This document shows positions 1-64,000 of a stretch of 64,000 bases of DNA, in pieces (position 1 is the first letter of the stretch; every line of letters begins with the position of its first letter). A program made the translations under genes and the position numbers. The notes below the pieces were generated by a model. The model worked only from the letters and a program-made list of their open reading frames with translations, searched no databases and was not told where the DNA came from. Source of the DNA: Eledone cirrhosa (Eukaryota); NCBI GenBank assembly GCA_964016885.1, contig OZ024741.1, positions 12,772,001 to 12,836,000 on the forward strand. Direction: 5' to 3'.

Positions 1-3000
1 TTACATACACACACATCTACTGAGTTACATACAAACATCTACTGAGTTACATACACACACATCTACTATGTTACATACACACACATCTACTGAGTTACAT
101 ACACACATCTACTGTGTTACATACACAAACATCTACTGTGTTACATACACACACATCTACTGTGTTACATACACACACATCTACTGAGTTACATACACAC
201 ATCTACTGAGTTACACACACATATTTACTGAGTTACATACACCCCTCTGCTGAGTTACATATTTACTGAGTTACATACGCACACCTACTGAGTTACATAC
301 ACACATCAACTGAGTTACATACACACACATCTACTGAGTTACATACACACACATCTACTGAGTTACATACACACATATCTACTGAGTTACATACACACAT
401 CTACTGAGTTACATACTCATATTTACTGAGTTACATACACACACATCTACTGAGTTACATATTTACTGAGTTACATACACACACCTACTGAGTTACATAC
501 ACACATCAACTGAGTTACATACACGCATATCTACAGTCACATACATACATCTACTGAGTTAGATACACACATCAACCGAGTTACATACATACACATCTAC
601 TGAGTTACATACACACATCTACTGAGTTACATACATACATCTACTGAGTTACATACACACAAAACTACTGAGTTACATACACACACATCAACTGAGATAC
701 ATACACACACATCTACAGAGTTACATACACACACATCTACAGAGTTACATACACACACATCTACTGAGATACATACACACACATCTACAGAGTTACATAC
801 ACACACATCTACTGAGTTACATACACACACATCTACTGAGTAACATACACACACATCTACTGAGTAACATACACACACATCTACTGTGTTACATACACAC
901 ACCTCTGCTGAGTTACATATTTACTGAGTTACATACACACACCTACTGAGTTACATACACACATCAACTGAGTTACATACACGCTTATCTACAGAGTCAC
1001 ATACATACATCTACTGAGTTACATACACACATCAACCGAGTTACATACATACACATCTCCTGAGTTACACACACACAAAACTACTGAGTTACATACACAC
1101 ACATCAACTGAGATACATACACACATCTACAGAGTTACATACACACACATCTACTGAGTTACATACACACACATCTACTGAGTTACATACACACATCTAC
1201 TGAGTTGCATACACACACATCTACTGAGTTACACACAAACATCTACTGAGTTACATACACACACATCTACAGACTTACATACACACACATCTACTGAGTT
1301 ACATACACACATCTACTGAGTTACATACACACGCATCTACTGAGTTACATCCACACATCTACAGAGTTACATACACACACATCTACTGTGTTACTTACAC
1401 ACACATCTACTGAGTTATATACACACATCTACAGAGTTACATACACTCACATCTACTGAGTTACATACACACATCTACTGAGTTACAGACACACATCTAC
1501 TGAGTTACATACACACACATCTACTGTGTTACATACACACACATCTACTGAGTTACATACACACACATCTACTGTGTTACATACACACACATCTACTGTG
1601 TTACATACACACACATCTACTGTGTTACATACACACACATCTACTGAGTTTTATACACACACATCTACTGAGTTACATACACTCACATCTACTGAGTTAC
1701 ATACACACATCTACTGAGTTACATACACCCATCAACTGAGTTACATACACGCATATCTAGAGTCACATACATACATCTACTGAGTTAGATACACACATCA
1801 ACCGAGTTACATACATACACATCTACTGAGTTACATACACACACATCTACTGAGTTACATACACACATCAACTGAGTTACATACACACATCAACTGAGTT
1901 ACATACACGCTTATCTACAGAGTCACATACATACATCTACTGAGTTACATACACACATCAACCGAGTTACATACATACACATCTCCTGAGTTACACACAC
2001 ACAAAACTACTGAGTTACATACACACACATCAACTGAGATACATACACACATCTACAGAGTTACATACACACACATCTACTGAGTTACATACACACACAT
2101 CTACTGAGTTACATACACACATCTACTGAGTTGCATACACACACATCTACTGAGTTACACACAAACATCTACTGAGTTACATACACACACATCTACTGAG
2201 TTACATACACACATCTACTGAGTTACATACACACACATCTACTGAGTTACATATTTACTGAGTTACATACACACACCTACTGAGTTACATACACGCATAT
2301 CTAGAGTCACATACATACATCTACTGAGTTAGATACACACATCCACCGAGTTACATACATACACATCTACTGAGTTACATACACACACATCTACTGAGTT
2401 ACATACATACATCTACTTAGTTACATACACACAAAACTACTGAGTTACATACACACACATCAATTGAGATACATACACACATCTACTGAGTTACATACAC
2501 ACACATCTACTGAGATACATACACACACATCTACTGAGTTACATACACACACACATCTACTATGTTACATACACTCACACACATCTACTGAGATACATAC
2601 ACACATCTACTGTGTTACATACACACACATCTACTGTGTTACATATACACACATCTACTGAGTTACATACACACACATCTACTGTGTTACATACACACAC
2701 ATCTACTGTGTTACATACACACACATCTACTGAGTTACATACACACATCTACTGAGTTACACACACATATTTACTGAGTTACATACACACACCTCTGCTG
2801 AGTTACATACACACACCTACTGAGTTACATACACACATCAACTGAGTTAGATACACACACATCTACTGAGTTAGATACACACACATCTACTGAGTTACAT
2901 ACACACACATCTACTGAGTTACATACACACACATCTACTGAGTTACATACACACACATCTACTGAGTTACATACACACATATCTACTGAGTTACATACAC

Positions 3001-6000
3001 ACATCTACTGAGTTACATACTCATATTTACTGAGTTACATACACACACATCTACTGAGTTACATATTTACTGAGTTACATACACACACCTACTGAGTTAC
3101 ATACACACATCAACTGAGTTACATACACGCATATCTACAGAGTCACATACATACATCTACTGAGTTAGATACACACATCAACCGAGTTACATACATACAC
3201 ATCTACTGTGTTACATACACACACATCTACTGTGTTACATACACACACCTCTGCTGAGTTACATATTTACTGAGTTACATACACACACCTACTGAGTTAC
3301 ATACACACATCAACTGAGTTACATACACACATCAACCGAGTTACATACACACATCAACCGAGTTACATACACACATCAACCGAGTTACATACACACACAT
3401 CTACTGAGTTACATACACATACATCTCCTGAGTTACACACACACAAAACTACTGAGTTACATACACACACATCTACTGAGTCACATACACACACATCTAC
3501 TGAGTTACATACAAACATCTACTGAGTTACATACACACATCTACTGAGTTACATAAACACGCATCTACTGAGTTACATACACACATCTACTGAGTTACAT
3601 ACACACACATCTACTGTGTTACTTACACACACATCTACTGAGTTACATACACACACATCTACTGAGTTACATACACACATATCTACAGAGTTACATACAC
3701 ACACATCTACAGAGTTACATACACACACATCTACAGAGTTACATACACACACATCTACAGAGTTACATACACACACATCTACAGAGTTACATACACACAC
3801 ATCTACAGAGTTACATACACACACATCTACAGAGTTACATACACACACATCTACAGAGTTACATACACACACATCCACAGAGTTACATACACACACATCT
3901 ACAGAGTTACATACACACACATCTACAGAGTTACATACACACACATCTACAGAGTTACATACACACACATCCACAGAGTTACATACACACACATCTACTG
4001 AGTTACATACACACACATCTACTGAGTTACATACACACACATCTACTGAGTTACATACACACACATCTACTGAGTTACATACACACACATCTACTGAGTT
4101 ACATACACACACATCTACTGAGTTACATACACACACATCTACAGAGTTACATACACACACATCTACAGAGTTACATACACACACATCTACAGAGTTACAT
4201 ACACACACATCTACAGAGTTACATACACACACATCTACAGACTTACATACACACACATCTACAGAGTTACATACACACACATCTACAGAGTTACATACAC
4301 ACACATCTACAGAGTTACATACACACACATCTACAGAGTTACATACACTCACATCTACAGAGTTACATACACACATCTACTGAGTTACATACACACACAT
4401 CTACTGTGTCACACACACATCTACTGAGTTACATACACACACATTTACTGTGTTACATACACACACATTTACTGTGTTACATACACACACATTTACTGTG
4501 TTACATACACACACATTTACTGTGTTACATACACACACATTTACTGTGTTACATACACACACATTTACTGTGTTACATACACACACATCTACTGTGTTAC
4601 ATACACACACATCTACTGTGTTACATACACACACACCTACTGAGTTACATACACCCATCAACTGAGTTACATAGACGCATATCTAGAATCACATACATAC
4701 ATCTACTGAGTTAGATACACACATCAACCGAGTTACATACATACACATCTACTGAGTTACATACACACACATCTACTGAGTTACATACACATACATCTAC
4801 TGAGTTACATACACACACATCAACTGAGATACATACACACACATCTACTGAGTAAATACACACACATCTACTGAGATACATACACACACATCTACTGAGA
4901 TACATACACACACATCTACTGAGTTGCATACACACATCTACTGAGTTACATACACACACATCTACTGAGTTACATACAAACATCTGAGTTACATACACAC
5001 ACATCTACTATGTTACATACACACACACATCTACTGAGTTACATACACACATCTACTGAGTTACATACACACACATCTACTGTGTTACATACACACACAT
5101 CTACTGAGTTACATACACACATCTACTGAGTTACACACACATATTTACTGAGTTACATACACACACCTCTGCTGAGTTACATATTTACTGAGTTACATAC
5201 ACACACCTACTGAGTTACATACACACATCAACTGAGTTACATACACGCTTATCTACAGAGTCACATACATACATCAACCGAGTTACATACACACATCACA
5301 CATCAACCGAGTTACATACACACACATCTACTGAGTTACATACACATACATCTCCTGAGTTACACATACACAAAACTACTGAGTTACATACACACACATC
5401 TACTGAGTTACATACACACACATCTACTGTGTTACTTACACACATATCTACAGGGTTACATACACACATATCTACAGAGTTACATACACACATATCTACA
5501 GAGTTACATACACACACATCTACAGAGTTACATACACACACATCTACAGAGTTACATACACACACATCTACAGAGTTACATACACACACATCTACAGAGT
5601 TACATACACACACATCTACAGAGTTACATACACACACATCTACAGAGTTACATACACACACATCTACAGAGTTACATACACACACATCTACTGAGTTACA
5701 TACACACACATCTACTGAGTTACATATACACACATCTACTGAGTTACATACACACACATCTACTGAGTTACATACACACACATCTACTGAGTTACATACA
5801 CACACATCTACTGAGTTATATACACACATCTACAGAGTTACATACACACACATCTACTGAGTTACATACACACACATCTACTGAGTTACATACACACACA
5901 TCTACTGTGTCACATACACACACATCTACTGTGTCACATACACACACATCTACTGAGTTACATACACACACATCTATTGTGTTACATACACACACATCTA

Positions 6001-9000
6001 CTGTGTTACATACACACACCTACTGAGTTACATACACCCATCAACTGAGTTACATACACCCATCAACTGAGTTACATAGACGCATATCTAGAGTCACATA
6101 CATACATCTACTGAGTTAGATACACACATCAACCGAGTTACATACATACACATCTACTGAGTAACATACACACACATCGACTGAGTTACATACACATACA
6201 TCTACTTAGTTACATACACATACATCTACTTAGTTACATACACACAAAACTACTGAGTTACATACACACACATCAACTGAGATACATACACACATCTACT
6301 GAGTAAATACACACACATCTACTGAGTTGCATACACACATCTACTGAGTTACATACACACACATCTACTGAGTTACATACAAACATCTACTGAGTTACAT
6401 ACACACACATCTACTATGTTACATACACACACATCTACTGAGTTACATACACACATCTACTGTGTTACATACACAAACATCTACTGTGTTACATACACAC
6501 ACATCTACTGTGTTACATACACACACATCTACTGAGTTACATACACACATCTACTGAGTTACACACACATATTTACTGAGTTACATACACACACCTCTGC
6601 TGAGTTACATATTTACTGAGTTACATACGCACACCTACTGAGTTACATACACACATCAACTGAGTTACATACACGCTTATCTACACAGTCACATACATAC
6701 ATCAACCGAGTTACATACACACATCAACCGAGTTACATACACACATCAACCGAGTTACATACACACACATCTACTGAGTTACATACATATACATCTCCTG
6801 AGTTACACACACACAAAACTACTGAGTTACATACACACACATCTACTGAGTCACATACACACACATCTACTGAGTTTCATACAAACATCTACTGAGTTAC
6901 ATACACACATCTACTGAGTTACATACACACATCTACTGAGTTACATACACACACATCTACTGTGTTACTTACACACACATCTACTGAGTTACATACACAC
7001 ATATCTACAGAGTTACATACACACACATCTACAGAGTTACATACACACACATCTACAGAGTTACATACACACACATCTACAGAGTTACATACACACACAT
7101 CTACAGAGTTACATACACACACATCTACAGAGTTACATACGCACACATCTACAGAGTTACATACACACACATCTACAGAGTTACATACACACACATCTAC
7201 AGAGTTACATACACACACATCCACAGAGTTACATACACACACATCTACTGAGTTACATACACACACATCTACTGAGTTACTTACACACACATCTACTGTG
7301 TTACTTACACACACATCTACTGTGTTACTTACACACACATCTACTGTGTTACTTACACACACATCTACTGTGTTACTTACACACACATCTACTGTGTTAC
7401 TTACACACACATCTACTGAGTTATATACACACATCTACTGAGTTATATACACACATCTACTGAGTTACATACACACATCTACTGAGTTACATACACACAC
7501 ATCTACTGAGTTACATACACACACATCTACTGTGTTACATACACACACATCTACTGAGTTTTATACACACACATCTACTGAGTTTTATACACACACATCT
7601 ACTGAGTTACATACACACATCTACTGAGTTACATACACACAAATCTACTGAGTTACATACACACACATCTACTGAGATACATACACACACATCTACTGAG
7701 TTGTATACACACATCTACTGAGTTGTATACACACATCTACTGAGTTGTATACAAACATCTACTGAGTTGTATACAAACATCTACTGAGTTGTATACAAAC
7801 ATCTACTGAGTTACATACACACACATCTACTATGTTACATACACACATACACATCTACTGAGTTACATACACACATCTACTGAGTTACATACACACACAT
7901 CTACGGTGTTACATACACACACATCTACTGTGTTACATACACACACATCTACTGAGTTACACACACATATTTACTGAGTTACATACACACACCTCTGCTG
8001 AGTTACATATTTACTGAGTTACATACACACACCTACTGAGTTACATACACACATCAACTGAGTTACATACACACATCAACTGAGTCACATACACACATCT
8101 ACTGAGTTACATACACACATCTACTGAGTTACACACACATATTTACTGAGTTACATACACACACCTCTGCTGAGTTACATATTTACTGAGTTACATACAC
8201 ACACCTACTGAGTTACATACACACATCAACTGAGTTACATACACGCTTATCTACAGAGTCACATACACACATCAACCGAGTTACATACACACACATCTAC
8301 TGAGTTACATACACATACATCTCCTGAGTTACACACCCACACATCTACTGAGTTACATACACACACATCTACTGAGTCACATACACACACATCTACTGAG
8401 TTACATACACGCATCTACTGAGTTACATACACACATCTACTGAGTTACATACACACATCAACCGAGTTACATACACACACATCTACTGAGTTACATACAC
8501 ATACATCTCCTGAGTTACACACACACAAAACTACTGAGTTACATACACACACATCTACTGAGTTACATACAAACATCTACTGAGTTACATACACACATCT
8601 ACTGAGTTACATAAACACGCATCTACTGAGTTACATACACACATCTACTGAGTTACATACACACACATCTACTGTGTTACTTACACACACATCTACTGAG
8701 TTACATACACACACATCTACTGAGTTACATACACACATATCTACAGAGTTACATACACACATATCTACAGAGTTACATACACACACATCTACAGAGTTAC
8801 ATACACACACATCTACAGAGTTACATACACACACATCTACAGAGTTACATACACACACATCTACAGAGTTACATACACACACATCTACAGAGTTACATAC
8901 ACACACATCTACAGAGTTTCATACACACACATCTACAGAGTTACATACACACACATCCACAGAGTTACATACACACACATCCACAGAGTTACATACACAC

Positions 9001-12000
9001 ACATCTACTGAGTTACATACACACACATCTACTGAGTTACATACACACACATCTACTGAGTTACATACACACACATCTACTGAGTTACATACACACACAT
9101 CTACAGAGTTACATACACACACATCTACAGAGTTACATACACACACATCTACAGAGTTACATACACACACATCTACAGAGTTACATACACACACATCTAC
9201 AGAGTTACATACACACACATCTAGAGAGTTACATACACACACATCTAGAGAGTTACATACACACACATCCACAGAGTTACATACACACACATCCACAGAG
9301 TTACATACACACACATCTACTGAGTTACATACACACACATCTACAGAGTTACATACACACACATCTACAGTTACATACACTCACATCTACTGAGTTACAT
9401 ACACACACATCTACTGTGTCACACACACATCTACTGAGTTACATACACACACATCTACTGTGTTACATACACACACATCTACTGTGTTACATACACACAC
9501 ATCTACTGAGTTATATACACACATCTACTGAGTTACACACACATATTTACTGAGTTACATACACATATTTGCTGAGTTACATACACACACCTCTGCTGAG
9601 TTACATACACACACCTACTGAGTTACATACACACATCAACTGAGTTAGATACACACACATCTAATGAGTTAGATACACACACATCTACTGAGTTACATAC
9701 ACACACATCTACAGAGTTACATACACACACATCTACAGTTACATACACTCACATCTACTGAGTTACATACACACACATCTACTGTGTCACACACACATCT
9801 ACTGAGTTACATACACACACATCTACTGTGTTACATACACACACATCTACTGTGTTACATACACACACATCTACTGAGTTATATACACACATCTACTGAG
9901 TTACACACACATATTTACTGAGTTACATACACACACCTCTGCTGAGTTACATACACACACCTCTGCTGAGTTACATACACACACCTACTGAGTTACATAC
10001 ACACATCAACTGAGTTAGATACACACACATCTAATGAGTTAGATACACACACATCTACTGAGTTACATACACACACATCTACTGAGTTACATACACACAC
10101 ATCTACTGAGTTACATACACACACATCTACTGAGTTACATACACACATATCTACTGAGTTACATACACACATCTACTGAGTTACATACTCATATTTACTG
10201 AGTTACATACACACACATCTACTGAGTTACATATTTACTGAGTTACATACACACACCTACTGAGTTACATACACACATCAACTGAGTTACATACACGCAT
10301 ATCTACAGAGTCACATACATACATCTACTGAGTTAGATACACACATCAACCGAGTTACATACATACACATCTACTGTGTTACATACACACACATCTACTG
10401 AGTTACATACATACATCTACTGAGTTACATACACACAAAACTACTGAGTTACATACACACACATCTACAGAGTTATATACACACACATCTACTGAGTAAC
10501 ATACACACACATCTACTGTGTTACATACACACACCTCTGCTGAGTTACATATTTACTGAGTTACATACACACACCTACTGTGTTACATACACACATCAAC
10601 TGAGTTACATACACACATCAACCGAGTTACATACACACATCAACCGAGTTACATACACACATCAACCGAGTTACATACACACACATCTACTGAGTTACAT
10701 ACACATACATCTCCTGAGTTACACACACACAAAACTACTGAGTTACATACACACACATCTACTGAGTCACATACACACACATCTACTGAGTTACATACAA
10801 ACATCTACTGAGTTACATACACACATCTACTGAGTTACATAAACACGCATCTACTGAGTTACATACACACATCTACTGAGTTACATACACACACATCTAC
10901 TGTGTTACTTACACACACATCTACTGAGTTACATACACACACATCTACTGAGTTACATACACACATATCTACAGAGTTACATACACACATATCTACAGAG
11001 TTACATACACACACATCTACAGAGTTACATACACACACATCTACAGAGTTACATACACACACATCTACAGAGTTACATACACACACATCTACAGAGTTAC
11101 ATACACACACATCTACAGAGTTACATACACACACATCTACAGAGTTACATACACACACATCTACAGAGTTACATACACACACATCCACAGAGTTACATAC
11201 ACACACATCTACTGAGTTACATACACACACATCTACTGAGTTACATACACACACATCTACTGAGTTACATACACACACATCTACTGAGTTACATACACAC
11301 ACATCTACTGAGTTACTTACACACACATCTACTGAGTTACATACACACACATCTACTGTGTTACATACACACACATCTACAGAGTTACATACACACACAT
11401 CTACAGAGTTACATACACACACATCTACAGAGTTACATACACACACATCTACAGAGTTACATACACACACATCTACAGAGTTACATACACACACATCCAC
11501 AGAGTTACATACACACACATCTACTGAGTTACATACACACACATCTACTGAGTTACATACACACACATCTACTGAGTTACATACACACACATCTACTGAG
11601 TTACATACACACACATCTACAGAGTTACATACACACACATCTACAGAGTTACATACACACACATCTACAGAGTTACATACACACACATCTACAGAGTTAC
11701 ATACACACACATCTACAGAGTTACATACACACACATCTACAGAGTTACATACACACACATCTACAGAGTTACATACACACACATCTACAGAGTTACATAC
11801 ACTCACATCTACAGAGTTACATACACACATCTACTGAGTTACATACACACACATCTACTGTGTCACACACACATCTACTGAGTTACATACACACACATTT
11901 ACTGTGTTACATACACACACATTTACTGTGTTACATACACACACATTTACTGTGTTACATACACACACATTTACTGTGTTACATACACACACATTTACTG

Positions 12001-15000
12001 TGTTACATACACACACATTTACTGTGTTACATACACACACATTTACTGTGTTACATACATACACATCTACTGTGTTACATACACACACATCTACTGAGTT
12101 TTATACACACACACCTACTGAGTTACATACACCCATCAACTGAGTTACATAGACGCATATCTAGAATCACATACATACATCTACTGAGTTAGATACACAC
12201 ATCAACCGAGTTACATACATACACATCTACTGAGTTACATACACACACATCTACTGAGTTACATACACATACATCTACTGAGTTACATACACACACATCA
12301 ACTGAGATACATACACACACATCTACTGAGTAAATACACACACATCTACTGAGATACATACACACACATCTACTGAGATACATACACACACATCTACTGA
12401 GTTGCATACACACATCTACTGAGTTACATACACACACATCTACTGAGTTACATACAAACATCTGAGTTACATACACACACATCTACTATGTTACATACAC
12501 ACACACATCTACTGAGTTACATACACACATCTACTGAGTTACATACACACACATCTACTGTGTTACATACACACACATCTACTGAGTTACATACACACAT
12601 CTACTGAGTTACACACACATATTTACTGAGTTACATACACACACCTCTGCTGAGTTACATATTTACTGAGTTACATACACACACCTACTGAGTTACATAC
12701 ACACATCAACTGAGTTACATACACGCTTATCTACAGAGTCACATACATACATCAACCGAGTTACATACACACATCACACATCAACCGAGTTACATACACA
12801 CACATCTACTGAGTTACATACACATACATCTCCTGAGTTACACATACACAAAACTACTGAGTTACATACACACACATCTACTGAGTTACATACACACACA
12901 TCTACTGTGTTACTTACACACATATCTACAGGGTTACATACACACATATCTACAGAGTTACATACACACATATCTACAGAGTTACATACACACACATCTA
13001 CAGAGTTACATACACACACATCTACAGAGTTACATACACACACATCTACAGAGTTACATACACACACATCTACAGAGTTACATACACACACATCTACAGA
13101 GTTACATACACACACATCTACAGAGTTACATACACACACATCTACAGAGTTACATACACACACATCTACAGAGTTACATACACACACATCTACTGAGTTA
13201 CATACACACACATCTACTGAGTTACATATACACACATCTACTGAGTTACATACACACACATCTACTGAGTTACATACACACACATCTACTGAGTTACATA
13301 CACACACATCTACTGAGTTACATACACACACATCTACTGAGTTATATACACACATCTACAGAGTTACATACACACACATCTACTGAGTTACATACACACA
13401 CATCTACTGAGTTACATACACACACATCTACTGTGTCACATACACACACATCTACTGTGTCACATACACACACATCTACTGTGTTACATACACACACATC
13501 TACTGTGTTACATACACACACATCTACTGTGTTACATACACACACCTACTGAGTTACATACACCCATCAACTGAGTTACATACACCCATCAACTGAGTTA
13601 CATAGACGCATATCTAGAGTCACATACATACATCTACTGAGTTAGATACACACATCAACCGAGTTACATACATACACATCTACTGAGTAACATACACACA
13701 CATCGACTGAGTTACATAAACATACATCTACTTAGTTACATACACATACATCTACTTAGTTACATACACACAAAACTACTGAGTTACATACACACACATC
13801 AACTGAGATACATACACACATCTACTGAGTAAATACACACACATCTACTGAGTTGCATACACACATCTACTGAGTTACATACACACACATCTACTGAGTT
13901 ACATACAAACATCTACTGAGTTACATACACACACATCTACTATGTTACATACACACACATCTACTGAGTTACATACACACATCTACTGTGTTACATACAC
14001 AAACATCTACTGTGTTACATACACACACATCTACTGTGTTACATACACACACATCTACTGAATTACATACACACATCTACTGAGTTACACACACATATTT
14101 ACTGAGTTACATACACCCCTCTGCTGAGTTACATATTTACTGAGTTACATACGCACACCTACTGAGTTACATACACACATCAACTGAGTTACATACACGC
14201 TTATCTACACAGTCACATACATACATCAACCGAGTTACATACACACATCAACCGAGTTACATACACACATCAACCGAGTTACATACACACACATCTACTG
14301 AGTTACATACATATACATCTCCTGAGTTACACACACACAAAACTACTGAGTTACATACACACACATCTACTGAGTCACATACACACACATCTACTGAGTT
14401 TCATACAAACATCTACTGAGTTACATACACACATCTACTGAGTTACATAAACACGCATCTACTGAGTTACATACACACATCTACTGAGTTACATACACAC
14501 ACATCTACTGTGTTACTTACACACACATCTACTGAGTTACATACACACATATCTACAGAGTTACATACACACACATCTACAGAGTTACATACACACACAT
14601 CTACAGAGTTACATACACACACATCTACAGAGTTACATACACACACATCTACAGAGTTACATACACACACATCTACAGAGTTACATACACACACATCTAC
14701 AGAGTTACATACACACACATCTACAGAGTTACATACACACACATCTACAGAGTTACATACACACACATCCACAGAGTTACATACACACACATCTACTGAG
14801 TTACATACACACACATCTACTGAGTTACTTACACACACATCTACTGTGTTACTTACACACACATCTACTGTGTTACTTACACACACATCTACTGTGTTAC
14901 TTACACACACATCTACTGTGTTACTTACACACACATCTACTGTGTTACTTACACACACATCTACTGAGTTATATACACACATCTACTGAGTTATATACAC

Positions 15001-18000
15001 ACATCTACTGAGTTACATACACACATCTACTGAGTTACATACACACATCTACTGAGTTACATACACACACATCTACTGAGTTACATACACACACATCTAC
15101 TGTGTTACATACACACACATCTACTGAGTTTTATACACACACATCTACTGAGTTTTATACACACACATCTACTGAGTTACATACACACATCTACTGAGTT
15201 ACATACACACACATCTACTGAGATACATACACACACATCTACTGAGTTGTATACACACATCTACTGAGTTGTATACACACATCTACTGAGTTGTATACAA
15301 ACATCTACTGAGTTACATACACACACATCTACTATGTTACATACACACATACACATCTACTGAGTTACATACACACATCTACTGAGTTACATACACACAC
15401 ATCTACTGTGTTACATACACATACATCTACTGTGTTACATACACACACATCTACTGAGTTACACACACATATTTACTGAGTTACATACACACACCTCTGC
15501 TGAGTTACATATTTACTGAGTTACATACACACACCTACTGAGTTACATACACACATCAACTGAGTTACATACACACATCAACTGAGTCACATACATACAT
15601 CTACTGAGTTACATACACACATCTACTGAGTTACACACACATATTTACTGAGTTACATACACACACCTCTGCTGAGTTACATATTTACTGAGTTACATAC
15701 ACACACCTACTGAGTTACATACACACATCAACTGAGTTACATACACGCTTATCTACAGAGTCACATACACACATCAACCGAGTTACATACACACACATCT
15801 ACTGAGTTACATACACATACATCTCCTGAGTTACACACCCACACATCTACTGAGTTACATACACACACATCTACTGAGTCACATACACACACATCTACTG
15901 AGTTACATACACGCATCTACTGAGTTACATACACACATCTACTGAGTTACATACACACATCAACCGAGTTACATACACACACATCTACTGAGTTACATAC
16001 ACATACATCTCCTGAGTTACACACACACAAAACTACTGAGTTACATACACACACATCTACTGAGTTACATACAAACATCTACTGAGTTACATACACACAT
16101 CTACTGAGTTACATAAACACGCATCTACTGAGTTACATACACACATCTACTGAGTTACATACACACACATCTACTGTGTTACTTACACACACATCTACTG
16201 AGTTACATACACACACATCTACTGAGTTACATACACACATATCTACAGAGTTACATACACACATATCTACAGAGTTACATACACACACATCTACAGAGTT
16301 ACATACACACACATCTACAGAGTTACATACACACACATCTACAGAGTTACATACACACACATCTACAGAGTTACATACACACACATCTACAGAGTTACAT
16401 ACACACACATCTACAGAGTTACATACACACACATCTACAGAGTTACATACACACACATCCACAGAGTTACATACACACACATCTACTGAGTTACATACAC
16501 ACACATCTACTGAGTTACATACACACACATCTACTGAGTTACATACACACACATCTACTGAGTTACATACACACACATCTACTGAGTTACATACACACAC
16601 ATCTACAGAGTTACATACACACACATCTACAGAGTTACATACACACACATCTACAGAGTTACATACACACACATCTAGAGAGTTACATACACACACATCC
16701 ACAGAGTTACATACACACACATCCACAGAGTTACATACACACACATCTACTGAGTTACATACACACACATCTACAGAGTTACATACACACACATCTACAG
16801 AGTTACATACACACACATCTACAGTTACATACACTCACATCTACTGAGTTACATACACACACATCTACTGTGTCACACACACATCTACTGAGTTACATAC
16901 ACACACATTTACTGTGTTACATACACACACATTTACTGTGTTACATACACACACATCTACTGTGTTACATACACACACATCTACTGAGTTATATACACAC
17001 ACATCTACTGAGTTTTATACACACACACCTACTGAGTTACATACACCCATCAACTGAGTTACATAGACGCATATCTAGAATCACATACATACATCTACTG
17101 AGTTAGATACACACATCAACCGAGTTACATACATACACATCTACTGAGTTACATACACACACATCTACTGAGTTACATACACATACATCTACTGAGTTAC
17201 ATACACACACATCAACTGAGATACATACACACACATCTACTGAGTAAATACACACACATCTACTGAGATACATACACACACATCTACTGAGATGCATACA
17301 CACACATCTACTGAGTTGCATACACACATCTACTGAGTTACATACACACACATCTACTGAGTTACATACAAACATCTGAGTTACATACACACACATCTAC
17401 TATGTTACATACACACACACATCTACTGAGTTACATACACACATCTACTGAGTTACATACACACACATCTACTGTGTTACATACACACACATCTACTGAG
17501 TTACATACACACATCTACTGAGTTACACACACATATTTACTGAGTTACATACACACACCTCTGCTGAGTTACATATTTACTGAGTTACATACACACACCT
17601 ACTGAGTTACATACACACATCAACTGAGTTACATACACGCTTATCTACAGAGTCACATACATACATCAACCGAGTTACATACACACATCACACATCAACC
17701 GAGTTACATACACACACATCTACTGAGTTACATACACATACATCTCCTGAGTTACACATACACAAAACTACTGAGTTACATACACACACATCTACTGAGT
17801 TACATACAGACACATCTACTGTGTTACTTACACACATATCTACAGAGTTACATACACACATATCTACAGAGTTACATACACACACATCTACAGAGTTACA
17901 TACACACACATCTACAGAGTTACATACACACACATCTACAGAGTTACATACACACACATCTACTGAGTTACATATACACACATCTACTGAGTTACATACA

Positions 18001-21000
18001 CACACATCTACTGAGTTACATACACACACATCTACTGAGTTACATACACACACATCTACTGAGTTACATACACACACATCTACTGAGTTATATACACACA
18101 TCTACAGAGTTACATACACACACATCTACTGAGTTACATACACACACATCTACTGTGTCACATACACACACATCTACTGTGTCACATACACACACATCTA
18201 CTGAGTTACATACACACACATCTACTGTGTTACATACACACACATCTACTGTGTTACATACACACACCTACTGAGTTACATACACCCATCAACTGAGTTA
18301 CATACACCCATCAACTGAGTTACATACACCCATCAACTGAGTTACATAGACGCATATCTAGAGTCACATACACACACATCAACTGAGATACATACACACA
18401 TCTACTGAGTAACTACACACACATCTACTGAGTTACATACACACACATCTACTGAGTTACATACAAACATCTACTGAGTTACATACACACACATCTACTA
18501 TGTTACATACACACACACATCTACTGAGTTACATACACACATCTACTGAGTTACATACACACACATCTACTGTGTTACATACACACACATCTACTGAGTT
18601 ACATACACACATCTACTGTGTTACATACACACACATCTACTGTGTTACATACACACACATCTACTGTGTTACATACACACACATCTACTGAGTTACATAC
18701 ACACACATCTACTGAGTTACATACACACATCTACTGAGTTACACACACATATTTACTGAGTTACATACACACACCTCTGCTGAGTTACATATTTACTGAG
18801 TTACATACGCACACCTACTGAGTTACATACACACATCAACTGAGTTACATACACGCTTATCTACACAGTCACATACATACATCAACCGAGTTACATACAC
18901 ACATCAACCGAGTTACATACACACATCTACCGAGTCACATACACACACATCTACTGAGTTTCATACAAACATCTACTGAGTTACATACACACATCTACTG
19001 AGTTACATAAACACGCATCTACTGAGTTACATACACACATCTACTGAGTTACATACACACACATCTACTGTGTTACTTACACACATATCTACTGAGTTAC
19101 ATACACACACATCTACAGAGTTACATACACACACATCTACAGAGTTACATACACACACATCTACAGAGTTACATACACACACATCTACAGAGTTACATAC
19201 ACACACATCTACAGAGTTACATACACACACATCTACAGAGTTACATACACACACATCTACAGAGTTACATACACACACATCTACAGAGTTACATACACAC
19301 ACATCTACAGAGTTACATACACACACATCTACAGAGTTACATACACACACATCTACAGAGTTACATACACACACATCTACAGAGTTACATACACACACAT
19401 CTACAGAGTTACATACACACACATCCACAGAGTTACATACACACACATCTACTGAGTTACATACACACACATCTACTGAGTTACATACACACACATCTAC
19501 TGAGTTACATACACACACATCTACTGAGTTACTTACACACACATCTACTGTGTTACTTACACACACATCTACTGTGTTACTTACACACACATCTACTGTG
19601 TTACTTACACACACATCTACTGTGTTACTTACACACACATCTACTATGTTACTTACACACACATCTACTGTGTTACTTACACACACATCTACTGAGTTAT
19701 ATACACACATCTACTGAGTTATATACACACATCTACTGAGTTACATACACACATCTACTGAGTTACATACACACATCTACTGAGTTACATACACACACAT
19801 CTACTGTGTTACATACACACACATCTACTGAGTTGTATACACACATCTACTGAGTTGTATACAAACATCTACTGAGTTACATACACACACATCTACTATG
19901 TTACATACACACATACACATCTACTGAGTTACATACACACATCTACTGAGTTACATACACACACATCTACTGAGTTACATACACACACATCTACTGTGTT
20001 ACATACACACACATCTACTGAGTTACACACACATATTTACTGAGTTACATACACACACCTCTGCTGAGTTACATATTTACTGAGTTACATACACACACCT
20101 ACTGAGTTACATACACACATCAACTGAGTTACATACACGCTTATCTACACAGTCACATACATACATCAACCGAGTTACATACACACATCAACCGAGTTAC
20201 ATACACACATCAACCGAGTTACATACACACACATCTACTGAGTTACATACACATACATCTCCTGAGTTACACACACACAAAACTACTGAGTTACATACAC
20301 ACACATCTACTGAGTCACATACACACACATCTACTGAGTTTCATACAAACATCTACTGAGTTACATACACACATCTACTGAGTTACATAAACACGCATCT
20401 ACTGAGTTACATACACACATCTACTGAGTTACATACACACACATCTACTGTGTTACTTACACACACATCTACTGAGTTACATACACACATATCTACTGTG
20501 TTACATACACACACATCTACTGAGTTACACACACATATTTACTGAGTTACATACACACACCTCTGCTGAGTTACATATTTACTGAGTTACATACACACAC
20601 CTACTGAGTTACATACACACATCAACTGAGTTACATACACACATCAACTGAGTCACATACATACATCTACTGAGTTACATACACACATCTACTGAGTTAC
20701 ACACACATATTTACTGAGTTACATACACACACCTCTGCTGAGTTACATATTTACTGAGTTACATACACACACCTACTGAGTTACATACACACATCAACTG
20801 AGTTACATACACGCTTATCTACAGAGTCACATACACACATCAACCGAGTTACATACACACACATCTACTGAGTTACATACACATACATCTCCTGAGTTAC
20901 ACACACATACATCTCCTGAGTTACACACCCACACATCTACTGAGTTACATACACACACATCTACTGAGTCACATACACACACATCTACTGAGTTACATAC

Positions 21001-21229
21001 ACGCATCTACTGAGTTACATACACACATCTACTGAGTTACATACACACATATCTACAGAGTTACATACACACACATCTACCGAGTTACATACACACACAT
21101 CTACCGAGTTACATACACACACATCTACCGAGTTACATACACACACATCTACCGAGTTACATACACACACATCTACCGAGTTACATACCCTCACATCTAC
21201 CGAGTTACATACCCTCACATCTACTGAGT
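1..21229. repeat. Satellite array, 22-24 bp monomer (TTACATACACACACATCTACTGAG and variants) with higher-order repeats
   Basis: Continuous tandem repeat from the window start. Rare variants recur about 7.5 kb and then about 4.9 kb apart (e.g. CTAGAATCAC near 4683, 12161, 17076). Confidence 0.98.
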
Positions 21230-21255
21230 TTCGTGATTTAAGAATTTTAGCAGAA

Positions 21256-21489
21256 AGTCACGATTTGGGTCAAAATAGTAGTCACTACCTGGGTTAGTAG
21301 TCACGACCTTGTGCAAAGGTACGAGTCAGGACCTGGATCAAAGACAGTAGTCACGACCGGGGTCAAAGGTAGTAGTCACGACCTGGGCCATAGGTAGTAG
21401 TCACGACCTGGGCCAATGATAGTAGTCACGACCTGGGTCAAAGGTAGTAGTCACGACCTGGGCCAAAGACAGTAGTCACGACCTGGGTT
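21256..21489. repeat. Degenerate ~25 bp tandem repeat (AGTAGTCACGACCTGGGTCAAAGGT), about 9 copies
   Basis: AGTAGTCACGACC recurs at about 25 bp spacing immediately after the large satellite. Confidence 0.85.
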
Positions 21490-21863
21490 CTAAAATGCTA
21501 TTTATTATCTAGCATTAAAATAAGCTTCACGGACCCTGGCTAGAGTTGCGTCCCTTTAGAGTTTACCGGTAAAATAAGCTTAAAAAGCATGTTTGTCTAT
21601 TTTGCTGGGACCGGCTACATAGCCTATTCCTAAAATATACCACGGACTTCACGTCAATATATGAATTCAACATGTGTGTACACCAAGGATTTGTAAATTG
21701 CTCTCAGTTCTCTCGCAAGCCTCTGCTTTATCCATTATCGTCATATATTTTCTGTTTCCTTCTCCAGTTCACAAATAACTGGTCTGTTGTCCTTTCTCCG
21801 TTAAATTTCGTTTAGCTAGAAATACCAGCCAGGTAGGACACAGTAGATCAAGCTAGAAATAAC

Positions 21864-22024
21864 GGTCTTGTAGTGCACCTAGTTCTTACAGTGCCCCGAG
21901 TCCTTATAGAGCTCATAGTCCTTGTGGTGCCCCGAGTCATTGTAGGGCCTCAAGTCCTTACAGTGCCCTAGTCCTTGTAGAACTCCTAGTCTCTGTACAG
22001 CTCCTAGTCGCTGTATAGTCCCTA
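21864..22024. repeat. Degenerate ~19-20 bp tandem repeat (AGTCCTTGTAGTGCCCC-like)
   Basis: About 8 diverged copies of gtccttg/atag...cct/ccg. Confidence 0.65.
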
Positions 22025-22389
22025 TGTTTCAACCAAGTCAGCCATATCAAAAAGACAGCCAATGAAATTATTACTTTTGGCTCTGCTGTGTAGTTAACAT
22101 TGCTGGAATAATTAATCTCACTGCGTTTTTGCTTTTCTCTTTGTTTGCTCTATAGTGTCAATGTCATCATGCTATAAGTTAATCTATATTTCACGTTCTA
22201 CATGCATGATTATCATAAACAAACATGTCAACTTTTATTGATATTTGATAGCTAATAATAAATGACTACATTAATAAATGTTGAGCATAAAAAAATTGGG
22301 AAATTGAAAAGTAGGTATACACCGTACCTCCACGTATTACACCATTCCGTTCCATTTCTATCATTATATATATATATAGTAAAGAATAA

Positions 22390-22720
22390 GTATGCAAAAT
22401 TCTTAGCTTCCTAGACAAGCACTTCCCTATAGGGCATAAATACAGATCTATCTTTAATAAACACGGTGAAACTTGGATATCCCTGTGCTAAAAATATATG
22501 AAAATTCTCATCACCACCAAACCCAAGAGCTATTTTCCACCCGGATGCTCTTGTAGAAAGCCGAAATCATACCCACAACAGTGTAACACACCCGCAGTCG
22601 TCTATGAGGCTGAAGTTACATCCACTCGACTGAATCAACAGCAGGTGGTCAAAACGTGTGGTATGTCAGAGGGGCGGTTTAAAGAACGCTCACAGGACAG
22701 GTCGCAGGCCTATAGCTAGT
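22390..22720 (+). pseudogene. Penelope-like element relic (RT thumb/linker plus GIY-YIG endonuclease N-half)
   Basis: Translates as KFLSFLDKHFPIGHKYRSIFNK, a frameshift, then GCSCRKP...AVVYEAEVTS...GMSEGRFKER. This resembles PLE FLxLIDKHFP..H..IFN and CxC..VY.A.V...G.TE..FK.R motifs. Confidence 0.75.
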
Positions 22721-22774
22721 GTATGCAACATGAAATGGAAACTGCTATAGATTTTTCAAACAAACCACTCTACA

Positions 22775-22992
22775 TAAGGCCTGAACGCCTCCCTTGTTAA
22801 CCCGCGTGAAGGAGACCTAGGGGTAGACTTCGAGCAGGATGGTTGAATAACATCCATGAGCTTGGCTGGTCTCACTTGGGGATCCAGCCGGATCAGTTGG
22901 AGACGATTGCATCTGACAGGACCCCATGAAGGAGTGGTGAGAGGACTCTGCCTCCACGAACCCCTCGGAATAAGTGGGCGCAGAAGAAGAAG
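22775..22992 (+). mobile_element. RTE-clade LINE 3' end fragment
   Basis: RRPRGRLRAGWLNNI...IASDRTP C-terminal motif followed by a (GAA)n tail. Confidence 0.65.
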
Positions 22993-23149
22993 TTATTTAT
23001 ATATTTAACGAGGTGAATATTTGAAATGTGAAGTAGTCAACAATCAGTCGAACTGGTTGGTAAATTGTATTGTGATTGTGTTCGTTACAACAACGAATTA
23101 TGAAGAAAGTTTCACACAACATTCAAGGTCACACTAACAATTGTATCAT

Positions 23150-23450
23150 GTTCGACTTCTGTCGGTTACAACGATGAGTGTTCCAGTTGATAAGATCAAC
23201 ATATAGCTTGCTTGTGTAATTAACGTGCTGGTAGCTGAACATTCCACAGACACGTATTAATGTAGTTCTCAGGAAGATTCAGTGTAACTCAATATGTGAC
23301 ATGCCTGGTCCTTTGAATTACATGTACAACTCATTTTTATCAGCCGAGTGGACTGGATCAACGTGAAATAAAGTGTCTTATTCTAGGACACAACGCGCCA
23401 TCGAGAATCGAACTCTTGACCAATCGATCGTGTGTCGAACACCGTAAACC
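23150..23450 (-). mobile_element. tRNA-derived SINE (family B), diverged
   Basis: Shares GTGAAATAAAGTGTCTT..GGACACAAC..GAATCGAACTC with the copies at 45520, 52560 and 53190. B-box GAGTTCGATTC on the minus strand. Confidence 0.7.
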
Positions 23451-23489
23451 ATAACAGTAGTTTTCTTTCTGATATTGACACAGGGTGAA

Positions 23490-23805
23490 CAATTATATTC
23501 ATCTCAGTACTGAAACGATACTTTATTTGATCGACCCAAGAAGGGTTAAAGAGGAACTTAACCTCGGCGGGATTTGAACGTTAAGAGCCATAACTAAATA
23601 ACGCAAAACATTTTATCAGACGTTCAAATGATTCAGTAAATTCATCGTCCTCAATGGTTTCTAATGTTAGCAATTTGGAGAGGGAGTCAATTATAACAAC
23701 CCAGTACTCGACTGGTACTTTAGTTCATAAATCTCGGAAGGATTAAAGTAAAGTTGACCTCGGTAAGATTTGACCTCAGAACATTGGAAAGGTGAAATAA
23801 ATACC
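23490..23805 (-). mobile_element. Two diverged tRNA-SINE family A copies
   Basis: ACTTTA..TCGACCC..AAGG..AAAG..AACCTCGGCGGGATTTGAAC is the reverse complement of the family A core. Confidence 0.7.
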
Positions 23806-24331
23806 AGCCTCGCAAGACTCCCAATCTCAATCCACTGACCTCAGTAGTAAATAATAATAATAAAAAAATACTAAATTACGATAGGGATGATAAATAAACA
23901 CACACATGTATATATAAAGTATGTATATATGTATATACACCAGTGTGTGTGATTCGAACAACGTCAAGGTAAATTAGCATTGAAATTACAGATACCGGTG
24001 TGTATATATATATATATATATATCACACCATAGACAACAGAGGATACTGTTGCTGTTGTCCCTCTCCGACTAAAAGCCTTCCCCCCTCGGAAAACCCCCA
24101 GTTGATGGATGCGAAATCCGAAATATAGGGACAATTAAATCACTTCCAAGGTAACTCTATCTCGTGTTATTATTTTTACACTCTTTCCTACGTTCCTCTA
24201 CACCCTATACGTCTCGTTCTACATTTCCTCTTACATCTCTCTCATTACCACCGGATTCTTTACCCGGAGATATTTACCCATTTACATTGTTGAGGCTTCT
24301 AAAACGACCAATTATATATATATATATATAT

Positions 24332-24548
24332 CTAAGGCGGGTAAAATTCCCGAGATCCATGGACGAGTTCTCTCCAGCGGTCTCTGTCCCTCATTATCGC
24401 TGCCATATCCTGCATCTCCAACAGACCAGTGTCTGTCCTTAGGGCATCAACATATGTTAACCTTGGTCTTCCTCTTCTAGTGTGTCCATGTAGGGGCTCC
24501 CAAAGGATCACTGAGTGCAATGTCAACTCTGGATGTCGGTGAGCATGT

Positions 24549-24550
<2 letters not shown>
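24332..24550 (-). pseudogene. RTE-like LINE ORF C-terminal fragment
   Basis: GHAHRHPE...WEPLHGHTRRGRPRLTYVDAL...MRDRDRWR matches the GH..R / RGRP...D / DR..WR tail of RTE ORFs. Bounded by (TA)n. Confidence 0.8.
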
Positions 24551-24581
<31 letters not shown>

Positions 24582-24584
<3 letters not shown>

Positions 24585-25887
24585 GGTGTTCGGGATAAAT
24601 TTGACAGTTTCATCAGGAAAAAGAAAAAGTGCTTGGTATCTACAAAATTTATTTGATTTAAAAGAAATTCAATGGACAAGGAAATTACACTATTGTCAAA
24701 GAGTTTTACTCAAAATAACCGCCATTAGCGTCTATTACAGCCTCAATCCGGGCCCGGAACCTGGAGCAAGCTGATTTTACACTTTCCCTGGGAAGGCCCT
24801 CAAAAACTACTTTAATTCTGTCGATTAACTGGGCTTTTGTAGTACTGGCATGGCGATTGGTGTCTTTCTCTACAGCGTCCCATACATAATAGTCCATCGG
24901 CTTAAGATCAGGGGAGTTCGGAGGCCAAACATTGGGACTGGTGTAGTCGTAAAAATTGGCTGACAACCATTTTTGACTTTTCCCCGAGGTGTGGCAGGGG
25001 GCCGAATCCTGCTGCCATACATGCGGCCTATTATTGGCTACCCTTGTTATCCAGGGCTTAACTACAGTGGTTAGCAATTCCACGTAGGCATCTGAATTCA
25101 ACCTGAGACCCTGTTTGAAAAAATGCGGAGGCATCACATCACCCTCGGAGGACACACATCCGAAAACCATGACAGTTTGGGGAAATTTAGTCTGCATGAC
25201 TCGAGGAGTGTCCTTTGGACTGTATGCAAGCCATCTGTTATTCTGCGCGTTGTGTTTTTGATCTTGGCAAAAGTTTTTCTCATCGGAAAAGAACCAGATT
25301 GTTTGTGCTTCAGCAGGATGTTTCACTTTGCTCAGAAGTTTCTTCGCCTTTGTCAGACGATTTTCGTGGGCCTTTTCTGTGAGAAGTTGACCTCTGCGAC
25401 GCTTGTATGAGTAGTAGCGAAGGTCTTCATTGAGTGCAATTTTCATAGTAGAGGCTGAAACATTCAATTCACGCGACAAAGACCGAATTCCGATGCCAGG
25501 GTCCTCCAACACTTTTTTCTGCAGATTTTCGAGGAATTCTGCTGTGCGAGAGCAATCAGATCTTCTGTTATGTTTCTTTCTTCTAGCCACAGCCTCGTAG
25601 TCTCCATTGCAATTCTCCAGTTCATGCCGGATTGTTTTTACAGTGTTCAGGGAGCATTGAGCAGCGACCATAATCTCCTTATTTTGATGGCCGGCGCGAA
25701 TCATCATGATACAAGTTATTCTCTTCCATGATTCAGGTGGCTCCCAGTCATCCATTCTCGTTGTCATCACATATATGAATGAAGGAGGGTTTAAACTTTC
25801 AAATAAAGCCTAGTGGGCATGAATGAATTTAAAACATCTGAAAAAACAACCAAATATTATTCTGTCAAATTTATCCCGAACACCCTG
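24582..25887 (-). mobile_element. Full-length Tc1/mariner DNA transposon, DD37D (maT-type), 1306 bp
   Basis: Perfect 26 bp TIRs CAGGGTGTTCGGGATAAATTTGACAG at 24582-24607 and 25862-25887. TA flanks within (TA)n. Internal transposase ORF. Confidence 0.95.
24706..25770 (-). CDS. DD37D transposase, 354 aa, uninterrupted ORF
   Basis: FFSDEK, QQDSAPCH and WPPNSPDLKPMDY motifs, with 37 residues between the 2nd and 3rd Asp. N-terminal HTH-like region. Confidence 0.92.
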   Translation of the reverse strand: MMTTRMDDWEPPESWKRITCIMMIRAGHQNKEIMVAAQCSLNTVKTIRHELENCNGDYEAVARRKKHNRRSDCSRTAEFLENLQKKVLEDPGIGIRSLSRELNVSASTMKIALNEDLRYYSYKRRRGQLLTEKAHENRLTKAKKLLSKVKHPAEAQTIWFFSDEKNFCQDQKHNAQNNRWLAYSPKDTPRVMQTKFPQTVMVFGCVSSEGDVMPPHFFKQGLRLNSDAYVELLTTVVKPWITRVANNRPHVWQQDSAPCHTSGKSQKWLSANFYDYTSPNVWPPNSPDLKPMDYYVWDAVEKDTNRHASTTKAQLIDRIKVVFEGLPRESVKSACSRFRARIEAVIDANGGYFE

Positions 25888-25901
25888 TATATATATATAT
25901 A

Positions 25902-25985
25902 TATAACGAAGGAATTGTAGTAAGGAACCAGATGAACCATAACGCACCAGAGTACTCAATACTTAGGGTAGTAGAGTGGGTAATA
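25902..25985 (-). mobile_element. Short repeat terminus (probable Penelope-type end), same family as 39437-39518 and 39700-39783
   Basis: Near-identical ATAACGAAGGA..GTAAGGAACC..CCATAACGCACCAG.GTACTCAATACTTAGGGTAGTAGAGTGGG in three places. Confidence 0.7.
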
Positions 25986-26039
25986 TATACCAACCTCACT
26001 CAGGCTAAACATTGTCATCAAAACCGCTAATAAAGGTGA

Positions 26040-27567
26040 TAGTGTGGTGTGCACAGCTCTACTGGACTGAGGCCCTCCGCCAGCTTCACAACACCCATTT
26101 CACCGGCCTTTATCTTCTGATCCCACCCCAGGCTACCAACATACCGTATCCTCAACCATTTGCCAACTCATCCGCTCCTCTCTCTTACCCCTTACTTCCA
26201 CTAATCTTATAGTACACACCCCTTTATACACCCACCATCTTCGTTTCCGCTTGAAACCCTCCTGGCCCCCTTAGTAACCGACCTCCCCTCCTACATCGAC
26301 GACACTAACCATGCTCTTCAATTATTTAACTCCTTCTCTTCTGGCCCCACCCACCGTCTCTTTACCATGGACATTAACTCTGTCTACACCATCATCCCTC
26401 ACGATGACGGCCTCTGTGCCCTACACCCTATCCTAGCACTTTTACTCTCCTCCACCATGCTCAGCTCCTTCTCACTTTCAATGTTTTTTTTTTCTTTTCA
26501 GGAGAGTTTTATCAACAGGTCTCTAGGGTAGCCATGGGATACAAGAGTGGGTCCTAACTACGCCAACTTATTCCTTAGCTACGTTTAGTCCTCGATCTCT
26601 TCTCAGTACACAGGACCGACCCTTCGGTGTCACTTCTCTCTCTCAATCAACAGCTCAACTCCTTTCTTTCCTTCGTCCAGTCATTTCATCCTGTCCTCAC
26701 CTTCACCACCTCTGTCTAAAACTATTTAGTTCAACCTCTCTCTCTCTCTACCTCCATCTTCTATAAGCTCACTGAATCCTACTCCTACCTCCACTTCACC
26801 TCCTCCCACCCACACCCTACCTTCAATTCCTCCGACTTTGTCGGCTCTGTAGCCAAAACCACAATTTCGAGACTCAGTCACAACACATGGCCTCCCGCTT
26901 CATCCAGCGTATATATATCCCCCACCCTGATCTAAGATGCCCTCACCTGCGCCCGTGAAACCGACCTATCACAGCTACCCACATCCGCCTAACTTTCTCT
27001 CTCACCTACCACCACATCACCCCACCTCTCCGGCGACATATTCTTCTTTGTTTCTGCACTCCCTATTCTGACCCCGTCACTTCAAGCTTCTTTCCAAACA
27101 CATCCATCGCCGCCTTTAAGCGTGCCCCTAATTTATGTGACCTCCTGGTACGCAGTTCCTTCCCTTCCTCTCTTAGGACTCCACCTGGCTCCCGTCCTTC
27201 TTCTTATCCCCGCTGTCACACCTGTCCTTTCATTTCTAACCTTATCACTCTCACAGACACTAACGGTTCTTTCGCCGTAGTCTATCCCCCCGCCCCCCAG
27301 TGTTCCCTTTGAGGGTACATCGGACAAACAGGCCGCTACTTGGCGGACTGTTTCGTCGAACACTTGAGGGACATACGATTCGGCATGTATACCCCCGTTG
27401 CTCGTCATTTCAGTTCCTCAGGCCTCTCATCCTTGCATGCCTCAGTCCTTGGTGTCCTTTTACATCAGGGAAAGATGGTCCCACGTACCAGGACTGAGCA
27501 GTGTCTGGTTTTCCGCCTTGGGTCCAGTTTCCTTAATGGACTCAACTCCTCTTCCCAATTTCTTTAA
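26040..27567 (+). pseudogene. Degenerate Penelope-like retroelement (RT plus GIY-YIG endonuclease)
   Basis: LFTMDINSVYTIIPHDDGL (26358), GEFYQQV..VAMG, NYANLF, SIFYKLTESYSYLHFTSSHP, then GYIGQTGR..EHLRDIR..PVARHF..EQCLVFRLG..GLN. Multiple frameshifts. Confidence 0.9.
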
Positions 27568-27814
27568 TCCTGCACATATAGGTTTGATCTTACTTCTATA
27601 CCCCTAGCCACTATCATATATATGTAAAGTGTAATTAATATATATTTATATATATATATATTATGTATAATAGATATTCCCTCTACTAAACAGTGGTGGT
27701 CATAATTGGACCCCGAAACCTTAGGTCGCGCATGCATGTTAAGTGTATGAAATTTCAATTATACTAAATATGTTCTCTTGCAATAGATTGGGCAATTTTG
27801 CTGTGTGCGCGCGC

Positions 27815-27859
<45 letters not shown>

Positions 27860-27867
27860 ATCAATTA

Positions 27868-28500
27868 AACCTAGGTTCAAGGGGACGCCCCGAGAATGGA
27901 GAAGGGGGTCCCCAGACTTCCCCAGCCCATATCTTTTTTTTTTACCAATTTTTTCCCTCTATTTTTTCATGTGCTTCCATCTAATCTTACCCCCGAACAT
28001 GCTGCAAAGGCCCTTTTCCTGGAGAATGGACAGGGAAGAAGGGGTGGTTCTCTTCTTTTCTCCGGGGTTAACGTTAGAGTCTGTCAGAGTTTATATTATG
28101 GTTAAGGTTAGTAGTAAAGAGTACTCCGGAGTGACATGTCCTATTTTCCTTCCTTGCCCCTCCGTGGGCAAGGTTGACATGTCCCATTTCCTCTCCTTAC
28201 CCCTCCGTGGGCAAGGCGACGTCCTATTTTCCTTCCTTACTCCTCCGTGGGCAAGGTAACATGTCCTATTTTCCTTCCTTAATCCTCTGTGGGCAGGGTG
28301 ACATGTCCTATTTTCCTTCCTTACCCCTCCGTAAAAGTCATTTACAGCATGTTTGGTGGTAAGATTAGTTGGTAGCTCACGAAAAAAACGAGGAAAAAAT
28401 AAATGGCAAAGAAAGCTCGGGATTAAAAGCCCGAGGTTCCACACTCCCTTTTCCGGGGTTAAAAGTCCTTTATAACATATTAGGAGGTAAGTTTATTTGA
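27868..28500. mobile_element. Unclassified non-autonomous element with internal 42 bp tandem repeats (x5, 28132-28332) and a short inverted repeat
   Basis: GACATGTCCTATTTTCCTTCCTTACCCCTCCGTGGGCAAGGT repeats. AATCTTACCCCCGAACATGCTG (27983) is inverted relative to CAGCATGTTTGGTGGTAAGATT (28345). Confidence 0.5.
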
Positions 28501-28782
28501 TAGCACGCACCCCAAAACGAGGTAAAAAAGATTATTTCCCACTGAAATCGGTGGAGGTGTCTTTCTATAAATCTACCTATATAAATACACACACACACAT
28601 ATATATAAATATACACACACACATATATATAAATATACACACACATATATATCCGTGTGTTGTTGACAGCTGAGAGAAAAGAGTATTCAATACCGAAGTA
28701 GAGTTTTTGTCTGTTGACCCTGAAATAAACAAACGAAACTCTACAGTAACAAGACTCACTAGCACACACACATGTATGTACG

Positions 28783-28823
<41 letters not shown>

Positions 28824-29208
28824 CATACACACATCTACGTATGTATGTATTTATATACACCGGAGCCGAGCAGTCACTACTGTCACAAAGAATGAGAGAA
28901 AGAGCGAGAAAATAAGGGGAAGTGATATTACCTGTTTCGAGTTTTAATAGCAGGACAATAAAACGGTTACAAATATACCTGCATACGATTACCAACAGTT
29001 TGACACACCTACATTTATAACACACATACATTGTAAGTACTCAGTGAAGCTCGACACACAGAGGACGGCGACAGTTCTGAACACATGCTCTCGTTTTACC
29101 CAAGTTTTTATCGGAGGCTTCATGACGGCGATAGTCCTCAATCTTATACACAGGACATAATATACATTGACATATATCTATCTGGATTTAATCTTATTAC
29201 TTCGGGTC

Positions 29209-29482
29209 ATGACCAACTCAGAGGAAACTCGGGCACATTTGCAAGAAGACTTGGTGTCCGGTGATCTAGGTTTAGGGCTAGGTTTAAAACCGGGTGGTTT
29301 CAAACCAAATGTTAGTGCTGCTGGTGTTGATGATGATAGTGGTAGTTATGAGAAATCGGTGGCTGTCATGCGGAACTGTCGGACTCCACCGTTTTACATT
29401 CATCCAACACACACCAGTTCTTCTGTAAATCGAGACACTACACGCCGTACCGTCTGCCACCAGTGTATGACAACTCACCAAG
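29209..29482 (+). CDS. CCDC125: CCDC125-like gene, first coding exon (ends phase 1)
   Basis: ATG at 29209. EDLVSGDLGLGLGLKPGG resembles the CCDC125 N-terminal motif DDMTEGDLGYGLGRKPGG (recalled, not searched). Strong donor AAG|GTAAGA. Confidence 0.82.
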
Positions 29483-29516
29483 GTAAGAACTAATACACAT
29501 CTCTCTCTCTCTCTCT

Positions 29517-29603
<87 letters not shown>

Positions 29604-29942
29604 TTCTACAGGACTAGAACTGTTTCATTCGGGAAAAATATATATATATCAATTAAAAAGTTATGTCATTAATATTTAGACATCTCAACGGATGGATAAA
29701 ATATAGATAAATAATCGAACTCGGAGAAATAATTAACCATTGAACTTAAGCCAAATGCTCAATTTAGTGGGATATAAGTTAGACCGACTAGAATATGTCT
29801 GTCAATATATATATATATTGTATGTATATATATAAATATATATATATTGTATATATATTATAGTTAAAACAAAAACAAAGCGAAGAGTCCAGTACAAAGT
29901 GTTAGTATTAGGTTCACGCTTGAGAGTGGGGGATGGGGGACA

Positions 29943-29975
<33 letters not shown>

Positions 29976-29984
<9 letters not shown>

Positions 29985-30263
29985 GTACATACATATATGT
30001 ATACAGAAGTACAGTAGTATGTATATATATATACATACATGCACATATATATATGTACGTATGGATTTACCGAACATTTATTATAATGCTCGGTTTGTTT
30101 GTAAACAAACATCCAGAATTAAGCCGTTGCCCTTTTGTTCAACACTGACAAATAAATGCTCGGTAAATCCATACGTACATATATATATATGTGTGCATGT
30201 ATGTATATATATATACATACTACTGTACGTCTGTATACATATATATATATGTACGTGTACATA
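29976..30263. repeat. Inverted repeat, ~107 bp arms, ~68 bp spacer
   Basis: ...GTACGTATGGATTTACCGAACATTTATT versus AATAAATGCTCGGTAAATCCATACGTAC..., extending through the AT-rich flanks. Confidence 0.85.
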
Positions 30264-30531
30264 CATATATTTAAGTAGCAGCCGTACTAAGAGTGAGAAA
30301 TGAAATTTCGTTTCATGTTTTCCATATATATATATATACATACATACAAATGGAAGTTTAGTAAAATCGAAGTTTTGGCTGTGGCCAAGATAACGATATA
30401 CAATCAGGAATGTGCAGCAAAGCACTCGATAAGGTTGTCACCTTGGAGTAGTAATAACATACGTTAGAGAGCTTGACAAATTGGAGACTGCGACCGGTGA
30501 CCCAGCCACATGAACCAAACCAACTCAGGTG

Positions 30532-30567
<36 letters not shown>

Positions 30568-30617
30568 TAAAGGTTAAACAAGGTTCAATGAATAAATCAA
30601 ATAAAGTTTTACAATAG

Positions 30618-30673
<56 letters not shown>

Positions 30674-30756
30674 TATTATTATAGAAATGATTTCTAGAGA
30701 ACTATTTCATTCGTAAGAAATCCACAGAAATGTGAACGTCTCAAATCAAGCGACCA

Positions 30757-30940
30757 TAATAATTGTTTCTACTTTAGGCACAAGGCCAGCAATTACAGTG
30801 CATTACTGGTACTTTATTTTATCGACCCGGTAAGGATGAAAGGCAAAGTTAACCTCGGCGGGATTTGAACTCAGACCGTAAAGGGACGTAACTATGCTGG
30901 AAAGTATGGCGTCCGACCCTCTTCCGATACTGCCAATTCA
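30757..30940 (-). mobile_element. tRNA-SINE family A
   Basis: Reverse complement of the copies at 34638, 34835 and 46062. Confidence 0.9.
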
Positions 30941-31360
30941 AACACACACAAGGTCAGTAATTTGGGGGTGGACAACGGAGCAGAGTTGGGTGCCGCCTCC
31001 GTGTCAATGCATCCTCCATCCTGTCAGCCGGGAACCTTGAGTTAGTTGGTTGTGGGAGATACTCGTTCGGACATCACTTCTACAAACTAAAGTATATTTA
31101 CAAACATAAATAAACTCGTTCAAGTAATAAATTAATTCAACCCAGTAATAAATTGATCTCACTCCGAAGAATGAAAGGTAAATTTAGTGAAGTGGAAAAA
31201 GTCGACAAAAGTGCCCCTGTCCATCTTTTCCCCCCTTAAGGGGTATTTTAGCTGAGTTTAACTATTATTATTATTAATGTTTCATAAGTCAATTGTTTAT
31301 ATATATATATTGTTATACTTGGAGAGAGTCATCACTGTATATATATATATATATATATAT

Positions 31361-31626
31361 ATTTGTTTTGCGAGGTTTTTTATATGAAATCGTGTGTCGA
31401 AACAAATATTGTTATACTTGGGGTGGGTCATATTGTTGTAATAATATTGTCAGAAATAATAACAACACACTCACTATTTGGTAAAAGATACAGAAGCGAA
31501 AACCAACCAAATAGTGAGTGTGTTCTGTTATTATTTCTGACAATATTATTACAACAATATGACCCTCCCCAAGTATAACAATATTTGTTTCGACAAAACG
31601 ATTTCATATAAAAAAAAACCTTGCAA

Positions 31627-31633
<7 letters not shown>
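31361..31633. repeat. Long inverted repeat, ~122 bp arms, ~24 bp loop, bounded by (TA)n
   Basis: ATTTGTTTTGCGAGG...CTCACTATTTGGT versus ACCAAATAGTGAG...CCTTGCAAAACAAAT. Confidence 0.92.
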
Positions 31634-31662
<29 letters not shown>

Positions 31663-31664
<2 letters not shown>

Positions 31665-33313
31665 GGAAAATTTGAACAGGAACAAAACAGAGAGGCAGTA
31701 CAACGAATGTTTATTAATTTCACGCTCTGGAGAGTGGGGTGGTGGTGGGGAACGACGTTTCGGGCATAAGCCCTTCTTCAGGTGAAAAGTGTGTGGGAAG
31801 AGAGTTCAAAGGGTGTGTAGGGGAGTGGTGGAGAGACATATAGCGAAAAGGGGGTGGGAGGAAACGGTGCGAATGAAATTAAAAATAAAAGCATGATCAA
31901 AATAAAATAAAATTAAAATGGGGTAAAACAGGTGGTGTGGGGTGTGTAGGGGTGGTGGCGGGTGGAGTGGGGAGAGGGAGACGGGGTGTCCGAGCGGGGA
32001 GGGCTGAAGGTGGTGTGTGTGTGTAGGTGTACGTGTGTGTGTGTGTATCTGAAAGCAAGGGTTGGGGGAAGAACGGGGTTGCATGTTCAGGAAGAGGTGT
32101 GTGTGGGGTGGGGTGTAGGTCGGAGTGTGTGTGCGTGTGTGGATAGAGGGGTGGGGGGAGAGGAATCCGGAGGCTGAAGGTGTAAATATGTGGTGGAAAG
32201 CACGTGTGTGTGGGGTTTAAGCGTGTTGTGGGTGTAGGTGGCGTGTGGGAAAACAATGTTTTGGGGGTGTGTGTGTGGGTGAGTTATAAAGGTGATTCCG
32301 TAAGATGTGGTTGAAAGGTTGGTAAACTCCTAGGATGGTAGTTGATTCCGCGGTCAAGCTCCACATACGAGTAATCCATGAAGAGATGGTCGGAAGAGGA
32401 GAGATATGGGGTGCGCGCGCAACAGGAAGTGGTCAAGGCGGTAGGAGTGCTGTGTGTCTGTGTGTGCTGGGAGGTGGTCAGAGGGCATAGCAGCAGTAGG
32501 GTGGAATGGTAAAGGGCGAGGATGGGTAGGTGTGAAAGTTGGAGTGAGGAGGGTGTGTGTATGTATTAGTAGAGGTGTTAGTGGGATGAGTGAGTGTGGA
32601 GACAGGGTGTGGGTGGAGCGGGGAGAGAAGGATGTGGGGGTCGATGGAGGGAGTGTGGTGTACTGGTGTGTGTGTGTAGTTTGATGAAGGGGGTGTTAGT
32701 GGGTGTTAGTATACGGGAGGTGGAGAAAGGGTTGAATGCAGGTGTGAGTGGGGGTTAGTGGTGGTAGGGTGTGTAGAGTTGGTGGTGTACGAGGGTGTGT
32801 GGGTGCGTGGGGTTGGGGGGTGTTAGTGATGTTAGTTGCGTGTGGGGTGGGTGGTGTAAGTGGGTGCGTGTGTTCGTGTGCTTGGGGTCAGGGGGTGTTA
32901 GTGATGTTAGTTGTGGGGTGGTGGGATGGATGTGTGGGGGTGAGGGTTAGTGGTGGTAGTAGGGTGTGTGTTTAGTGTGAGCGCGTGTATATATGTGCCG
33001 GTGGGTGTGTGCGTGTGATAAGGAGGCGGGGAAGAGAAGAAGGGAGGGATGTTAGTATGTTAGTTGGGGAAGGGTGGTCGGATGAGGGGTGGAGTGGAGG
33101 TGTTAGTATTGTTAGTTGTGGGGTGGGCGGTGAAAAGGAGGGGTGTGTTAGTGGTGTTAGTTGGGGATATGTGTGGGGGGAGGGGGGCGGTCGAAGGCTA
33201 AAGGAATAAGGGTGGGGAGTTCAGGCCGGGGGGAGTGTGGGTCTGTAAGATGAAGATGGTTCTTTGTTCAACTCTGAGGAGATTGGCGGGTGTTCCGTGG
33301 GATTGGAGTAGGC

Positions 33314-33314
<1 letters not shown>
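31663..33314 (-). mobile_element. 5'-truncated Penelope-like element: endonuclease C-terminus plus long C/A-rich tail ending near a hammerhead motif
   Basis: Minus 33314 to about 33198 reads GLLQSHGTPANLLRVEQRTIFILQTHTPPGLNSPPLFL*, the PLE GIY-YIG tail (cf. 27480-27567). Both ends lie in (TA)n. Confidence 0.75.
31751..31784 (-). ncRNA. Minimal type I hammerhead ribozyme
   Basis: Minus strand cac-CUGAAGA-a-GGGC uuau GCCC-GAAA-CG-UC-guu. Palindromic ACGU stem III, typical of PLE minimal hammerheads. Stem I is weak. Confidence 0.75.
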
Positions 33315-33345
<31 letters not shown>

Positions 33346-33387
33346 AAAATAAATAAGTCAAATGTTTAAAATTTGGCTTCATTTATT

Positions 33388-33442
33388 ACTGCTATATATA
33401 TTTCGGTGACAGCCATCATTGGCTGTGACCTCTTCAGGCAGT
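33388..33442 (-). ncRNA. Type I hammerhead ribozyme (left arm)
   Basis: acugc-CUGAAGA-g-gucACAGCCA auga UGGCUGUcac-c-GAAA-UAUAUA-UA-gcagu. 5 bp stem I and palindromic stem III. Confidence 0.85.
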
Positions 33443-33617
33443 CCGAATTAGTGTTGAAGAGACGAGTACACATGATGTTGAGGTGTTTAACTTTGTCAAT
33501 ACTCTGATATGCCCAGTTCCTGAAATAACAACCCAACCAGGAACTGGACATATCAGAGTATTGACAAAGTTAAACACCTCAACATCATGTGTACTCGTCT
33601 CTTCAACACTAATTCGG

Positions 33618-33672
33618 ACTGCCTGAAGAGGTCACAGCCAAAGATGGCTGTCACCGAAATATATATTGCAGT
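33618..33672 (+). ncRNA. Type I hammerhead ribozyme (right arm; UU at the cleavage site)
   Basis: acugc-CUGAAGA-g-gucACAGCCA aaga UGGCUGUcac-c-GAAA-UAUAUA-UU-gcagu. Confidence 0.8.
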
Positions 33673-33809
33673 AATAAACGAAGCCAAATTTTAAACATTT
33701 GACTTATTTATTTTATTTTATTTTACATTACTCCGGAGTAACCAAACCAACCTGCGCACTTCGTCGAGTGCTCCAATCTGCATACTGAGGTGTGGAATAC
33801 AACCAACAT

Positions 33810-33843
<34 letters not shown>

Positions 33844-34102
33844 CAGTGGCGAAGGGTAACCTGGAAAGCAGGGCATGCAGTCCAATCGCCATGGCGGAAA
33901 GTGGGGCTGTGCAGCCTTACCCCCCCCCCCCCAATTCCCTCTAAATGACCCTCCCGGTCAAAGCCGCATGTAATGTTATCTAGTGTGTGTGTATTATCTT
34001 TTTATGTGTCTACGATTTAGAAAGCAGCCAAAATTCTGCTTGCTTAAACCGACGCAATTGATCAACTCAAGATTCTATAACGCATGCACGCACCCTTCGC
34101 CG

Positions 34103-34105
<3 letters not shown>
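33844..34105. mobile_element. MITE with CAGTGGCG-type TIRs (hAT-like), ~262 bp
   Basis: CAGTGGCGAAGGGT versus ACCCTTCGCCGCTA (12/14 match). Inserted in a microsatellite. Confidence 0.65.
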
Positions 34106-34148
<43 letters not shown>

Positions 34149-34341
34149 GTTATTCCGGGTTGAATCGGAGGTAACCACAGTAAGTAAGGTAATGAATGAA
34201 ACAGTTCTAGTCCTGTAGAATCTCATCTATATATATATATATATTCTAGCTTTAGGTAACTAAGACCCTATCCCCAGGGAAAGTTGCTTGTGAAGTGTTC
34301 TTATTTTAGATTACTTTATTGGGATCTTATAAGATGTTCTT

Positions 34342-34372
<31 letters not shown>

Positions 34373-34637
34373 TTATCCCGGGTTCAATCGGGGGTAACCA
34401 GAGTAAAGTACTCAATACACAGCAGAGTATAAATACTTGATATAGAAATGACTTCTACCGGACTAGAACTGTTTCATTCTCCCGAATAGTTGAGAAACTC
34501 AGGTAAAATACGCCACTTCACTAAATCTATCTTTCATTCTTCCGGGTGAGATCAAGTGATGTGTTGGGTTGACATGACTATAAAAATCGAAGCTTGTTTG
34601 CATAATTGCAAACGAATCGAATGTTATTATTAATATG

Positions 34638-35035
34638 GCTTGGCAGTATCGGTAGAGGGTCGGACGCCATGTTCTGTAGCATAGAGTTACGGCCCTTTAT
34701 GATCTGAGTTCAAATCCCGCCGAGGTTAACTTTGCCTTTCATCCTTAAGGGGTTGATACAATAAAGTACCAGTAATACACTGGGATAACAGCTGGCCTTG
34801 TGCCAAAAGTAGAAACCATTATTAATATTCGAAAAGGGCGGTGGATTGGCAGTATCGGTAGAGGGTCGGACGCCATGCTTTCCAGCATAGTTACGTCCCT
34901 TTACGATCTAAGATCAAATCCCGCCGAGGTTGACTTTGCCCTTCATCCTTACGGGGTCGATAAAATAAAGTACCAGTAATGCACTGGGTAATTACTGGCC
35001 TTGTGCCTAAAGTAGAAACATTTATTAATATTCGA
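34638..35035 (+). mobile_element. Two tandem tRNA-SINE family A copies (Nin/Deu-like central domain)
   Basis: A-box-like TGGCAGTATCGG, B-box GAGTTCAAATCC, core GCCTTTCATCCTTACGGGGTCGATAAAATAAAGTACCAG, tail GGCCTTGTGCCAAAAGTAGAAAC. Confidence 0.9.
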
Positions 35036-35102
35036 AAAACTCAGATTACATTTATTGTATTCAGCCAATTTTCTTTATATATATATATATATATATAATG
35101 TA

Positions 35103-35188
<86 letters not shown>

Positions 35189-35312
35189 ATATATATATAT
35201 AAAATGTATATATATATATATATATATAAAATGTATATATATATATATATATACATTTTATAGTAAAAAAAGTCCAGGAAAAAAGAGTGCTCTATGTAGG
35301 TAACAGAGCTTA

Positions 35313-35394
35313 ATAGTTATGTAATAAACAACATAAGGCAATTATTCCACTGGTAAATGGAATAATTGCCTTATGTTGTTTATTACATAACTAT
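35313..35394. repeat. Perfect hairpin, 37 bp arms, 8 nt loop
   Basis: ATAGTTATGTAATAAACAACATAAGGCAATTATTCCA-ctggtaaa-TGGAATAATTGCCTTATGTTGTTTATTACATAACTAT. Confidence 0.95.
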
Positions 35395-35546
35395 ATATAT
35401 ATATAAAATGTACATATATATATATATAAAATGTATATATATATAAAATGTATATATATATATATAAAATGTATATATATATATAAAATGTATGTGTATA
35501 TATATATATATATAAAATGTATGTATATATATATATATATAAAATG

Positions 35547-36158
35547 TCAGGTCACCAGTTGGTGCTACTGGTAACATGTATCCCAGTACAACCTGTCCCA
35601 TGGTCGGGTCGTTGGCGACTAAACTGGCAACCCCACCAAGGTTTCTTGGTGAGGAGGGTGACTTTGGACATCCTGCAGGACTAAAAACAAAACCTGTCAA
35701 AGTGCAAAGGAGCTCTTTAGAGTCAATGGCCATCCAAAATCACTGGGAGAGATGACCCCTTAGCCTTTGTCAAGGCAGAATTCTAGGAGAAGGAAAACTC
35801 TGATATAACACCTGCAACTCTGATGGTATCCAATGATGTTGACTTGTTCTTCTTTTTGGTAAATAACATCTTGGTTAAGAGAGTGGGACTGGCTTTGTGC
35901 AGTGCCTTTGCTCACTATAAAAGCTTCACGGCACAGGCATTGCTTTGTATCTGGAGATCTCTCTGCACTTGTCGTCACATGGTACCATGGGCCCAGCACT
36001 ATGTGTCAATAATTGTCACAGGTGTAGTGTTTGTACCAGAGTTTTCAAGTCGCTGGCTGGACTAAAAAGTCACACTCGTTCAGCGCATTGGTAGGGGTTC
36101 TCCTACATGGATATAATGTAGTGGCCGTACTCGAAAACGAGTTGGCAGCCACCACCAT
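35547..36158 (+). mobile_element. Probable LINE/SINE fragment (RTE 5'UTR-like) inserted in microsatellite
   Basis: GC-richer island in (TA)n with GGCGACTAAACTGGCAACCCC and GAGAAGGAAAACTCTGAT, reminiscent of RTE 5' UTRs. Confidence 0.4.
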
Positions 36159-36344
36159 ATATAAAATGTATATATATATAAAATGTATAAAATATATATA
36201 TATATATATATAAAATGTATATATATATATATAAAATGTATATATATATATAAAATGTATATATATATATATATAAAATGTATATATATATATATATAAA
36301 ATGTATATATATATATATATAAAATGGATATATATATATATAAA

Positions 36345-36383
<39 letters not shown>

Positions 36384-36536
36384 ATATATATATATATATA
36401 AAATGTATATATATATATATATAACATGTGTATATATATATATATATAAAATGGATATATAAATATATATAAAATGTATATATATATATATATAAAATGT
36501 GTATATATATATATAACATGTATATATATATATAAA

Positions 36537-36575
<39 letters not shown>

Positions 36576-36601
36576 ATATATATATATATATATATAAAAT
36601 G

Positions 36602-36633
<32 letters not shown>

Positions 36634-36692
36634 ATATATATATATATAAAATGTGTATATATATATATATAAAATGTGTATATATATATATA
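36159..36692. repeat. Compound (TA)n-AAATG microsatellite (also 35077-35255, 35395-35546, 37204-37842, 39516-39700)
   Basis: (TA)n tracts punctuated by AAAATG. Confidence 0.95.
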
Positions 36693-36936
36693 TTAGAAAG
36701 ATCGAGTATCGAAAAATCGGCGCACGAGTTCACGATAAACAATATTCGAAATGAGCGGCAGAGGGCTCAATAATTCAGATGAATCAGAGCTATAACTATC
36801 GTTAAAATACCGTCACACATAGAACAAGTCTACAATCAACCATACGATAAAAAATCGATAATAGAAGATTCGGGACAAACAGATAAAAAATATCAATAAA
36901 ACAATACATCAATAATTTAAATGAATGTAAAATCAT

Positions 36937-37071
36937 ACCCGGACCCACTAGAAAGGTGTTAAATCTAGCTTCATGGGTTTCTGTAAATCCTTAGACTGTA
37001 CTCTATCAGCTCACATATAAATATAAAAGCCTACTAGAGCAAGAGGAATGGAGTTTACTTCATCAACGAGC
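36937..37071 (-). ncRNA. Type I hammerhead ribozyme with extended stems II and III (C3U variant)
   Basis: gcucg-UUGAUGA-a-GUAAAcUCC...GGAUUUAC-a-GAAA; stem III ACCCA..CUAGA/UCUAG-UGGGU; C17; stem I gcucg/cgggu. Confidence 0.75.
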
Positions 37072-37320
37072 TTTTTTCCTAGCGGATAAGGGGCTAACCA
37101 CCAGTGAAATACGCACATGGCATTCGACAAGGGAGATAACCTCTACATCCGCGAAAACTATTCGAGGAAATGTGGAAATACACATATCGAATAAGAGTGC
37201 TCAATATATATATAAAATGTGTATATATATATATATATAAAATGCGTATATATATATATATATATATAAAATGCGTATATATATATATATATATATAAAA
37301 TGTGTATATATATATATAAA

Positions 37321-37352
<32 letters not shown>

Positions 37353-37356
37353 AATG

Positions 37357-37388
<32 letters not shown>

Positions 37389-37842
37389 ATATATATATAT
37401 ATAAAATGTATATATATATATATATAAAATGTATATATATATATATATAAAATGTATATATATATAAAATGTATGTATATATATATAAAATGTATGTATA
37501 TATCTATAAAATGTATATATATATATATAAAATGTATATATATATATATAAAATGTATGTATATATATATAAAATGTATGTATATATATATAAAATGTAT
37601 ATATATATATATAAAATGTATATATATATATATAAAATGTATATATATATATATATATAAAATGTATATATATATATATATATATAAAATGTATATATAT
37701 ATATATATATAAAATGTATATATATATATATATATATATAAAATGTATATATATATATATATATATAAAATGTATATATATATATATATATATATAAAAT
37801 GTATATATATATATATATATAAAATGTATATATATATATATA

Positions 37843-39280
37843 TGGGTGCATAAAAGATGTAGTGGGATCATGGGTAAGCTAACTAAGAACATAGATTTTA
37901 CATGTGGCCGGTGCTCTGGTGCAATAAGTAGCAGCAAGTGCCCACAAAAATACTAGCTCCTTCAACTGCGCAGAGGGTTCTATAGAAATAGTGGACAGCT
38001 TCCGTTACCTGGGTGACAAAATCAGCAGTGGGGGAGGGTGCTCTGAAAGTACAGTAGCTAGAGTCAGAACTGGATGGAAAAAGTTCAGAGAGCTTATACC
38101 ACTATTGGCCGCTAGAGGGTTCTCCCTAAAAATGAAAGGCAGGTTATACGATGCCTGCATACGAACAGCAATGCTGCATGGCAGTGAGACCTGGGCATTG
38201 TGTGCAGAGGATATACGCAGACTAGAGAGGAACGAAGCTTGCATGCTCCGCTGGATGTGCAATAGTAATATACGTGAACGGCAAAGCATAAACAAACTAA
38301 GGAAAAAATTAGAAATAAGAGGGATCAGATGTTGTTTACTCGAGAGAAGGCTACGTTGCTACGGTCACGTGATGCGCATGAAAGACGATAGCTGTATAAC
38401 AAAGTGCAGGGCAATAAAGATAGACGGTAGCCACGGAGTAGGCAGACCCAGAAAAACATGGGACGAGCTGATAAATTCCGACCTCACACGCTTACACCTC
38501 TCCAAGACAATGTCACTGGACCGAGACCTTTGGCGGTACTCAGTAATAGAGAAGACCCGCCTTACCTAAATACAAAGTAAAAACCTACTACAGTCAGTAG
38601 GCATCTCTATCAAAACACACCCCCGTCCCACCACCTCCACCCCATCCACACCGCCCCTTTCAATGTAAAGTTATGTTGGTCCCACAACATCCAGGCCGAA
38701 ACAAATGAGATCGTGTAGGTGTCACGACAAAAAAAACACACAGTCCACGCTGTAAATGTGGCCATGTAGGCAACACAGTAAAAACCTCCCAGCCCCACAC
38801 TGTAAATGTGGTTGGTGTTAGGAAGGGCATCCAACTGTAGAAAACCTGCCAGACAGTCCACGCTGTAATGTGGCCGTGTAGGCAACACGGTAAAAACCTC
38901 CCAGCCCCACACTGTAAATGTGGTTGGTGTTAGGAAGGGCATCCAGCTGTAGAAAACCCGCCAGACAGTCCACGCTGTAATGTGGCCGTGTAGGCAACAC
39001 GGTAAAAACCTCCCAGCCCCACACTGTAAATGTGGTTGGTGTTAGGAAGGGCATCCAGCTGTAGAAAACCCGCCAGACAGTCCACGCTGTAATGTGGCCG
39101 TGTAGGCAACACGGTAAAAACCTCCCAGCCCCACACTGTAAATGTGGTTGGTGTTAGGAAGGGCATCCAGCTGTAGAAAACCCGCCAGACAGTCCTATGC
39201 GAGCAAGACAATCACTCTTGCCTCAAGTGGGAAAACCCCCGTCCAAACCCATGCAAGCGTGGAACACGGACGTTAAACGT

Positions 39281-39317
<37 letters not shown>
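37843..39317 (+). mobile_element. 5'-truncated RTE-clade LINE: RT C-terminal region, 3'UTR and (GAT)n tail
   Basis: FRYLGD..SE..ARVRTGWKKFREL..KGRLY..MLHGSETW..YGHVMR..GRPRKTW..DRDLWR (37991-38569). Ends GGACGTTAAACG(TGA)n. Confidence 0.92.
38741..39195 (+). repeat. 112 bp tandem quadruplication inside the RTE 3'UTR
   Basis: CAGTCC at 38741, 38854, 38966, 39078 and 39190. Single copy in the paralog at about 53740-53853. Confidence 0.92.
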
Positions 39318-39324
39318 AATGTAT

Positions 39325-39644
39325 ATAGGAACGAGTAGGACCCTGACGGCTGAGCTCAAGCCGTTTCGACGGCTAATTCTGGACTAAATGCCGTCGAAAC
39401 TGCTTGAGCTCAGCCGTCAGGGTCCTACTCGTTCCTATTACCCACTCTACTACCCTAAGTATTGAGTACTTTGGTGCGTTATGGTCCACCTGGTTCCTTA
39501 TCACATTTCCTTCGTTATAAAATGTATATATATATATATAAAATATATATATATATAAAATGTATATATATATATATATATATAAAATGTATGTATATAT
39601 AATATAAAATGTATGCATATATATATATATATATAAATGTATAT

Positions 39645-39703
<59 letters not shown>

Positions 39704-39894
39704 CGAAGGAGATGTGGTAAGGAACCAAATGGACCATAACGCACCAGGGTACTCAATACTTAGGGTAGTAGAGTGGGAAATAGGAAAAAGTATGACCCCG
39801 ACGGCAGAGCTCAAGCCGTTTCGACGGCTATTTCTGGACTGAAATAGCCGTTGAAACGGTTGAGCTCTGCCGTCGGGGTCATACTTTTTCTTAT
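39325..39894. repeat. Two inverted copies of a hairpin-capped repeat end around a (TA)n tract
   Basis: Hairpins at 39325-39438 and 39780-39894. Unique arms 39437-39518 and 39700-39783 are reverse complements. Confidence 0.9.
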
Positions 39895-39906
39895 ATATAT
39901 ATATAT

Positions 39907-40655
39907 AAATACAATATTGGAGAAAGCTTTTTAGCGATACTCCGACCAAATTCCAAGTCACTCAACAAACAGTAGGAAATAAGTGATTATATTCCCAATT
40001 ATGTGTTCGGGGTGCTAACTAAAAGTATTGCGTGGAAAATTGGCTTTATTATTTCAAATGAGACATATCTAATATATCTCTTCCCAGACGGACGTCTCGT
40101 TTCATTATAGGATTCCTACAATTTGGGTGAAATTATCCCAATTTATGTAGGAGCTTGTATACCATCAATAGATATATATTCAAGTGGGCTCCTATAATTC
40201 ATCAGTGGGTGCCCCAATAATACTAATATTGATGATCTAACCAACATCAGCATTTAGCGATAATCACTTTCTGTGCCTGAGGTATCTGTCAGGTTGCCAG
40301 TCCAGCAGTTCTAAAGAAGTGCTCGAACTGATTCAAAAGATGAGGAAGTGAATTACCGCCAAAAAAAACAATACATGCGCGTGACAATGAACTCTGAAAG
40401 GAATTCAGGCCACGTGCTAAGAACTCAATTGGAAATTGAAAAAATATCTGTGTGTACAACATTTGATGACACACACAGATATTTTCTCGGGCAAAATAAC
40501 AGAATGAGATACAAGGAACAATCAATATTCATATATAAAAAATAAACAAAGAAATGCTAACCTTATACCAGGAATGTTTTTCAAATCTGCTGCGCCAAGA
40601 GTAAATAGATAAATACAATATCGGAGAAAGCTTTTTGGCGATACTCCGGCCAAAT
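39907..40655 (-). mobile_element. Terminally redundant 704 bp unit with a hammerhead (retrozyme or Penelope pLTR-like)
   Basis: 45 bp direct repeats at 39907-39951 and 40611-40655 (3 transitions). (TA)n flanks. Internal hammerhead. No long ORF. Confidence 0.75.
40083..40209 (-). ncRNA. Type I hammerhead ribozyme with branched long stem II
   Basis: ccca-CUGAUGA-AUUAUAGGA..(two internal hairpins)..UCCUAUAAU-GAAA-CG agacguc CG-UC-uggg. Fully canonical core and a perfect 9 bp stem II base. Confidence 0.88.
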
Positions 40656-40731
40656 ATATATATATATATATAATAAATCAGGAAAGAAGAGTGACAAGGT
40701 TTGCTATACAAAAAAGGTTTTTAATCTCATT

Positions 40732-40837
40732 GCTGACAATTGTTTCTCTGAACTGGTAGGTCTAGAGATCGCGACCCGCCTGTTTTCGCGTCATTCGATC
40801 ACCAATACATAGTTGTAACCAGTCAATTCATCGGAGC
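40732..40837 (-). ncRNA. Type I hammerhead ribozyme (U4C variant), long stem II
   Basis: gcu-CCGAUGA-a-uUGACUGGU...ACCAGuUCAga-GAAA-C aauu G-UC-agc. Palindromic ACAAUUGU stem III. Confidence 0.75.
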
Positions 40838-41469
40838 TTGTATATATATATATATATATATAAATAAAGTGTTTGCGGTACAGAGACAGGAAGACTGTAC
40901 AATACTCGGTATGTGTTTATGTACAGAGTTTGGGGTAGCAATTAGTAAAATTCCAACGGAGTGGCCCTCGTTAGGCTTTTACTAATTACTGTATATAAAC
41001 ACACACGCACACACACACACACATGAGTCAGTATATCGGTTTTCCATATCAATCTCTCTTTCACTCTATTTTTGTTCATTCAGATATTTGTTGTTTAACC
41101 TCAAGTAGTAACAGATTAAGGTCGGGGGTGGTTGACTAACCCTACAATTTTTAAAGGGACCTAAATTGTTTGCTACCGTAAATAATATGAAAGGGCCCTG
41201 ACTAAAATTTCTGTCCACGGACTCCAAGCCTAATGTCTCTGTCCTAAGAGCAATACACCTTTTTTCTCTTTTTTTTTTCCTTACACACGATATACATATA
41301 GCGTTTCCTTTCTTTCTTTTTAACATAGTAATGTTTCACTTGTAGGTTGATGTTGGCTGCTATTTCTAGCAATACACAAGGTCCCGATTAAAATGTCTGT
41401 CTTAAGCCCCATACAAGCTTGATCTGTTTGTCCTAAAAGCAGTATTAATTTGTTTTTGTACACACATCA

Positions 41470-41637
41470 TGGGTCGGACGGATACTTAACAGCATAGAGT
41501 TATGGCCCTTTACAATATGAGTTCAAATCCCGCCGAGGTTAACTTTGCCTTTCATCCTTACGGGGTCGATAAAATAAAGTACCATTAATGTACTGGGATA
41601 ATTGCTGGCCTTGTGCCGAAAGTAGAAACAATTATTA
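41470..41637 (+). mobile_element. tRNA-SINE family A (further copies ~45045-45222, 46062-46260, 47113-47258, 47628-47762, 49910-50083, 51585-51740)
   Basis: Shared B-box, core and tail sequence. Confidence 0.88.
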
Positions 41638-41995
41638 CATGTCTAGGCCTACGATGTATAATGTTTCCTTCCTTCTGTTTTTAATATAGTAATATATGAC
41701 TTGAGGTTGGTGTTAGCTGCTATTTCTAGTCCAACCAGTGACCATGGAGACCAACATTTCAAGCGTCTAGAAATGTTGTTGTTGTTTCTTTGTTTTATTG
41801 TTTGTCTGTTCCAGGGAAACGAAACTAAATTTACTTACACCAACACCACACGCCACCCCAACTACACTCCCCCCACATACACACCGCCCCAACACCGAAC
41901 ACCCACCACCCCTCCCACCCAGCCACCACTATATAATTACTAACAATGGAATGGTTTGTCAACGAAATACTCAGCTACATATAATGGAATGTTTC

Positions 41996-44551
41996 AGTAG
42001 TAGTAGTGGTAGTAGTGGTGGTGGTGGTGGTGGTGGTGTTTGTTGTGGTGGTAGTGGTGTTTGTGGTGGTAGTAGTGGTGGTGGTCGTGTTTGTGGTGGT
42101 GGTAGTAGTGGTGGTGGTGGTGGTGCCAGTTGTGGTGGTAGTGGTGGTAGTGGTGGTGGTGCCAGTTGTGGTGGTGGTGGTGGTGCCAGTTGTGGTGCCA
42201 GTTGTGGTGGTGGTGGTGGTGCCAGTTGTAGTGGTGGTGGTGGTGGTGGTGCCAGTTGTGGTGGTGGTGGTGGTGGTGCCAGTTGTGGTGGTAGTGGTGG
42301 TGGTGGTGTTTGTGGTGGTGGTGGTGGTGGTGGTGCCAGTTGTGGTGGTGGTGGTGGTGGTGCCAGTTGTAGTGGTGGTGGTGTTTGTGGTGGTGGTGGT
42401 GGTGTTTGTGGTGGTGGTGGTGGTGCCAGTTGTGGTGGTGGTGGTGGCGGTGCCAGTTGTGGTGGTGGTGGTGGTGCCAGTTGTGGTGGTAGTGGTGGTG
42501 GTGGTGTTTGTGGTGGTGGTGGTGGTGTTTGTGGTGGTGGTGGTGGTGGTGGTGCCAGTTGTGGTGGTAGTAGTGGTGGTGGTGGTGCCAGTTGTGGTGG
42601 TGGTGGTGGTGGTGCCAGTTGTGGTGGTGGTGCCAGTTGTGGTGGTAGTGGTGGTGGTGGTGGTGTTTGTGGTGGTGGTGGTGGTGCCAGTTGTGGTGGT
42701 AGTGGTGGTGGTGGTGGTGGTGGTGCCAGTTGTGGTGGTAGTGGTGGTGGTGGTGGTGCCAGTTGTGGTGGTGGTGGTGGTGCCAGTTGTGGTGGTAGTG
42801 GTGGTGGTGGTGGTGTTTGTGGTGGTGGTGGTGGTGCCAGTTGTGGTGGTAGGGGTGGTGGTGGTGGTGGTGGTGCCAGTTGTGGTGGTAGTGGTGGTGG
42901 TGGTGGTGCCAGTTGTGGTGGTGGTGGTGGTGCCAGTTGTGGTGGTGGTGCCAGTTGTGGTGGTGGTGCCAGTTGCGATGGTGGTGGTGGTGCCAGTTGT
43001 GGTGGTGGTGGTGGTGCCAGTTGTGATGGTGGTGGTGGTGCCAGTTGTGATGGTGGTGGTGGTGCCAGTTGTGATGGTGGTGGTGGTGCCAGTTGTGGTG
43101 GTGGTGGTGGTGCCAGTTGTGGTGGTGGTGCCAGTTGTGGTGGTGGTGCCAGTTGTGGTGGTGGTGGTGGAGCCAGTTGTGGTGGTGGTGGTGGTGCCAG
43201 TGGTGGTGGTGGTGCCAGTTGTGATGGTGGTGGTGGTGCCAGTTGTGATGGTGGTGGTGGTGCCAGTTGTGGTGGTGGTGGTGGTGGTGCCAGTTGTGAT
43301 GGTGGTGGTGGTGCCAGTTGTGATGGTGGTGGTGGTGCCAGTTGTGATGGTGGTGGTGGTGCCAGTTGTGATGGTGGTGGTGGTGCCAGTTGTGGTGGTG
43401 GTGGTGGTGCCAGTTGTGGTGGTGGTGCCAGTTGTGATGGTGGTGGTGGTGCCAGTTGTGGTGGTGGTGGTGGTGCCAGTTGTGGTGGTGGTGCCAGTTG
43501 TGGTGGTGGTGGTGGTGCCAGTGGTGGTGGTGGTGCCAGTTGTGATGGTGGTGGTGGTGCCAGTTGTGATGGTGGTGCCAGTTGTGGTGGTGGTGGTGGT
43601 GCCAGTGGTGGTGGTGGTGCCAGTTGTGGTGGTGGTGGTGGTGCCAGTTGTGGTGGTGGTGCCAGTTGTGGTGGTGGTGGTGGTGCCAGTGGTGGTGGTG
43701 GTGCCAGTTGTGGTGGTGGTGGTGGTGGTGCCAGTTGTGATGGTGGTGGTGGTGTCAGTTGTGATGGTGGTGGTGGTGCCAGTTGTGGTGGTGGTGGTGG
43801 TGGTGGTGGTGCTAGTTGTGGTGGTGGTGCCAGTTGTGGTGGTGGTGGTGGTGCCAGTTGTGGTGGTGGTGGTGGTGCCAGTTGTGGTGGTGGTGGTGGT
43901 GGTGGTGCCAGTTGTGTTGGTGGTGGTGGTGGTGGTGGTGCCAGTTGTGATGGTGGTGCCAGTTGTGATGGTGGTGGTGGTGCCAGTTGTGGTGGTGGTG
44001 GTGGTGCCAGTTGTGGTGGTGGTAGTGGTGGTCCCAGTTGTGGTGGTGGTGGTGGTGCCAGTTGTGGTGGTGGTAGTGGTGGTGCCAGTTGTGGTGGTGG
44101 TAGTGGTGGTGCCAGTTGTGGTGGTGGTGGTGGTGCCAGTTGTGATGGTGGTGGTGGTGCCAGTTGTGGTGGTGGTCGTGGTGGTGCCAGTTGTGGTGGT
44201 AGTGGTGGTGCCAGTTGTGGTGGTGGTGGTGGTGATAGTGCCAGTTGTGGTGGTGGTGGTGGTGCCAGTTGTGGTGGTGGTAGTGGTGGTGCCAGTTGTG
44301 ATGGTGGTGGTGGTGCCAGTTGTGATGGTGGTGGTGGTGCCAGTTGTGATGGCGGTGGTGGTGCCAGTTGTGGTGGTGGTCGTGGTGGTGCCAGTTGTGG
44401 TGGTAGTGGTGGTGCCAGTTGTGGTGGTGGTGGTGGTGATGGTGCCAGTTGTGATGGTGGTAGTGGTAGTGGTGGTGGTGGTGGTGCCAGTTGTGATGGT
44501 GGTAGTGGTGGTGGTGGTGGTGGTGGTGCCAGTTGTGATGGTGGTAGTGGT
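41996..44551. repeat. Compound (GGT)n-GCCAGTTGT triplet-phase minisatellite, ~2.55 kb
   Basis: GGT runs punctuated by GCCAGTTGT, GTTTGT and GAT. Open in several frames. Confidence 0.95.
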
Positions 44552-44604
44552 GTAGTCAGAGTACATGACCAGTTTATAGGTACAAAATAATATCCTTTCT
44601 CTCC

Positions 44605-44960
44605 CTCACACACGCCCCCAATACACACTCCTCCCCCCACTCACAGCTACTCCCCCACACACACACCCCTCCCCACACTCACCTACTCCCCACACACACA
44701 CCCCTCCACCACACTCCTCTACTCCTCACACACACACGCCCCTCCCCCACGCTCACCTACTCCCCCCACACACACACCCATCTCCACACACCCGACTCCC
44801 CCCCACACACATACCCCTCCCCCACACTCACCCCTCCCCCACGCTCACCTACTCCCCTCACACTCACCTACTCCCCTCACACTCACCTACTCCCCCACAC
44901 TCACCTACTCCCCCCACACTCACCTACTCCCCCACACTCACCTACTCCCCCCCCCCCACA
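44605..44960. repeat. C-rich ~19 bp repeat (CACACTCACCTACTCCCC), G-quadruplex potential on the minus strand
   Basis: Repeated C4-C6 runs with short spacers. Confidence 0.75.
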
Positions 44961-45515
44961 GCCCTCCATTCAACATATCCAGCTGTGCTTTCACCTCCTA
45001 TTTCTTACCTTTTACCTACGTTAATAATCGTTTGGCAATAATTTGAAGAGCATTGGACAACATGCTTTGCAGCATAGAGTTATGGCCCTTTACATTCTGA
45101 TTTCAAATCTCGCCGAGCTTAGCTTTGCCTTTCATCCTTGCGACGTCGATAAAATAAAGTACCAGTGATGCACTGGTGTCAATTTAATCGACTTTTCCCT
45201 CCACCTAAATTGCTGGCCTTGGATTGTCAGAACTATTAAAGGGGCAGACAGATACTTTATACTATTTCTTCTTTACATTGTGAGTTGAAGCCCTGTTGAG
45301 GCCATCTTTACATTGCATCCTTCTATTTAGCCATTGCCTTTAGGTGAGACAGTAAACACAACTTGTCTCTGTTTCCCCATCAAGGTTTGTAGGAGGTCTT
45401 GTTAATTCCACTGTCTCTTGCTATGTGTGTGTGTGTGTGTGTGACAGCGCACACCTATGCAGGTTTAGCTGGCCTCCTCCAAGCTATATCTCGTTGGAGG
45501 TGTCTTGGTTGATTT

Positions 45516-45685
45516 AATGATAGGGACCCCAGTCCTATCATCTCATTTCTACAGCTGAGTAAACTGGAGCAACGTGAAATAAAGTGTCTTGCTCAAGGAA
45601 ATAACACATCACCCGGTCTGAGAATTGAACTCACAACCTTTCGATTGCAAGGCCAATGCTCGAACCACTAAGCCATGCGCCTTCA
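45516..45685 (-). mobile_element. tRNA-SINE family B (also ~52560-52762, 53189-53358)
   Basis: Minus strand GGCTTAGTGGTT (A box), GAGTTCAATTC (B box), CCTTGAGCAAGACACTTTATTTCAC core. The 45516 and 53189 copies share the same hairpin-bounded truncation point. Confidence 0.85.
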
Positions 45686-46597
45686 CTATCTTGCTATGTG
45701 TCCTGGTATCTGATCTGAGCTTTCTGGTAGACGAGATTGCCCACAACAACAGGTCTGAAACCATTTCATCTTCTGTCCAGAAACAGTGACCAGCAAACCT
45801 TGTACGACATTCAGTATCTGATTAAGCTTGGGATGGGTCAACCGAGGACTATTTTGAGCCTTTCTCAGAAAGGTAGTGTAACATCTATCTAAATGGCTCT
45901 GTAGATGGGAGTGCAAGATTCAAGTCACAGAACAATAGAGAAGGGTAGGCTCTACAATTGTTCTAAACAGGCAGATTTTGTTCGGTATATTTTGATTTCC
46001 AAATTTTATCCAGCTTATAAAATGCATGCCAGGCCAGGACTTTACGTATTTGAAATAAACAAGGGGCGGTGGATTGGCAGTATCGGTAAAGGGTCGGGCG
46101 CCATGCTTTGCAGCATAGAGTTACGGCTCTTTATGGTCTGAGTTCAAATCCCGCCGAAGTTAACTTTGCCGTTCATCCTTACGGGGTCGATAAAATAAAG
46201 TACCAGTAATACACTGGAATAATTGCTGGCCTTGTGCCAAAAGTAGAAACAATTATTATTGGACTCTTCAGTTGGTTCTAAGACATGACAACCACCCTAG
46301 TGCTGATGCCATGATAACAGCACATTGTAGGGTGTAGGAACATATGTAAGTGAGGTGCAGTCGCCCCCCCCCCCCTCCTCCTCCTTATTAGAGGGATCTA
46401 CACCTCCAATTAAGTACAAAATTGGTATCTGATGACCCGACCAACCCCTGCAGGAAGAATAGATATTAACCAATATTGTTGAGACTGTTGACAGAGGAAT
46501 GAAGGTAGCTCCAAAATAGAGACATAACCTGAATACTTACAACTGAGTGCATTTTGTTGAAGGCACATAAGGGCCAGGTGATGGTGGTGCTGTTTAA

Positions 46598-46800
46598 CCC
46601 TTTAGCATTTAAACCAGCCATATCCGGCCAGAATTCCCTCACTTCTTTCTGTTCAAACTGGCTGTAACTAGCCACTCGTACTTAGGTTAAGGTATTGTTC
46701 TTAAAATTAATAATACCAAAATCTCATAGATTCAATATTATGTGAGTTATTATATAGGATAAAGCCTTTACTGAGAAAATACAGTAGTATATATAAAGGG
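46598..46800. mobile_element. piggyBac-like MITE
   Basis: TTAA|CCCTTTA...TAAAGGG|TTAA. Homologous copy at 51806-52022. Confidence 0.8.
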
Positions 46801-47762
46801 TTAAATGGGTAACAAAGTTTACTACCTGAGTAGACCAGAGAAGAATTTGATCTCAGAATACAAAGAATTAGAAGAAATATGGCAAAACAACTCATCTGAT
46901 GTTCTTATTACTCCAATCTGCCTTTATTGATTATTGAAAAGATGAAAAGAAATCTTGGGCATCACAGGATTTGAACTCTGGGCACAGAGAACCAAGACTG
47001 ATACTGAAAATCATTTTGTGTAACACCCTAACAACACTACCATTTTGTTTATTATCCTGCTAAGGTCAACTTTCATTCCATTGAGATATAATTGTTTCTA
47101 CTTTTGGCACCATGCATAGAGTTACGGCCCTTGCCATTCTGAGTTCAAATCCCGCCGAGGTTAACTTTGCCTTTCATCCTTACGGGGTCGATAAAATAAA
47201 ATACCAGTAATGCACTGGGTAATTGCTGGCCTTGTGCCAAAAGTAGAAACAATTATTTAGTTTGTTGTCATTGTTATTAAGGCAGTCAATTTGACAAAGT
47301 CCTTACAGTATTGGACATTTCTTCTGGGTCTTTACATTCTGAGTTTAGATTCTACTGAGGTCTACTTTGTCTTCCATCCTTTTGGAATCAATAAAGAAAA
47401 TACCAAGTCCATGCTGGTGCAGCCATTTCTCCTTCCAGCTGTCACATCCTGGATCTTCTACTGGGTCAAAGGAGTGATGGCCATGAAAGTGACTGTTTCC
47501 TCTTGGGACTATATCAGAACCTTAATCTTATAGCGAAACAAAATTACATTCTAACTACCAAGTCATACTCGATTGCAAGTGATTACTGTAATTTTTTTTA
47601 TTGTTATTGCTGTTGTTTTTATTGTTATGGATTGGCAGTATCGGTAAAGCGTAGGACACCATGCTTTTCCGCATAGAGTTACGGCCCTTTATGATCTGAA
47701 TTCAAATCCTGCCAAGGTTAACTTTGCCTTTCATCCTTTCGGGGTCGATAAAATAAAGTACC

Positions 47763-48755
47763 TTGACGGAGCTGCAGTCCTGGATAAGGCAAAGACCAAG
47801 GGATAGCGCTTGGAAGCTGGAATGTCTCCAAGCGCTCACCGTCCTCTACCAGCTGCACACTAGTATCGGTGGAACATCCACCTCGGCGTTCTATAGAGGG
47901 CTAGTGGAGGGAAAGAGCGACGACGTTCTCGGGGAGACCATGGGCATCGAAGACGATCAGCTGTTCGCTCTCTTCCAGATAACTTTCAGACCGGAGCCTA
48001 TGGACAACTTCCAGAAATCCCTGGCCTGGCAGTGCTACTGGGGATAAGCTCTACAAGCACGGAAGTGCTGTCTGCCGAGCCTGTCTGAGATGCGCGCAGG
48101 GCGACAAAACCGTCCTGCACGCACTCGTTCAGTGCCCGAGGATTGCTGGCTTGTGGAGCTATGTCGAGCAGCTACTGTCGCATGTAGGACGGATCCGGGT
48201 ACTGACTGAGTCCATTGTGCAGATAGCCCCGCCATCCTCCTTTAAAGAGGAGGAAGGGCAGGCAGTTTTCATCTGCCTGGTGGCAATGGCGAAAGAGATT
48301 GTGTGGTGGAAAAGGTTGAAATGGCTGAAGACGGACACTTTCCTCTTCGGCCAATCCCTGATTAACTTTTTCAAGTTTCACTTGAAGAGAAAAATCAGGG
48401 CGGAGAGGCATGTGCTGTCTTCTAGTAAGTTTCTTGAATTGTGGGTGAAAGTGGCGAGTCTGCTCCGAGTAAATGGGCCCGCTCTCAGTATGCCCCTGTA
48501 GACTGAGGAGTGGGAAAACTGAGAGAGGGCACTTGCTCTGGTGGTCAGGGTGGCCGTGGTCTTTTGTGTGGTTTTTGCCACGAGTGACCCTCGGAAGTTT
48601 CCCCCTTATTGGGGAATTTTTTGTTGTTTGATTTTTTTTATATTTCTATCTTGTTTACACAGCCAAAACCCACTTTGTATCGTCCTCTACTGTTCTGTGC
48701 CGTCTCTAATGTTTTTCTTCGTGTCAGCCCTTGTGGCCAATAAAGAAACCATTAT
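47763..48755 (+). pseudogene. 5'-truncated Tx1/L1-clade LINE (ORF2 C-terminal zinc knuckle plus 3'UTR)
   Basis: SLAWQCY..DKL..CLRC...TVLHALVQCPRIAGLW..AKEIVWWKR..F.ELW: a CX2CX7HX4C zf-RVT motif. Frameshifted. Ends AATAAAGAAACCATTATT. Confidence 0.85.
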
Positions 48756-48783
48756 TGTTAGTATTATTATTTGTATTATTCAG

Positions 48784-48963
48784 TTGTGTCAACTCAGCCC
48801 CACATAGAAAACATCAAGTATGGTAGTAGCATGGCTCAGTCTCCTCATCAAGGTTTAGATGTTCCAGATGCTCAGATCCAAGAAACTCTAACTCACTTAA
48901 TGCAAGGTCATGACTTCTTGTTGCCAGGGACAACTCAGTCGGCAAACCATGGACCAAGCCATC
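48784..48963 (+). CDS. CCDC125: CCDC125-like exon 2 (180 bp, phase 1-1)
   Basis: ttcag| acceptor and |gtaagt donor. Open frame VVSTQPHIEN...GPSH, phase-compatible with both neighbours. No homology recognised. Confidence 0.68.
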
Positions 48964-49024
48964 GTAAGTGACCTTTGATTATTTCATAGTATAGTATGAT
49001 CTTCAAAACGTTGTTACTGTTGTT

Positions 49025-49645
49025 TATAGCCCCAGGTCAAACCTATGATTAAAGGTGTTCCAACAGTGACCATCCCATATTTACCCCCAGGTCAGTCTTG
49101 ACCCTGAAAACCTATCATTAAAGGTGTTTCAACAGTGACCATCCCATATTTAGCCCCAGGTCGGTCTTGACCCTGCAATCCTATCATTAAAGGTGTTCCA
49201 ACAGTGACCATCCCATATTTAGCCCCAGGTCAGTCTTGACCCTGCAAACCTATCATTAAAGGTGTTCCAACAGTGACCATCCCATATTTAGCCCCAGGTC
49301 AGTCTTGACCCTGCAAACCTATCATTAAAGGTGTTCCAACAGTGACCATCCCATATTTAGCCCCAGGTCAGTCTTGACCCTGCAAACCTATCATTAAAGG
49401 TGTTCCAACAGTGACCATCCCATATTTAGCCCCAGGTCAGTCTTGACCCTGCAAACCTATCATTAAAGGTGTTCCAGCAGTGACCATCCCATATTTAGCC
49501 CCAGGTCAGTCTTGACCCTGCAAACCTATCATTAAAGGTGTTCCAGCAGTGACCATCCCATATTTAGCCCCAGGTCAGTCTTGACCCTGCAAACCTATCA
49601 TTAAAGGTGTACCAACAGTGACCATCCCAATAGTGACCATCCCAA
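49025..49645. repeat. 69 bp tandem array, ~9 copies
   Basis: CCCCAGGTC at 49154, 49223, 49292 and onward. Confidence 0.95.
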
Positions 49646-50403
49646 TGCAGTAATCATGTTCTTTTCTGTGTGAATTCTTGAGGGTCAGCTGAAAAGTTCA
49701 TAGACTGACCAAGATACTTTCATGGAATGACCAAATGAGGTTTATTTTTCAACATAGTCCCTACAGAGAAAAAATGTAGTTATTAATTACTAATTAAGAG
49801 TTGAAATTAATGCATGCAAGATTTCACAGTTCTAGCATCACTCCTTCATAGTCAGCCTATGAACTTCTCAGCTGACCCAACCCTTGTAGTTAAAGAGTAT
49901 GCCTTGCAATCTGGCAGAGGGTCGGACACCATGCTTTGATGCATAAAGTTTCGACTCTTGCCATTCTGAGTTCAAATCCCACCGAGATTAACTTTGTCTT
50001 TCATCCTTACGGGGTCGATAAAATAAAGTACCAGTAATGCACTGGTTAATTGCTGGCCTTGTGCCAAAAGTAGAAACAATTATATCTTGAGTTTGATCCT
50101 GCTGTGGGATATCTTATGGGGTAAGGATCAGTTACTATTACCTCAGGTCAACCCATGTCTTGTGAGTGAAATTGTGTACATGGAAAGTGTTTGGAAGTGC
50201 ATTGATTTGAGTGTAATTTAAAAGGTCAGCCTTGTCTCACAAAATTCAATGCTGAATCTCCTTGAGAATTACGTTAATGCTACTCAGGCACTTACTTCTT
50301 AATTTCTTGTGCAGTCTGTTCATTGATCAAACAACTGGAACAATCTGACAGAACTCCATTCCAGACTTTTCTGTGTTTTCATTTTTATGTTTTTCCATTT
50401 TAG

Positions 50404-50477
50404 CTCTCGTAAAGAAGCTTCGTTTGAAACAAGGCAGAAAAAAGGACATTGAAAAGAAATTGATATATATGATTCAG
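50404..50477 (+). CDS. CCDC125: CCDC125-like exon 3 (74 bp, phase 1-0)
   Basis: Polypyrimidine tract, ttttag| acceptor, CAG|gtaatt donor. LVKKLRLKQGRKKDIEKKLIYMIQ. Confidence 0.8.
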
Positions 50478-50599
50478 GTAATTAAACCTTTGCAAACTTC
50501 CATTTGTAATTTTACCAAATTAATCAGGTTTGTTTTAATGAGCCCCTGTTTACTGTGAAGATTTGTAGTTTAATTTTTTTTTTATTGTGAAATAAACAT

Positions 50600-50856
50600 T
50601 TATTTACAATAGTTTATAACTTTGCTTATTAATCCGTATGGTGAGCAAATGGGGTCCCATGTGCTGCCCTCCCCACAGCCCCGACAGACAGGATGGAGAA
50701 GGTTTCCCCGGAGGATGGTAAGGGAGACGCGCTGGAAGAGCCATTCCAACTCGCAAGGCTCACACCTGCAGCTGGCTATGGTGAATAGGGAGGTAGCCCT
50801 AGGGCCAAGGACACCAGAAGTCTCCACTGCCAAGGGCACGACCGTGAACCTGTAGT
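50600..50856 (-). pseudogene. CRE-like (restriction-like endonuclease) LINE C-terminal fragment
   Basis: FTVVPLAVETSGVLGP...WLFQRVSLTILRGN matches the F.P.AVET.G..G...LFQR.S.AI.RGN tail of CRE-clade elements. Confidence 0.75.
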
Positions 50857-51094
50857 TTAATGGTTAGGATGTTTGGCTCACAATTGTAAGGTCATAAGTT
50901 CCATTTCTAGCTGGGTCTCCTGCCAGTTGGATTTGCTGTGATCTCTCAATACAGAGAAGTAGCAGCTCTACCTGGAGTGACTCTCTCATCTCCAAGCTAC
51001 ACTATCAAGTAACGTTACTCTAAAGACCCTTCAAACTCCCCCCCCCCCCCCAGGTTATTGACCTTGTACCTTAATAAGAAACCAATATTTCTAG

Positions 51095-51181
51095 GAAGTT
51101 GAAGAAATCAAGACAGAGTTTGAAAATTGTCAACTGAGGCTGGAATCTAAATATGAAGCTATTAGAATATTGAAAAGACAG
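51095..51181 (+). CDS. CCDC125: CCDC125-like exon 4 (87 bp, phase 0-0)
   Basis: ttctag| acceptor, CAG|gtgaga donor. EVEEIKTEFENCQLRLESKYEAIRILKRQ resembles CCDC125 EVEMLKTELEASQRQLRGKEEALKILQ. Confidence 0.88.
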
Positions 51182-51219
51182 GTGAGATATATTCAAATAT
51201 TATATCATTACTATTTCTT

Positions 51220-51527
51220 ATTGTTGTTGATGCTGTTGTTGTTAATGTAATTGTTGTTGTTATTGTTTTTGTTGTTTTTATTGTCGTTTTTTGTTGTTGA
51301 TCTTTTTTTTTCATTTTTTTATGTTGTTGATGTCTGTTTTTGTTGTTGATGAGGATGTTGTTGTGTTAGTTGTTGTTTTTATTGTTAATGTTGCTGGTGG
51401 TATTTTTGTTGTTATTGATGATGATGTTGTTATTGTTATTGATGATGTTGTTCTTGTCATTAATGTTGCTGATGTTGTTGTTAATGGTGCTATTGCTGCT
51501 GCTGATGATGATGATGTTGTCTTCTGA
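51220..51527. repeat. Degenerate (GTT/GAT)n microsatellite
   Basis: Direct reading of the sequence. Confidence 0.9.
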
Positions 51528-51805
51528 TTTTGTCAATATTAAATATTCTATTACCATTGTCTGGTTTTTGACTCTTGGTTTACCATGGTGGATTGACAGA
51601 ATCGGCAGATCACTAGATGAAAAAGATCTTATAGTATTTAGTTACAGCACTGCGATCAGCTGTGCTTTTCACCCTCTTGGGGTCAATAAAATAACGTACC
51701 AGTCATATACTGGTGCAATAACTCCTTTACCTCTTCCCCATTTTCTCATTACTTAATTTTGTTTTTATCTTTCTTTTTCATATTTATGTTATCATTGGTC
51801 TTTAG

Positions 51806-52022
51806 CCCTTTAGCATTTAAACCAGCCATAACCAGCCAAAATTCTTTCACCTCTTTCTGTTTAAACCAGCCACAACCGGCCACCCATACTTATGTTAAGG
51901 TATTATTCTCAAAATATATAATATCAAAATTTCGTAGATTCAATATTATGCGAGATAATTATATGATAAAGTGTTAACCATAAAAATAAAATAGTATATA
52001 GAGTAATATAAATGCTAAGGGG
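51806..52022. mobile_element. piggyBac-like MITE (second copy)
   Basis: TTAG|CCCTTTAGCATTTA...TAAATGCTAAGGGG|TTAA. Confidence 0.8.
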
Positions 52023-52211
52023 TTAAGCCAACTTTGTGAATATTTGTAATGTTATACAACTGTGAATAATAAAACTACATAGTTAATCTCCACTACTAGA
52101 GAGCTCCATTCCTCACTTTCATCTCCCTCCCATCATTACTCTACTATCTCTGTAAACACACTTTTGTATTTGACTTGAAAGCAGAAAAGTATTCATTTGA
52201 GGTCTCCTGAC

Positions 52212-52330
52212 TATTATCATCATCATCATCATCATCAACGTTTAACGTCCGTGTTCCACGCTTGCATGGGTTTGGACGGGGGTAGTCCCACTTGAGGCAA
52301 GAGTGATTGTCTTGCTCGCATAGGACTGTC
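52212..52330 (-). mobile_element. RTE 3' tail fragment (related tails at ~52965-53185, 53565-53615, 54405-54515, 59880-59925)
   Basis: Nearly identical in reverse complement to 39189-39317. Confidence 0.85.
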
Positions 52331-53634
52331 ATTTGATCCTTCTGGAAAAATCAATAGAATATCAAACAAAATGACTCATGGTATCTTCAGGAATCTGGTC
52401 AGCTCTTTATGTTCTGAGGTCAGTTTTGACTTTCATTCTTCTGGGGTTGATGAAATAAAGTAAGACCACTTTTGGTTACAAATGATCATGGGATTTGTAC
52501 TTAGAAAGTTACAAGTCCGGACAAGGTTATTTGTAGAAGACCAACAGTCACCCATGTATACCAGTCACCCTTCTCCATGTTGTCCAAGGGAAAGGCAATG
52601 ACCGATACTGCTTGGTACCAGTGATGTCGCAAATCATTTCTACAACTGAGTAAACTGGAGTAAAGTGAAATAAAGTATCTTGCTCAAGGACACAACACAC
52701 TACCCAGTCCAGGAATTGAACTTGCACCTCACAACTGCAAGCCCAATGCTCTAACCACTAAACAATATGGACATATTTAATCAGTTTTGCCCTACTCTCA
52801 AATAGCTGGCCTTGATAAGATGCAATTAGTACACTCTGTAAAGAAGTAGTGCTATGCTGGTGCCATGATAAAAGGCACCCAATACGCCCAGCAACATAAT
52901 TTTCATTAGGATGGGCATCCAACTGTAGAACCCATACCAAATATAGAATGTATGTGCAAGATATCATCATCATCATCATCACCGTTTTACGTCAATGTTT
53001 CGACGCTAGCATGGGTTAGACAGGTTATCCTGTTGTGGGCAATGCCAGGTAAGGTGGCCATGCCTTGCTCATACAGGATTGATTTTGGCTCAGTCTCTAC
53101 AGCTGGATGCCCTTCCTAACACCAACCTCATTTACAGTGAGTGCTGGGTGCTTTTTTTCCATGGCACCTCCACGACCACTTTGCAGTGGAATGATAGGGA
53201 CCCCAGTCCTATCATCTCATTTCTACAGCTGAGTAAACTGGAGCAATGTGAAATAAAGTGTCTTGCTCAAGGAAACAACACATCACCCGGTCTGAGAATT
53301 GAACTCATAAACTTTTGATTGCAAGGCCAATGCTCTAACCACTAAGCCCTGTGCCTCAGTGTATATGTATATATATGTATATGAATATATATGTATATGT
53401 AGTAAAAATGGTCCAGGAGTCAGTCCGTAAGTAATCCAAGGAAAATCCCTTCTTCCTCCATGCACGAAACTAATACAGTTCATGTTACTGCACTTGCTTG
53501 TTTGTTTGTCGGATGTAAAATGATGATGATGATGAGAGAGATAGATATATATATATATATAATCCCATGCTAGCGTGGAAAATGGACGTTAAATGATGAT
53601 GATGATGATGATGATATAGATATAGATATATAGA

Positions 53635-54400
53635 TATCATCATCGGTTACCGTCTATGTTCCACGTGAGCATGGGTTAGATGGGAATTGTCCCACTTGAG
53701 GCAAGATTGGTCAGGTGACCATGTCTCGCTCATATAGGACTATCTGGCAGGTTTTCTATGGCTTGATGCCCTTCCTAACACCAACCACATTTGCAGTGTG
53801 GGCTGGGAGGTTTTTACTGTGTTACCTACACGGCCACATTACAGCGTGGACTGTGTGTTTTTTGTTGTGACACCTACACGACCTCATTAGTTTGGACTGG
53901 ATGTTGTGGTACCAACATAATTTACAGACAAAGGGTGGTATTGGTGGGAGTAGGGGTAGTGGAATGGGGGTGTATATTTGGTTAAGAGGTGCCTACTGAC
54001 TGTAGGTTTTGCTTTGTACATAGGCAAGGCGGGTCTTCTGTATTACTGTGTTGCACCAAAGATCTCGGCCCAGTGACATTGTCTCAGAGAGGTGCAAGTG
54101 TGTAAGGTTGGAATTTATCAAATCGTCCCAGGTTTTTCTGGGTCTACCTACTCCGTAACTACCATCAATTTTGATCGTCCTGCACTTTTTTATACAGCTG
54201 TCGTCTTTCATGTGCATCACGTGGCCATACCAACACAGTCATCTCTCAAGTAAACAGCATGTGATCCCTCTTATTCCTAATTTCTCACTTAGTTCATTTA
54301 TGCTTTACTGTTCACGTATATTACTATTACACATCCAATGGAGCATGCATGTTTCGTTCCTTTCCAGTGTGCGCAGGTCCTCTACACATAATCCCCATGT
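53635..54400 (-). mobile_element. 5'-truncated RTE LINE, paralog of 37843-39317 in opposite orientation
   Basis: MKDDSCIKKCRTIKIDGSYGVGRPRKTWDDL..RDLW plus a homologous 3'UTR. Confidence 0.92.
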
Positions 54401-54514
54401 CATATATCATCATCATCATCACCATTTTACGTCCGTTCTTCCATGCTAGCATGGGTTAGACGGGTTGTCCTGTTGTGGACAGTGTCTGGTCGGCTGACCA
54501 TGCGTTGCTCATAC

Positions 54515-54584
54515 AGGAACTGATTTATAGGAACTGATTTATAGGAACTGATTTATAGGAACTGATATATAGGAACTGATATAT
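54515..54584. repeat. 14 bp tandem repeat AGGAACTGATTTAT x5
   Basis: Direct reading of the sequence. Confidence 0.9.
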
Positions 54585-54645
54585 ATATATATAATTCATC
54601 TGTCATTTTTTTCTTCTAACCTTTGACATTTCTTTCTTCATTAAG

Positions 54646-54717
54646 ATGGAAACATCTCGCAAAGAAAGCAATAGTTTGGAAAAAAAAATCAAATCTGAAA
54701 ATGAAGAACTTGTGAAG
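54646..54717 (+). CDS. CCDC125: CCDC125-like exon 5 (72 bp, phase 0-0)
   Basis: Branch-like CTAAC, pyrimidine tract, taag| acceptor, AAG|gtgaag donor. METSRKESNSLEKKIKSENEELVK has coiled-coil character. Confidence 0.8.
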
Positions 54718-54852
54718 GTGAAGTAGATTTACTCACATTTATACAATAATGTTTGTCTATTGTGAGACTGTTTATTTCACTGGGTCATTGTATTTTATGT
54801 GGTGTGTTGTTTAACTAATTTAGACTTGTATTTTGTAGTTGTGTAGATGTTT

Positions 54853-57703
54853 GTAAGGAATATATATTGTACCATGTCTCTGGTACTGCGTGATCGAAGG
54901 TCCTCAGTGTAAGGTCTTTGTTATGTAGGGCTGTGTAAGGAATATATATAATGTACCATGTCTCTGGTACTGTGTGGTCTAAGGTCCTCAGTGTAAGGTC
55001 TTTGTTATGTAGGGCTGTGTAAGGAATATATATTGTACCATGTGGTCTAAGACCCACAGTGTAAGGTCTTTGTTATGTAGGGCTGTGTAAGGAATATATA
55101 TTGCACCATGTATCTGGTACTGTGTGGTCTAAGACCCTCAGTGTAAGGTCTTTGTTATGTAGGGCTGTGTAAGGAATATATATTGTACCATGTCTCTGGT
55201 ACTGTGTGGTCTAAGACCCTCAGTTTAAGGTCTCTGTTATGTAGGGCTGTGTAAGGAATATATATTGCACCATGTCTCTGGTACTGTGTGGTCTAAGGTC
55301 CTCAGTGCAACGTCTTTGTTATGTAGGGCTGTGTAAGGAATATATATTGTACCATGTCTCTGGTACTGTGTGGTCTAAGACCCTCCGTGTAAGGTCTTTG
55401 TTATGTAGGGCTGTGTAAGGAATATATATTGTACCATGTCTCTGGTACTGTGTGGTCTAAGGGCCTCAGTGTAAGGTCTTTGTTATGTAGGGCTGTGTAA
55501 GGAATATATATTGTACCATGTATCTGGTACTGTGTTGTCTAAGGGCCTCAGTGTAAGGTCTTTGTTATGTAGGGCTGTGTAAGGAATATATATTGTACCA
55601 TGTCTCTGATACTGTGTGGTCTAAGACCCTCCGTGTAAGGTCTTTGTTATGTAGGGCTGTGTAAGGAATATATATTGTACCATGTCTCTGGTACTGTGTG
55701 GTCTAAGACCCTCCGTGTAAGGTCTTTGTTATGTAGGGCTGTGTAAGGAATATATATTGTACCATGTCTCTGATACTGTGTGGTCTAAGGGCCTCAGTGT
55801 AAGGACTTTGTTATGTAGGGCTGTGTAAGAAATATATATTGTACCATGTCTCTGGTACTGTGTGGTCTAAGGGCCTCAGTGTAAGGTCTTTGTTATGTAG
55901 GGCTGTGTAAGGAATATATATTGTACCATGTCTCTGGTACTGTGTGGTCTAAGGGCCTCAGTGTAAGGTCTTTATGTAGGGCTGTGTAAGGAATATATAT
56001 TGTACCATGTCTCTGATACTGTGTGGTCTAAGGTCCTCAGTGTAAGGTCTTTGTTATGTAGGGCTGTGTAAGGAATATATATTGTACCATGTCTCTGGTA
56101 CTGTGTGGTCTAAGGGCCTCAGTGTAAGGTCTTTGTTATGTAGGGCTGTGTAAGGAATATATATTATACCATGTCTCTGGTACTATTGTGGTCTAAGGGC
56201 CTCAGTGTAAGGTCTTTGTTATGTAGGGCTGTGTAAGGAATATATATTGTACCATATCTCTGATACTGTGTGATCTAAGACCCTCAGTGTAAGGTCTTTG
56301 TTATGTAGGGCTGTGTAAGGAATATATATTGTACCATGTCTCTGATACTGTGTGATCTAAGGTCCTCAGTGTAAGGTCTTTGTTATGTAGGGCTGTGTAA
56401 GGAATATATATTGTACCATGTCTCTGATACTGTGTGATCTAAGGTCCTCAGAGTAAGGTCTTTGTTATGTAGGGCTGTGTAAGGAATATATATTGTACCA
56501 TGTCTCTGGTACTGTGTGGTCTAAGACCCTCCGTGTAAGGTCTTTGTTATGTAGGGCTGTGTAAGGAATATATATTGTACCATGTCTCTGATACTGTGTG
56601 ATCTAAGGTCCTCAGAGTAAGGTCTTTGTTATGTAGGGCTGTGTAAGGAATATATATTGTACCATGTCTCTGGTACTGTGTGGTCTAAGGTCCTCAGTGT
56701 AAGGTCTTTGTTATGTAGGGCTGTGTAAGGAATATATATTGTACCATGTCTCTGGTACTGTGTGGTCTAAGACCCTCAGTGTAAGGTCTTTGTTATGTAG
56801 GGCTGTGTAAGGAATATATATTGTACCATGTCTCTGGTACTGTGTGGTCTAAGGTCCTCAGTGTAAGGTCTTTGTTATGTAGGGCTGTGTAAGGAATATA
56901 TATTGTACCATGTCTCTGATACTGTGTGGTCTAAGACCCTCAGTTTAAGGTCTCTGTTATATAGGGCTGTGTAAGGAATATATATTGTACCATGTCTCTG
57001 GTACTGTGTGGTCTAAGACCCTCAGTGTAAGGTCTTTGTTATGTAGGGCTGTGTAAGGAATATATATTGCACCATGTCTCTGGTACTGTGTGGTCTAAGG
57101 GCCTCAGTGTAAGGTCTTTGTTATGTAGGGCTGTGTAAGGAATATATATTGTACCATGTCTCTGATACTGTGTGGTCTAAGACCCTCAGTGTAAGGTCTT
57201 TGTTATGTAGGGCTGTGTAAGGAATATATATTGTACCATGTCTCTGATACTGTGTGGTCTAAGGGCCTCAGTGTAAGGTCTTTGTTATGTAGGGCTGTGT
57301 AAGGAATATATATTGTACCATGTCTCTGGTACTGTGTGGTCTAAGACCCACAGTGTAAGGTCTTTGTTATGTAGGGCTGTGTAAGGAATATATATTGCAC
57401 CATGTCTCTGGTACTGTGTGGTCTAAGGGCCTCAGTGTAAGGTCTTTGTTATGTAGGGCTGTGTAAGGAATATATATTGTACCATGTCTCTGGTACTGTG
57501 TGGTCTAAGACCCTCAGTGTAAGGTCTTTGTTATGTAGGGCTGTGTAAGGAATATATATTGCACCATGTCTCTGGTACTGTGTGGTCTAAGACCCTCAGT
57601 GTAAGGTCTTTGTTATGTAGGGCTGTGTAAGGAATATATATTGTACCATGTCTCTGATACTGTGTGGTCTAAGACCCTCAGTGTAAGGTCTTTGTTATGT
57701 AGG
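54853..57703. repeat. 82 bp tandem array, ~35 copies
   Basis: GTAAGGAATATATATTG recurs every 82 bp (e.g. 55251, 55333). Confidence 0.97.
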
Positions 57704-57757
57704 GTTTTTTGTTGATAGGATTATGTAATCATTGTTGAATAGGGTTGTGTAAGGAGA

Positions 57758-58093
57758 AATCATCATCACTATCACCACCTCCATCAATATCACCACCATC
57801 ATCACCATCAACACCATCACCATCACTATCACCACCTCCATCAATATCACCACCATCATCACCATCAACACCATCACCACCAGTACCACCACCAGCAATA
57901 TCACCTCCATCACCATCATCATCACTATCACCACCTCCATCAATATCACCACCATCATCACCATCAACACCATCACCACCACTACCACCACCATCACCAC
58001 CACTACCACCACCAGCAATATCACCTCCATCACCACCATCATCACTATCACCACCACCATCACCACCATCACCACTATCATCATCATCATCAC
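57758..58093. repeat. (ACC/ATC)n low-complexity repeat
   Basis: Direct reading of the sequence. Confidence 0.9.
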
Positions 58094-58130
58094 TGTGTTT
58101 TATGACTTTCTTCTCCTCCTATCTCCCCAG

Positions 58131-58216
58131 GCAGTAAACAGCCTCCAGTTTGCCCTAGGTCACCAAGAGACCACCTTGATGGACAGTCAACAGACCTGGG
58201 CACACAGATTTGATAG
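58131..58216 (+). CDS. CCDC125: CCDC125-like exon 6 (86 bp, phase 0-2); gene continues beyond the window
   Basis: ccccag| acceptor, AG|gtcagt donor. AVNSLQFALGHQETTLMDSQQTWAHRFDR resembles CCDC125 [29 protein letters not shown]. Confidence 0.85.
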
Positions 58217-58254
58217 GTCAGTACTGATAAACTGTTTCTTTGCATTCAAGTGGT

Positions 58255-59690
58255 CATCACCACCACCACCAACACCCCCATCACTACCACCACCAACACC
58301 CCCATCACTACCAACATCACCACCACCACCAACACCACCATCACTACCACCATCACTACCACCATCACCACCACCACCACCACCAACACCACCACCACCA
58401 CCACCAACACCACCACCACCATCACTACCACCACCACCAACACCACCATCACTACCACCATCACCACCACCACCAACACCACCATCACTACCACCATCAC
58501 TACCACCATCACTACCACCATCACTACCACCATCATTACCACCATCACTACCACCATCACCACCACCACCAACACCACCATCACTACCACCATCACCACC
58601 ACCACCAACACCCCCATCACTACCACCATCACTACCACCATCACTACCACCATCACTACCACCATCACTACCATCATCATTACCACCATCACTACCACCA
58701 TCACCACCACCACCAACACCACCATCACTACCACCATCACTACCACCATCACTACCACCAACACCCCCATCACTACCAACATCACCACCACCACCAACAC
58801 CACCATCACTACCACCATCACTACCACCATCACCACCACCACCAACACCCCCATCACTACCACCATCACTACCACCATCACTACCACCATCACTACCACC
58901 ATCACTACCATCATCATTACCACCATCACTACCACCATCACCACCACCACCAACACCCCCATCACTACCACCATCACTACCACCATCACTACCACCATCA
59001 CTACCATCATCATTACCACCATCACTACCACCATCACCACCACCACCAACACCACCATCACTACCACCATCACTACCACCATCACTACCACCATCACTAC
59101 CACCATCATTACCACCATCACTACCACCATCACCACCACCACCAACACCACCATCACTACCACCACCACCACCACCACCAACACCCCCATCACTACCACC
59201 ATCACTACCACCATCACTACCACCATCACTACCACCATCACTACCATCATCATTACCACCATCACTACCACCATCACCACCACCACCAACACCACCATCA
59301 CTACCACCATCACTACCACCATCACTACCACCATCACTACCACCATCACTACCACCATCATTACCACCTTCACTACCACCATCACCACCACCACCAACAC
59401 CACCACCACTACCACCACCACCACAACTACCAATACCACTACCACTACCACCACCACCACCACTACCACCATCACCACCACCACAACTACTGTTACTACT
59501 ACTACTACCACTAGTATTACTACCACTACTACTACTAGTAGTGAGAGTAGTAGTAGTGGAGGTAGTAGTATTATTGATTATTGGTAGTAGTAGTAGTTCT
59601 AGTAGTAGCAATAGTTGTAGCTGTAATAGTAGTGATAGTAGTGCTGCTGGTGGTAGTGGTGGTAGTGGTGGTGGTGGTAGTATATAGTAT
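58255..59690. repeat. (ACC)-based triplet minisatellite (CCACCATCACTA units) ending in (ACT)/(AGT) runs
   Basis: Direct reading of the sequence. Confidence 0.95.
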
Positions 59691-60176
59691 AGCTACAACT
59701 GATTAAGGAGCTTCCTTCACCATTGTAATGTCATGGCTTCAATTTTACTGTTTAATACCTGGAGTCAGCCTAAGATGGTGTTGACACCACTTTCACCATC
59801 ACTATCACCTCACCATCATCACCACCACCACCACCACCATCACCATCACCACCATTATCACCACCACCACCACCATCATCATCACAGGGTAACTCTATTT
59901 TCCATGCCAGCATGGGTTAGCCGAGTTCTCCCAATGTGAGACAACATGTTTGTTAATTTCCTGGTCAGACGGATCATTAGGTTCAACAATTGAAACACTC
60001 CCCATTGTAACTAACAGAAGTCTATTGTATTCCATAGAGCAGTATATTGTTGTTGGTGACTGCTGCTGGTTCTAACAATGAGTGTTCCAGTTGTTTGAAC
60101 AATAGAACAGGCTGCTTCAAACATTTTTGATTGTCTGAACATATCAATAGATATGTGTGTTCCTTACATAATTCTC

Positions 60177-63100
60177 AGACAAAAAGCACCCAGTCCACAC
60201 TGTAAAGCAGTCATGTAGGTGTCACGACAAAAAGTGCTCAGTCCACACTGCAAAGTGGTCATGGAGATCTCATGACAAAAAGCACCCAGTCCACACTGTA
60301 AAGTGGTCATGTAGGTGTCATGACAAAGGGCACCCAGTCCACACTGTAAAGTGGTCATGTAGGTGTCATGACAAAAGGCACTCAGTCCATACTGTAAAGT
60401 GGTCATGTAGGTGTCATGACAAAAAGCACCCAATCCACACTGTAAAGTGGTCATGTAGGTGTCATGACAAAAAAGTGCCCAGTCTACACTGTAAAGTGGT
60501 CATATAGGTGTCATGACAAAAAGCACCCAGTCCACACTGTGAAGTGGTCATGTAGGTGTCATGACAAAAAGCACCCAGTCCACACTGTAAAGTGGTCATG
60601 TAGGTGTCATGACAAAAAGCACCCAGTCCACACAGTAAAGTGGTCATGTAGGTATCACGACAAAAGGCACCCAGTCCATATTGTAAAGTGGTCATGGAGG
60701 TGTCACGACAAGAGGCACCCAGTCCACAATGTAAAGTGGTCATGTAGGTGTCATGACAAAAAGCACCCAGTCCACACTGTAAAGTGGTCATGTAGGTGTC
60801 ATGATAAAAGGCACTCAGTCCAAACTGTAAAGTGGTCATGTAGGTGTCATGACAAAAAGCACCCAATCCACACTGTAAAGTTGTCATGTAGGTGTCATGA
60901 CAAAAAGCACCCAGTCCACACTGTAAAGTGGTCATGTAGGTGTCATGACAAAAAGCACCCAGTCCACACTGTAAAGTGGTCATGTAGGTGTCATGACAAA
61001 AAGCACCCAGTCCACACTGTAAAGTGGTCATGTAGGTGTCATGACAAAAAAGTGCCCAGTCTACACTGTAAAGTGTTCATATAGGTGTCATGACAAAAAG
61101 CACCCAGTCCACACTGTGAAGTGGTCATGTAGGTGTCATGACAAAAAGCACCCAGTCCACACTGTAAAGAGGTCATATAAGTGTCATGACAAAAAGCACC
61201 CAGTCCACTCTGTAAAGTGGTCATATAGGTGTCATGACAAAAAGCAACCAGGCCACAGTGTAAAGTGGTCATGTAGGTGTCATGACAAAAGGCACCCAGT
61301 CCACACTGTAAAGTGGTCATATAGGTGTCATGACAAAAAGCACCCAATCCACACTGTAAAGTGGTCATGTAGGTGTCTTGACAAAAGGCACCCAGTCCAC
61401 ACTGTAAAGTGGTCATGTAGGTGTCATGACAAAAAGCACCCAGTCCACACTGTAAAGTGGTCATGTAGGTATCATGAAGAAAAGCACCCAATCCACACTG
61501 TAAAGTGGTCATGTAGGTGTCATGACAAAAAGCACCCAGTCCACACTGTAAAGTGGTCATGTAGGTGTCATGACAAAAAGCACCCAGTCCACACTGTAAA
61601 GTGGTCATGTAGGTATCATGACGAAAAGCACCCAATCCACACTGTAAAGTGGTCATGTAGGTGTCATGACAAAAGGCACCCAGTCCACACTGTAAAGTGG
61701 TCATGTAGGTGTCATGACAAAAGGCACCCAGTCCACACTGTAAAGTGGTCATGTAGGTGTCATGACAAAAGGCATCCAGCCCACACTGTAAAGTGGTCAT
61801 ATAGGTGTCATGACAAAAAGCACCCAGTCCACACTGTAAAGTGGTTATCTAGGCGTCATGACAAAAAGTGCCCAGTCTACATTGTAAAGTGGTCATGTAG
61901 GTGTCAAGACAAAAAGCACCCAGTCCACACTGTAAAGTGGTCATGGAGGTGTCATGACAAAAAGCACCCAGTCCACAGTGTAAAGTGGTCATGTAGGTGT
62001 CATGACAAAAAGCACCCAGTCCACACTGTAAAGTGGTCATGTAGGTATCATGACGAAAAGCACCCAATCCACACTGTAAAGTGGTCATGTAGGTGTCATG
62101 ACAAAAAAGTGCCCAGTCTACACTGTAAAGTGGTCATATAGGTGTCATGACAAAAAGCACCCAGTCCACACTGTGAAGTGGTCATGTAGGTGTCATGACA
62201 AAAAGCACCCAGTCCACACTGTGAAGTGGTCATGTAGGTGCCATGACAAAAAGCACCCAGTCCACACTGTAAAGTGGTCATGTAGGTGTCATGACAAAAA
62301 GCACCCAGTCCACACAGTAAAGTGGTCATGTAGGTATCACGACAAAAGGCACCCAGTCCATATTGTAAAGTGGTCATGGAGGTGTCACGACAAGAGGCAC
62401 CCAGTCCACATTGTAAAGTGGTCATGTAGGTGTCATGACAAAAAGCACCCAGTCCACACTGTAAAGTGGTCATGTAGGTGTCATGATAAAAGGCACTCAG
62501 TCCAAACTGTAAAGTGGTCATGTAGGTGTCATGACAAAAAGCACCCAATCCACACTGTAAAGTTGTCATGTAGGTGTCATGACAAAAAGCACCCAGTCCA
62601 CACTGTAAAGTGGTCATGTAGGTGTCATGACAAAAAGCACCCAGTCCACACTGTAAAGTGGTCATGTAGGTGTCATGACAAAAAGCACCCAGTCCACACT
62701 GTAAAGTGGTCATGTAGGTGTCATGACAAAAAAGTGCCCAGTCTACACTGTAAAGTGTTCATATAGGTGTCATGACAAAAAGCACCCAGTCCACACTGTG
62801 AAGTGGTCATGTAGGTGTCATGACAAAAAGCACCCAGTCCACACTGTAAAGAGGTTATATAAGTGTCATGACAAAAAGCACCCAGTCCACTCTGTAAAGT
62901 GGTCATGTAGGTGTCATGACAAAAAGCACCCAGGCCACAGTGTAAAGTGGTCATGTAGGTGTCATGACAAAAGGCACCCAGTCCACACTGTAAAGTGGTC
63001 ATATAGGTGTCATGACAAAAAGCACCCAATCCACACTGTAAAGTGGTCATGTAGGTGTCTTGACAAAAGGCACCCAGTCCAGACTGTAAAGTGGTCATGT

Positions 63101-64000
63101 AGGTGTCATGACAAAAAGCACCCAGTCCACACTGTAAAGTGGTCATGTAGGTATCATGAAGAAAAGCACCCAATCCACACTGTAAAGTGGTCATGTAGGT
63201 GTCATGACAAAAAGCACCCAATCCACACTGTAAAGTGGTCATGTAGGTATCATGACGAAAAGCACCCAATCCACACTGTAAAGTGGTCATGTAGGTGTCA
63301 TGACAAAAGGCACCCAGTCCACACTGTAAAGTGGTCATGTAGGTGTCATGACAAAAGGCACCCAGTCCACACTGTAAAGTGGTCATGTAGGTGTCATGAC
63401 AAAAGGCATCCAGCCCACACTGTAAAGTGGTCATATAGGTGTCATGACAAAAAGCACCCAGTCCACACTGTAAAGTGGTTATCTAGGCGTCATGACAAAA
63501 AGTGCCCAGTCTACATTGTAAAGTGGTCATGTAGGTGTCAAGACAAAAAGCACCCAGTCCACACTGTAAAGTGGTCATGGAGGTGTCATGACAAAAAGCA
63601 CCCAGTCCACAGTGTAAAGTGGTCATGTAGGTGTCATGACAAAAAGCACCCAGTCCACACTGTAAAGTGGTCATGTAGGTATCATGACGAAAAGCACCCA
63701 ATCCACACTGTAAAGTGGTCATGTAGGTGTCATGACAAAAGGCACCCAGTCTACACTGTAAAGTGGTCATGTAGGTGTCATGACAAAAGGTACCCAGTCC
63801 ACACTGTAAAGTGGTCATGTAGGTGTCATGACAAAAAAGTGCCCAGTCTACACTGTAAAGTGGTCATGTAGGTGTCATGACAAAAGGCACCCAGTCCACA
63901 CTGTGAAGTGGTCATGTAGGTGTCAGGACAAAAAGCACTCAGTCCACACTGTAAAGTGGTCATGTAGGTGTCATGACAAAAGCCACCCAGTCCACACTGT
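60177..64000. repeat. 48 bp satellite (CATGACAAAAAGCACCCAGTCCACACTGTAAAGTGGTCATGTAGGTGT) with ~1.63-1.68 kb higher-order period; runs off the window
   Basis: Variant GTTATCTAGGCG recurs 1634 bp apart. ORF-track duplicates at 60462/62096 and 61039/62721. Confidence 0.97.

Follow-up and report, generated by a model that had tools for sequence, protein, structure and literature searches.

The window, the 64,000-nucleotide stretch of the Eledone cirrhosa genome analyzed here, contains at positions 39907 to 40655 an insertion of 749 bp that is read on the minus strand. It comprises a complete non-coding monomer of 704 bp (39907..40610), which carries 12 substitutions with respect to the family majority, and a second, 5'-truncated unit of 45 bp (40611..40655; q660-704), in which copying likely stopped. 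Monomer positions are numbered along the minus strand from q1 (40610) to q704 (39907). A preliminary description of this DNA had pointed to 45-bp direct repeats 704 bp apart, and the segments 39907-39951 and 40611-40655 indeed show this spacing, with 3 mismatches in 45 positions (93.3% identity). The 45 bp are element sequence in all copies, so that a target-site duplication of this length was rejected; as had been stated, the repeat is neither such a duplication nor host (TA)n. The terminal redundancy that had been proposed is, however, not constant among copies but the remnant of a truncated second unit. Because the 3' end is fixed across the sampled family and the 5' ends are variable, some of them lying in a second unit, the window copy is a 1.06-unit, head-to-tail, 5'-truncated insertion without a terminal repeat. 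It holds one hammerhead and is therefore unable to release a monomer itself, which makes it a daughter copy.

The insertion is bordered by (TA)n on both sides, at 40654..40672 at the 5' junction and at 39892..39906 at the 3' end, where the target microsatellite is itself the end of an adjoining repeat. The unit has a GC content of 36%, and its folding as a whole gives a z-score of -8.0 (0 of 20 shuffles). No long open reading frame was found inside it, as previously reported; the longest stop-to-stop frames wholly contained in the unit span 79 and 76 aa. A hairpin on the minus strand (39918..39944), placed 11 nt short of the fixed 3' end, is a candidate signal for the initiation of reverse transcription. 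In the full unit one of its closing pairs has mutated; the 45-bp piece has kept the outer stem (40622-40648). A different repeat, flanked by (TA)n and with long inverted arms in its interior, is present in two copies at 39325-39519 and 39703-39890. It resembles a 3' fragment of a Penelope-like element (PLE) with a 5' inversion, and one of the copies has the TA tail into which the unit is inserted. The window also contains, on the plus strand at 26200-27570, the decayed relic of a Penelope-like RT-endonuclease with weak tblastn matches at 26229-26812, as well as large satellite arrays (1-21230, 38740-39195, 55041-57704 and 60178-64000) with periods of 24, 112, 82 and 48 bp.

A type I hammerhead ribozyme lies on the minus strand at 40083..40209, in the position given by the preliminary description. 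Between 40209 and 40083 we could place a helix I of 4 bp (CCCA/UGGG), the core motifs CUGAUGA (40205-40199) and GAAA (40103-40100), a helix III of 3 bp with a palindromic loop, and the GUC, with a predicted cut between 40087 and 40086, that is, after q524 and where the cleavage site had been anticipated. The motif had been called fully canonical, a view that the details contradict. Pair 10.1-11.1 is A-U instead of G-C, helix III is short, and the 9-bp helix II (40104..40198) harbors a 77-nt insert of two hairpins that forms a three-way junction. Scanned against Rfam, the window and, at E<=10, the unit alone gave no hammerhead family and just microsatellite-driven miRNA noise, probably because of the long insert in helix II.

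The genome contains sister families with a common architecture and 68-80% identity to the unit (30 loci each), namely family B (about 738 bp; 3832 candidates) and families C/D (about 693 bp; 3341 candidates), although the candidate sets of the two may overlap. Of 122 aligned copies, 112 have kept the hammerhead core, and loop III is palindromic or near-palindromic in each family, as is helix III in the hammerheads described for PLEs (PMC4209133). At pair 10.1-11.1 the sister families have U-U, like the axolotl motif HHR_Amex2 at the base of its helix II (PMC7229834), in place of the A-U of the window family. Both sides have changed in 5 of 28 predicted pairs of helix II and its insert, a result matched by 2 of 500 shuffles and not by slid controls, which gave 0-1 such pairs; the alignment consists of five related sequences and thus lends support to the pairing but does not prove it. 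Compensatory changes between families are likewise found in helix I and in the 3'-terminal hairpin. Compensatory changes, core retention and the A-U or U-U pair together indicate a ribozyme that is conserved yet non-canonical. Based on this pair, on an active fold predicted to lie 8 kcal/mol above the local minimum and on a helix III self-dimer predicted at -14.7 kcal/mol, the ribozyme is probably weak and dimer-assisted, a property it would share with PLE and amphibian motifs as these are described (PMC4209133, PMC7229834). A second CUGAUGA-like word is present about 70 nt before the ribozyme, at q337-344 (about 40267-40274 in the window), in one subfamily of the window family (family A) and in families C/D; no GAAA partner was seen for it.

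The family is abundant and dispersed. An exact 28-mer of its 3' end has 863 matches in the 3.0-Gb genome (control, 0), and two genome searches for the family returned 2099 candidates and 3153 candidates; the best full-length copies among the 3153 are 94-97% identical. The first 100 of the 863 matches, on contig C1, correspond to 88 loci, which after removal of two duplicates and one rearranged locus constitute the sample of 85 insertions. In all but one of these the 3' end is q704, and a search with the whole unit as query gave the same fixed end. By contrast with this single 3' end, the 5' ends are spread across the whole unit, with a median length of 455 bp. Of 84 insertions, 81 have a (TA)n stretch beyond the 3' end and 63 have one before the 5' end. 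Target-site duplications of non-LTR retrozymes, where they occur, are expected to exceed 4 bp. Informative matches of 10-20 bp, candidate target-site duplications, were found in 7 of 84 insertions, with 2.9 expected from shuffled pairs; any in the window copy would be hidden by (TA)n.

Seventeen of the 85 insertions extend beyond the junction into another unit, none into an ORF, so that the copies are not all 3' ends attached to a Penelope ORF. In other copies the second-unit remnant may be missing or may amount to several whole units; arrays of 4.7 and about 5.4 units were found, and 6 of the 85 insertions carry at least two hammerheads by hand count. Tandem copies had been expected and are present. 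Circularly permuted copies, equally expected, were not seen, as the copies share one 3' end and depart from it at a few 3'-truncated or 3'-extended loci (L006, L110 and L139). A fixed 3' end, 5' truncation, partial tandems and a microsatellite target together constitute the insertion pattern of PLEs. Two loci, L028 and L258, show later duplication or rearrangement in local tandem arrays. Three contig sets of one sample, of unspecified kind, contain the family with a depth that drops from the 3' to the 5' end and are uninformative on expression or circles.

The 5' ends are not evenly distributed. A pile-up at the predicted cut was first spotted in earlier copy alignments and then tested in the 85-insertion sample, with L005 and L017 common to both. 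Twelve ends fall in q522-540 against 3.3 expected (p = 1.6e-4), a count that a TA-like stretch at q534 could raise, and none falls in q503-521, where 3.0 are expected; a comparable TA-like stretch at q430-448 shows no excess (3 ends against 3.0). Reading through the cut is observed in 64 of 74 first passes, and about one pass in eight stops just past it. A genome-wide pattern that leaves out ends from q534 on gave, among the matches listed (100 of 371 rows), 28 places, which were reduced to 26 ends by discarding one duplicate and one family-C read-through. Among these matches, q525-532 contains 18 of the ends and q509-524 the other 8 (p = 2e-4), and the modal end is exactly q525 (6 of 26), bearing in mind that the gap limit of the pattern mildly favors downstream ends and that a flanking T can move an end by one base. 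Ends are also overcounted, through TA/AG microhomology, both at q530-534 and at the AT-rich unit junction. In family B, a hand tally of the matches listed (100 of 113 rows, or 21 places, one of which was dropped for an internal deletion) places 18 of 20 ends at or after the cut, half of them at TA-like positions. That 5' ends are in excess immediately 3' of the cut suggests that the ribozyme cuts in the living cell; most simply, part of the templates would have possessed a 5' end made by the ribozyme. One other 19-base interval, q106-124 (40487-40505 in the window), showed a ratio higher than that at the cut, on fewer ends (6 of 85, ratio 4.8, p = 0.002 uncorrected); this cluster could be a transcription start or noise.

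The nature of the copied RNA can be approached through copies longer than one unit. The preliminary description had proposed reverse transcription around a circle of about 704 nt, a route that would predict the approximately twofold excess of 5' ends seen near one full unit, defined as 10 bases before to 50 after it. The ends observed and expected are 7 and 2.5 in family A (85 loci), 9 and 4.3 in family B (27 of 30 loci), and 4 and 2.5 in families C/D (25 of 30 loci), where the expectations were derived by hand, the excess was noticed post hoc and the junction is AT-rich; the values are given per family because the baselines differ and pooled ratios were not used. Also in favor of a circle, with one template per array, neighboring units of an array carry the same base at 68 of 103 recurrent variant sites, in comparison with 12% for random pairs, and 27 instances of a rare variant common to adjacent units were found. 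They differ at the remaining 35 of 103 sites, three of which are linked in L032, indicating that not every array derives from one identical monomer. In a test that included 46 junction-crossing loci of 131, later passes ended at the cut in 5 of 41 cases at risk against 1.7 expected (p = 0.03), which argues against a pure closed monomer circle, since such a template would not give these ends. Template jumping might be betrayed by variant linkage that breaks at the cut site, but inspection of the linked variants revealed no clear pattern. A mixture of circles and partly cleaved multimers is the most likely source of templates.

The genome is rich in the machinery on which such an element might depend. 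It contains 10,597 GIY-YIG candidates, among them long frames with RT, CxxC linker and GIY-YIG. We compared 50 of these loci, drawn from 150 listed and representing about six PLE families. In several PLE families the element terminates at (TA)n, 75-200 nt beyond a hammerhead or a core resembling one, as compared with 180 nt from the cut to the fixed 3' end in the retrozyme unit. No convincing blastn or tblastn match and no coding remnant were found between the unit and six Neptune-type PLE families, and a motif apparently shared with the 3' ends of four families could not be distinguished from shuffled controls (all p > 0.1 in 36 comparisons). The sole DNA similarity among the PLE loci compared is a separate insertion in L191. 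At L257:666-3560 (contig C4, about 79.89 Mb), 1 of the 30 family-C/D loci, a family-D unit is joined, both in the same sense, with a Neptune-type PLE that is truncated at its 5' end, and the last 78 bp of the unit are absent from the 8 kb read; this is possibly a template-switch chimera, and it could also be an insertion with a deletion. An abundant PLE family (L148, L150, L152, L167, L171 and L193) has the hammerhead-like core UUGAUAA instead of CUGAUGA; it ends in a hairpin at the 3' terminus, and (TA)n is followed by a tail in some cases. Type I hammerheads of several unrelated families also occur, in the flanks of many loci, for example L067, L080, L085, L113, L117 and L120.

On the basis of these data, the family is a newly found non-LTR retrozyme, that is, a non-autonomous Penelope-like element, and we hold its membership of this class to be very probable. 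The preliminary description had called the unit retrozyme-like, which agrees with a non-coding, hammerhead-bearing, head-to-tail retroelement of this kind, and had offered a partially tandem Penelope pLTR as the alternative. The two are hardly separate, since animal retrozymes have been proposed as non-autonomous derivatives of PLEs, with units of 51-972 bp that include the 704 nt found here (bioRxiv 10.64898/2026.07.22.740005). An autonomous EN+ PLE was rejected, as the unit lacks an RT or GIY-YIG ORF and the longer copies sampled enter another unit. The unit might still be the pseudo-LTR or 3' UTR of an autonomous PLE whose ORF-bearing copies were not sampled: PLE 3' ends in this genome have the same geometry, with a hammerhead followed by a fixed end at (TA)n, and the loci compared are few with respect to all candidates. 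We nevertheless regard this as improbable, considering that all over-length copies sampled run into another unit, likewise in families B and C/D, and that neither a coding remnant nor DNA similarity to the PLE loci compared was detected apart from the insertion in L191. Even less credible is that the unit is a satellite or a Helitron-like or MITE-like element, all of them repeats of the DNA level, or that a target-site duplication of 45 bp flanks a chance ribozyme-like motif. Local tandem arrays do exist, some of them duplicated or rearranged later, but the one-sided truncation pattern already contradicts such an origin, and dispersed copies with one fixed end, graded 5' truncation and no terminal inverted repeats, together with a covarying conserved ribozyme at whose cut the ends gather, also argue against it.

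The alternative of most weight concerns the template. The same non-autonomous PLE-like element could have been copied solely from linear multimers, uncleaved or partly cleaved, or by template jumps at cut ends, with no circles involved. Later passes end at the cut at a rate similar to that of first passes (16 of 91), adjacent units in L032 show linked differences, and the ribozyme fold is predicted to be weak; moreover, young source arrays would also yield units that share variants, and in vitro the anole PLE is reported to have used mainly unprocessed RNA (PMC11167929). Some of the data are fitted better by partly cleaved linear multimers than by the circle originally proposed. Against this stand the end excess near one full unit in three families and the circles documented for the class in other animals (PMC7229834). 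Arrays with an internal promoter should in addition shorten in each generation unless regenerated. Copying from linear multimers only is for these reasons a tentative explanation, which we consider possible and not favored, and the preliminary interpretation as a whole is partly supported.

We favor, with a probability of about 0.55, a non-coding hammerhead repeat whose fixed 3' end lies in (TA)n and which is probably copied in trans by a Neptune-type PLE RT-endonuclease from RNA likely including ribozyme-made circles. Arrays with at least two hammerheads would be transcribed, and the weak, probably dimer-assisted ribozyme would cut a minority of sites to give linear pieces, with some monomers being closed into circles of about 706 nt. 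After nicking (TA)n, the PLE protein would start reverse transcription at an internal position of the RNA, immediately beyond the terminal hairpin and 180 nt to the 3' side of the cut. Copying would pass the ribozyme site, whether uncut or re-ligated, and then the unit junction, with random stops at about 0.2% per base that would be commoner at the cut 5' end and after about one turn. The position of the fixed 3' end far from the cut is explained by internal initiation beside a stem-loop at an AT-rich target, as described for the anole PLE Poseidon_Ac, for which ribozyme mutants are reported to have no effect on insertion in vitro (PMC11167929). A stronger version of this scheme, which we consider rather unlikely, holds that the copies are a fossil record in which the hammerhead cuts in the germ line and Neptune-type PLEs roll round RNA circles of about 700 nt from an internal start, the 77-nt three-way junction of helix II being a new, tuned-down architecture that leaves most templates intact.

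Comparison with non-LTR retrozymes reveals many shared features, including non-coding units with a GC content under 50% and strong self-pairing, one type I hammerhead per unit, head-to-tail copies besides dispersed monomers, and co-occurrence with PLEs. The family differs in its monomer of 693-738 bp, compared with 170-400 nt (PMC7229834), in copies that are mostly sub-unit, 5'-truncated and dispersed with one fixed 3' end, and in the three-way-junction insert of helix II. Circles have been shown for the retrozymes of coral, mussel and axolotl (PMC7229834); those of the family described here are putative. With EN+ PLEs it has in common partial-tandem insertions, 5' truncation and AT-rich or (TA)n targets (PMC11167929; for Neptune, PMC8557442), as well as a fixed 3' end downstream of a hammerhead and beside a stem-loop; it lacks the ORF that they have and could not be linked by sequence to any of the six PLE families compared. 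The 3' ends of non-autonomous Chlamys elements, MRC1 among them, are generally similar to those of the autonomous partner, while no partner was matched here, and most Chlamys elements have no canonical hammerhead, in contrast to the conserved ribozyme of this family (PMC8557442).

The dependence of retrozymes on PLEs was proposed in 2020 and received phylogenetic support in a 2026 preprint (10.64898/2026.07.22.740005), and the role of the hammerhead in EN+ PLEs has been described as unclear (PMC8557442). In the in vitro study of Poseidon_Ac, cleavage was reportedly not needed and no reads starting or ending at the cut are reported (PMC11167929), in contrast to the 5' ends that gather there in this family. 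No account of such a pile-up was found in the freely accessible literature searched, and related families may already be listed with the 2026 preprint. The class itself is already known, and what this family adds is mechanistic, arising from the footprint at the cut site and the unusual helix II. Its many young, randomly truncated copies provide a readout of ribozyme cleavage versus read-through, and the same analysis of ends is applicable to any retrozyme or PLE family.
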